Part shown: positions 1 to 64,000 of the stretch, in pieces
Layout of the letters: the number at the start of each line of letters is the position of its first letter
Numbering within the stretch: position 1 is the stretch's first letter
Assembly: GCF_006345805.1 (NCBI RefSeq)
Contig: NC_042997.1
Location: forward strand, 155,992,001-156,056,000
Origin: Octopus sinensis
Lineage: Eukaryota
Length of the DNA: 64,000 bases
Direction of reading: 5' to 3'
Position numbers and translations under genes: made by a program
The notes under the pieces: generated by a model
Told to the model about the DNA's origin: nothing
The model's database searches: none
What the model saw: only the letters and a program-made list of their open reading frames with translations

Positions 1-3000
1 TCTGAAAAAAGTCATGGACACTGCCTTCCTTTCTAACTAAAAGATTAAAAAAAAAGAAAACGAAAACTGACATTTGATATTTTAAAATAATTAAAAAAAA
101 TTTTATCTATCAACAACATTGAATAGTATATTTAGAACAATATCTACAACATACACAATTTGTTATATGATCACACACACACATGCATGCCAAAACAAAT
201 ACACATGGAAAAGTGCACATGAACTGCTGCTATGAGACAAACACAGCAGGTGTAAACAAACAGTTGTGGATCTCTCTCTCTCTAGAAAGTTGCTTTAAAA
301 CAGGTTTCTTAACAACATATTTCAAAGCTACATAGCATCCACTGACCATCTACATTGATTTTTGAAAATTGTAATCATGTCTTGTCAAAACTACATGTTA
401 AAAAGATACACTTATTTAATGGAAATTTACAGATCAGAAAACTAAGCTTTTAAATTAAAGAATAATGTTGATCCTAACAGTAACTGCCTAAATTCTTTAA
501 GATAATGAGGCAGTAGTTTTAAGACAAAAAAAAAAATTATGTTTTAATGAAGGAAAAGGTATGCAAATTAAAAGTCTATTTTCTCAGAAGGCCATTATCA
601 AAACAAAGTAAATATTAGGTAATAACGAAATTAAAATACTCATAATTAATTATAATTGAACTTACTGGGTACAAAAGAGAGGGTTCTAATGTTTGGTCAT
701 ATTATTTCAATGGGAATCATGAATATTCCGTTGCAAGCTATAAAGTTTAGTGAAGAATGAAAGACTGTGCTGCTACTTTATTTCTGATAATCAAAAATGT
801 ATAAGAAAGCAAGATCAATAACTGAAGAAAATACAGGTTCTGCTGGAGATCTAACTTTGGATCAACCTTACTGATTAAAACATGACATAGATTTGTTATG
901 AAATTCAGTATTCTCTTACAATAAAGCCAACATTCAGAATATTTGAGAAGAAAAATACAAAGGTTTGTCTGAGTGATAACTGTTGCACCTGACATAAGTG
1001 AGAGTTGGCAGTTGAAAAGATCAAAAGCTAGTGATAAAACATACTAGTTGTACTAAAAGAGCTTCCCTATAGCAACTAGAATAATGTAATTCTGTAATGT
1101 TGTTTCAGCATACAGCAGACAGGGGAGAAAATAAAGAAGACAAACAAACACGTGAGAGAGAGAGAGAAGAGGAGGTTCTTTTTCTTTCTCTTCTATCACA
1201 TAAACACACTTTATTATAAGAGACTGCAGACAGGAAATCATGTGAAAAAGTGTTACAGGAGTAGAAAGCAAGCCTGACAAGGCTCATAAAAGTCTGCCTG
1301 ACATCTCTAAAGTGCATAAAAGAAGGAATGGGATGCTCACTTAAAAAATGAGCTAGACCCACTGCTGCTACGAGCCAACTATAGCAGGTATGAATAAACA
1401 GCCTTGGATAGTATACACACACGCTTATTAACAGGTTTCATAACAACTATTTTCAAAGCTACATAACATCCACTGAGTATAAAATTATGATTGCCTCTCA
1501 TCAAAACTACCTTACAAATAAAAAGAAACCTGCTCAATGATTTATTAAAGTTATATGGTGGGAATAATTGCGAAGTATTCAGGAAAATATAACTAATTCT
1601 AATATTAGCACAAGACCACAAAATCTGTGGGTTGAGAAGTATATACATTTGCTTAAATCAATCCTATTATTTGACAGGTACTTGTTTTATCAGCCCGCCC
1701 TCAAACAGAGGAATGAAAGGCAAATTTGACTCTGGACAGAGAGATGAAAGTCAACCCTACCAGGATTTGAACTAAGAAATGTAAAGGAACATGACTAAAT
1801 ACCACAAGGCATTTTATCTGCTACTCTACTATATCTGCTATATCCTACACAGTACTGGTATTTGTTTATCAAACTGAACCAACAACACAGAAGGCTTCAG
1901 TTCCTATGAAAGTAATTCTAATTCATAATCAATGTTGCTTGGATAGTGATGGTGTTACTTAGCATAAAGTCAACCCTGACTGAACTGGCCTATGAGAAAA
2001 GTATACTAGTCAAGATCATCTTATCTTATATTTACATCACTTAATATGCCCTTCCTCTCTCTTTTTCTTTTAAAACACAGTAGTTTGTGATTTTAGAGAT
2101 TCAGCTGGAATTTCTAGCAGATCAAATGCTGTTTCATTAGCTTGTAGAGCTGCTATTTGAATACTCTGCTACTTCCAACATCAATGAAGGCAGGCAGTAA
2201 AGTACTGATACATACACAACTAACATTTTCTCTTTTTTTATTCACTTAATACTTTAACAAATCATAATGAAAGTGCTTTTGATTCAGTAATTTCATTTTA
2301 TTCAGAGATTTAGTCATAATGTTTGAAGTCTATAATACTAAAATTATAGAAGTCACTTGAGTACTGAATTCATAATTTAAGAAAAAAAAAAAAAAAAGAG
2401 AAGCCAAACTAATATAACATATGGACTTAATATAAATGTCAAAAGAAATATTTGCATTAATCTTAGTTTCATAATTTCGCACTTTAATTATTAAAAAATA
2501 ATAATATGGAAAATAAAATAAATCCCAAAACAATGTTTAATCATAATGGAACTTGGAAAAAGAAAAGTTTTAAGTGTCTTAATATGTATATAATTTTCAG
2601 ATAATTAGTTTTGAGAGACAGTTTTTGGGAAGGCAGAAGGTTTAGTAAGATAGAGAAGACAAGAAATGAACACAACACCACCCTCATAAATGCTACAGTT
2701 ATCAAAAGAAAAAAAAAAAAAAAAGAGTGTGTGTGTATGTGTACATATATAGATCTTGAGTTAATTACTGAAACTACATTTTTGAAATAGGCACATCTAG
2801 AATAGCAGAAAAAAATGGTGAATGCCATTTTAATAATATCTACAGACCCAACTATTTTGATTAAGTAGTTTTAAGTAGAAGAGACTGAATTTATATTGAT
2901 GTTAACTCTAGAAGAAAGATAGCGGAAATTGATTTTTTTATATACATATTATAATGTTGTTGGTGTTTTTATTTCAGATAATGAAAAAGAGAGGAATCAC

Positions 3001-4614
3001 TAAATTTAGTTTTCCAATCAGATTTTATCATTTGTCCCAGTTTATTTTTAAACTACAACTAGAGATATACTAGGATAATAATAAAACAATGAAAAGAAAC
3101 GGAACTTTATAATGTTATCTAGATTAAATAATAAATTACAAAAGAAATGTGCAATGAAGTAAATGTAGTAATATATGTCAGCTAAGAAAATAAGTAAGAA
3201 CCAATGTTTTATTTTCTCAAAAAAAAAAAATTAACATACAGTTTGTCATGAAATCTGACTTAATAAATATGATTAATAAAAGTCAAGACTTTATTGCTAA
3301 AAACTAACATGACTGAAATAGAATCTAATCCAAGGCAAAACTAGAAACATTTTTAGGAGTATGACTAGCAGTGTGGTGAGAAGCAGATGAGAATGTATGT
3401 ACAATATCATACATGTGCATTGTTTAATACTTTACAACAAAATATTTCAAACTGCAGGATTCCCAGAGTAGGCATCTTCTATTCTAGTCTTATGTTGACC
3501 AATGCCTGGTGAGAGAAATTTGGTAGATGGAAACTGTAGAGCTTTTGTGTATGTGTGAGTGTGAATGTCTTTATGTTGAATGTGTATCTTTGTTATGCAA
3601 TGAATAGAGACTACCAAAGTACTGGGGTCAATATGATTAATTAAAAAACCCTTAAAGGAGGTGCCCCAGCAAAATCACAGTCTAATGACTGAAACTAATG
3701 AAAAACTATACAAACTTCTAACAAGAAATTTACTGTTTCAAACAGTATTTTAAAAAGCAAACAGCCGAGTTAACTTCATGAAATAATAGAATGAACAGAG
3801 ATATTTACTTACAGAAACATAAGGAATAACAAATAGGAGCTGATGAGATTCTTAAAATTACAAGGCATGAAAGTGAAAAGTTGTTGTGCTCAAAAACTCA
3901 ACAGGATCCAATTCTGATAGGATCAACTTTCTATCTCATTAGAATATTTAAACTGAATGATTGATGCCTCTTTTCAACTCAACATAAATTACATCCATCT
4001 TAACTGTTCATTCTGGTTTCGTCTTTTTATTTTCTCTCTTGAAAATTTCATCAAAACCAACTCACACTACATTTTGTTATTTAACATTAATCTTTCACAA
4101 CCATAAAGTTATTATAAAGCTGGAGTTGCTGAAAATTTAAATAAATGATCAAAGATTTACTAGAATAGTGTAGGATTTGTCAAAGAGGACCAATTTTTTT
4201 TATGTCAAAGCAAAAGAGTTAACTGGTGTGACTCAAAATCATAATGAAAGTTCCGTAGTTCCCAATTCAAAATTTGGTTATTCACTAAGATATTTCACTT
4301 GCTAAATATTACTAAATAGTGACAAAGTATTACCCTTAAACAATTCATAGCCAGAATTAGCTACATACAAAAGCACTTTTACACCTCGATTTCCATGGGT
4401 ATAGAAGCCAGAAAATGAAGACTTCTATCAACAAGAAAACAATATTTTAATCACACAAAGTACTGACTAAACTGCTTCAATAAGAAACTATCTGTTTGAC
4501 CAACAGGACCTCCATTACTAAAAATATTGAATCTCTAAGTTCAATAAGGCTTCATCGTATCTAACTTAACCACTGCTATGACAGAGGACCTACTTTAGAA
4601 ATTGGTGCCTTTAA

Positions 4615-4812
4615 CCTTTCATTACCATATTTCTGTTGAAAGAGACTGCCTTTGTTCCAATTAATTTTGAAAATAAGGAAGAATTTAGTAAAATGAATTA
4701 GTCATTGTTAAGCCGGTGTCTGAAACATAAACTAAAACAAAATTTTGACGGAAAGTTAAATATAAATCATTTTGAAATAGAAGTAGTCTCAGGTGGGTCA
4801 GTATCAAAAGAG
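4615..4812. mobile_element. Older piggyBac-type MITE
   Basis: TTAA|CCTTTCATTACC ... GTATCAAAAGAG|TTAA. Confidence 0.7.
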
Positions 4813-5922
4813 TTAATCTCATGAACAACTCCTACCTACACCAGGTTTCACTAAACTCTGCACCAAGGGCATGCCAGATGCAATCCCAAATTCAATAATA
4901 CATATACAGGAAAAGATATCTTTAGTTCATTAAAAGTATGTAATATAGGTCCAATTTCCCATATAAGACCTGGAGTGAATTTCTAAGACATTTTTTGGGG
5001 AAAACTACGCATCTTATATGCCATCAAATAGTAGTTCTCTTCAAAGAGCTTGTCTGCAGAACTCCACCATTTCTGTTTGATTTTCTAGACAATGTTCATA
5101 CTCTCCACACCCCACATGAACGCAACTCTTTAACCCTTGAGGATTTAAACTGGCCATATCCAGCCAAACTATCCCACCTGTTTCCTGTTCAAACTGGCCA
5201 GATCTGGTCTCTCATACCAACCCTACAATATCATTCTAAAAATTAACAGTTACCTCATCAAATTCTCAAAGCTACAAAATAATATATGATTAATTCAAAA
5301 CAATGTTTGAGAGAATAATGTGGATGCTGAAGGACAAAACCAAGAGCACTATAACTAAGCTATGGACAAGGGTGTCTTTCCTTTCAAGTACAATACTCAA
5401 AATGTAAAATGACTTCTACAATGTGTAGTAAGAGTACAGAGTAATACATCACATTACATTATAACAATATTTCCATGTTTATATTCTATATAAACAACTG
5501 GTACTGTTCTGATATTAAGCCAATTGGGAGTTTCCAAGCCACAAATAACAATTTCTCACAACCCTTCTTGTTAAGTGCCTTTATTTAACTACAAACCAAC
5601 GGCATCTAATATACGTTTAATTCTTAACTATTTCATCAGGCTATTCTCGAGAAGGCACTATTAATTAGCTGTAACTTCAACTTTCAGCTTTAAATAGGTA
5701 ATACAAACAGATTTACATTGAAAATTCAAAGAAAAATATATTTCAATTAATGTATTGCAAGTCCTTAGCTTTTCACTTCAAATTTCACAATATCATGCCT
5801 TTATATTATCCAAAATATAACTAAACTTCCATATAAAGAAAATATTTTAACTTTCTAATAATGCTGCAGATAATGCCTGAATCTAGTTAATTGAATAAAA
5901 TAACATTTGCCTGAACCATCTG

Positions 5923-5953
<31 letters not shown>

Positions 5954-6178
5954 GAAATATTTGTTTGGCAATTCCTGACATGCAGAGCTAAAATTATGAA
6001 AAAATAAAAACCTTATTTAACTTAAACATTATATCAAATATAAATTTTAAAATATCACATTATTGCAATATATAAATATATATATATATATATATATGTG
6101 TGTATGTATGTATATACACACTCAATGAACTATATATAGTCTTTTATTCTTATTTCTTTCAGTCATTTGACTGCGGCC

Positions 6179-6256
<78 letters not shown>

Positions 6257-6257
<1 letters not shown>

Positions 6258-6635
6258 TGATGGCTGTCCACTCATGACTGAGGAAGACCATGGCTGACCT
6301 TCAGGAACATTGGGTACTCTAGGACTAACTTATGTTTTACATTTGGAGCTCCATTGGTGGCTAATGAGCCCTTCTCTTGACAAGCACACATGAATACAAA
6401 CATTGCAACCCAAGCTTTCCCCATACACTATGCAAGCAGTGCGCTTTTGAGCAGCATGCTTACATTCTTCATACAGATTGCGTGCTCTTTCAACCTCCTT
6501 AACCTGCCTCCTCCATCTGTGGTGATGACAGGCATTGCTCTCTCAGTTGATCTCCTGCATATCATAAGCCTTTAATGAGGACTTCACACAGACCTAAAAT
6601 CGCAGTCTTGATTTCTGCCAGGGTTTTTCACTATG
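6257..6635 (-). mobile_element. 3' fragment of a second RTE-clade LINE family
   Basis: WRRQVKEVERARNLYEECK...CNVCIHVCLSREGLISHQ C-terminal zinc motif; 3' end GTCTTCCTC...GGACAGCCATCAT. Confidence 0.7.
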
Positions 6636-6708
6636 TATATGTATACATATGTACATACATATACATATATATAAATCTCTCTCTCTCTCTATATATATAT
6701 ACATATGC

Positions 6709-6739
<31 letters not shown>

Positions 6740-7883
6740 CATGCCTCTTTGCCTTGACATTGGTTGATAGTTGTAAACAAATGTAACCATCATTTAAGCA
6801 ATGTCCTTTGTTTGCAATCCTCCATGAAAAGATGTTTGCTTATATAGAAATTTAATCTTACTTGAAAACATGAGAGAGTAGGCAACAGGAAGAGCAACTG
6901 GCCATAGAAAATTTGCCTCAACAAATCAAAGATAGAAGGGAATTGAAAAAGAAGCGGTGTGGCTATACATGTAATTAATGTAGAATTATAAGTTGGCATT
7001 CTTCATTGAGCAAAATTAGAGAAGCAATGAAATATTAATTTTCAGAAAATATGCTTGGCAAGCATTTAAATGTTACTTGAAAATGTTTCGATGTGTAAAT
7101 GTCCCAGATTCCAATTAAAAGCAAGACTAGATATCACAGACAAGTAAAAAAAAAAACATTTTGTACATGACCACCTTTATTATTTTCTAGAAAACTGACA
7201 AGTAGAATGCAGAGCAAGGAAAAGCAAAGCAATGTTTTCACAGGGTTACCATTATTATGCAAATGGAGGAGAGATACCAAGACTGGAATGATAGTATAAT
7301 GGTTGATTATGTTCTGTGTTTGAAATGAGATGAGCCTCATATAAAACATGTGCCAAGATCAAACAACAAATATCTATAAAGAATATTTTTTATATATATA
7401 TTTTTAATATTAAATCTCATATATATACATACTTTTGTAGTTAACATTTATTTGAAAAAAATCTCATATCATGAAAAAAGAAGTACAGATACATTCAGAA
7501 AGATCATATCATACAAATATAATTATATATGTATATAATTTTATATGTATATATATACATACACGTAGACATACGTATATATCAAGTTTCAAAATACAGA
7601 CCAATATTATTAAACAGATTCTAAAAATTTTCTCTTTCACAGTTGTCATTTTATATATTTTTCTTGCATGGCCATTCACATTTAATCTGGTTGAAATCTC
7701 TCACAATTCCAAAATCTCATGAGAATGTTTGGATATAAAAAATGTATATATATATATACACACACACACATATACATACATATATACATACATACATATA
7801 CATACATGTATACAAACATACATACAAACATATATATATATATATACATACAAACATATATACATATATATACATATGCCCAT

Positions 7884-7975
7884 GGGCATATGGTGTAGTG
7901 GTTACGATGCGGTCTACTAACCCCAAGATTCTGAGTTTGATTCCAGGCAGTGACCTGAATAATAATAATAATAAC
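7884..7975 (+). mobile_element. tRNA-like SINE head followed by (AAT)n
   Basis: GGGCATATGGTGTAGTGGTTACG...GAGTTTGATTCC A/B-box-like; no complete cloverleaf. Confidence 0.6.
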
Positions 7976-9967
7976 AGACCATATTTTTTTTGTTTCTTTG
8001 ATCCAGTGGTTCCTCAAAAGACGATTGCCCACCCCTGTGAACAACCAGGCAGAAAAGGATAGGGGAGACAAGGAAGCAGCAACTAGAACCCCTTCTGTGC
8101 CAGTGGTCCTACAAATGAATGGAGCCCTCACCTCATTGGACAACCAGAGGAAAAGAGTTCCCACCACAAGAAAAGGAAGGACGGAACACAAACAAAGAAG
8201 GAAAGAAAGAAAAAGGAAAAGGCAAAATGAAACAACCAAAACTGAAACTCCAACTGACCAAACAAAAAACCCCATGGAGGATCCAATGCCATCAAAAACC
8301 CTACAGGAAAGAAGAAATTTGGAAGGCACTCAAGAACCTGCAAGGCAAATGTTGGCATGGGGAAGATGGCAAAAACTGCCGGTTTTCCCACCTGACACCC
8401 CACCAAAACTACTGGGGCCTTAAGGAGAAAAACTTCCCCGAGGAAAGACAACAAATGTCTCCAAGGAAAAAAATTTACAAAAGAAGTGCGCTCTTCAGAT
8501 GTTATGCGTAATGCAGCAGCTGACCCGACAACACCAAGCACAAACAAGGAACCTTGCCCACCACTGCGCAAGACCACCACAGTCAACAGACATGGGATGG
8601 CCTCCCCTAATACCTGCACAATCGTCACCCCAATACTTTTACTTAATATTGGGGGCCTGATGCATCATAATAAAAGCAAAATTTCTTTCCTGAGAGATCT
8701 TGCTGCATGCAATCAAGCCCTATGCATAGCACTTGTGGAAACTCACCCTGATATAGAGGGTGCAGAAGTACACGTACCAAAATATGCCATACTGTGAACA
8801 GACAGAAGGAAAAGGAACCATGGTAGAGCTGCTGTATATATCCGTAATGACCTCACACCCTAAGTATTACTGTCATACTCAAATTCAGTATGTGATACTC
8901 TAATTGTATACATAAGACAACATAATATAGTCATATGCAATACATATTGCCCACTGGATGCTCCAAACCACATAGGCAAGTCTGAAGACTGCCTCACAAG
9001 AATTAAAGAAATCCTCATGAAACTGGAACACCATGTGATCATATTTCTTATGGGTGATTTCAACTTCCCCAACATCAAATGGCCCAAAGGTCTCATACTC
9101 TCAGGAACGACTCATTGCAAACAAGCACAGGTGGAGTTCCTGCTCAACCTCACCAATGCCCTATTGATAGAGCAAGCTGTACTTAGACCATCTAGGGTGA
9201 ATAACATTCTGGATCTCTGCTTCATGAACAATATGGACATCATTCATGATGTGAAAGTGACGCTGACATTAGTCTCGGATCACAACATAATAGAGCTGTC
9301 TATGTTTGGGCCGAAAGTAACCAGAGATATACAGCCTAAAGGAAGCACCAGAAATCTCTCCAATCTGAACTTCCACAAAGCAAACTGGAAATCGATCCAA
9401 AAAGAGATCCTCAGAGAGGACTAGCTGAAATATCTCCCCACAACAGACATTGACATGAAACTAGAATGCTTCATGTCTGTTGTGCAAGCCATGTGCCAGA
9501 AATATGTCCCAGAACACAAGGCCAAAACAAATAGGAGCAAGATTCCAAGGGAGAGGAATGTCCTCGTGAGATGACGGATGAAGGTTGCAAATTGACCCAA
9601 CCAACATTCCAAAAGTAGTGAAAGGTCCCACCTAAAAACACTGATGGAGATTGAAAAAAGGCTGCAACAATCCTATGTGAGGGAGAAAGTAGACAAAGAA
9701 GCCTGGGTTATAAAAAACATTAAAGCAAACCCAAAGGCCTTCTTTCATTTCGCGAAAGAAACAGCCTCAGTATGCTGCAAGATAGGACCCCTCTTCCAAA
9801 AGGATAGTTTCTTCACAGATAGTCCAACTAGGATCAACGAGGTACTGAATGATCAGTTCAAAAGTGTCTTTACCACCCCGTTGGAACACAGACAAGTGAA
9901 CGAACCAGTAGACTTCTTTGCCGCCTCACCTTTAACCAGCAAGGCAGTTACAATGGAATACATCGAC

Positions 9968-9970
<3 letters not shown>
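7976..9970 (+). mobile_element. CR1/L2-group LINE, 5' part (ORF1-like region plus APE endonuclease), degraded, RT absent
   Basis: Broken frames give ILLLNIGGL...IALVETH, FLMGDFNFPNIKW, RVNNILDLCF and SDHNII (APE motifs), followed by linker; ends at (TA)n. Confidence 0.85.
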
Positions 9971-10007
<37 letters not shown>

Positions 10008-10338
10008 TCTTCAGATCAGAGGCATAGATAGAATGCTTACAACAAATTACACTCTACTTAAAAGGCAGCCAAGGATCAGGCGGCGATCCTAAATTGGACT
10101 ACAGATTAAGTCTACCAATTTATATTAATAATAATCATTACATCATCATCATTTAATGTCCACTTTCCATGCTAGCATGTGTGGGACAGTTTCACAAGAG
10201 TTGGCCAGGTAGAAGCCTGTACCAGACTTTGGCAGGATTTTTACAGCTGGATGCCCTTTCTAACAACAACCACTGTAGTGGTTGGTGTTAGGAACTAAAT
10301 TTACAATTAAATGTAAATGTTTGAACACAAGAGAACAA

Positions 10339-10375
<37 letters not shown>

Positions 10376-11261
10376 TGGACCTATATTTATCTACTCATTA
10401 ACATGTTTAGAGATGACCTACAAACCTAATAAACACCAAAATTATTTGGGCTAAATGAAAACTATGGCTTTGAAAGTCTTTGCCCAGAAACTTCTAAGTA
10501 AATTCAAAATGACTTATCTACATTGAATGCAGGCTAGACTTTTGAATTACAAAAGTGGAAAATACATTTACAAAATACTAAACTTTTTCTTTTCTAATTC
10601 TCTGATCAAAAATCAATATTTTAATTCTACATTACTCAGGAAATAGATTTTCTAAAACGAGAAATAAAATTAGAAAAAAATATATTTTCATTTCCCTTAA
10701 ACTCAGTTTTGTTCACAAATTAGAACAGGCTAAAGAAATAAATTTTTTTTTACAACGATGGTGTATTAAATGTAGTTTTCTCAAAAGACAAAAAAATTAA
10801 TGATACAGGAGTAAATGAGAAATGGAGTTATTTTTCTAGAAAAAAATTTATAAATACACACACACACAAATTCACACATACAGTGGGCACTGTGGGATAT
10901 GTTCATCAGCTTTTGTTTAGAAATCACTACAATTTTAATACATTTTGAGAGAAACATTTCCTAGTGGCTCCAAACAAACTGTTGTAAAGAGAGAATATTC
11001 AATTTCTTGTAGCACATTATAGTAGGTTTTATTTTTAATACATTTGTTTGAAGCTGAAGATTCACTCTACCACTATTTCAATTTTCCTCACTTTTGAGCA
11101 TTTGCTTAGGCACAAAAGTGAGAACCTTGGAGTAGTGATAGAATGAATTATTGAATTATCAGCTTCAAACAAATAAATTTCATATATTGAGTCCTTTTTC
11201 TCCTGTGTAACCATCCAGAAATATATGTATATATTATGTATGTGTGTGTCAACATATCTCT

Positions 11262-11484
11262 CTCTTTCTTTTCTCTTTTTACTTGTTCCAGTCATTTGAC
11301 TGCGGCCATGCTGGAGCACCGCCTTTAATCGAGCAACTCGACCCCGGGACTTATTCTTTGTAAGCCTAGTACTTATTCTATTGGTCTCTTTTGCCGAACC
11401 GCTAAGTGACGGGGACATAAACACACCAGCATCGGTTGTCAAGCGATGTTGGATGGGACAAACACAGACACACAAACATACACG

Positions 11485-11526
<42 letters not shown>

Positions 11527-11703
11527 ATATACATACATACGACTGGGTTCTTTCAGTTTCCGTCTACCAAATCCACTCACAAGGCTTTGGTCGGCCCGAG
11601 GCTATAGTAGAAGACACTTGCCCAAGGTGCCACGCAGTGGGACTGAACCCGGAACCATGTGGTTGGTAAACAAGCTACTTACCACACAGCCACTCCTGCA
11701 CCT
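11262..11703 (-). mobile_element. tRNA-derived SINE family A, full length, young
   Basis: Head ...GTGGCTGTGTGGTAAG...GGGTTCAGTCCC (A/B-box-like); CORE-like CCTTGGGCAAGT; internal (TA)n/(TG)n; tail CATGGCCGCAGTCAAATGACTG. Confidence 0.85.
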
Positions 11704-12419
11704 ATATACACATATATAATTACTATCATACAAATAGTGTCATTCGTTTATAATTCTGTATGAAAATCTGTCTGGCAATTGGATTGTCTATTTGAAAGAC
11801 TAGGGGAAATATTATCTTTCTCGGAAACACATGAGAGTTGGCAACAGGAAGAGCGTCCACCCATAAAACATTCTGCCTCAGCAAGTGTTGTCTGACCAGT
11901 ACAAGCATGGAATAGTGGATATTAAAATGATGATGATGATATATGTATATTTATATACCTAATAAGATTTGCATTTTAATGTCTAATGTTTTTGTTTTCT
12001 CTTTACATACATTTATTTAGCTACATTCATTTCAAATGACTGGCTAGTTAGACTAATCAGTACATATAAATATTTTACATAAATAGCAAGTCAGATGCTT
12101 ACAACTTGGATAAAATGAAATAAAGATGTTGCTTATTATTTCAGTAACAGAGCTCAAGAGCTGCAGTAATTTCATTTCTCTTCTAAATGATATGAAAATA
12201 TTCAGTCAGGAGTATGAGTTGATTAATAAGCTCTCGTTGAGTAAACTTTAATAGAAAAAAGATGATCAATGAAACCTATAGGAGAGACTGGGAAGACGTT
12301 AGTGTTACTTTTTTCATGCAGAGAACATTAAATCTAAATATGCTTACAAGAAATAATCACACAGTGAGATATATAATATATATATATATATATTATATAT
12401 ATATATATATATATATTTT

Positions 12420-13832
12420 ATCATCATCATCATTGTTAACGTCTTTTTCCATGCTGGCATGGGTTGGATGGTTTGACTGAGATCTGGAGAGCTGATGGCT
12501 GCACCAAGATCCAATCTGATCTGGCAGTGTTTCTACAGCTGGATGCCCTTCCTGATGCCAACCACACTAAGAGTGTAGTGGATGCTTTTTACGTGCCACT
12601 GGCACAAGAGCCAGTCAGGCAGGCCTGGCATTGATCACATTTGGATAGTGCTTTTTACAGGCCACTGGCAAGGGAGTCAGTCAGAGGGTACCGGCATCAG
12701 CCACGTTCAGATGGTGTGTTATGAGAGCCAGTCAGGGGGTACTGGTATCGGTCATGTTCAGATGGTGCTTTTTATGTGCTACCAGCAAGGGAGTCAGTCA
12801 GGCAGACCTGCTATTGACCACAGTCAGATGGTGCATTTTTTGTGCCACCAGCATGGGAGCCAGTCAAGGGGCACTAGTCACAGCTATGATATTGGTTTTA
12901 CTTGACTCAACAGGTCTTCTCAAGCATATAATATCACCCCATGCATCAGGGGTACTCTTAACTGGGCCAGACATTCATGGTTGCGATCTCACTTTAGTTG
13001 CCATGTCTTCTCAATCACAGCATATCTCCAAAGGTCTCAGTCGCCTGTCATTGCCTCTGTGAGGCCCAATGTTCAAAGGTCATGCTTCACCACCTCATCC
13101 CATGTCTCTCTGGGTCTACCTCTTCCACAGGTTCCTTCCACAGTTAGGAAGTGGCACTTCCTCTCGCAGCTGTCCTTGTCCATATGTAACATATGGCCAT
13201 ACCAGCACAGTCATCTCTCTCGCACATTACATTTGATGCTTCTTATGCCCAACTTTTCTCTCAGGACACTTACACTTTGTTGTGTATGCACACTGACATT
13301 ACACATCTAGCGGAGAACACTAGCTTCATTTCTTTCAAGCCTACACATGGCTTCAGCAGTCATGACCCATGTTTCACTGTTGTGTAGCATGACAGTTTGC
13401 ATACAAGCATCATACAGTCTACCTTTCATCCTGAGCGAGAGGCCCTTAGTTGCCAGAAGAAGTAGGAGCTCCCTGAATTTTGCCCAGGTTATTCTTATTC
13501 TAGCCGCTACAACCACCCCCACTACAGACTTGATTGCCTAGGTAGCAGAAGCTATTAATTTCTTGTAGTTTTTCCCCCTGGCATGTGATGGAATCTGTTT
13601 TCTGTACATCTTCAGTGTTTATTGTCCCAGTGCATCTGCCACACACAAAAACTATTTTCCCAGTTAACTTTTCTTTGATATTGCTGCACTTTTTATGTGT
13701 CTATAGATTACACTGTATGGAGTTTCTACCCATGCCATTTCTACAGATCGAGCAGGGCCATCTACCTGAATGGGATTGGATTGTGGTTTGACAGCTTTCC
13801 TACTTACTAAGACTTTGGTCTTTGCTAGGTTG
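12420..13832 (-). mobile_element. 5'-truncated RTE-clade LINE (RT C-terminus, 3' UTR, (ATG)n tail)
   Basis: AARIRITWAKFRELL...KGRLYDAC...SETW...RLERNEASVLR; repeat-containing 3' UTR; TGA/ATG tail at 12420-12432. Confidence 0.9.
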
Positions 13833-16800
13833 TATGTATGTGTGTGTATGTATATATATATATGTGCATACATATATCCAAATTGAGAGAGTGGAACATG
13901 CAAAATCCAGGTTACATATGTTTCCTTGCTAACAATAATTACTCAACAAGGGGTACTCAGCCAGCTATTCATCGGGCTGAATATAGCTTAACTATATGAA
14001 GGTTACATTGTCACTTGGGAATCCCAAGTTACAACAATCAACGTCAAATTATTGTTCCTGAATGTTGTTTTTATATACCTACTGCTTGAAGCTTACAAAC
14101 TTTCTACACTTAGATCCTTAGATTTTATAATTACACACACACACACACACATATATATTAGTTATTAGTTAATGACTAATAATTTTATTTTTCTTGTAAG
14201 TGGGAGAGAGAACTCTGGATATATTTTGGTTTTATTCTGATCTCATCAGATATGCAAAGCATTCAAAATCAAACCCAGAACATTGGTCTAAACAAAACAT
14301 TTCTATAGTTACAGTTTTGTAAATAAAGAAATGAATGAGTGGATAAAGCATAGAGATTTGTATCACATTGAGAATTTTATGGGTAAGACATGTTTTCTAT
14401 GTGTCAGTCTATTTAACTAAGAAATAAGTACCAGACATTTGTAGGAAAGTCAACTTAGATAAATAAGCATTCTATCCAATGAAATAATCATCTCAGCTGC
14501 TAAACAATCAGATAAGCACCAACCTGATATTTCTATGTGATTCATGGCTATTGGCCAATGCAGACTTGTTACTTGTTTCCTTAGATTTACTTCAATATTT
14601 TCTAGTATATAATACTTCACACGGAGAAAATTTAGCAACAACTGAGAAAGCAGCTACATAGCCTAGCATTTCTACCATGATCTTCCCATTTTTCCGCACC
14701 CAAATTGTATAACCTGGATTACACTCAATGTGTGTTTTTTAAGACAGTAGAGAGATCTGGTTGCTATTTCTAGCATATCAAGAGACCACAAACAAGATCC
14801 TCCATTCACTTGTAGTGGTAATAGTATATACAGGAACACCACCAATTTTCCAGTACTTTTGGTTTCAAAGCCTTCAATGATTAACCATTTGCTGGACCGT
14901 CCACGGTCTCCTAAGAATAAATCATCAACTGTAACTCACTAATTATATCACACAACTTCTACTTTAGAAAAATGTTTGACTTAAAGGTCAATATAGATTA
15001 GCGTTTATTTTTGACACTATCACTGATGCTCTCAGTTATCTTACCTGTAGTAGCCATAGCTAAGCTAAATAAGCAGAGAATCTCTCAAAATTTTGGCATC
15101 ACTAATAACAAGTGCAGTGTAAGTAATGTGTGTAAACACATAGTATATACAACACTATCTATCATCCTGTAGTGAACTAGACTAGTGGTTATGAGAATTT
15201 CAAATCCCCACCTTGTAATTTTTCCAGATTAAAGGAAGTGTGTGACCATCATTTGCTGTAAAATCAGTAGTGTACCTATATAGGTCTCTTTAGCAGCTCT
15301 TGCATTACTGGTATTGTTTTCTTGCAGTTGAGACTTGTGTCTCATGTCACCAATGCAATATATTTTTATGGAGTCACTTCAGTAGTAGAAATATTGGAGC
15401 AAATGCCTAATGGCTCTTTATGATATGAATTCAATCCTACCATAGTTAATTGACTGCCTTTCATATTTTTCTCGAGACTGACAAAATAAGTGATAGTCTA
15501 GTACTTGGGTTGAGTTAATGGATTGTGGCTTTGTTCACCTCAGTATTGTATAGTCTTGAGGGTACTTGGTGACCTCACCAGTGCTGGTGCCATGAAAAAG
15601 CACCCAGTATACTCTGAAGTAGTTGGCATGAGGAAGCACATTCAACTGTAGTAACCATGCCAAAGCAGAAATTGGAGCTCAGCACAGCCCTCTGGTTCAT
15701 CAATTCACACCAAACTGTCCAGCCCATACCAGCATAAGAAAAGGGACATTAAATGATGATGATAATAATGATAATTAAAATTATGTGAGTGGTGAATTGG
15801 CAGAACCATTAGATTGTCAGACAAAATGCTTTGCAGTATTTATTCCAGCTCCATACCTTTTGAGTTCAAATTCAGCTAAGATCAACTTTGTTTTTCATCT
15901 CTTTGCAGTCAATAACAGCCAAGTACTACAGTAGATGGTAATGACTAAACCTCTCCTCTAAATTTCTAACCTTGTACCTATGTTAGAACAGGCTGTGAAT
16001 TGGCAGAACTGTTAGAGCACCAATGTTAGAAAAGGCTGTGAATTGGCGGAACTGTTAGAGCACCAGTCAAAATGCCTTGTGATATTCGTTATAGTCTCCT
16101 ATGTCTTGGATTCAAGTCTCACCAAGGCTAACTTTGCATTTTATCACTTTAGAGGTCAATACAATAAAGTACCAGTCAAATATTGGGATTGGTGGCACAA
16201 ACTAACACCACTTAAAAATTACTGGCATTGTGTTTAAATCAAAAACCATTATTTTTGTTGTCTAGGGAGAATCACTATGTCAATATCAATAACACACAGA
16301 CACTGATCCAATTCCACTCCTTTATTATTTTTGTTATTGTTACAGTTGCTGTGTTAGGAAAAGAAAAGTAACAATATTTTAATCTATATAGGTGGAGTTC
16401 TATAAAGTTATGAACATTCTTAAAAGAATCAACTTTACCCTATTTTTCGATATACAGGCTTAATTTTTCAGACCAAAATTCACAGCAAAACAGTATAGGT
16501 TGACCTATATGCCAAGGCAACTGCAGAACCAAAGATTCCATGTGAAATGCAGCAGGATTTGGAAAGTGTGACACTGTTTGAATGTTTATGCTACATGTTT
16601 ACATGATACACTACATTGACTTGTATGCCAGAAAATATGACATACAGTTTATTGATTTGGAAGTGAGCACCAATGTTGACTAGGTGAACTATCAAGACTC
16701 ATAAATAGCTCAATGCTATCACAAGATACAGAGAAATATGATCAGTCACCATGGTTTTTTTTTTCAGAAGCTTGTCACCATATTAGGTCCATGTGTACCA

Positions 16801-17104
16801 CTACGCAAATTTCCCAGCTGTAACTGTATCGAGTGAGTGGTGACATCATGTTTACAAAAAAATATGTAAACTGATCAAACATTTCACAGCTGGATGTTCT
16901 CCATACTGTACACTGAAGTATGTTGAGAGGAAGATATGAGAATTATTGCAACACAATTAACATAACTGACTATAATTACACACACACGTACACAGAGTAA
17001 AAGACACTTGCAGAAGGTGTTACACAGTAGGGATTTAATCTGAAACTATATGGTTGCATAGAACTCCATCACACAGTACCTGTATGGGTATATAAATATA
17101 TAGT

Positions 17105-17264
17105 TAATCCAAACATGAAAACACAACAACACGAGGATGTGGAACAAATATAGTATTATTGGACGCTCAGAAAAAAAGGGAAGAAGGAGGGTTTTACGTT
17201 TCGAGCGGAGCTCTTCGTCAGAAACATAGGAAAAGGAAAGATCCAGAGAAGGGAAGACAGAGGG

Positions 17265-17295
<31 letters not shown>

Positions 17296-17320
17296 GCCAA
17301 CGGTACACATGCGGTCACAT
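17105..17320 (-). mobile_element. Penelope-derived non-autonomous element remnant
   Basis: Carries CTGACGAAG...CGAAACG, typical of PLE termini; CpG-rich compared with its flanks; internal poly-A run. Confidence 0.45.
17191..17225 (-). ncRNA. Minimal type I hammerhead-like motif
   Basis: Minus strand GTTT CTGACGA A GAGC TCC GCTC GAAA CG TA AAAC: 4-bp stem I, 4-bp stem II, an extra A after A9, loopless ACGT stem III. Confidence 0.5.
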
Positions 17321-20300
17321 TTTGAATTATATACATATATATTATATAATACATACATATATATATATATATATATATGCATTCATTTAATGCCTGTTTT
17401 TCAACCCACACCTGTTTCTGAGCGAGGTAATATTTGTTATTCCTCATAGAAAACTGGAATTAAACAACCTTACTTGTAGGATAATGGTGCTCATTTACAA
17501 CCATCTAGACAGGGACACACACAACAAGCTTCTTTCAGTTTCCACCTACCCAATCTACTAACAAAATCTTTGGTTGGCCCACAGCTATAGTGGAAGACAT
17601 TTGGCCAAGGTGCCACACAGTTGGATTGAACCTAAGACCACATGATTGGGAAGCAAGCTTATAGCCATGCCTGTGCTTACACATATGCACGCATGCACAC
17701 ACAGGCTCACTGCCATGCCTCTGCCTATAACCAATAGATCTTATAATTCTAAGTCTCCATTTATTTCAGTTGTTGCTTAGCCTCATGTCAATCGAGACCC
17801 TATTATTGAATGCTTTCCCATTGTGATCATACTGTTCTGTCTTAGACAACAATTTCTGTCAAACTGTTATTAGTTATATAAATTTGATGGTTGTTTTTCT
17901 TTGAAGACTGATCTGGAATATAGAAAAAGTTAAAAGTAATATACTGCCCACTAAAACCTATTGGAAGGAGTTAATAGCAGAAACCAAAATAAGAAATATG
18001 AAAATATAGAGAAAAGAAAAAGATTGGAGGTATAGAGAAAAGATGACAGGAGAAACAAAAATATATAAGATAAAGCTATATCAAAATAAAACAAAAGAAA
18101 GCCGACTATATAACCTAAGATCTTGTATAAACAACATGGAGGCTCCTCACAATATTATTTCATCAAACTTCTGGCAACAAAATTTCCTAGTAATCAACAA
18201 ACACTTCATTTCATGTCTTTTGTAATTTTTGCACACATTTCAAGATAACCCACTGTGAAATATAATGATTAGATTCCAACTAGCAGTAGCAGCAGTAGTG
18301 GTAGTAGAAAGCACCGATTCTCATCAATTTTACCTAAATAACAAAGTTTCTTTACTAAAGGTAATGTAAATGAAAAAAAATCCTGTTTTATGTTAGCATA
18401 TATGCACATTCGCTTACATCTTATTTACAGTTTACATTATATAAAATGTCCAGAATATAAAATGACTAATAGTAAATATTTCACTGCAGCACAGTTGATA
18501 CCAATTAAAGTAGCAAATAGCAACCTCAAATACAATGATAGTATGATGGAAAAATTACCAACAGCAAAGTGTGTGTGTGTGTGCTTGCAACCATACACAA
18601 AACATTGAGATATATCATTAAGCTGTTCCCTCAAGTGTTATCAAAATACTAACATGTTACTCTAGTGTCCTACCTTTACATAGCAGTCTATTGCCTATGA
18701 AGAATGCCTGATGTGGAAATAAAATATCCATACCAAATCAAGCAACATAAATTCATTGCTATATCAAACCAAATATTCCAATAGATTGCCCAAAGTATTT
18801 TGGTGATACTCAAAAGAAATACTGTAGAAGGTGGGGAGTTGATTCAATCAATTTTACAAATTAATTAAAAATGATAAGTGAAAAATAATAAATAAAATTT
18901 TTGAAAATTCTAATTCTAGTGGTTTTGAATTAATGATTGTCTAGGGATTTTTGGTTTGGTTAATTTATATGAAAATATCAAAATGTAATAAAATATATTT
19001 TATTTAACTGTCAGTTTTAACAGGTACAAAATAAGTAAAAGTTGAAAGAAAAGTTTAAAAAAGCAATTTGCTTAATTCAAACAAGAATATTCCTTTTTTT
19101 AAAAACAAAACTAAGAAATAAATTCTGCTAAGCAAAGAAAATAATGTAAAATGGATTTAAAAAATAGATACATTTAATACAAAAGTGACAGTTATACTAG
19201 TTATTTAACAACCAAATTTAAATGCCCAGATTTTCTCTGAAAAAATAAAAAATATTAATATTCATAGATTTCTAAATCAAAGGCATAAGATGTGTATGGA
19301 ATTTCTATTGTCTATATCCATATAAAGACCAGGATACTTCACTCTGGCAAACCAAGTAGAATGAACCACTTGCATAATATCAAAACTGCAAAGTTTGATG
19401 AAGTCCCTTTTTCAATTATCAAAGTAGTTAAATAACATATTGAATCAAAACGAGAATTCTGAAAAAATATTAGAAGAATACAAATAAAATATCTCTTGAT
19501 AATTTAGTGAGAAAAAAAAAATTTGAAATTAGTTTTTCTCCAATGGTGAATTATATATATATATATATATAAAATGCTTGAAATTCAGCAATTTGACAAT
19601 ATCTGAAGAGAAACTCATTTTAGTTTTCTAACAACATTCATTATATTAAACCATCTGAAAACTATTCTTTTTACCAATTCATTATTTTTTTCTACTTAAT
19701 AATTTTGATACTAATCTACAATGAAGCTGCCTTTGGTTCTATAAAACAAATTCCCCATTTACAGTGATTCAAAATCTTCCATAAAAATTTCCTGTTAATT
19801 TATATTCAAAAAAACATAAGCTTAATAATCACAAAATCATATTAATAAATCCTTCGCTATTTTCAAAATTAATTGAAACAAAAGCCGTATATTTCAATAT
19901 AAATATCGCAACGAAAGGGTTAAAAACAACTTTTCCCCTGATTCAAGTGCTATATCAATGTAGCTAATAGAAATAGTATTGTTTGCTTATTCCAGACAAG
20001 TTTAATTATTTAAAGTGCCAGTCTGAAATAAAGTGTAGCTGTTTGTTTTAAAATGTTTATTTGAAAACCTCATCAATTTCAAATTCTATTGATTTGATTA
20101 CTTTGCATCTTATTCACATGGGCAGTAAACAGTGGATATGGAAAGAGTTTGAGCAACATTAAATAACAGTGCTGGCCTAACTTCAGATTTTGTGTTAGAG
20201 AGGAAATTGTACAAAATTTACAATTTAATGGTCACAACAAATAAATAAATCTAATTTTTACCTCTTTAAAGTTCAGAGAAACCAATATATATCTTTAAAA

Positions 20301-22224
20301 TCAAATCACTTCACAAAAAATAGATTTGGTTTGAGAGGCAGTAAATATTCAACTAATTGAAGTAATCCTTAAATACAGATCAGTTCAGTAAATCAGCTGC
20401 TAAAATCTCTAAAAGTACTAAAACTCCAAAATTATGACCAAACCACTTATGGATTAGGTAAGTCTGTGGGAATGGTTCATCCTCGCTTCTCTTAAAAGTG
20501 AAAGTAGACAATTCCTTTTGATAAAATGAAACAAATCCAGGGAAATTAGTGAACTTCTACATTAAAAAATAATTCATGCAAAAACTTTACAAAGTGAAAT
20601 TAATTTTGCCACAAAGAAAAAAATCAAGTGTTTACTGATATAAAATATTAATACTGTTATGAGTAAACATTTCATCTTCCTCTGACAAAAAAGAACCTTA
20701 AACAATGCTTTTCCCTTACAGTAGAAAAAAGAACAAAAATTCCTCTTTGCAAAATGCTTTTGTTAGTTTTTCCATGAAGCCTCATCTTCATATCAAATAA
20801 CTTCATCTATTTCCAGAAAGCCACATGCTTCCAACTTGTATCATTAACTTGTATCATTCTTTCATGTCTACACCAATACAGTTAGTTATCTGCCTTGGAT
20901 GTACAAACCAACATTTCTAATTTCCACTACTTTTGAACTTGTATTTGCCTTTAGTCAGTCTTTCAATATCACACCACACAACAAAAGATAAATGATTTCA
21001 AACCCTCACATTCCATGTTTAGATTTAATATTGAACTTTCATTCTGTTGCAATCATTTGGACTAAGTCCTTCTGGTTCCCTGCCTGTGTACATTGACTAT
21101 TTTGGCATATACAATCCTTGATACTATCTGGCTATGATTAGATTTGGCATCAACTCTACTGATCTTATGGGTCCGGGAGGTTCTGCAGAGTTCACGAACT
21201 AGACCCTTTCTCCTTTGCTTAACTTAAGAAAAAAAAAGAAAACCTGATATGCAGTTTACAACCTAACTACCATTCATAGAGATTAAAAACAAATTCCTCA
21301 CATTTGCATCCAATTAAATTTTATGATGCCAGTTAAATATTATGCTGCTCCTCCAGCTAAAGTAACAGATGCTTTGATTCTGAATTAAAATATCATATAA
21401 AGAAACGTTAATTGTTACTCTATCAACAATATTTGAATGACAAAATATTTCTCTCTATGCAAAATATCTACTACTGCAATAGACAAAGAGTCCACTCAAA
21501 GCTCAAGATGTATGAAACCAAATTCAAATTCACTGATTAGTAGTCACTATGGAGACTTTATTTGAAAACAGCCACTCAATGGGTATGGCAGCTAACTTAC
21601 CTTTAACAGGAAAGAGAAACACTCAGAATTCCAAAAGAAATTATGCTTGGCAAAAACATGCTTTAAAAAGAAGGATTTGTATGTTTTGTCAGAGAAGGTA
21701 AAGTATGAATAGAATCATCTTATCATCAGTTGCATGTCTAATGTGCAAGCTTAGGAATGAGATGATTGGGTGCAACTGTTTTGATACTGATGATTCAGCA
21801 CAACTTATTGAACATTCAATTTGTTTCAGCAACAGTATATTTTTGGCACTAGAGTTAAATACACATGCACAAACAGGACACAGAAATATACACATACTGA
21901 TAAACAAAGAGAGCATGAAAGACAGAAGAAGACAATGAGAACGAGACGCTCGCTGACAAAGAGAGAGAGGCAATGAAAGAAATATTAAAATGTCTGATGT
22001 CAAATAAGTCAGCACTTTGAATCAGTGACGCCAAAATGGTTGTGCCAAAATGTCTTATACCCTACAGCCATGGATTGCAGAGTTTTATAATGTAGCAGCC
22101 TTCTATGTCTTTATGAAATGGATTTTTTTTTTGTAGAGTTCAATGTTTTAAAATTTGTTATTACTTTGGTTAGTGTGTCTACTAAATACGCTTTATATAA
22201 TTATATTATATAATTATATTATGT

Positions 22225-22438
22225 GCCAGCTCTGTCTGGCACCTGTGCGGGTGGCACGTAAAAAGCACCCACTACACTCACGGAGTGGTTGGCGTTAGGA
22301 AGGGCATCCAGCCGTAGAAACACTGCCAGATTTGACTGGGCCTGATGAAGCCTTCTGGCTTCACAGACCCCAGTAGAACCGTCCAACCCATGCTAGCATG
22401 GAAAACGGACGCTAAACGATGATGATGATGATGATGAT
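22225..22438 (+). mobile_element. Short RTE-tail element (family B)
   Basis: GGCGTTAGGAAGGGCATCCAGC...GCTAGCATGGAAAACGGACGCTAAACGATGATG. Other copies at ~10140-10290, 15560-15770, 23638-23945, 25590-25768, 30370-30545, 47480-47960 and 60085-60230. Confidence 0.85.
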
Positions 22439-22471
22439 ATATTAGCAACAGAAGCAGTATTAATACAGAGA

Positions 22472-22837
22472 GGTAATATTTATCCCCACTTAAGCATGGA
22501 TGTTTTGTTAGAACAAACTATACTGCAGTAGTTAGCATGAGAGAAACTCCCATATTGGCTTATGGTGCAAAACACACTCTTGTTTATATCATTAGTGGGG
22601 GAATAAATCCTCACCGCCTCCAGTGCTGAGACCAGCAGATCACAAGATGGTTGAAATCACATGGTCTAGTAGTCTTAAGAACAGGAGGTAGCAGAGATTT
22701 ATCCCCACCACGACTAGCAATACAAACAAGAGTGCATTTTGTATCAAGAATCAATATGGGAAGTTCTCTCACAGTAACTGCCGCAGTATAGTTTGTTCCA
22801 ACAGAACATCCACACTTATGTGGGGATAAATATTACC
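22472..22837. mobile_element. Palindromic MITE-like element
   Basis: Ends GGTAATATTTATCCCCAC / GTGGGGATAAATATTACC (18/18); arms roughly 80% complementary over >135 bp; no TSD seen. Confidence 0.75.
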
Positions 22838-23094
22838 ATTTTATATAGATGACTCATGCTATGTTTTCATCCATCTTGCATACTTCATTCATAATGAATG
22901 TTCACACACTGACATTTCTCTAACATACAACAACCAATACTTTGTTAGTTCACCTGAACTGTTATATTAAGTCAAGAACATCACATACACACTTCCATCA
23001 GGAAATAATGAAATCAGATATGTTATAAATGAAAGAAAAGGAAATGTTCTCTTACAAATCAACACCAACACTACCTATAAACTGTGGTTTTTAA

Positions 23095-23303
23095 CCCTTT
23101 CGTTACCAACCCGGCTGAAACCAGCTCTGGCTCTGAGTACAAATGTCTTGTTTTCATAAGTTTTGAATTAAAATCTTCCACCAAACCTTAGTCACAATTT
23201 ATGTTCCTAATGATAACTAAGTTATTTTACTAAATTCTTTGTTATATTTAAAATAATTGAAAGAAACACAGAGCATCTCAAAATAAATACAGTAACGAAA
23301 GGG
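23095..23303. mobile_element. piggyBac-type MITE
   Basis: TTAA|CCCTTTCGTTAC ... GTAACGAAAGGG|TTAA: perfect 12-bp TIR and TTAA TSD. Confidence 0.9.
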
Positions 23304-26271
23304 TTAACTTGACCAGTAGTAGCCCCTTCAAATTGACAAGAAATTATTTCCTATCTTTTACCAATTTGGTGTAACCTTTCTTTACTTTGTTCAAGCACAA
23401 CTATGGCCAAATCCAGGTGTAGCCATTGAAGAGCCCTGCTCTGATTTGCTCGAGCATACCTACAGCAAATCAATCAACGATTATCCTGTCATTATTGTTT
23501 TTCATTACTTAGGTTCAGAGAAATTATTTAATAGCAGTGAAGAACTTGTTAAGGTTAATTTATTTACTATATTAAACATTTTGTAAAATTTATCTTAAGA
23601 TCAATGATAATTTTCCTAAAATTTCAAGAAATGTAGCCATCATTATCATCATTTAATGTCCATTGCCCATGCTGGCATGGGTTGGATGGTTTGACCGGTA
23701 AACTGGAAGGCTGCACCAGACTCCAGTCTGATTTAGCAGGGTTTTCTATGGCTGGATGCCCTTCCTCATGCCAACCAAACTGAGAGTGTAATGGATGCTT
23801 TTATGTGCCACCAGTACAGGTGCCATTTGCGTGACACTGGGATCTGCCACAACTGCGACTTTACTTGGCTTGGTGGGTCTTCTCAAGCAATGATAATGCC
23901 AAAGGTCTCAGTCACTGTCTCTGTGAGGTCCAGCACTTGAAAAGAACTCAGCCACTTTGCCAATAAATATTTTATCAGATTAAAAAAATTGAACACCAAT
24001 GAAAAATAAAAGCTTTAAAACAACCCTCATGAGAGTTTTCTTATTGAGGAAACTACTTGGACACAAAACTTATTAATGGATCTGAAGGAAAGGAAGTATT
24101 ATTTGGATTACATCATTAAAATGCAAAAATGCAGCTACATTTATTGTATGGTATATATACATGATATGGCTTACTCCAATTTAAAACTACAGACATATAT
24201 ATATATACATACACAGACATAAAAGTGTGTGTGTGTGTGTGTGTATCACACTGTGTCAATAGTGAGCTTTTTCCTTTCCTGTATTTCTTTCTGTCTTCAA
24301 GTAGAGAAGAGAAACATTAAGCCTCAAACCATTTTCCACTTGTCTGTCAAAAATAATTAAGAAAGATAATGGACATAGGATACTAATGCTCTAACTAGCG
24401 ACATATGAAAAACAAAAAAACTTGGGGAAGTTCATATGAGTAATGATGTTGAAATGTGTGTTTATGTAAGGAAGTTAGTGTTAATTAGGGGATTGAAAGA
24501 GGAAATTTGCAGCTGGCTAAAGGGATGTTTGAATCCAAATTAATAATGGAGCAGGTCAAATTAAGTACTGACATAGTACACACAAAGTATAATATATATA
24601 TATATATATATATACACATTCATATATATGCATGTATTTACGTATATGTGTATATACATATATATGTATAAAGGCTAAGACACTAGCTCCACCTTCACTG
24701 AAGAAATAAATGACACACACAAACAACGGTTTCACTAGGATATTCTTTTACCAAAAAATTTGTTTATGCAAAAAATATTCAACACAAAATTTATTACCTA
24801 ATTTTAATAACCAAGAATTGAGAAGTTTAGAGGCTAAACAATTAACTTTTGACATTAATACTATTTAACCAATGAAATCTACTATCTTTCCTGTAATAAT
24901 GATATTGCAGTTCAAGATTTGAATTCAAATATGACTGCAAGCTATCTTGGAAGGTGGGTGTTAGAAATGTTAAATATAGTTACAGTTAATGTATGGCTAT
25001 TGAAAGATTGTCTACAGTAATATTATGATTGAGGTTAACAAAACTAAAATTCACATCAGTAAATAAAATAGAATAAATCAGAATAAATGACTGCAGAGGT
25101 GTAGGAAGCTTATAAGAAAGTATTGTGGATCATATATATATGATTCATGAATGAGTGGATAATTTTGGCACAAACAGAAGAAATTTAGAGATGCTCAATA
25201 TAGAAAACAGTAGCACTCAAATGATTTGAGCTCCCCAGAAACAGCTGTCAGACCTTTAACATCATACCTTCTCCTTTAATTTACTGTGCCTTTGTACTCT
25301 GTATAAGTTTGCTCAGTTAGTTTATAAATATCTATATATTTATACATGAATACTCATTGTCTGAATATTTTCAGTCTTTGCTTTCTCTCTACATGTATAC
25401 ATGTATGTATATTTTGTACATCTAACCCAAGCAGTTTTATTTATTTGCATCTTTATCTCTCTCTCTCTCTGCTGTGCTTGAAAAGACACATCAAGCTAAG
25501 TAAAAGTGTGGTTGCCCTTGCATACAGGCTCGCAGGTTATCCTTGCAACCCTCTCCAGCTGAACACCCCTAATCTCACAGGCTTGTAGGTGCTGTGTAAA
25601 AGTAGCTAATACACTCTGTAAAGTGGGTGGCATTAGGAAGGGCATCCAGCTGTAGAAACCATGCCAAAAGAGACAGAGAGCCTGAACAGCCCTTCAGCAG
25701 GTCAGCTCCAGTCAAGCCAACCAATCCATGCCAGCATGAAAAATGGACATTAAATGATGATGATGATAAATACTAGAAATAATTTTTTTTAGAAAATGTG
25801 TAAGGGTGAATCTCAACTGGAACAGTGGCTGACTTCAAAACATTGCATAAATAAAGTAAAAATGTATTTTGAAGAGCTTAAACATGTAATTTTAAGATTA
25901 AATAAACAAAGAATCCATCTTCAAAGTGGGCAATATCACAGGGATTATTAGAAAACAAATCTTAAGAAACATTATTTTTTAAACCTCAATTTTTTAATGG
26001 AAAATTCAAAATTTCAGTAAAAGTAATTCCTTGACAAATATGAAGTGATAAAAAAATCTTATCTTGTTAATTGCTCCTTTATAGAGACCTATTTAGTCTA
26101 AATGGAGCAGACTAAATAATTACACATGAATATTTGGGTTATATAAACAGAATTAAGTGCTACAGCTAGCAGATTTTTACTGTGGCATCATACTATGGCC
26201 GTGGTATTAGAAAGAACTACAGAACTGTAAGAATAGTATACACACTTGCTTCTCTCATTTGTTTAAGATTT

Positions 26272-26660
26272 TTTTTATCTTCTGTCTTTTATTTGTTTAA
26301 GTCATTGGACTGTGGCCATGCTGGGGTACCACCTTGAAGAATTTTAAGTCAAATGAATTGATTCCAGTATTTAATTTTCTTAAGCCGAGTACTTTTATTG
26401 ATCTCTTGCTGAACTGCTAAGTTACAGGGACATAAATACGCCAACACCAGTTGTGAAGCAGTGGGGTGGGGGGTGGGGGCAAACACAAAGACACACACAT
26501 ACATGACTTCTTTCAGTTTCCATTAACCAAATCCACTCATAAGGCTCTGGTTGGCTCAACGCTTATAGTAGAAGACACTTGCCCAAGGTGCCACACAATG
26601 GGACTGAACTGAGAACGATGTGGCTGAGAAGCAAGTTTTTTTACCACACAGCCACATCTA
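26272..26660 (-). mobile_element. SINE family A
   Basis: Colinear with 11262-11703, more diverged. Confidence 0.8.
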
Positions 26661-27230
26661 TGACAAAAAAAAAAAAAAACTTCTCAAAAATAATTAACCT
26701 ATTTGAAGCATGTAGAAAAAATAATTTTATAACTAAAACTATTTACTGGTTTTAAAAATCGAATTTCCAGAGGACATGCCACATTATTTGTATTTTCATG
26801 ATGTGTTAAATGGCTTTGAAAATTTTTCAAAAATAATGTCAATGAGAAAGAAAAAAGAAAGATTAAGAGCTTAGATATTTCCAACACACCCTCCTCCACT
26901 TCTAATTAACATACGTAGCACTACATAAGCACCCATGAAGTAGCAATTCCTTTGGCCAGTTTTCTGAGAGCTAATTAGATTTAGAGAAGTAAAATGTGAC
27001 TCAGCCATGGTCCTTGAACCACTTGATGACCATTGTCCTTAATCTAGGCAAGTCATGTTTATATTAAAAATAAAAAAAACATACTAAGCATTGTTTTTAT
27101 TCATTTGATTTTTATTTATTTATCCTCAAAAAATTCTCAGGAAAAGTTGAATATTACTAAATAAGTAGAAAGAAATCAATTCATCCAACTCAAATACATA
27201 CAAATATATTTTTTCTTCTACTTTATTTAA

Positions 27231-27550
27231 ATGCAGGCAAGGTTGTATGGTTAAGAAGCTTGTTTTGCAATCATGTGGTTTCAGGTTCAGTCCCATTGCA
27301 TAGCACCTTGGGCAAGTGTCTTCTACTATAGCCCTAGGCTGGCTAATGCCTTGTGAGTAAATTTGACAAAGATGGAAGCAGTGTGGAAGTAAGCTGTGTG
27401 TGTGTGTGTGTGTGTCCCCTGTCACTGCTTGACATTACCAGATTTAAAAAAGAAAAAGAAAATGGGGTTGATTTGTTCAACTAAAACTCAAGGAGGTGCC
27501 CCAGCATGGCCATACTCCAACAACTGAAGCAAATAAAGAATAAGAGATAA
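27231..27550 (+). mobile_element. SINE family A (uninterrupted tail)
   Basis: GCACCTTGGGCAAGTGTCTTCTACTATAGCC ... GATTTGTTCAACTAAAACTCAAGGAGGTGCCCCAGCATGGCC. Confidence 0.8.
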
Positions 27551-28284
27551 ATTAAATATTAACTTTACATTATTTTTCAAAAAATAATACCTCAGTGGAA
27601 AGTTTGATGTTTAAATGACTAAGTGCTTGACCATTTTAAAGAGGAAACAAGTGTATTGTAACAAAAATAGTTGGACTTAGTTTATGTTGCATGGCTTTTC
27701 TATCTAACATTAACAGGAAGTGGCTAGCAACTACCAATCAGAGTATATATTTAACCAACAACATTTAAGAAGCTGGCTAAAATTAGAAAAAATATATATA
27801 TAAATCTAAATTATTATGACAACAAAACAAGTCACCTGAACATGTCCTGCCTTGTAAACTATAGCTCTAATAGAGGTTAATATATGTTAGCATCAAAGCA
27901 GTAACTTAAACTTCGTTCATATTTGTAGTAATGACTTGTTCAGCTGCTTAAGTGATATATAATCAAATAGTAGATCTTATCTTTTAAACAATTATTTTCC
28001 CATATTTCACTAGATATATATGTTTCAGCAGCTACAGCTGAAATACAACAGTTAAAATTAACAATTACATGAACAGAAAATAATTGTTACTTTACCAAAC
28101 TGTAAGATGAAACAAAAAATTCTTAATTTATAAATTAATAGATTTGTTTCCATCACCACTACCATCTAACAACTGGTATTTGTTTATGTACTAGTAACCT
28201 AGCAGTTCAGCAAAAGAGGCCTATAAAGTACCAGACTTAAAAAAACAAAAAAACATAAGTACTGGAGTGGATTTCTTTGATTAA

Positions 28285-28499
28285 CCCTTTCGTTACTGTA
28301 TTTATTTTGAGATGCTCTGTGTTTCTTTCAATTACTTTAAATATAACAAAGAATTTAGTAAAATAACTTAGTTACCATTAAGCTAGTATTAGGAACATAA
28401 ATTGTGACTAAGGTTTGGTAGAAGATTTTAATTCAAAATTTATGAAAACAAGACATTTGTACTACAGAGCCAGTTTCAGCCGGGTTGGTAATGAAAGGG
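28285..28499. mobile_element. piggyBac-type MITE, inverted copy of 23095-23303, inserted in a SINE tail
   Basis: TTAA TSD at 28281 and 28500; body is the reverse complement of 23095-23303. Confidence 0.9.
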
Positions 28500-28600
28500 T
28501 TAAAACCCTTCAAGATGGCACCCCAGCATGGCCACAGTCCAATGACTGAAACAAAAAATAGATAAAGGTATATGAAATCAAAACAGTTTTCCATCTCTAA

Positions 28601-28809
28601 CCCTTTCATTACCATAATTCTGCTTTTGTTTCTATTAATTTCACAAAGAAAGAAGAATTTCGTTAAAAAATTTCATCATTATTAAGTTAGTGCTTGGAAC
28701 ATAAATTAACATGGAATTTTAATGGAAGCTTTTAATTTAGGTAACTTTTAAATTGGAAATTTGTATCAAAGGAGCAGGGACAGTCTTAGGTGAGTTGGTA
28801 TCAAAAGGG
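28601..28809. mobile_element. Older piggyBac-type MITE (related family)
   Basis: CTAA|CCCTTTCATTACC ... GGTATCAAAAGGG|TTAA; homologous to 4615-4812. Confidence 0.7.
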
Positions 28810-29286
28810 TTAACAAACAACTCAAAAAGTGGTAAATTCCTCAAAAGCTTAAAACTTCTAAACAACTAGAACTATAAATGAAATGTGCATCTGTGTATAT
28901 CTAAGAAATCATCAAGACTCCAAACTCAAATACATGAAGAGCTGTAGAATGATGTTACTAACAGGTACAGGTAGGTCATGTGGTAAATAAGCTTGCTTTG
29001 CAACTGTGTAAACTCAGTTTCAGTCCCACTGCACAGCATCTTCTACAATAACCCCAGGCTGACAAATGTCTTGTGAGTGAATTTAGTAAACAGAAACTGT
29101 GTGGAAGCTCATCATATATGTATACATGCATATGTTTTTTTGCTTGTATCCCACCACCACCACCGTTTGATAACTGGTGTTGGTTTGTTTACAGTGCCAT
29201 AACTTAGCGATTTAGCAAAAGTGACCAACAAAATAATACCAGATTTTAAAAAAAATATGCACTAGGGTCAATTTGTTTGGCTAATC

Positions 29287-29745
29287 CCTGCCCCTTGATG
29301 CAATTATACCTGCGAGCCCATTTTATTGCGCCTATAGGCTGGTATACTTGTATGTACAAAATATAGGAAATTTTTCAATTATAAAATTTATACAGTATTT
29401 GTATGCCTATTTGCAACAATAGGTCACATTTCCACTATGACTTAATACAGTTAGACTCAAATAGAAAATCGTCCGGTGATTGCTATTTGAATGGAAATTT
29501 TGTTTTCACTATAAAACACATATTGCTACCACCCCCTTGAGACCCAACTACACTCTAGCTGAAAAATATAGAATACCTCATAAGTAATACGAACGTCCTA
29601 AATTCAATGGTGGCATTAATGTCTCGAATTAAACATAGATATATACAAGATTTACAGACATAAAAAGTTAGAATTTGTAATCCACCCGTGGATCTTTTTC
29701 TTTGGAAATTTTTGCCTACCACACTAAAAAGTTTCCCCACCCCTG
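29287..29745. mobile_element. Second hAT-type element (right TIR only)
   Basis: Ends AAAAAGTTTCCCCACCCCTG directly before GGCTAAAC; left TIR not recognisable; near-TSD GGCTAATC at 29279. Confidence 0.55.
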
Positions 29746-29753
29746 GGCTAAAC

Positions 29754-30076
29754 CAGTGGTTCTCAACCAGGATCCATATAAGATTTTGGCGGAGTCAACA
29801 CAACAAAATAACAAATTGGGGATCCCCAATAGTATTTTAAGGGCCCCTGAAAAAAATTGATTTAGATATATGTATTGGTATATATTGCAAGAAACAGCTA
29901 GGTTTCTTTCTCTAACATTTTACATAGCTCAATCTACATAAGTGAATGTGGGAAAAACATTTCTGAAAGGGAATTTCTATAAAACTAGTTTTTAAAAATC
30001 GAATAGCTATGGAGGTCCACCAAAATAAAATAGAAATCAAAGGGGTCAATAAATAAAATGTGGTTGAGAAACCCTG
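29754..30076. mobile_element. hAT/Charlie-type MITE
   Basis: TIRs CAGTGGTTCTCAACCA / TGGTTGAGAAACCCTG (14/16); 8-bp TSD GGCTAAAC at 29746 and 30077 (NNNTANNN). Confidence 0.9.
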
Positions 30077-32190
30077 GGCTAAACTCTTCAAGATAATGCC
30101 TCAACCTGACCACAGTCCAATGACTGAAATAAGTGAATGGTAAAAGATAAAATAAACAGTAACAAGTTCCAAAGATGTATTGTGTCTTCCTTATCAAAAA
30201 ATCCTGGCATTGGTGTAAGCATGGCTATATGGTTCATTTCACCATGACATGGTTCTGTGTTCAATTGCACTCTGACCAAATGTCTTCTACCATAGCCTTG
30301 GGATGAACAATACCTTCTGAATGAAATTTGGTATTGAATAGACAAGTGTGTATTTGTTTGCTTGTGTACATTATCATCATCATAGTCATTGTATAACACA
30401 TGTTTTCCATGCTGTCATGGGTTGGATGGTTTGATAGAATCTGGCAAGTCACAAGGCTGTGCCAAGCTCCAATGTCAGCTCTGATATGGTTTCTATGGCT
30501 AGATGCTCTTCCCAATACCAACCACTTTCCATATCACCAGCACATGTGAGGTTGCATAGTAACTTGCAAGACAAGAAAAGTGTGAGAAGGAGAAAAGAAA
30601 AAGCCTCCTGAGAAGGTAGGTTATTTGAGAAGGGGAGAGATTATTGTTCTGTGCCAGGTATCAAGAGGCTAAAATGTGAAAGAGGGACAAGCCCAGTTAT
30701 CTTTCTATAGAGGAGATATATGAGTGGTCAAGTTGTAAAAGCCATTCAATAAAATAAGTACCAGACTACAATAAGTACTGGGGTCCAATGACTGTAACCA
30801 TAAATGGCAAACCAGAATTCCCAGTTAGGGTATAACTAAAATTGTTTATTTAAACATCTATGGTGAACACACACAAAAAGTAATAGTATAAACTCGAAAT
30901 ATGATGTTAGATAATAAAGAATAGTTCTTTCAGCACAGAATTTTACAAAAAGAATTACAATATGTGACTGCAACAACATAATTTAAAAACCCAGACAGAC
31001 AGACTGGTTGTTGTTGTTTGGCACCAGCTCAGTTCTGATGAGCAAACCCATTATCAAATGCATTGTAGCTGCAACCATCTCATTTTGCATACTTAGGACT
31101 ACAGAGTCAAATGAGTCTGCCATTTTTTTTCAAAGACAAAAGTGCGTGTTTGATTTAGGGAAATTTGCATGTTTTTTCTTGTGGTTAAAGTTAACCATGT
31201 AGAGGTTATCGCACTGGCTCAAGTTGTAACCCTTGCACTACTCCAAACCAACTATTAATATATAAATTTCTTTTCTTATAAGGTTAATTTTTGCATAGAA
31301 GGGGATAGTTTATGAAAGAGAATTTAACATATAACAAATACTTATTTCACTGAAGAGAATAGTGAATCATACCTATGTAGTGTAAATAATTAAACCTGGT
31401 TCAACTACTGCAGATCACTAGCTGATAAATAATAAAAGACACATAAGGTAACTGACCTGGTTTAGCTTTTCAGAGTCTCAACAACTTTGAAATGATAGCT
31501 ATAGGAAATGTTGAATATTTAAAATAAAGGTTTTTTTTTTTTCTTTTCTCTTACTAAAGATAGTTTAATGATAATGCAACAGCACTATGATATGAGGCAA
31601 ATAACATTGCCTGTTCTAGCTGAAACACTTTTTGTATTGAAATAATAAATACCACCTGGCATCATTTTAAAGTTTAATCAGCATCATGTGGAAGCTTAAT
31701 CTGCAAACCAATATTTGTAGTTGGGATAATGTTATCAACCTACATAATCACGATGTGTTCAAGAAAGAAGTAGAAAAAATTCTGAAATATCCTGAGCTGA
31801 AAATACGAAGAACATTTCAGATTTGTCATCAAAATAAACCATTATTATTTTTCTATATAACTTATAAAACAAAAGAAATTCTTCTTTCAGTTAATCTTGT
31901 CTGAGATAACTGTTTCTGCAAAAAGAAAAAAACAAAACATTGGTGATTTAATCTAGCTTAAAGAACATTAAAACTCCACAACAAAACATTTCTTTGTTCT
32001 AACAGAATGGGCAGAATTGCTATTATTTAAACTTCAACAGCAATAGCAAAACTAATTTGCTACATATAAGACAAAGTTAAAAAAAAAAAAAGACCCACAA
32101 GACAAATCAAAATATTCTTAAAATCAGAGACAAGAAACATTGAAATATACTTAATATCTATTTTATTGTATTATTCTTGTTTATAATAAT

Positions 32191-32406
32191 TCTAATTTTT
32201 GCCACAAGGCCAGCAACTTGGGGAGGACAGCTAGTCAATAGCATTGGTCCCAGTGCTCAATTGGTACTTATTTCATTGACCTCTAAAGAATGAAAGACAA
32301 AGTTGAACACGTCAGAATTTGAACTTGGAATGTAAAGCCACAAGAAGTGTCATGAACCATTTTGTCTGGGACACTAATGATTTTGTCAGCTCTCAGCCTT
32401 CCTCTA
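32191..32406 (-). mobile_element. SINE family D
   Basis: TSD GTTTATAATAAT at 32179 and 32407. Other copies at ~1670-1860, 15785-16250 (two), 32760-32930, 44385-44560, 51762-51978, 53290-53410, 54300-54450 and 60235-60415. Confidence 0.75.
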
Positions 32407-35400
32407 GTTTATAATAATAATACTGTTTCTAACACAGACAAAGCCAAAGATTTTGGAGAGAGCATTAGTTGATTACATCAACTGGTATGTAGTGGAACTT
32501 TATTTTGTTGACTTTGAAAGGATGAAAGGCAGAGATGGAAATAATAATAATAATGGTTTCTGATTTAGGCACAAGGGCAGGATTTTGAGGGAAAATTACA
32601 TTGACTGACACTATATTTTATCAATCTTTGAGGGATAAAAGCAAAACTGATGGAAGGTGACGTTAAGCGATGATGATGATGAATGAAAATAGCTGGACCA
32701 TGTACTACAAAGCATTTCTCTGATATTCAAATGATTCTGCAACTTACCACCCTTATATTAATGATTTCTGATTTAGGTACAAAGCCAGTAATTCTGAGAA
32801 GAAGGGATCAACAATACTTGGTACTTAATTTTATTGACAACAGTGAAGTAAAAGGCAAAGCTGACCTTAGTGAAATTTGAATTCAGATTGTAAAGTGCCG
32901 GAAAAAAAGGCCAAAAGACATTTTTTACATTCTAGCCTTTCTGGGATTTTGAACACAGAAAGAAAAACTGCAAAGGATTTTATCTGATTCTCTATCGATT
33001 CTGCTAACAAGAGCAGAAATTTGGGGGATTAAATAAAGACTTTGCAAAACAAAAATTAAGTTAAGGAACTCCTCCTCTCTCTTTGCATGGTTGAGAGGCA
33101 AGAACTGAGTATATAGACAACGTGTATTTAAAATTAGCAGTGTTATTTATTTCTTACAAGTACTGAATATTCTTTAACTTATTTAATAGCAGAACTTAAC
33201 TCCTATCCTTCATAAATGATATTAGCTACAAATAACTAGCATTTCCTATTAAAAAGCGCGGTTTATAAATTAATTAACAGAAAGTCTGACGGCATTAATA
33301 ACAATGTATATCAAAAGATAAACATTTCAGTCGCGACCACATTAGACATGCTTACTTAGAAAGCCACGAGATGTGAGAAGTGAAATACCAAAAATTCTAA
33401 AAGCTATGGAAATGGTGAAATGATAGAGAAAGGTAAAGTAATGGTATGTTAAGTAAATGGCAGAGCAACAAAACAGAAAGTAGTACCATGGAAGGAGAAG
33501 TAGAGAGAATGCGTTTGAACAACTAGAATAGTTCAGGCCAGTGCACAGGTCACGGTTTAAGCGTGGTGCAACGGAGCGCATAGAAGGCGCTGGAGTAATT
33601 ATTTATTATTCAATAGTGCAGATTACCCGACCGTACATTATAATACATGCTGATCTTGGCATTGGACAAAGACAAAATATGTTGGCCAATAAAATGATAA
33701 CCCTCTAGTTATAAACAAGTTCAATTATTCGTCTTCTCCGAGATAGAAATGCTTTTCTCCAATAATACATGAATCCTTTGTGCTTAATACTGAAAAACAT
33801 CGTTATCTATTTCGATTTTTTATATATATTTAAGCCACACAAATGTAAATGTAAAACTTAAACTAAATTGCTTTTGTAAAAGAAATTCCGAATGTTAATT
33901 ATTTATTTTATTAAAAGCTATCGCATTTATTAAATTACAATCCCAACAATTATACATTGGAAAAAATATTTCTATACTTTGTAAACGACCGCTTCTATTT
34001 AAATAAATATAAAGAACCTAAGGAAATATAATTACTGAACTATATTTTATATCGCCTTTCTCATTTTCTTTGGTACAGAACGATGTCCATGATAATTAAA
34101 TAGATGGTTTAAGTAATCTTAAAATAAACGTTGGAGTTAATAACTCCGAGAGAAGGCAATTTATGTTGGTTGTGATACACAGAGCAGCAAACTTCAGTCG
34201 GCAATAGCGTTTTCTAATAGAAAGACTACATTCAATTATAGTTTCCCTCAATAATCACAGAAAAGTGAGAATAAAGCAATATATGAGAAACTTGGATGTC
34301 ACAAATCTTTTTTCCAATAATTATCAACAATTCCTGCTGAAAGACTCGCCATAATCCTGTCTTTGGGTGATCTTAAGACGTGAAGCTAAAGAAAGAAAGA
34401 ACGAGAAAGCGAGGAGAGTAAGTGGCATATACCATATAAAAATCAAAGGAAAGGGATTTGCGTGAACAGAACTGAAACACAGGGGGAAAAGACAACTGCA
34501 TACTGGAAGATTAAGTGGGCGGTAATATGTGAAAAGTATCCGATTGCCAATAAATCTGGCCGAACCGAACTTTCAACTAGACACGAGAATTATAAACACC
34601 AAGAATGTGAGTAATATACTGCCGCAAGCTTCATAGTGTATAAACAGAAATCTATAATAGTAGCAGGTACGTACCGGAGAAATAATCAACCCAGGCCTGA
34701 TACACACATAAAAAATAATAACTGATTATAGTTCTTTTATTGCATACTGAACGAATTTTCTTTTAATTCCAGATAAATTAAAATACTTAATAAAGCTATA
34801 TAATAAGCAGACTAATAGAACATTCTCTTTTAAAGCTATTCGAATACAGAAAAACAGAAAAGAAACGCATTGAGAACAATACAACCTGGAAAGCATTAGA
34901 GAGAAATGTTTTCCTGCCTATTCATTTGGCATCAAAATGGATCTACACACACACGTGATGTTCCTTAGGTTCAACCACCATCCCTTTTAACGAACTATAT
35001 TTAATTTTGAATAACAGAGATCCTTTTAATTAGTTTGGTTTCTCGGATTGCAAATAAACAGCTCTAAAAAAAATAAAAAAAGGAAAAAGCAGTGAACAAA
35101 GACAACACAAAATGGTAATCATTTTTAACATAAACACTGGTGTGAACACTCGTTTGAATTGATCCAAGTACTTATTTTATCGACTCTTAAAGGGTGTATA
35201 TAATATGATTAAACCTATAGAGCATTAGCAGTATGTGGTTTGCATGTCAGTTGTGTCTCAACGAGGGTGTAGAGAAAGATAAATACAGTCAAACAAGTGT
35301 TTGGCTTCTTTAAGACATATGCCACATCACAAGATAACAGCCAACTCCAACTCAGTCCTAATCGAATAATCTAGGGGAAAATGCTGTTCTAGCTTTGATA

Positions 35401-37709
35401 TTTCCATCTTTTGAGTTTACTCCATTATATCATCTAACGTTTTCTTCCTTCTTCAAAGACAAAGTGTGATTCTAGGGAAATTTGGTTCTTTCTAGCATGT
35501 CGAGTGATCGCGTGGACATCCTTCCCTGGTTCGAACAAGAAGGAAAGTAAATTTACACAAGAAATTTTGGAACGTTTTCGTGTGAACATCAAAAATTTAA
35601 TAGGACAAAAATATATTGTTTATTTGAAAAATATACTAAAGAGAATAACAATATCAATAATAGCGATTTTATAAAATTAACCTAACTGTATTTTCTGTCA
35701 TTAGAGAGACCGGAATATCTGCTGGAGGATATGGTTTCGATTGAGTTTTGTAAGCAAGCTGTGAGATGGTCGGCCAAGTTATCAAAACAAGACAGAAAAC
35801 TATTGATGGCACACAATCTCAATTTTCGCCGATATTATACAAATAACGTTAATGAACGTACTGTATGTCCGACTGCAACAGCCAGAACGGTGTTACGAAC
35901 ACAGGCCACATTTTCTAAGAAGAATATTAGTCAACTATATTGACATGACACTTGGCTTAGCAATCCTGAGAGGAGAAACGGTAAAAAGTTAACTCTTACA
36001 CAATAGCATACATGCAAAGAGATAATAAAAAAAAAAGAGAAAAAAAACTTTATCCTTTCCTATAAACTCATTGCAAGATATACTACTAAATGAATGCGAA
36101 ATGCAATAAAAGTAACAATGAAAGCAATAATAGTGTAATAATTAAAAAGTAAATGAGTAAGCAGAGACAAGGTTAACTGGAGGCGTTTTGTCGTAGACGT
36201 AACAACGTCCAGTTGCTAGCAGGACTAATAAAATAGACCAGTCAACAAACAGCAATGATTAACTGCTTTATTAATAGAACCGGTGACACATTCAATTTTT
36301 TATCCCATTGAAATTTAGTCCACTTTCTGTCGGAACAACCAGCACAGCGCATACATGCATTGAATACAAAATAAACTTCCAGCCAGCGGGAGAACCTGTA
36401 TATGATTGCTTGACATGCTGAAAATCATGCTGAAAATAGCAAAATTTCATTCAGATCACCCCCTACCGTTTCAAAAGAAAGAAGAATAAAAGAGACATTA
36501 GATAATTTGGGCCGAGACACGCTATTGCTGAAAAAGACGGAATGATTCATGGCTTGAACACCTTAGATTCGGTCAGGGTTCAACATCATTAAACAAACTA
36601 TTTTCTAGAAAAGAAACCAAAATCCGAGGACGACTGGAGAAAATTAATCAAAGGCTGCGGAAAACTTAATAAAACAGTGAAATGATGTTAGAATTCACTT
36701 TTCCGAACGACATAACGAATTTATAGTTTGCGACTATTTTTCAACCTCATGCCAAATATTTTATTGAAACCAAGGAGGTCGTTTGGCTTGTTTGAAGAGG
36801 CAACAAAATCACCATCAAATGACAGAATCTCTCTTCATATATATATATAAAGAACACATTGTATAATGTAGTCCCAGACACTGATAAAATTTGGGATGGT
36901 TATAGTTGGAACACCTCTGATCATAGATTTTGCTCTGGATCAGAGTGGAGCTGGGTCCTAAACAGGAAAAATAACCCACCATTCTTTGTTAACGAAAGTA
37001 TTGAAATTGAAAAGAAAAAAAAACAAACTATGGGGCATAATATCAACATTAAGTACACACACACAGATTATATATATATATATATATATATAATGATGGA
37101 AATTTTGAAAAATGTACCACATTATATTTAAAAAATGAAACTGAATAATAGAAGAGAAGATATATTTAAATCAAAAATATTTAGTTGACCAATATCCTTT
37201 ACCCTATACAAATCAAATGAAATCCACATTTAAACAACAAAAATTAGGTATTCAAATATTTATGATCAAACTACAATTGTTCGAAGAATACATGTAAGGG
37301 AGTTTTAAATGTTAAAGAGAGAAAAAGAAATTAACAAAACTGAGCGTCAAGTTGGAATTGAACCAGACTAAGTTCAAGTGTCACACTTTCTTTTCGCATC
37401 TTATATTCGTATTCAGAAAGAAATCATTATTAATTAATTATTATGTGAAAAATATTAAAAAATCTAATATGAAATTAATCTGTTTAAAGTTTTAACAAAG
37501 AAACTAGACGAAGTTTCAAAATGCATGTATATGGAAAATTCTTTAAAAGAAATGAAAGTTTAACAAACATCAAGAGAGAACCGGAAAAGCACTTAAGTAG
37601 ATAAAAGTTGTAAATTTTGATTAGAATTAAGAGAGTGATTCTGAGAATATGATTGTTTACAACTTTGAAAGTATTATTCTGCAAAGAAGATGATAATTAA
37701 ATTTTTTCA

Positions 37710-37741
<32 letters not shown>

Positions 37742-38509
37742 CAACATGGATGTATGGATAAAATTATCACTGAAAAGAGCAAGTACATTGCACTGGAAAA
37801 CGTGATGGCAAAGGAGACAGGTTGTTGTTTAGGCCACATATTCCTATTCTAGAAGATCTAGCACGATGCAGTCATGACCATCACACCTTTTTCTTTCATA
37901 CACACTATAACCGATTAAATTATCAAGTCCTTTCTTTTTAAAACGATGGGATTTGAGGGAGGAAGTGCTACTATTTCTAGGAGGTTAAGTGACCACATGT
38001 AGTTTCACTAGTTGGCTGGAGACGTCGTAAATGGTGGTTATTTAGGCTCAGTCCGTCCATGATCCGGTAAGTCTATGAACAAAACCATTCAAGACTTGAC
38101 AGTCCACATTTTGTCATAGTGTTCCTCGGACTACATCAACCAACGGCGAGATGTGATTTAGCTGCTTTTTTCAGCAGGTAGATGGACAGTGCAGAGGTTT
38201 GTTTGTTGGCACAAGAAGTTTGAGCCTGGATAAGAACCGAGAGACAAAACAGGATTTCCAAGTTGCTGTTAAGGAGGCCCATCAGGCATTTCAAAACACA
38301 TGGCTTAAAAACAACAAAAAGAACAGTGTGTATGTATGAAGGCAACATTTGTGTGTAGGTATATATGTGTATTGTATGAAGATACTCGCGTATGCACACG
38401 CGAATATTTATGGATAGATAGACAGATAGTGCTTTTTTTTCTGACATATGAAAAAGCTGATTTTATATATACATTGCATGAAGAATACATTTATGTATGT
38501 ATATGTGTG

Positions 38510-38564
<55 letters not shown>

Positions 38565-38650
38565 TGTGTGTGTGTGTGTGTATAAAGAAAACGTGTCTAT
38601 GCATATCTACCGATATATTTTTATGAAGAATATGTGCGCGCGTGTATGTG

Positions 38651-38707
<57 letters not shown>

Positions 38708-39103
38708 TGTTTATTACTCGACGTTTCCACTTCTGAAAATATATTTATTATATGTGTATACACGCAAACATGCAAGTTGAGATATCGGTGTCTAGATCAA
38801 ATGATTGATGCAGACAAAAACAAACCACTGAACAAATAAGCATCATAAAAGATATATATAAAACACCAAGATATATATATATACATATATATATATCCAC
38901 ACACGTGCAATGCACATTCGGAAAAACAAGAAACCTTGTATTTATGGCTTCAATGTTTTCTTTCATAAGCGTTGTATTGTTTTGTTTCCTCATTTTTCGT
39001 CTTTTCACATAGCAAACTATTCAAACATGTTTGTTTTTTTCAAAAGGAAGTGCATTTCTAATTATTAATTATTATTATTGTCTATGTATTAATAAATACA
39101 TAC

Positions 39104-39154
39104 CTTTCCAGCAGCTCTGCCTAGTCTAATAATTCCCAGTTTGAAGCTAGACAT
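39104..39154 (-). CDS. ZMYND19: First coding exon of a ZMYND19 (MIZIP)-like MYND zinc-finger gene
   Basis: ATG TCT AGC TTC AAA CTG GGA ATT ATT AGA CTA GGC AGA GCT GCT GGA AAG = MSSFKLGIIRLGRAAGK, then donor AAG|GTATGT; start context gcaaacATG. Matches my recall of the human N-terminus MTDFKLGIVRLGRVAGK. Only 17 codons; later exons not found. Confidence 0.8.
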
Positions 39155-41368
39155 GTTTGCTGCACATCGGCGGTAAAGATTGCCATCCAAGTCGGTGCCA
39201 GTGCAGAACGTGCAAGACGTCCCTCTCACTGAGGTAATGTTGCCTGTTGTGGCATGGACTCCACTCACTCTAACTATAGCTCTCTCTCTCTCTCTCACTT
39301 TAACTAACTTAACTGTCTATCTTCTCGTCGCCAGCACTCACTCAATAACTAAACTGTTTTCATTCACACTCTCCTAGTTTATGTTATTTCTCCGAACTAT
39401 AGCTCCTCCCCCTTTCTCTCTCTCTCTCTGTTTTCTTAACTCTTGCTCTCACTCAATAACTGAATTGTTTTCACTCACATTCTCCCAATCTGTCTTCTCT
39501 CTGAACTGTTCAGCGGTTATGTTCCACTTACTCTAGCTATCCCTCCCATCCGCTTTCTCTCTATTTGTTTTCTCAACACTTGTACTCACTCAGTAACTAA
39601 ACCTTTACAGTCACTCTCTCCCAGTCTCTACTTTTTATATACACTTCATTGCTGTAATATTTCACACTCTCTGTATCTCTCTATCTTCTAGTCGCTAAAC
39701 TGAACTGTTTTCACTCACTCACTTCCAGTTTCTGCCCATTCTATAAACAATTCATGGAAGTAGTGTTACTCCACTCATTCCAGCTTGCTTCAGTAACATT
39801 TAATCAACTCGTCGCTGCACTCAATAACTAAACTGTTTCTACTCACGTTCTATCTTCCTCACTTTCTCTAAACATTTCAACCTCTCAAACACTTAGTTTT
39901 ACTCCTACTTTGTCCCGTTCATCATCCGTCACTCTACCTTTACCTCATTCAAAATTTTCCGTCTCTCACATTCTTCTTTTATTCCTTCAATTGTTTCATC
40001 TGCTTTTTTAGAATTATTTTTCTATTTCACTATCTTTTCTCCAACTATGCTTTCAGTTTTTTTACCAGCTACCCCTTATCTTTTCCCCACTTTATTTCTC
40101 TCTTTGTCCCTCTGCTATTCTTTCCTATTTTCTCCTGTTTAAAAAGAGTTCTCATTTTTTTTTCATTCTCTGCCCTATCTAGTCATTCTTTACTTTTACA
40201 TTTCTATTCTACATCTGCGTATCTCTCCTGTTACCTTTTTTTATTATCTGATTATCTCTACCGTTCACTAATCTTCTATCGCTCTCCATTCTCACTTTCT
40301 CTTTTACACCTCTCCTCTCTCTCTCTCTCTTCTCACAGTCAGTATTTTCTTTCCTCCAAACCGATTCACTCTCACTCTTTCTCTCTCTTTTAAGGTTTTA
40401 TTATATCTATCATTTCTTTACTCTCTTTCTCCGGTACTCTTCTCTCTTATCAAAATTTCCTACTTCCCTATCTTTGTTTGTGCCCATTAATGTCTCTTCT
40501 TTCCGCTCCAATTTCGGCTTTCGCATTAGCTGTTTCATTCCTCCCTCCCTGATTTCATTAAAATTCTTTTGCAGCTTTTTTTTTTTCATTTTGCTCTCGA
40601 ACCTCTTTCAACCTATCAACTCTTACTTTCTCCCACTGGCGCACGAACCATAGTTAAATCATTGTAAGCACTGCTTCATGTAATCACATTTTTTTTTTTG
40701 TCCCAGTAAACACGATTTTTCCTTACTCTTACATCCAACCCGACCCAGTTCCTTGTTATCTCCGTAAACGCCTACCCCACATTTGAATAACAACCAACTC
40801 GGCTTTATTCCTCCACATAGCCACCATTCATTCATCCTACCTATTGTCTTAATTTTAGTGCTTTATTCCTCTTTTCTTCTTTTACATACTTATTATTCAA
40901 ATCCCTATTTTCAGAAACAGCGGTTGATATGATTCTCAGCGATCTTCAAATGAGATTTTTTTTTCTCTTACTATATTGATAACATAGTTTATAGTGATAT
41001 TTATCTCATGGCAGTTCCACATTGTAACACTGAATAATAGTTTCCAGGTTAATTCAAACATATTCTCTACGATTCTGTCTTTCTCTCCATCTCTCTTTGG
41101 CTCTGGACACCTAACAAATCGTTCGTAGAAGCACTTTCTATATATTAAAATTTATTTTCTTAACACATAGCTCGTCCTAGATGAAATCTATATATTTTTG
41201 TCCTCTATTTCTCCCTATATCAGACAGAACCTCTCCATATCTTTCGCTGTTCTGTCGCTTTCGAATGACATGGTTGGCTTTCTGCTAGGAAGTTCAACTT
41301 GTCCTGTACGGCAGCGGAGGAGGCTCAAAGTAGTAGTGACAAGGGGAATAGGAGTAGTAGTGACTTAC

Positions 41369-41500
41369 GAAGCTAGAGTGATCTCGCCTTAGGTAGGAGG
41401 AGGTGTGGTAGCGGTGGCAGTATAAGTTATCACTGTGGTAGCAATGACTTGCGTTAACGAAGGCGAAGAGAAGAAAAACACGCTGAAACGCCTTGTTGAG
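41369..41500 (-). other. Candidate non-coding first (5' UTR) exon, possibly of the ZMYND19-like gene
   Basis: Minus-strand donor CTTC|GTAAGT (41368-41363); the segment has no minus-strand ATG, is CpG-rich and lies 2.2 kb upstream of the ATG. The 5' boundary is a guess. Confidence 0.4.
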
Positions 41501-42532
41501 TTTTGTCTTTCTGTTAGAATTCCATTCACATCTCGGATGTTCTATAGAAATATCAAATCAATCCAATACTTGAATGATACTTTATTTTATCTGTTACAGT
41601 AGAATGAAAAGCAATATTAACTTCACTGGAATTTGAACTCAGAGACGTAACTAAATAGCGAGTTTGTGTTTTGTTTGTTTTGATAGTTGTTGTTGTTTAG
41701 CAGACCGATGGCTAAAGAAATTCCAGCTTTTGACCAACCCATCTTTTATTCAAATACAGTGTATCTAGGACTAGTTTATCAAATGTTGTGTGTGTTGATG
41801 AAAATTTAGTTGCTATTTCTAGCGTGGAGGCTTTCTCGTTGATTATTCTTAAAGGTGGCAAGTTCGGATGAGATATGGTTTCGATTCCAGGTTCCAGAAA
41901 TTTCCTTTTACATATCGCCACATTCCATTTCTAAGTTTTGGTTTCTTATTTTTTATTTTTTTGTAAAATGTCTACTCCGAGTCCCCTCGAATTACTTTTA
42001 TAAGTAAAAACTTTCCTTCTTTTAATACTTGTACAATGAAGAAACACGCATCTTGATCGCATGTCCTTTAACAGAAAACTGTATCTACGTTAACAAAAAC
42101 AAAACAATATCCAACATAAAGCCGATGGAATACATCTACATGATTGCATGTTTCCTAAAATTTTGAGGAAGGTCTTACAAAATAACTTTCATATGATCAA
42201 ATAAAAAATCAAACCACGTGCTGGATTTTACGTTGTGCAGCACCAGGCCAACACTGATTCAGCTAACCTATATTCTAGACTCTAGATTATAGGTTGGCTA
42301 GATTCTAGAGCATTGCGATCAAGAAGCGAATCTTCATATCACAGTCCTTTAGATTATGAGTTCAAATCACACTGAGATCGAATTTGCCATTTATCCATAC
42401 GGGGTCGATACAGTGCCTCGAAAAAATACACATAGTATACTGTAGAATGTGAGACTGTGGCCAGCATGGAAAACGGACGTAAAAAAAATTGATGATGAAT
42501 AGGAGGAAGAGGACATATGTTTATTCGGTTAA

Positions 42533-43611
42533 CCTCCAGTGTTTGACCCCAGCAAAAAAAAAATTTTTTTAAATAGTGTAATAGGTGTAAAACAACATGT
42601 AGAAAAACGAATACGAAAAAACATGCGTGCTGGCAAACGGGGGTGGGGGAGAGGACTCGGAAAATTCACTTGCCCAAGGTGCGATGCAGTGGGACTGAAC
42701 CCGGAACCGTGTGGTTGGGAAGAATATCCATTTTCTCGAGGAAAAAAATCGGATTGTGTGAATTGTCCTGGTCCTCCACCCCTCCCGTTCGCCAGCAAGT
42801 GTCTTCAACTATAGCCTCGGGCTGACCAATTCATCCTGGAGGCCAAAGGTAGCATTTCAGAGGAAAAATTATCTATGCTATAAACAAAGAGGAAAACAAA
42901 AATTTGCACACAAAATTTTTACGATTCTGTCTTCTGCATAATGGTATTAACAGAAACAGTTGCAACGTAGATGTTTGTATACCATTCAAGAACACACACA
43001 CAAAACCATTAATTTCACTGCAACATTTAAATCTCATTTCAATCTCAATATTTTCGTCACTTTGAAACCGAAGTTTCGTCGCGGTTTCAAAGAACGAAAA
43101 TATTTAGACACAAATGAAATTTAAATGTTGTGCAAGTAACGGTTTTGTGTGTGTTCTTGAATGGCTTACAAACATCTACGCTGCAATTGTTTCTGTTTGA
43201 TATAATTACCATTATGCAGAAGACAGAATTGAAAAAATTTTGTGTGCAAATTTTTGTTTTCATCTTTGTTTATAGCATAGATAATTTTTCTTCTGAAATG
43301 TCATCTTTGGCCTCCAGGATGCATTTGTTGGCCCAAAGTTATAGTTGAAGACACTTGCTGGTGAACAGGGGCAAGGAAGGACCAGGACAATTCACACAAT
43401 CCAATTTTATCCCTCAAGAAAATGGATATTCTTCCCAACCACAAGGTTCTGGGTTAAGTCCCACTGCATGGCACCTTGGGCAAGTGAATTTTCCAAGACT
43501 TCACCCCCCATTTGCCAGCACGCATTATTTTTCATATTCATTTCTTACGTGTTGTTTTACACCTATTACACTATTTCCACCCCTATTTTTGCTCAGGTCA
43601 AACACTGGATG
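42533..43611. mobile_element. TTAA-flanked whole-length palindromic (foldback) element containing SINE fragments
   Basis: TTAA at 42529 and 43612; arms are reverse complements up to the inner stem CTTTGAAACCG/CGGTTTCAAAG with an 11-nt loop at ~43071-43081. Confidence 0.8.
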
Positions 43612-44569
43612 TTAACCATTTATTCTACCTCCTCAGTATAATAGTAGTAGGGAAACAAGAACTCATCAGCAAAAACGTGTTCTAATGGCCTGCAAGTCAG
43701 ATTAAGTACAAGGACATGTAGGCCAATAATCCCAACCAAAACGACAATCATGATTAGTTGAAATTAGCAAAATAAAAAAAAAAAATACATCACTGGAATC
43801 GAAAATTAAAATTATGCCAGCATAATTCTTGAATTGTCTTATATTATACTGGTATGTTCCACAGCATGAGCCACCTTACCCAACGGTAAGGCAAGTTACA
43901 TAGATTGGATCACAAAAATTAGTTTTAGAGGAATCTCTTTAGTTTTTGTTGAATGTTTGGTGAGTTTGTTGTAAAAATGAATATCTATAAAAAGATGTTG
44001 CAGTAGATTTATCTGTATAACCATATGTTGAAAATAAAATCTTTTGGGAAATGTGTTTCAACTAACTCCACCTTTCTCTGCATACAGACAGTTTAGGCTA
44101 GACAGAAGAAATTATTTAGTTAAACTTCTCCACAAGCCAAATTCTTGGAGCCCAAACTCTCTGTTTTATATTTGTTTGCAGCTTTTTTTAAATATATATA
44201 TATTACAAATAGATTTTTAAAAACTCAGAATGCTACAATTCTTATTTCTTCCTCTGCAAAAAATTTCAAAGTCTTATGCCTGTATTAGAAAAGAGCATTA
44301 TAGTTACTTAGAAATAATTAAATAGAAAAAACCAGAAATTACTGTTGCATTTTTAGTTGGAAATAAGTCATTTGTTAAAGTTGAGTGGTAAAATATCAAT
44401 GCCTGTATTTAGTTACATTCTGAGTTCAAATTCAATTAGCAATTGACCATGTTATGTTGTTCATCCCACACAGGTTGATAAAATTAAGTACAAATACTGG
44501 GCTAAGATCAAGTCAATGACTGCATCTTGCAAAACTTGTGGGTTTGTGTCTTAACATTTTTCAACATAC

Positions 44570-44808
44570 TCTCATTTACTCTTTTACTTGTTTCAGTCAT
44601 TTGACTGCGGCCATGCTGGAGCACTGCCTTTAATCGAGCAACTCGACCCCGGCACTTATTCTTTTGTAAGCCCAGTATTTATTCTATCGGTCTCTTTTGC
44701 CAAACTGCTAAGTAACGGGGACATAAACACACCAGCATCGGTTGTCAAGCAATGCTAGGGGGACAAACACAGACACACAAACACACACGCATATACATAT
44801 ATATATAT

Positions 44809-44862
<54 letters not shown>

Positions 44863-45026
44863 TACGACGGGCTTCTTTAGTTTCCTTCTACCAAATCCAC
44901 TCACAAGGCTTTGGTCAGCCTGAGGCTATAGTAGAAGACACTTGCCCAAGGTGCCATGCAGTGGGACTGAACCCAGAACCATGTGGTTGGTAAACAAGCT
45001 ACTTACCACACAGCCACTCCTGCGCT
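44570..45026 (-). mobile_element. SINE family A, full length, young
   Basis: Closely colinear with 11262-11703. Confidence 0.85.
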
Positions 45027-45289
45027 TATATACATGCTTTTTTTGACTTTAAGTATATGGAGATATTTAGATATAATTTTTTTCTGTGTAAGTGTTTGGG
45101 TTGGCCAAACAGTCTGTTCAGCTATTTGCTGACACTAAACTTCAAGCACTCTAATAAGAAGCTGACTTCAGTCTGCTCCTTGTGCATGCACATTTGACAT
45201 TTCATCATAGTTTGATGTGAACTTGCAGTGAAGTAGGTTTTATTTTGTGTGCGTAAGATCACCTTGAAAATTGGAGAATCAAAACTAGC

Positions 45290-45600
45290 ATCACTGACAT
45301 CTCATGCTTTTGTATTTTTAAAAAGGCAACTAAATGGCAGAAATCTGCAGGAAGATATGCATTGTGTATGGAGATGTTGTTGCAGAATGTGTGTGCCAGA
45401 AGTGGTTTACAAAATTCCAATCAGGAAATTTTTCTGTTCAAGATGCACCTCACTTTGGCCTGCCAGCTGAGATTAACAGGAACACCCCTACCCCATCCTT
45501 TATATGACTAGGATGATGGCAGATATTCTGCAAATATCCAAATTTTGTGTTGAAACCCATCTGCCCCAACACGGTTATGTCAGCAGGTTTGCTGTTTGCA
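45290..45600 (+). mobile_element. mariner transposase N-terminal remnant
   Basis: AEICRKICIVYGDVVAECVCQKWFTKFQSGNFSVQDAP HTH region; later degraded SHQLNEANL segment. Confidence 0.75.
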
Positions 45601-47529
45601 TCTCACATCAGTTGAATGAGGCTAACCTCACCCAATGGATTTTCATTGAGCTACTAGTTTGATGAGTTCCATCCGAATGGCTTACCTCACTATCTTAATC
45701 AATGAGGAAGAGTCTCTATGTTAGGGATATCAAATATTTAACACACAACAGTGTTTAATCTATCCTTCATAATCTGAATTTCTTGAAAAAAATTTAATCA
45801 TATTTTTAATTTAAGAATATTCTGTAATCTAGCTTGCATTCAGAGCCAGAGCCACTTAAGTGGAATCGTGACTAACATCAGTTCTGATTAATCAAATCAA
45901 TACACCTTGGGGAATCATTTATTTCAATTAATGAAAAAAATGCTTATGAACCCATATACTAAAAGATGTAGGCTGTTTCTCCTTCACTTTGTTTATATAT
46001 ACCAAGCCAAACAAGTTCCCCCACCTCACCCTAAATTTACACACGTTTTCATTTGAATAATATCAAAAGACTTTGCAGCTGAAACAGAGCATAATTTCTA
46101 TCAAGCAATGATTTTCTCAAGAATCCAGCCTGCAAAACTAAATGAATTTGACAACCCTGCTCTATGTGGTTGATCAACTACTAGAATAAACAACTGAATC
46201 TCCCTTAAATCAAGTCATAGCATTTTAAAAGAGGAAGGTCATATAAATAGATGTAAAATATCTAAAAATATATATTAAATGGTCACTGCTGAAATGTCAT
46301 TAACCAAAAGTCTGTCTGATCAGAGCGAACTTATATTAAATAACAACACCTTCCACCATATGATATGAAAGTTTAATTGGCAACCAGCCTTGATAGTGTC
46401 TTATTAACTTTAAGGCCCTCCAAAGTTGACTTTTATCATTGCTTGCTCGTGATATATTTCAATATAAGAAAACATTCAAATGACCCTCATTCACACAAAA
46501 GGCAATCTTTTTAACTCCACTAACCTATTGCCTTGATTTCCAACATCTCAAATCTAACAGTGACTGAATGAGTATTCCCATCATCATGGTTACATGATCT
46601 GCTAGAAATAGAACCTAGTCTCTCTCTAAATCATCTTCATATTCCCTTCAGGATATATAGGGTCAATGGACCCTGAGTTTTCTGCAACTTGATTTACTCT
46701 TGGAGTTGATTCCTTTTTCCTCTTTGCGTATGCTCATAAGCAGTGATGGTTTATGCTCCTGGTTGCTGACCCAGACACTCCACCCAGTTATATGCTGGTA
46801 TAGCTGTGGACACAGTAGTTAGTATCTTCTAGAAATATGCTTTAACAAAATCTAAGGAGTTCCTCACTGCCAGTGGTCATGCAACATGCTGGGTACTAAC
46901 CCCAAATTTCTGAGTTCCTGCACTAAACCTAATAGATTCCGTCAAACACCTTCTTCATCACTGTGAGTATCTCCCTCCTTATAGATGATCAGTATAGCGC
47001 CTTTAATCAGATTTATTTTATAATTCCTTTCTCACATTACACAGTACTGAGTAATGTAACACTTTGACAAAAGCAATGTTATTACATTAGACATCAACAA
47101 AGTCCTCTACTGTGTCTGGCATAAGAGCCTTCTAGCAAAGTTACCACAGCCTATCATCACTTAATTAAAGTACACATTAATTAATGTGTCCTTTTTATTG
47201 ATAGTAGATTGATGTAAGAAGATTTAGCTGTTATTTCTAGCAGGTTGAAGAACCTCATAGAAGATCTTTTTGTTGGCCCAGAAATTGTGCGTGTGTAGCT
47301 GAAATATTTTCTGGCCATTTATGTCAAGCTGGTTTGCTAAAATATCTCTCACAATGCTAAGTGCTATCTCTCCATCATTATACTATCTTTCCATCTTTCT
47401 CTGTAATTTTGGTAGGCTTGTGCCAAGAAAGTGACTTTACATGATCATTCGAGTTGCTAGAAATAGCACCCAAATTTTATCATCGTTATCATTATCATTT
47501 AGTATCAGTTTTCCATGCTGGCATGGTAG

Positions 47530-47757
47530 ATGCACGTGGCTTAGTGGTTAGGGTGTTGGACTCATGAGTATAAGATTGTGGTCTTGATTCCTGGACCAGG
47601 CGACATGTGTTCTTGAGCAAAGCACTTCATTTCACGTTGCTCCAGTTCACTCAGCTGGCAAAAATGAGTCCCATCTATGTGGGGAGTATATATGCCATGA
47701 AACCTGGAAACCAGCCCTTATGAGTTGGTATGACTTAAGGTAACTTTTACTTTACAT
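47530..47757 (+). mobile_element. SINE family E nested in a family-B copy
   Basis: tRNA-like head GTGGCTTAGTGGTTAGGG; GTGTTCTTGAGCAAAGCACTT...TTGCTCCAGTTCACTCAG; family-B sequence resumes after a CATGG-like duplication. Confidence 0.65.
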
Positions 47758-49424
47758 GGGTTAGACAGTTTGACTGGGATTGGTAAGCCAGAGAGCTGCA
47801 CCAGGCTCCAGCCTGAACAGGCTTGGTTTCTATGGCTGGATGCCTTTCCTAATGCCACCCACTTTATAGAGTGTACTAGGTGCTTTCTAAGTGGTATTGG
47901 CACTGGTATGAGTGCTTTCTGCTTGGAACTGGCATGGGTGCTTTTTATGTGGTACCAGCAAGTGAGTTTAAATCGTAACAATCAGAATTGTTAAATGAAT
48001 ATTTTGAAAAAAAATCTCAGAAGCATCATTACAATCAATTGTTTATTGATGAACATTATTATAACAACTTGTACTGATTATAACTCACTTTATAATAAAT
48101 TGATATTTTACTTCTGCATTTCAGAGAATTATCAGATGTGGATGAATTTTGCATTAAAACTATATATAATTTTCAAATAACTGTATTGGAATGATTGAAA
48201 TAGCAAGAGTATTTCTGATGGTTTTAAAATTTAAGAGACTATGTGAGGAAAATGGTGATATAGTATGAAAAAATGGTACCTGTGTTTTGAGTCCAGAGAA
48301 TACAAGTAATTCCTAAAGTTAGATTGATGAATTTGTCTGATGAGACAATTGATTAAAATTAAAATTTTAATCATTCTAAGTATTGAGATAATTCATCAAT
48401 TTGATTAAAGGAAAGATTGTAAAAAATATAAGTGAGGATATTTTGAGACGGTTATTTTTCTTTTCTAAAAGGATTTCTTTGAAGATCTTTGACTTCATAA
48501 TTAACAAAAAAATTTCTAATTTATTTGAGATTTAAAAAAAGAAAAATTATTCAGAACAGACTGCTCCTCGTGTACTTTACATGTCCTTCCCTGATGGCTA
48601 TGGTTGATGCACTTAATTAAGTGCAGCTTCAAAACTGCACTTAACACTTTGATAAGTTCTTTGTCTGGAGAGGAAGGATTCAGCAAGTATCAAGTGCAGG
48701 CTTCAAGAAGGTGACACATTAAGAATAATGAGAGGTGAAAAAGAAGTAGATGGATCAGGTGGGCTTGGTGGTGATAGCCATATAACTTGCCGGTTTAGTG
48801 GAGCAGAATCTATTAAAGTAGCTGAAAGAAATAAGTATGTCAGTGAACTAGTAGATGTTATGTAGTGATAAGTGAATCATTGCCAGTTGGCTGAACGGTC
48901 TTTTTTGTGGTCTTGGACAATGTTTCTCATAGGGAGAGGGATGAACATAAGGAGTGTAAAGTGGGACAAACAAAAGCAGAGAAAGGAAAGTATATTTTAT
49001 TGTACTTCCAATTTTAACATCATGGCAAAGAAAAAAAAAATTATAAGGATGCAAATGTTATATTATCTTCTCATTAATAAGGAGCAGAGGCACAAAATAA
49101 TCTTGCTAATATTTGGTGGAGTGGATTTGGTATTTGTCATTTTGAGAATCTCTGGTCTAAAGTGTTTCTGTTTGTCGTAGTAATTACACTGTTCTAAATA
49201 TGTGAGCAATACTTCAGCATGGGTTACATTTGAACTTCAGAGACAGCATCTGATTAGAATTAATGGAATGAGATAATTGGACCTTCATAATTTGACAAGG
49301 TAGACTAGGCATTCAACCTCTTTTGGCAACAGTACATTTGGTAATAACAGCAAACACACAGAAATATATACATATAGGTAAGGTGAGAGAGACATTGCAC
49401 ATACATACAAACATAAAACAACCC

Positions 49425-49863
49425 GCTGTGCTTACCTTGGATCGTAGGGTAACATGCTATGCTTGAGGAGACCTATTGAGTCAAGTACATCAACATCAAA
49501 ATAAATATCAAATGGAAATTGTAGTTGTGATACCTGTGCCAGTGGCACGTAAAAAGTACCATCTGAACATGGCCGATGCCAGCGCTGCCTTGACTGGCTT
49601 CTGTGCTGGTGGCATGTAAAAAGCACCAACCGATTGTGGCTGCTGCCAGCCTCCCCTGGCACCTGTGTCGGTGGCACATAAAAAGCACCCACTACACTCA
49701 CGGAGTGGTTGGCGTTAGGAAGGGCATCCAGCTGTAGAAACACTGCCAGATCAGACTGGAGCCTGGTGCAACCTCCTGGCTTCCCAGACCCCGGTCGAAC
49801 CATCCAACTCGTGCTAGCACAGAAAACGGATGTTAAATGATGATGATGATGATGATGATGATG
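49425..49863 (+). mobile_element. RTE 3' UTR-only copy
   Basis: Colinear with 61750-62160; ends in (ATG)n. Confidence 0.85.
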
Positions 49864-50550
49864 ATAACTGGATGCTCATGCACATAAACAAAGGGTGAGA
49901 ACAAGAGAAACATTAAACTGTGTGATGTCAAGTCAGCATTGAATCAATGAATCCAAAATGATGGTACCAAAATGGCCGTACCAAAACGTCTGATATCCTA
50001 GAACTGAAGTATTTTTTAGCTTTAGAGATGAAATCGAGTCTTTGGAGTTTGGTTTTGGCAATGTTACAAATGTGTGGTCTTTCCATGAAAATGGTTATTC
50101 AATTATAGCATGATAAGTTCAAGGGTATTAGCAGTGTGTTGTTTGTGTGAGGATAGTGAGGCACAAGACTGTTTTCTTGCTCCATGTAATGATCATGTCT
50201 TGGTACTGTTGAAGGATGGTTTCAATCTCTCTATGAAGGATTTATATGCAGTAAATGCCACTGAATTAAGAAAAAAAAGAACACTTGAACATTATACTGT
50301 ATAAGGATCTGGATAACCCTACAACACAGCAAAAAATACATACGATAAGCTGCTGTTTGAAAATCTAAGTTCTCAAATATGAAATGTAGAATGAAGGTTG
50401 CAACAGCATTAAAGGCAGTGCTCCATCATGGTTACAATCAATTAGCTACAATTAGTTAAATGATAAAAATGCAACAAAGATATTTAATTTATCAATCCAG
50501 GATTTTGATTAAACTGACCCTGTTAAGATTTGAACTGAGATATAAACTAC

Positions 50551-50748
50551 ATCATCATCTTTATTGTTCGACCATGGTCGAGACAATGGAATTTACTCTG
50601 CTACGCCAGACTTCACAGTCCATCATAGCATTACGGAGGTCCTGTTGCTAGATGCCTGTATCCCTAGAGATTACATCAGGGTAGGAGAGTGTGTGCCCTC
50701 TGGTATTGCGAGTAGATGGCCTCCAGAGAAGAAGAGTAGAAATCTACT
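50551..50748 (-). mobile_element. 198-bp RTE LINE 3' stub with 10-bp TSD
   Basis: TSD TATAAACTAC at 50541-50550 and 50749-50758; LLWRPSTRNTRGHTLSYPDVISRDTG...MMDCEVWRSRV; (GAT)n tail. Confidence 0.85.
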
Positions 50749-52245
50749 TATAAACTACAAGAGATATCAGAATTCAACCAGTGGTCAACCATTCTGATTT
50801 ATATTTGTTGTGTTGGACTTCTTTGAAGTGTATTCTGTTATTCACTGTAAACACTTTCCTGATATGTGTAACGATAGTGTCTTGGTACTGTTGAAGGATG
50901 TTTTCGATCTCTGTTTATGGAGTAGAATGAATGAAGAGTCTCGGTTGTGTGTGGAAGACAACTGAGTATGAAAGATGGCATCATCTATAGAGGCGTATGT
51001 AGTGTTAGAAGTGACAGCGGAGAAGCCATTAATTTACAGAAGACAAACATTGAGTTATCCTGATTAGCTCTGTTCAAACAAGCTTCTGTGATTAGTATTC
51101 TAGTTGAGACGTTGCATCTTTATTATGGGATGTCATATATTAATATTGAGAACTAAGAAGACATAGTCTCTATTTTAAAGACTGTGCAGAAGTTTTTTTT
51201 TTTGTAAGCAAACTTTACTGTTTAATTGAGCAAATTGAATAACTAGTTTAAAGCTCCCTTATTAGGTCATATAACTATAAAAATGTTTGGTATTTTCAAC
51301 AATGTTCATATTTTTATAACATAAAACCACTTGTGTTTGAGAGGATAAAATAAGAAAAACTATATATAAGTCAGTCGAAACATTAATAAAAAAGAATTAT
51401 AATTTTGCAATGAAAATAAGAAATATTTAATGGGATATTCTTGTAATGTATCATCTTCATCATGTTGTTAACATGATGGATAGAATTAGTTCCAGCAAAT
51501 ATATATATACATGTGTGTGTGTGTGTGAATGCATATATACATGTGTGTGTGTGTGTGAATGCATATATGCATGTGTATATATACATACATGCATACACAC
51601 ACACATTTATGTATTTGTTTTGCAAGATTCTTGATGTGAAATTGTGTGTTGAAATAGATATCGTTATTTTGAGGAATGGTCATCTTTTGCCATTAAACAC
51701 ACGCTCTATTTATTTAATCTTCACCTTAGCTTTATTATTTTTATTATTATTATTATTATTAGTTCTGGCAGAAACAGTAACATGCTGAGCGAAATGCTTA
51801 GCAGTATTTCGTCTGTATTTACATTCTGAGTTCAAATTCTGTTGAGGTTGACTTTGCCTTTCATCCTTTCAGGGCCAATAAATTAAGTACCAGTTGCATA
51901 CCAGGTCAATCTAATCAGCTGGCCCCCTCCCCTAAAATTTCGGGCCTTGTGCCTAGAGTAGAAAGATTATTATTATTAGTTGATTTGTCAGAGTTATTTT
52001 TGTCACATTCAGTGACCTCTACAACAACTTCTGCATCTTGTATCTCCTCTTCTCTCTAGTCTTGTCCTGCTTATTCCATTTTGTCTTTCTGTGGTATGCA
52101 CCCCTATCTGCATGTGTGTTTACATTTACGACGGTTCTGTGTGTCTCTGTGTGTTTTGTATGTGTATGTGTGTCTTGTGTGCATGTATATAAGTTTGTAT
52201 ATTACACTGTTTGTACCTGAATCTTTTTTTTTCTTAAGATATATA

Positions 52246-52629
52246 TCTCTCTATATATAAACGGCAGTTTGTCTGTGTGTGTTTCTGTGTGTCTGTTTTC
52301 TCGTACCCTCACCCTGACCACGGCTTTCAACCGATTCTGATGAAACTTGACACACACATAGCCCAATGTCATAATTCGAAACTAACGCAGCGAAAATTTT
52401 GAAAAGTTCCCCCAGTTCTGAAAAAAATCGATAAATTCGACATGGGGTCGAGAATCAGAAACACAAACTGCAAACTGTCTAGGGGACGCAACTCCACCTT
52501 TTTTTACTCTCAAAAGAAATTTACCATAATTTTTTTCCATTTTTTTGCTATCTTTTGGCTATAACTCTCTAAAAATGCTTTATAGTTATTTCCCTTACAA
52601 ACCTGAGCAACGCCGGGCGATACTGCTAG
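52246..52629 (+). mobile_element. Non-autonomous Helitron
   Basis: A|TC(TC)TCTATATATAAA 5' end; subterminal CGCC-G-GGCG hairpin at 52611-52619; CTAG|T 3' end; no TSD. Confidence 0.85.
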
Positions 52630-52689
52630 TATATATATATATATATATGAATAAATGTAAGCACCGGCAGAAACATACTTTTTACTCTT

Positions 52690-53235
52690 ACAAATAATTA
52701 CGATAGGCATTGTGCTTTGAACAATTAGCTTCAATAGTGAAATTCTTTCATAAGCCTTTGAACATTCTTAATCAACGTACCCTTCCCTTTCCACCCGTTC
52801 CCTACCTATCATTCCTTTAACCCTTCTCTTCCTACTATCTAACTTTGACGTCAAATCTTCTTACGTTTTTTTTAAAAAAATCACTTATTGTCGTTTTGTT
52901 TACCATGTAGGCAGTCATCGAAATTTTTGTTTGTCTTGTTGCCAAGAGAGGCTCCCTTTCTTTCCTGATGAGAAGATTGCATCATACACCCTTTATTCCT
53001 TTGGAATGTAACCATGTGGTCTTCGAAACATATGTCGAAAGTAAAGGAATTTTGTTAAAATCTTCGTTCGACTCCATTCTTTCATTTATTCATATATAAC
53101 ACACAAATTTCTGCAAATGAACCCAGAGTTTCTACCCTTGGACAGGTCGCTTCAACCGTGTTTCTGACGCGAATTTGCTACCCTGGTATCGGTTCAACGA
53201 ATTTTCCATGCTGACAATAGACATAGGATAATTCA
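52690..53235 (+). mobile_element. Penelope-like (PLE) terminal-repeat / retrozyme-like remnant
   Basis: CpG-retaining non-coding block carrying the hammerhead. Class inferred from the known link between type I hammerheads and PLE repeats; no RT or GIY-YIG ORF seen. Confidence 0.4.
52955..53047 (+). ncRNA. Type I hammerhead ribozyme motif
   Basis: Stem I CCTTTCTTTC / GAAAG-T-AAAGG (10 bp, one bulge); core CTGATGA 52965-52971; stem II GAAGATTGCAT / ATGTGGTCTTC (11 bp with 3 G:U); GAAA 53025-53028; palindromic stem III ACATATGT; GUC cleavage triplet ending at 53036. Confidence 0.8.
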
Positions 53236-53866
53236 TTCACCTATTGAAATATATATATATATATAATATATATATATTATTTTATTGACCCAAAAGGATG
53301 AAAGACAAAGTTGATCACAGCAGAATTTGAACTCACAACGTAAAGATGGACAGAATTCTGCTAAGTACCTTAAGTAGCATGCTAATGATTCTGCTAGCTT
53401 GGCGGCATTTTCTCTATCAATATTACCCTGTGGAAAACAGAAAGGGTTTGTATACAGTAAATGCCACCAAATTAAAAAAAAACCCACTTAGACATTATAC
53501 TGCATACAGATCTGGATAGTCCTTATAACACAGCAAAAAATATACACAATAAGGTACTGTTTGAAAATCTTTTAATTCCCAAATATGAAATGCAGAATGA
53601 AGGTTGCAACGGTCTTAATGACAGTGCTCCATCATGATAACAGTCTGTTAGGCACAACTAGTAAAATAATAAAAAGGCAACAAAGATATTTAATTTATTA
53701 ATCCAGGATTTTGATTAAACTGACCCCACTAAGATTTGAACTGAGATATAAGCTACAAGATATATCAGAATTCAATCAGTGGTTCATCATTCTGATTTAT
53801 ATAAATTGTGTTGGACTTCATGGAAGTGTATTCAGTTACTCATTGTAAGCATTTAATTTTATAATT

Positions 53867-54055
53867 CATATTGGTTTCAGACCTTGGCATAAGGCCAGCA
53901 ATTTCAGGGGAGAGGAAAGTTGATTACATTGACCCCAGCGCTCAGCTGGTACTTATTTTATCAACCCTAAAAGGATGAAAGGCAAAATTGACTGTAGTGG
54001 AAATTGAACTCAGAACATATGCCCAGCGTGCTAGTGATTCTGTCAGCACACCACC
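53867..54055 (-). mobile_element. SINE family D
   Basis: TSD TTAATTTTAT(A/G)ATT; family-D core. Confidence 0.75.
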
Positions 54056-54769
54056 TTAATTTTATGATTTATATTACCTCAAGAATTAAAAGCTTAGAAT
54101 CTAGCCTTGGCATCATCTTTATTGGCATTCCATGCTGTACCTCACATTAGTCCATCCTTGAAGATTTCCAGTTGCATCTCAGGTATTTTTGTTAGAAAGG
54201 TGGCACTAGATCTTTACTCAACTCTTCTTCATTTCTAAAGAAAGATATGCTATGCTGTGAAACATCCCAAATGGCCCTTCTCATGGTACAGCATATCAAA
54301 GTCAAAGAAAATCAGCTGGTAATTTATTTATCATCTCTAGAAGGACGTGAAGCAAAGCTGACTTTGATAAGATTTGAACTCAGAGCTGGAACAAATAATA
54401 CATAGCATTTTATCTGATACTCTAAAGATGCTGCTAATTTCCCACCTTATTCCGCTGAGCATTAAGATTTGATAAAGAGAAAATAAATTTAGCTACTGCA
54501 TTAATAAGTTGAGTGACATATATAGAAAGTCTCTAATTGTCTTTGAAGTTATGCTGCTAACTTCAAGAAATGCTTTAGTCAGCAATTTACTGAAGATACA
54601 TAATAGAAAAATAAAGAAATTTTATAGATATTTCATATAACATTTCTTCAGAAATCATTCTTTCAAAACTGTATGCGGAGATATTTTGAAAATGTACTGC
54701 TGTTTCTCATAATAGAATTTAACTTAGCTTGCGTATGCATTAATTTATTTCGTATTGTTATTATTCAGC

Positions 54770-54935
54770 TCCAGATCAGTCCTGATCAAACAAACCCAAG
54801 ATCAAAGACAGTCCATTCATGATCAACTCGTATTTTTATTTTCAGTCTTTAAGATGGTAGACAGTGGTTTGAGAGAAATTTGGCTGCTATTTCTAGCGGA
54901 CCAAACGACCACATAGAGGCTCCTTTGATGGCTTG
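54770..54935 (+). repeat. Unclassified interspersed repeat family C
   Basis: Core GATTTGGCTGCTATTTCTAGC...GACCACATAGAGG recurs near 2100, 14755, 35480, 37970, 41810, 46170, 46600, 47220 and 47455. Confidence 0.6.
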
Positions 54936-55849
54936 ATTTACTTCATAAAACTTGTTCTAATGAACAATCTTACTCATAGATTGAAAAGGGTTTTGTGTAG
55001 TTAGAAATGTGGAAACACAGCATAGCAACATAGTCAAGGCTTGACTTAAAAATGGTGCATTAACCACACTAGTATTCTATGCTATTGATAGCTCACAATA
55101 CATTTACAAAAAGGAGCCATGACAATACATTACATCACACACCATAAAATAAAGGTAGATAGCAGGATTAAAAACACATTTTACCCAAAACAATGAGATT
55201 AATCATTGAAGCTATATGAATAGCACAATGCAAGGCAAAATTCACATGCATATATTGTACAGTGATAACGAAAAAAGACCACTCTCTGATATAGGATAAA
55301 ATAAGAAAGGGAGAAATATCAATATTTAGCCCCAGGCCAATCAAAGCCTTGTGAATGGATTCAGTAGATAGAAACTAAATGAAGCTTGTCACGTGTGTGT
55401 GTGTGCATGACAGTGTTTGTGTCTTGTTGTGACTGTGTGATTGTTCACCATAATACCAAGCATCACCATAATACAAGCAGTGTTGTTTGTATACCATCTT
55501 CCGTGGAAACATATTAAGCCATGGAGAAATATTAACTTAATTGGAAGTAGGTGTTGGTGACAGGAAGAGCATCTGGCCTTCAAAAATCTGCCTCAGCAAA
55601 CTCCATCTGATCCATTCAGGCATGAAAAATAAGCATTAAAATGAGGATGATGTTTATAATGATGATGATGTTGATGACATGCACACTCATACGTAGCTAA
55701 ATATGTATAGAGTGTAGTCAAACATATATATGCATGTCATCATGTTGCATGTTTGCTTATCTTTCCAGCCTTAGATCCAACTTTTCAAACATTTTTCATT
55801 TTTTGCCTTGGAAACAGTGACCATAGCATATCCCTCTCTTTAAAAAACA

Positions 55850-56090
55850 TCTATTATATAAAATCCGGTCTGTCTGTCTGTGTGCGTGTCTTCTAGGATC
55901 TCAGGCATCTTTCATGCGAGTGCGTTCAAATTTGATATGTAGATACCGATGGTATCAGGGCATGTATAAGTCTTGAAAAAATTACAAAAATCGATTCCAG
56001 GTGGGAATGCGATTGATAAAGCCATGGGAACATGCATTTGTACGCGCAAGTACATCAGCTGTTGCAATCGATACTATGCGTATGTGAGAA
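55850..56090 (+). mobile_element. Helitron-type 5' fragment
   Basis: A|TCTATTATATAAAA then CTGTCTGTCTGTGTG, as in the 52246 element; no CTAG end; abuts a hAT-like CAGTGTTTCTCAAA at 56093. Confidence 0.55.
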
Positions 56091-56364
56091 ATCAGTGTTT
56101 CTCAAAGGGGATGCCTATGGGACGGTCAGACAAGTTGTTTTGAGAAAATTTGGTTTAAATGTTTGACAACTCAGCATCGTCCATTGGACTGGGAGTGTTT
56201 TGCTCGTATAAAATATTACAATTCCTCATTCTAACAACTGTGAGTTTCCTTTTTTTCCTGAAACACAAATGCTCCTACAATATCATTAACATTACAGAGG
56301 AATCCCTTATGTGGCTGTTAAACTCACTCTTATCTTATGCTACTGTCTTCAAATAAGAAGGACA

Positions 56365-57140
56365 TGTTATAATAATGATAGTGAAATTATTGTGTATTGT
56401 GCTTAGGTGCACTACAACTCATCAAAGGAGTGTCTATAGTATAGAGAATTATGTGCAAAAGTCAGGAAAATGAACAGTGTATGAATCATGATATACATGT
56501 GTGCATGCATATGGAGGGTATATATCAGATGTAGTGTTGGCAAATTTCAGGAAGCATGGTGGTTTTAAAGGATGTAATGTCTCAGCAGCTAACAACTGAT
56601 GCAGGTAATTTGTTCCATGCTTCAGCAACTCTGAGAGTGAAAAAATGTTTCCAAAAGTCATGAGAGCTGTGCTGTTTTCAGACTTTGTAGGCATGCCTAT
56701 GTGTGTTAGACACATAGAGTTCAAAAAAGTGCTCAAGGTGGTTGTTGGCTTGAGGGTTAATAATTTTGTGGGTGTTTACCAAGTCAGTTGCCAGACGTTG
56801 GAGCTTCAATATATCTATGCCCAGAGATATGCCTGGTGGAGGCAATTCACTAGGCTGCATGTCTCTGAACAGTTTCCAGGAGGTCAATGTCCTGAGCAAG
56901 TTAGGGGTTCTAGACTAAAGATGCAAATTCCAAGTGTGGCTACACCATAGCCATATATAGCCTTAAATAGATAGCTGGAGAGCGGCTGACAAACATCTTG
57001 CTGAGTGATGCCAAGACACCCTCAGCCTTCTTGACAATTTTAGCGATGTGCTTTGCTCAGCACAAATCGCTGTTGACAGTAATGCCCAGATCACATTCAC
57101 AAGAAGACTTCTTGATAAACAAGTATGTCATTTTTCTACA
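56365..57140 (-). mobile_element. CR1-type LINE 3' end
   Basis: Frameshifted C-terminus ...LKLQRLATDLVNTHKII...FFELYVSNTHRHAYKV..., then FFTLRVAEAWNKLPASVVSC; short 3' UTR. Confidence 0.8.
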
Positions 57141-57189
57141 TAAGCTCCTTCTTCTTTGATGCACTTGCTACTGCAGTCCACAAGCTTGC

Positions 57190-57620
57190 ATATTTGAGTC
57201 TCAAAAGAAGGGTTAGCATCACCTTTCCCATGGAAGACTGAGTTTTGAATTTCTTTGTTGCTGGCAAGCCAGGATGTTTCCACTCCATATTCTGTCTTTT
57301 AGATTCTGCCTCATAATGACAGACCCATGTTTCATCTCCTGTGACTATTCTGCTCAAAACCTCTTTGCCCTCATTATTGTAGTGATTGAGTAAATGTTGG
57401 CAGAGCTCAAGACGTTTACGCTTGTTCTCTGCAGTAAGCTCTCTTGGCACCCATCTTGCACAGACTTTATGGAAGCCGAGCTCATCATGGATGATTTGAT
57501 AGGCAGAACCATGACTAATCAGCAGAAAATGAGCTACGTCATTGATGATAGCCAGTTCACTATTACCATCTTTTGAGCTTGCTGAATCTTCTTGTCAGTG
57601 GTGGAGGTTGACAGGAATCC
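57190..57620 (-). mobile_element. Tc1/mariner transposase remnant
   Basis: IIHDELGFHKVCARWVPRELT...RIVTGDETWVCHYEAESKRQNMEW (WVPHEL-like motif and first catalytic D). Confidence 0.9.
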
Positions 57621-57931
57621 TGACACACCTGACACACCTTCTGACCAGAGAAATCAGATCACTACTCTTTGTTTTTCTTTGGTGCACATTGCTAGTGGAG
57701 CAGCCTTGCCTACACTGTAAATTCAGAAAGAAAAATGGCGTGATCTGGCTTAAACTTCAATAATGTAACCACAATAGTATCAACTATAAATACACATGCA
57801 CAGGGGGCAGTATGACAATAATAAAGATAGGCTATAGTGAAAGTATGGATAATTTTTGACTTCCTCTCATATATATATAAATATATGTGTGTGTTAAAAA
57901 CATATACATATACATACATACATGTACATAT

Positions 57932-58120
57932 ATGAAAGTTCCTGGTTTTGAGTAAAAGAAAATACAGGAGGATCAGCCAACATATTCCCCTCTCAGATTC
58001 ATGCACTTATTGCAGCAGTCCTTCAATTTTTCTAATCCCTGTATAAGAACTTGAAAGGTTGGACCTCCATCCAAGCCTTTCATGATACCCTTAAAGTCAG
58101 GAATTTTCAGCATCCCCTCG
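57932..58120. mobile_element. mariner-type MITE
   Basis: Right end reads TACGAGGGGATGCTGAAAATTCCTG on the minus strand next to TA; left end has the partial TIR TGAAAGTTCCTGG. Confidence 0.65.
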
Positions 58121-58194
58121 TACATATACATACATACATACATACATACATACATACATACATACATACAAACATACATACATACATACATACA

Positions 58195-58227
<33 letters not shown>

Positions 58228-58365
58228 GTATATATGTATATATATGTACATATATATGTATATATAATATACATATATATATGTTCATATATATATGTGT
58301 ATATATATGTACACATATATACATACATGCATGGGTGCACACACACATGCACACACACTCACACA

Positions 58366-58415
<50 letters not shown>
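58121..58415. repeat. Compound (TACA)n/(TA)n/(CA)n microsatellite
   Basis: Seen directly. Similar tracts at 6070-6257, 6640-6740, 7740-7876, 24580-24670, 38490-38702 and 51500-51605. Confidence 0.95.
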
Positions 58416-58417
<2 letters not shown>

Positions 58418-59111
58418 TGTTGTTTGCTTGACACGAACATACCGATAATCCACCAAAATTTATTGTAAAATAAGGACATTCATTTTCATTTATAAAATAA
58501 CAACGATCTAAAATTTAATTTCTACATTTTACATTGAAATTCAATAATGGTTTCAAAACCTTTCTCTGATTAAAAATATTGGTTCTGGTAGAGAGAACAG
58601 AGAGACTCCCTGATTTTGTTAGATAACTTTCCTGATTTATTAATGGTCAATGTAAAGGTAGTTATTAATGGAAATTGCCTGTGGCTCATATTGAATCCAG
58701 TCACTCTAAAATATTCCTGGAAATAAAACCATGCACCTCTTTATCACTTCCTATATTGATTCTTGCTTCAACAGAGTTTGGCTGTAGGTATTTTTACTAC
58801 ATTCTTATACAATTCTGAAAACCATTTTTGATGTGAGGATTTCAAGTTCCTCAGTTCCGCATAACAAAGGCACCACATTTTACTTTATGTCAATAAATTG
58901 GTATTCCAGATAGACGTTGTTTATTCACTAATTCTATCAGAATTTCAAATAAGATTTGGGTCATCGTATCATCATATAAATGACTAAATTAACATTCCAA
59001 ATTGACTTCCTACAATTAATTAATGAATTACATTATCATAGATTCAATTTCAGACATTGGATTATTTCTTCAATACATTGGTGAAATTAATTTTTTTTTT
59101 TCCCTTTTCAG

Positions 59112-59147
59112 TAAGAAACATCAACAATAATTCCTGGTTATCTAAAT
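59112..59147 (+). other. Candidate 36-nt plus-strand exon of an unidentified transcript
   Basis: Strong acceptor ttttttttttcccttttcag and donor |GTAAGT; one open frame (xRNINNNSWLSK), symmetric phase 1-1. No homology recognised. Confidence 0.3.
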
Positions 59148-59267
59148 GTAAGTCATATGTATTCTTTTCTTTATTACATTTCTTTCAAAATGATCCATGG
59201 GAGAGCCTCAACTTGACCTGTAAGAAATACCAGTGAAGTCTCCCTCAAAACCACTGTATCATCTTAA

Positions 59268-59709
59268 CTCATTTGTTACCATATTTCTTTATTGCTTTAT
59301 TGCCCACAAGGGGCTAAACATAGAGAGGATAAATAAGGACAGACAAAGGGAAAAAGTCAATTACATCGACCCCAGTGCATAACTGGTACTTAATTTATTG
59401 ACCTCGAAAGGATGAAAGGCAAAGTCGACCTCGGCAGAATTTGAACTCAGAACGTAACAGCAGACGAAATATTGCTAAGCATTTCGCCCCGCGTGCTAAC
59501 GTTTCTGCCAGTTTGCTGCCTTGTTACCATATTTCTGTTAAGATGAACTGTCTTTGTTTCAATAAATTTTGAAAATTACGAAGAACTTAATAAAATAACA
59601 TTGTTATTAATAAGCTGTGTTTGGAATATAAATTAATATAGATCACTTTATAGCAGAAGGTTTGTATCCTAAACCAAGGGTAATTTTAGGCTTGTTGATA
59701 TTAAAACAG
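59268..59709. mobile_element. Older piggyBac-type MITE interrupted by a SINE
   Basis: TTAA at 59264 and 59710; body homologous to 4615-4812 once 59289-59536 is removed. Confidence 0.65.
59289..59520 (-). mobile_element. tRNA-derived SINE family D with 16-bp TSD
   Basis: TSD TTGTTACCATATTTCT at 59273 and 59521; head GGCAGCAAACTGGCAGAAACGTTAGC...GAGTTCAAATTC; conserved GTCGACTTTGCCTTTCATCC. Confidence 0.9.
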
Positions 59710-59877
59710 TTAAGTAAACATTTGAAAGTATAGCCCTAAATGCCTCTAAAAAAGAGGGGATAGTCATGCCTGGAATGCTTTTGATCACGTGACTGCATGA
59801 TCAGGATTCACCTGAGGCTGGACAAAATGACAACTGCCAATATTCATATTTTAAAATATAGACAGTAAATTATCAAA

Positions 59878-60095
59878 ATCATCGTCATCGTCATCATCAT
59901 CACCACCACCACCACCACCACCACCACCACCACCACCACTGCTGCCACCACCGCTGCTGCTGCCACTGCTGCTGCCACTGCTGCTGCCACTGCTGCTGCC
60001 ACTGCTGCTGCTGCCACTGCTGCTGCCACTGCTGCTGCTGCCACCGCCACCACCACCACCACCACCACCACCATCACCACCGCCACCATCATCAT
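59878..60095. repeat. Compound trinucleotide microsatellite (CAT/CAC/TGC)
   Basis: Contiguous with the CAT tail of the family-B element at 60085. Confidence 0.95.
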
Positions 60096-60414
60096 TTAAT
60101 GTCCATTTTCTATGCTGGCATGGGCTGGATGGTTTGACAAAAGCTGGCAAGCTTGATGACTGTGCCAAGTGCTATTGTTTGTTTTGGCATGGTTTCTATA
60201 GCTGGATGCTCTTCTTATAGCTAATCATTGCAATATTGGATAAAGTACTTTGCAGTAGTAAATTGCAGCACTTAATATTCTGAGTTCAAATTCTGCCATG
60301 GTCAACTTTATTTTTCATCTTTCTGTAGCTGATAAAATAAAGTACCAGTCAAGTACTCCAATGAATTTAATTGATTATACATTCCCACAAAATGTGTGGC
60401 TCTCTACCAATGTT

Positions 60415-60800
60415 AGAAATCATGGCTATGTGATTAAGAAGTTTGCTTTCCAACCACATGGTTTTGGGTTCATTCTCACTGCGTGGTACCATGGGCAAGT
60501 GTCTCCTACTATAGCCTTGGATTTGACAGATGGAAACTGAAAGAAGCCCATTATATATGTGTGTTTGTGTGTGTATGTGTCTACTTGTCTTGACATCACA
60601 TGATAGTTGTAAGCAAGTGTCACCATCATGCTTGTGGTGTCGTTTATTTCCAGGAAAACATTTCTTGCCGAGAGGAAACATCTTACTTGGAAACAGATGA
60701 GGGCTGGCATCTGACCATTGAAAGTCTACTGCAACAAATTCAATCTGATCTATGCAAGCATGGAAAAGTGGACATTAAAACAATGATGGTGATGAAGACA
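60415..60800 (+). mobile_element. SINE with family-A head and RTE-type (ATG)n tail
   Basis: Family-A head; 3' end GCATGGAAAAGTGGACATTAAAACAATGATG. Related pieces at ~6740-6960, 11720-11940 and 55320-55670. Confidence 0.7.
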
Positions 60801-60909
60801 GCATATATAGGAAAGATAACAATATTAGCTAGGACATGTAATGTAAGTGAATGATTTATTCATGACATAAATGTATACTTCAAGTATATGGCTGACAAGA
60901 AATGAATTG

Positions 60910-60910
60910 T

Positions 60911-60951
<41 letters not shown>

Positions 60952-60976
60952 TACTACTACTACTACTACTACTACT
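60910..60976. repeat. (TAC)n microsatellite
   Basis: Seen directly; absent at the matching position of the other inverted-repeat arm. Confidence 0.95.
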
Positions 60977-61460
60977 TTATGTTGATATCAAATCTTTACC
61001 CAAGGCTGCCAAAGGAAACGCATACCTTGACTAATAAAGCAAATCTCTGAGATATATTAATAATATAAGCTAATGTTTGAGAATGATCCATTTTCAAAGC
61101 AAATGTGAAATTGTCTTGCCATTAAAGGTATTAAGCAATTCTTACAATAAATAATTACATTAGCTAGGACATCCAATGTAAATGGATACTGCATTCCTGA
61201 TGTAAACAGGGAAAAATTACAGTGGATTGTTGATGAAAAGTTTTCAAGGTGGAAACAAATAAAGGAAATCCTTGGCTGAAGTAGATAGAGTAGACTTCGG
61301 AATGTTGGGCCTTACAGAGGATGTAATTTAAGATCAAGATGCATGGAAAGATTATATAACATAGGCTTATTCAATCTTGTATTGAAGGTGGGTTTTCTTG
61401 ATACATGTGGTGAACTATTCTGGGTGTTGGTGAATCATCTGTATATTTTGCTTTGTGTGC

Positions 61461-62160
61461 ACTGGTATGGTCATGTACTACAGATGGATGAGGAGAGATG
61501 CCTTAAGAAGTGCCACTCCTAAACAGTTGAAGGAATCCGGGGTAGACATAGACCAGGAAGACATGGGATGAGGTAGTCAAGCATGACCTTTGAACTTTGG
61601 GCCTCACAGAAGCAATGACGAAAGACCAAGATCTCTGGAGATATGCTGTGACTGCAAAGACCCAACAAATAACGTGAGTTCATGGCTGTTTCCTGCACTA
61701 GTTTCACATAGCAGCCCCAGCCCATCCAAAGTACTTTGGATTGCAGAATGGCCTGCTGTGTTTACCTTGGATTGTAGGGCAACCTGCTGTGCTTGAGGAG
61801 ACCTATTAAGTCAAGTACATCAACATCAAAATAAAAATCACATGGAAATTGTAGTTGTGATACCTGTGCCAGTGGCACATAAAAATCACCATCCAAATGT
61901 GTCCGATGCCAGTGCTGCCTTGACTGGCTTCTGTGCCAGTGGCACATAAAAAGCACCAACCGATCGTGGTCGCTGCCAGCCTCCCCTGGCACCTGTGCTG
62001 GTGGCACATAAAACCACCCACTACACTCATGGAGTGGTTGGCGTTAGGAAGGGCATCCAGCTGTAGAAAAACTGCCAGATCAGACTGGAATCTGGTGAAC
62101 TGGTTGAACTGTCCAACCCATGCTAGCATGGAAAACGGATGTTAAACGATGATGATGATG
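61461..62160 (+). mobile_element. 5'-truncated RTE LINE 3' end (same family as 12420-13832)
   Basis: WYGHVLQMDEERCLKKCH... RT C-terminal motif; same 3' UTR; tail GTTAAACGATGATGATG. Confidence 0.9.
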
Positions 62161-63587
62161 TTTAGTCAGAGTATGAAGGGCAATGCTGATGAATTTTTCA
62201 GTGGATTTTTTTCGTTAACCATCGTAATTTAATGACTGCTTTCCATGCCGGCCATGGGTTTGATGGTTCAACAGGAGCTGGTAAGATTTAACATTGCCAT
62301 CTGGTCCATGGAGCCTTTAACAGTGTCCATTAAGTTGCATGTGTTTCAGTCAACACTGGTTTGAAAATAACATGCTCACCCTTTTTCCAGAACTCCTAAA
62401 AATAGTCATCAGTACTACCTTTCATCCTCTGACTAAGCCATAAAAACAAAATATACAGATGATTCAACAACACCCAGAATAGTTCACCACATGTATCAAG
62501 AAAACCCACCTTCAATACAAGATTGAATAAGCCTATGTTATATAATCTTTCCATGCATCTTGATCTTAAATTACATCCTCTGTAAGGCCCAACATTCCGA
62601 AGTCTACTCTATCTACTACGTCCAAGGATTTCCTTTATTTGTTTCCACCTTGAAAACTTTTCATCAACAATCCACTGTAATTTTTCCCTGTTTACATCAG
62701 GAATGCAGTATCCATTTACATTGGATGTCCTAGCTAATGTAATTATTTATTGTAAGAATTGCTTAATACCTTTAATGGCAAGACAATTTCACATTTGCTT
62801 TGAAAATGGATCATTCTCAAACATTAGCTTATATTATTAATATAACTCAGAGCTTTGTCTTATTAGTTGAGGTATGGATCTATTTTGGCAAACCTGGCGA
62901 AAGATTTGATATAAACACGAATAATAACTCATTTGCCATCAGCCACACTCCTAAATTATACATTTATATCATAAATGAATCATTCACTTACATTACATGT
63001 CCTAGCTAATATTGTTGTTTATCCTGTATACATTGTCCAATACCATCGATGCCTTGACATTTTTGCAACTCACTTTACTTTCACTTTTCCTTTTAAATCA
63101 ATATTGCATGAACCAATGAGAGGGCAGTTACTAAAACTGCTAGAAACAGCAGTTGAATCTTCCTTAAGTCACATCGTACTGTTTTGAATAAAGAAAGTAG
63201 TCCTCAATATACACAAAGATGGAATGGTCATAGCTATAATGGCTTTAATCAAAGGTCTACTCAATCAAGGGTGATCTCCAATGAACAACAATAACAGCAT
63301 CAACATTACTCATCTTCTGGATCATTATTCTTCAACCTCTGTAGATCCAATGAATTCAGAGGCCATTTCTCACTGCCTTATAATATTCTTCCACATGCTT
63401 CATAGATTTAGGAGATAATAGAATATATCTCTTCCTACTAAACTATCTGAGCTGACCATAGCCTTCAGTTAGTGGCTGATCATATGATTAGCTTCTGTAG
63501 TGCACCTAGAACTTTGATGTCTTTGAAATGAATTATATTGCCTGATTGGAGTGCTTCTACCAGCACTGCTTCAGTAGCATTCTCAAG

Positions 63588-63644
<57 letters not shown>

Positions 63645-63702
63645 GTTATTATTATTATCATCATCATTATTATTATCATCATCATTATTATTATTATTAT
63701 TA

Positions 63703-63784
<82 letters not shown>

Positions 63785-63800
63785 CAGTAGCAGCAGCAGC
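63588..63800. repeat. (ATT)n/(CAT)n/(AGT)n/(AGC)n compound microsatellite
   Basis: Seen directly. Confidence 0.95.
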
Positions 63801-64000
63801 TGTAATGGAAAGAATGCCAAATTGTTGAGTCTAGAAAATATTTTTCTCAACTGATCAGTATGTCTTTCAACAACCTGATAAATCTATCTTATTTAACAAA
63901 ATTTTCTTTCATTTTCTGGTTTTAAGTTATGATTTCTACATTGAAATCTAGTCCCTGTGTAACATGGTTAAATCTCTAGTTTTAGGAAAACTATTGAAGA

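What the first reader, a model, noticed from the sequence alone, without database searches (positions are those of the whole stretch)
60795..63035. Old inverted duplication with a sharply bounded 398-bp near-identical core
Seen: 61053-61450 and 62447-62844 are reverse complements with 4 mismatches (3 clustered). Just outside, homology continues for ~190-260 bp at roughly 80%, and the left arm has gained a (TAC)n tract. The ~1 kb spacer begins with an RTE insertion ~10 bp from the inner edge. Inference: the step in identity suggests recent gene conversion or recurrent flipping of the spacer between older repeats. If transcribed it would form ~400 bp of near-perfect dsRNA, a strong ADAR or endo-siRNA substrate in a lineage known for extensive A-to-I editing. 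An assembly or polishing artefact is a real alternative.
Basis: partly seen in the sequence, partly recalled or inferred. Interest (0 to 1): 0.7.

Follow-up and report, generated by a model that had tools for sequence, protein, structure and literature searches.

The report
Gene-converted patch in old inverted repeat
Two old, decayed, oppositely oriented copies of junk DNA have had about 400 bp made nearly identical again by one copy overwriting the other, up to the point where a mobile element split one copy; this is an ordinary by-product of DNA repair.

Summary
61053-61450 and 62447-62844 are reverse complements with 4 mismatches, three of them clustered. Outside this core the arms are 75-82% alike, and a (TAC)n tract occurs in the left arm only.

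The anatomy needs one correction. The roughly 1 kb "spacer" is mostly a discrete 706-bp high-copy retroposon (61455-62160) that interrupts the left arm. After it, the arm resumes (62162-198, pairing with 62436-398) at about 86% identity. The true spacer is therefore about 199 bp. The inner edge of the core is the retroposon insertion site, not the end of homology.

Both arms are unique in the 2.72-Gb genome. They consist of decayed relics of non-LTR retrotransposon ORF2 C-termini.

Relative ages, as pairwise JC distance:
- Duplication: at least 0.2-0.3.
- Retroposon insertion: about 0.14.
- Last homogenisation: about 0.01.

The best explanation is non-allelic (arm-to-arm) gene conversion of a few hundred bp, limited on one side by the 706-bp heterology. 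This process is well known.

An independent double insertion of a young repeat is refuted. An assembly or polishing artefact is unlikely, but I could not test it without reads. Transcription, ADAR editing and siRNA production are also untested. As an siRNA source the locus would have no trans target.

Interest is low.

The parts
60423..60795 (+). Flanking SINE-like retroposon. Its 3' tail (..ATGATGGTGATGA) ends one base before the left arm, so it sets the visible outer limit of that arm.
   Evidence: 60423-60573 and 60744-60795 match many other copies in the window. No homology to the right flank 63038+ is found beyond it. ARAGORN finds no tRNA gene. The SINE label rests on reading the sequence by eye.
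60797..60915 (+). Left arm, outermost diverged segment. It pairs with 63037-62922 and holds a second relic of the W-LGHVM-type ORF2 C-terminal motif.
   Evidence: 21/116 mismatches, 82% identity, JC K = 0.21. 60816-60871 is 75% like 61151-61206. Translation.
60916..60975 (+). (TAC)n microsatellite, present in the left arm only (a 60-bp heterology).
   Evidence: The right arm has TTATTATTC at the corresponding place.
60976..61052 (+). Left arm, diverged segment just outside the core. It pairs with 62921-62845.
   Evidence: 19/77 mismatches, 75% identity, JC K = 0.30.
61053..61454 (+). Left copy of the homogenised core (the conversion tract). It includes a decayed relic of a non-LTR ORF2 C-terminus at 61155-61361.
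   Evidence: 4/398 mismatches, or 5/402 up to 61454, K = 0.010-0.013. The maximum-likelihood block is exactly 61053-61450. Only two copies exist in the genome. Relic: 5 stops in 69 codons, 35-42% amino-acid identity to more than 10,000 first-look genomic candidates (81 matches at E<=0.01 among the 150 scored), two of which were checked and sit at the C-terminus of 625-668 aa RVT_1 ORFs.
61455..62160 (+). It is inserted into the left arm. It has discrete 5' and 3' ends, a (TGA)n tail and internal repeats of about 67 bp.
   Evidence: 6175 first-look candidates at 90-93% identity. Eleven genomic copies all begin at 61454-61463, and homology never extends past 62160; eight of the eleven reach 62159/62160. 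In-window copies also end at 62157-62160. The window copy differs at 6.9% of sites from the majority of its relatives. ORF2 C-terminal motif WYGHV...LGLTE...DQDLWR.
62162..62198 (+). Left arm resumed after the retroposon. It pairs with 62436-62398.
   Evidence: 32/37 ungapped columns match, plus a 2-bp and a 6-bp indel; K = 0.15. It starts 2 bp after the retroposon tail and 7 bp inside the right core. A score this high occurred in 1 of 500 shuffles when allowed anywhere in the spacer.
62199..62397 (.). True spacer of the inverted repeat (about 199 bp). 62215-62285 is a tail fragment of about 65-70 bp from a retroposon, in minus orientation.
   Evidence: No arm-to-arm pairing here. 62215-62285 matches 362 first-look candidates at 84-89%, and only over that stretch.
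62398..62442 (-). Right arm, inner diverged segment. This is the empty site for the retroposon.
   Evidence: Right arm (reverse complement)..TTTTG T TTT TATGGC TTAGTCAG... Left arm..TTTTG C TTT [706 bp] T TTAGTCAG...
62443..62844 (-). Right copy of the homogenised core.
62845..63037 (-). Right arm, outer diverged segment (75-82% identity to the left arm). The relic's paralogy to the core continues to 63063.
   Evidence: 62963-63063 is 71% like 62691-62789.

Best explanation
An old inverted segmental duplication of non-coding, transposon-derived DNA had arms of at least about 640 bp around a spacer of about 199 bp. The arms then drifted apart to 75-85% identity.

The left arm later acquired a (TAC)n expansion and a 706-bp retroposon. 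Much more recently, one arm was used as the repair template for the other. This is non-allelic, intrachromosomal gene conversion, either as one event or as the latest of a series. It overwrote about 400 bp.

The tract ran up to the retroposon, within about 25 aligned bases. There the large heterology prevented further heteroduplex or synthesis. On the other side it ended at an arbitrary point, 61052/61053.

Shown here: the anatomy, the uniqueness of the arms, the step in identity, and the order of events. Inferred: the mechanism, the role of the heterology as a barrier, and the absence of function. The locus most likely does nothing for the animal. If it lies in a transcript, it would fold into a near-perfect duplex of about 400 bp, like many other inverted repeat pairs.
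For: 1. The step is highly significant and the maximum-likelihood block is 61053-61450 (2dlnL = 72.9; Fisher p = 3e-17).
2. Collinear homology continues on both sides of the core at 75-86% identity: outward and inward beyond the retroposon. The core is therefore a patch inside an older repeat, not a separate insertion.
3. The core and the outer arm each occur only at this locus in the 2.72-Gb assembly. The same search method finds 65-bp repeats at 84-86% identity and 245-bp repeats at 81%.
4. The retroposon has discrete ends shared by 11 other copies and is 6.9% from the majority of its relatives. That is about 0.14 in arm-to-arm units, against 0.010-0.013 for the core and 0.15-0.30 for the flanks. 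Homogenisation therefore came long after the insertion, and its inner limit coincides with it.
5. A tract of about 400 bp fits published estimates for non-allelic gene conversion: a mean of 250 bp with CI 63-1000, and a rate that falls as copies diverge (10.1101/135152). Arm-to-arm conversion in inverted repeats is well documented (PMC3723533, PMC1803023).
6. The arms carry decayed ORF2 relics with 5 stops in 69 codons, have no Rfam match, and hold no ORF of 90 aa or more. Nothing suggests selection on the sequence.
Against: - Conversion between arms only about 78% identical should be strongly suppressed. A single late event would need rare homeologous recombination. The alternative is a long-running conversion domain that shrank to the core, which the data allow but do not prove. 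The inner flank (K = 0.15) matches 2 x 0.07 from the retroposon, but it rests on only 37 bp.
- The inner boundary is resolved only to within about 25 aligned bases, so the barrier role of the heterology is a positional coincidence, not a demonstration.
- The 77 bp between the (TAC)n tract and the core are diverged without any heterology at the outer edge.
- No outgroup, second haplotype or reads are available. The classical test of concerted evolution (paralogues closer than orthologues) was not possible.
Confidence: 0.8

Rival explanations
1. Replicative template switching across the inverted repeat (quasi-palindrome 'correction'). A stalled nascent strand switched to the complementary arm, or folded back on itself, and copied about 400 nt before switching back. 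This made the imperfect palindrome locally perfect without a double-strand-break repair event.
For: It predicts the same footprint: a patch of near-perfect complementarity inside an older, imperfect inverted repeat. It needs only microhomology at the switch points, so it avoids the problem of homeologous recombination at about 78% identity. Before the retroposon arrived the spacer was only about 199 bp, which favours intrastrand pairing.
Against: Homogenisation came after the retroposon insertion, when the paired cores were already 988 bp apart. Described template-switch corrections are, to my knowledge, mostly tens of bases, not 400. The coincidence of the inner edge with the heterology is not specifically predicted. 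The sequence alone cannot separate this mechanism from gene conversion.
Confidence: 0.1
2. Assembly or polishing artefact. The arms are really about 80% identical throughout, and the consensus was homogenised over 400 bp.
For: No reads could be examined. The genome size (2.72 Gb) fits a published long-read plus short-read-polished octopus assembly, a kind of assembly in which repeat polishing errors do occur.
Against: - Reads from arms that are 75-80% identical would not cross-map, so polishing has no route to homogenise them.
- The whole 2.2-kb structure is shorter than a typical long read.
- False inverted duplications from chimeric reads give perfect palindromes with little or no spacer. 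They do not give a 99% patch with a 3-base mismatch cluster, flanked on both sides by collinear diverged homology and bounded by a retroposon present in one arm only.
- No haplotig copy exists that could have been mixed in.
Confidence: 0.05
3. Selection keeps the stem. The core is a functional hairpin (an hpRNA or endo-siRNA precursor, an ADAR substrate, or a cis-element duplicated in inverted orientation), and purifying or compensatory selection has held both arms constant while the flanks decayed.
For: On either strand the RNA would form 397-398 core-core pairs, with a duplex energy of about -685 kcal/mol. It is the only near-identical repeat in the window. Hyper-editing of repeat-derived dsRNA is widespread in metazoans (PMC5625713).
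Against: - The core is a decayed retrotransposon relic with no Rfam match.
- It has no other copy in the genome, so siRNAs would have no trans target.
- Selection does not explain why the block ends at the retroposon insertion.
- 99% identity over 400 bp next to 75% identity would require ultraconservation of both copies.
- No evidence of transcription is available.
Confidence: 0.04
4. Two independent insertions, in opposite orientation, of the same young repeat into older homologous sequence.
For: The arms are ultimately retrotransposon-derived.
Against: Only the two arms match the core in 2.72 Gb. The nearest relatives of the relic are 35-42% identical at the protein level. Homology is collinear through core and flanks. 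The left arm lacks the 3' end that any retroposed copy must carry.
Confidence: 0.01

Closest known systems
Arm-to-arm gene conversion in palindromes and inverted repeats (human Y and X palindromes; near-perfect inverted repeats in C. elegans): PMC3723533, PMC8981503, PMC1803023
   Same: The arms are inverted and separated by a unique spacer. Arm-to-arm identity is far higher than the age of the duplication allows, because one arm is copied onto the other.
   Different: Those palindromes span kilobases to megabases, usually contain genes, and are kept above 99% identical along the whole arm. Here the arms are about 640 bp of junk DNA, only about 400 bp is homogenised, and the rest has escaped. 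No GC enrichment is seen (core 32.4% GC against 32.0% in the flank).
Non-allelic gene conversion tracts between diverging duplicates, and escape from conversion (10.1101/135152; PMC3924837)
   Same: The patch is a few hundred bp of near-identity within older paralogous sequence. The rate is expected to fall as copies diverge. Indels or insertions mark the limits of conversion domains.
   Different: Those studies concern mostly direct or dispersed gene duplicates, with outgroups to polarise events. Here there is a single unpolarised locus in inverted orientation.
Hairpin-RNA (hpRNA) endo-siRNA loci of Drosophila, and hyper-edited inverted repeat pairs (PMC5625713)
   Same: A near-perfect inverted repeat of several hundred bp with a loop. 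It would be a Dicer or ADAR substrate if transcribed.
   Different: hpRNA arms derive from, and target, a protein-coding gene elsewhere. This core has no other copy in the genome. Transcription and small RNAs were not tested.
Foldback or long-TIR DNA transposons and MITEs
   Same: Long terminal inverted repeats around a short middle.
   Different: It is single-copy and has no target-site duplication: the flanks are GGTGATGAAG and TCCAATACCA. The arms are relics of non-LTR ORF2.

Membership tests
Inverted repeat under arm-to-arm gene conversion (concerted evolution) | Two arms in inverted orientation with collinear homology around a spacer | tested here: met
   60797-61454 plus 62162-62198 against 63037-62398, with a spacer at 62199-62397.
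Inverted repeat under arm-to-arm gene conversion (concerted evolution) | Part of the arms is much more alike than the age of the duplication allows, judged against an independent clock | tested here: met
   Core K = 0.010-0.013 against flanks of 0.15-0.30. The retroposon that interrupts one arm is 0.07 from its family majority.
Inverted repeat under arm-to-arm gene conversion (concerted evolution) | Paralogous arms within a species are closer than orthologous arms between species | not testable with these tools
   No related animal genome is available: G000 has no relatives in the collection.
Inverted repeat under arm-to-arm gene conversion (concerted evolution) | Paralogous sequence variants move between arms among individuals | not testable with these tools
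   There is only one haploid consensus, and no haplotig of the locus.
hpRNA / endo-siRNA locus | The RNA folds into a long near-perfect hairpin | tested here: met
   397-398 core-core pairs in the MFE fold of either strand.
hpRNA / endo-siRNA locus | The arms are homologous to a target gene elsewhere | tested here: not met
   The core has only its two own copies in 2.72 Gb at E<=0.001.
hpRNA / endo-siRNA locus | Transcription and 21-22-nt small RNAs from the stem | not testable with these tools
   No RNA data.
Foldback / long-TIR transposon or MITE | Multiple copies in the genome | tested here: not met
   Searches find only this locus.
Foldback / long-TIR transposon or MITE | Target-site duplication flanking the terminal repeats | tested here: not met
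   The flanks 60787-60796 and 63038-63047 are unrelated. The left flank is the tail of another retroposon.
Non-LTR retroposon insertion (element 61455-62160) | Discrete ends shared by many dispersed copies, a 3' simple-repeat tail, and an empty site available for comparison | tested here: met
   for the ends and copy number. The tail TGATGATGATG is at 62150-62160. The right arm serves as the empty site. No clear target-site duplication: at most TTT, with 6-7 bp missing at the site.
Non-LTR retroposon insertion (element 61455-62160) | Assignment to the RTE clade specifically | not tested
   Only the generic ORF2 C-terminal motif was seen. Pfam RVT_1 was found on two long ORFs that carry the motif and match the arm relic at about 38% amino-acid identity; their relation to this element's family was not tested. 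No clade phylogeny was done.
False inverted duplication or polishing artefact | Raw reads disagree with the consensus | not testable with these tools
   No reads. The pattern (a 99% patch, diverged collinear flanks, an insertion in one arm) does not fit the usual artefacts.

The most novel reading that the evidence does not exclude
The 400-bp stem has not been homogenised by accident. Instead it is kept near-perfect by repeated conversion because the hairpin transcript is used, for example as a long dsRNA that engages ADAR or Dicer in a cephalopod. That would make it a conserved, structurally maintained hairpin-RNA gene built from dead transposon sequence.
Probability: 0.03. Interest if true: 0.6.

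Novelty: already known. Interest (0 to 1): 0.15.

Why it matters
It matters little in itself. It is a clean, datable small example of non-allelic gene conversion in an invertebrate genome. A tract of about 400 bp stops at a retroposon that breaks the homology, with an internal clock of three tiers: flanks, retroposon, core.

If such loci were collected genome-wide, they could give tract lengths and rates of ectopic conversion in cephalopods, and a catalogue of potential long-dsRNA sources for the editing machinery. As a single locus in transposon-rich non-coding DNA, with no evidence of transcription, it is ordinary.

Tried and rejected
- **High-copy young repeat inserted twice.** Rejected. 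The core and the outer arm are unique in the genome.
- **Foldback or MITE element.** Rejected. It is single-copy with no target-site duplication.
- **Homology continuing beyond the left-flank SINE or further out on the right.** None found in 58000-60800 or elsewhere in the window.
- **Larger symmetry involving the trinucleotide arrays at 59870-60083 and 63589-63800.** Only low-complexity matches at 72-91% identity, and not collinear with the arms. Rejected as coincidence of microsatellites.
- **Known RNA family.** The only hit was SNORD127-like at E = 0.68, far below gathering. Rejected.
- **tRNA-like head of the flanking SINE.** ARAGORN finds nothing.
- **Host gene context.** No ORF of 90 aa or more looks like a host exon. 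The ORFs that look like proteins are transposon-derived: Exo_endo_phos_2 at 8864-9424, and a mariner-like ORF at 57136-57594 with no Pfam hit. Whether the locus is intronic stays unknown.
- **Right arm plus true spacer as one old retroposed copy ending in the tail fragment 62215-62285.** Relatives match only those 65-70 bp, so this stays undecided.
- **RNA-mediated origin with editing footprints.** The five core differences are C/A, T/C, A/T, G/T and C/T, not an A/G pattern.
- **Failed search.** One literature search timed out.
Full report
**1. The observation**

The inverted repeat is real and sits at the stated coordinates.
- An ungapped block, 60976-61454, pairs with 62921-62443. Inside it, 61053-61450 differs from the reverse complement of 62447-62844 at four positions: 61276, 61277, 61279 and 61430. 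A fifth difference lies at 61451, and the last three bases (61452-61454) pair again.
- Outward, 60976-61052 has 19 mismatches in 77 columns (75% identity).
- After a 60-bp (TAC)n tract present only in the left arm (60916-60975), 60797-60915 has 21 mismatches in 116 columns (82%).
- A two-change-point likelihood over all 632 aligned columns places the low-divergence block at exactly 61053-61450. It has 4/398 mismatches inside and 46/234 outside (2dlnL = 72.9; Fisher p = 3e-17).
- No other repeat pair of 100 bp or more in the 64-kb window, direct or inverted, reaches 95% identity. The transposon copies there are at most about 90% alike.

**2. The corrected anatomy**

The roughly 1-kb "spacer" is not a spacer.
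- Positions 61455-62160 are one discrete 706-bp retroposon. A search of the window's own genome (2.72 Gb, 13,516 contigs; the window is C1:155,992,001-156,056,000) gave 6175 first-look candidates at 90-93% identity.
- In eleven copies fetched with their flanks, homology to the window begins at 61454-61463 and never extends past 62160; eight of the eleven reach 62159/62160. Copies within the window end at 62157-62160.
- The element starts with the C-terminal motif of a non-LTR ORF2 (WYGHV...LGLTE...DQDLWR, now with stops and a frameshift). It ends in TGATGATGATG.
- Directly after this tail the left arm resumes. 62162-62198 pairs with 62436-62398 (32 of 37 ungapped columns, plus a 2-bp gap). This begins two bases after the retroposon and seven bases inside the right core. 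A local score that high occurred in 1 of 500 shuffles when allowed anywhere in the spacer. At this predicted position it is far less likely by chance.
- The right arm is therefore the empty site. Right arm (reverse complement): TTTTG-T-TTT-TATGGC-TTAGTCAG. Left arm: TTTTG-C-TTT-[706 bp]-T-TTAGTCAG.
- The true arms are 60797-61454 plus 62162-62198 against 63037-62398.
- The true spacer is about 199 bp (62199-62397). It contains a retroposon tail fragment of 65-70 bp in minus orientation (62215-62285).

The outer edge of the near-identical core is sharp, with a support interval of 61045-61062. The inner edge (support 61424-62177) coincides with the retroposon insertion to within about 25 aligned bases.

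**3. What the arms are**

The arms occur nowhere else. The core finds only its two own copies, and the outer 256 bp finds only itself and its partner, even at E<=10. The same search method recovers 65-bp repeats at 84-86% identity and 245-bp repeats at 81%.

The arms are ancient transposon debris.
- 61155-61361 translates, through five stops in 69 codons, into a relic of the same ORF2 C-terminal region.
- That peptide is 35-42% identical to more than 10,000 first-look candidate sites in the genome (81 matches at E<=0.01 among the 150 scored). Two of these matches were checked and sit at the C-terminus of ORFs of 625 and 668 aa that carry Pfam RVT_1.
- The outermost segment of each arm holds a second, more decayed relic of the same motif. 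This explains the internal direct repeat in each arm: 62691-62789 is 71% like 62963-63063, and 61151-61206 is 75% like 60816-60871.
- The left arm lacks the 3' end that any retroposed copy must have, and the two arms share the same two-relic layout. The repeat therefore arose as a segmental inverted duplication, not by two insertions.
- On the left, the visible arm ends one base after the tail of a SINE-like element (60423-60795). No homology to the right flank is found beyond it. The original outer limit is unknown.

There is no Rfam match, no ORF of 90 aa or more in the arms, and no evident host exon in the window.

**4. Order of events**

| Segment or event | Pairwise JC distance | Source |
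|---|---|---|
| Outer flank, 60797-60915 | 0.21 | |
| Outer flank, 60976-61052 | 0.30 | |
| Inner 37 bp beyond the retroposon | 0.15 | |
| Retroposon insertion (0.07 x 2) | about 0.14 | |
| Core | 0.010-0.013 | |

The window's retroposon differs at 6.9% of sites from the majority of its nearest relatives. This is a lower bound, because the relatives were chosen for similarity. It corresponds to about 0.14 on the two-lineage scale.

The order is therefore duplication first, then retroposon insertion, then homogenisation of the core much later. Substitutions in the flanks are 34 transitions to 16 transversions, an ordinary pattern of decay.

**5. Mechanism**

The pattern is a patch of a few hundred bases of near-identity inside older, collinear, diverged paralogy. 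It is younger than an insertion that breaks the homology and it ends at that insertion. This is the footprint of non-allelic gene conversion between the arms.

The tract length fits published estimates. The mean is 250 bp (CI 63-1000), described as "a few hundred base pairs" across organisms, with a rate that declines as copies diverge (10.1101/135152). Arm-to-arm conversion in inverted repeats is well documented, for human sex-chromosome palindromes (PMC3723533, PMC8981503) and for near-perfect inverted repeats in C. elegans (PMC1803023).

Two versions remain open.
- A single late event between arms that were already about 78% identical. Such homeologous events are rare.
- A conversion domain that was once wider and shrank to the present core as its edges escaped. 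In this version the inner flank would have been cut off by the retroposon. Its distance (0.15) agrees with twice the retroposon's age (0.14), but 37 bp cannot discriminate.

A replicative template switch across the repeat would leave the same footprint and cannot be separated from conversion by sequence alone.

The three clustered mismatches (CTGA against ACGT at 61276-61279) are most simply one later multi-base mutation, or an unconverted patch. This is inference only.

**6. Rivals**

- **Artefact.** I could not test this without reads. However, arms at 75-80% identity would not cross-map during polishing. The 2.2-kb structure is shorter than a typical long read. Known false inverted duplications are perfect palindromes with little or no spacer. 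There is also no haplotig of the locus.
- **Selection on a functional hairpin.** This is not excluded, but it does not explain the coincidence with the insertion and has nothing in its favour beyond the fold. The MFE structure has 397-398 core-core pairs on either strand, and the duplex energy is about -685 kcal/mol.
- **Trans-acting siRNA source.** The locus would have no target, because the sequence is unique.
- **Hyper-editing.** Editing of repeat-derived dsRNA is common across animals (PMC5625713). Even if the locus is transcribed, it would be one of many such substrates.

**7. Verdict**

The spacer anatomy is revised: the element lies in the arm and bounds the tract. The ideas about dsRNA, ADAR and spacer flipping remain untested.

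This is an ordinary instance of a known process in non-coding, transposon-rich DNA. Interest is low.

Noticed in passing
window 61155-61361, 62536-62742, 60800-60905, 62930-63063: Each arm is built from two decayed relics of a non-LTR retrotransposon ORF2 C-terminus (W-LGH..M..LGLTE..DQD.W motif). This explains the internal direct repeat of period 272-335 bp within each arm.
   Followed up: yes
window 61864-62013: The inserted retroposon carries two to three tandem units of about 67 bp (CTGTGCCAGTGGCACATAAAA...). Genomic copies differ in this stretch, which suggests a variable number of units within the family.
   Followed up: partly
window 59870-60083 and 63589-63800: Two long compound trinucleotide arrays: (CAT/CAC/CTG)n on the left and (TTA)n(TCA)n(GTA)n(GCA)n on the right. 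At least the left one abuts the tail of a minus-strand retroposon (60084-60217), as if the tails seeded microsatellite expansion. The (TAC)n in the left arm is complementary to the (GTA)n at 63749-63792, but not collinear with the arms.
   Followed up: partly
window 62215-62285: A fragment of about 65-70 bp matches the conserved 3' tail domain of several hundred retroposon copies (362 first-look candidates) in minus orientation. It lies tail-to-tail with the 706-bp element across 55 bp. It is either a severely 5'-truncated insertion or the original tail of the old element that forms the right arm.
   Followed up: partly
window 57136-57594 (-) and 8864-9424 (+): Other transposon ORFs. A 152-aa ORF looks by eye like a mariner-type transposase fragment (TGDETW...) but has no Pfam hit at E<=0.001. 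A 186-aa ORF matches Exo_endo_phos_2, the endonuclease of a non-LTR element.
   Followed up: partly
window 60423-60795: A SINE-like element with a box-B-like stretch (GGTTTTGGGTTCATTCTCAC) and a retroposon-type tail ends one base before the left arm. ARAGORN does not call a tRNA there.
   Followed up: partly
window 7700-8100, 38300-38800, 58000-58450: Long (TATG/TGTG/TATA)-type simple repeats produce many of the spurious long ORFs rich in Y, I, C and H in the six-frame listing.
   Followed up: no
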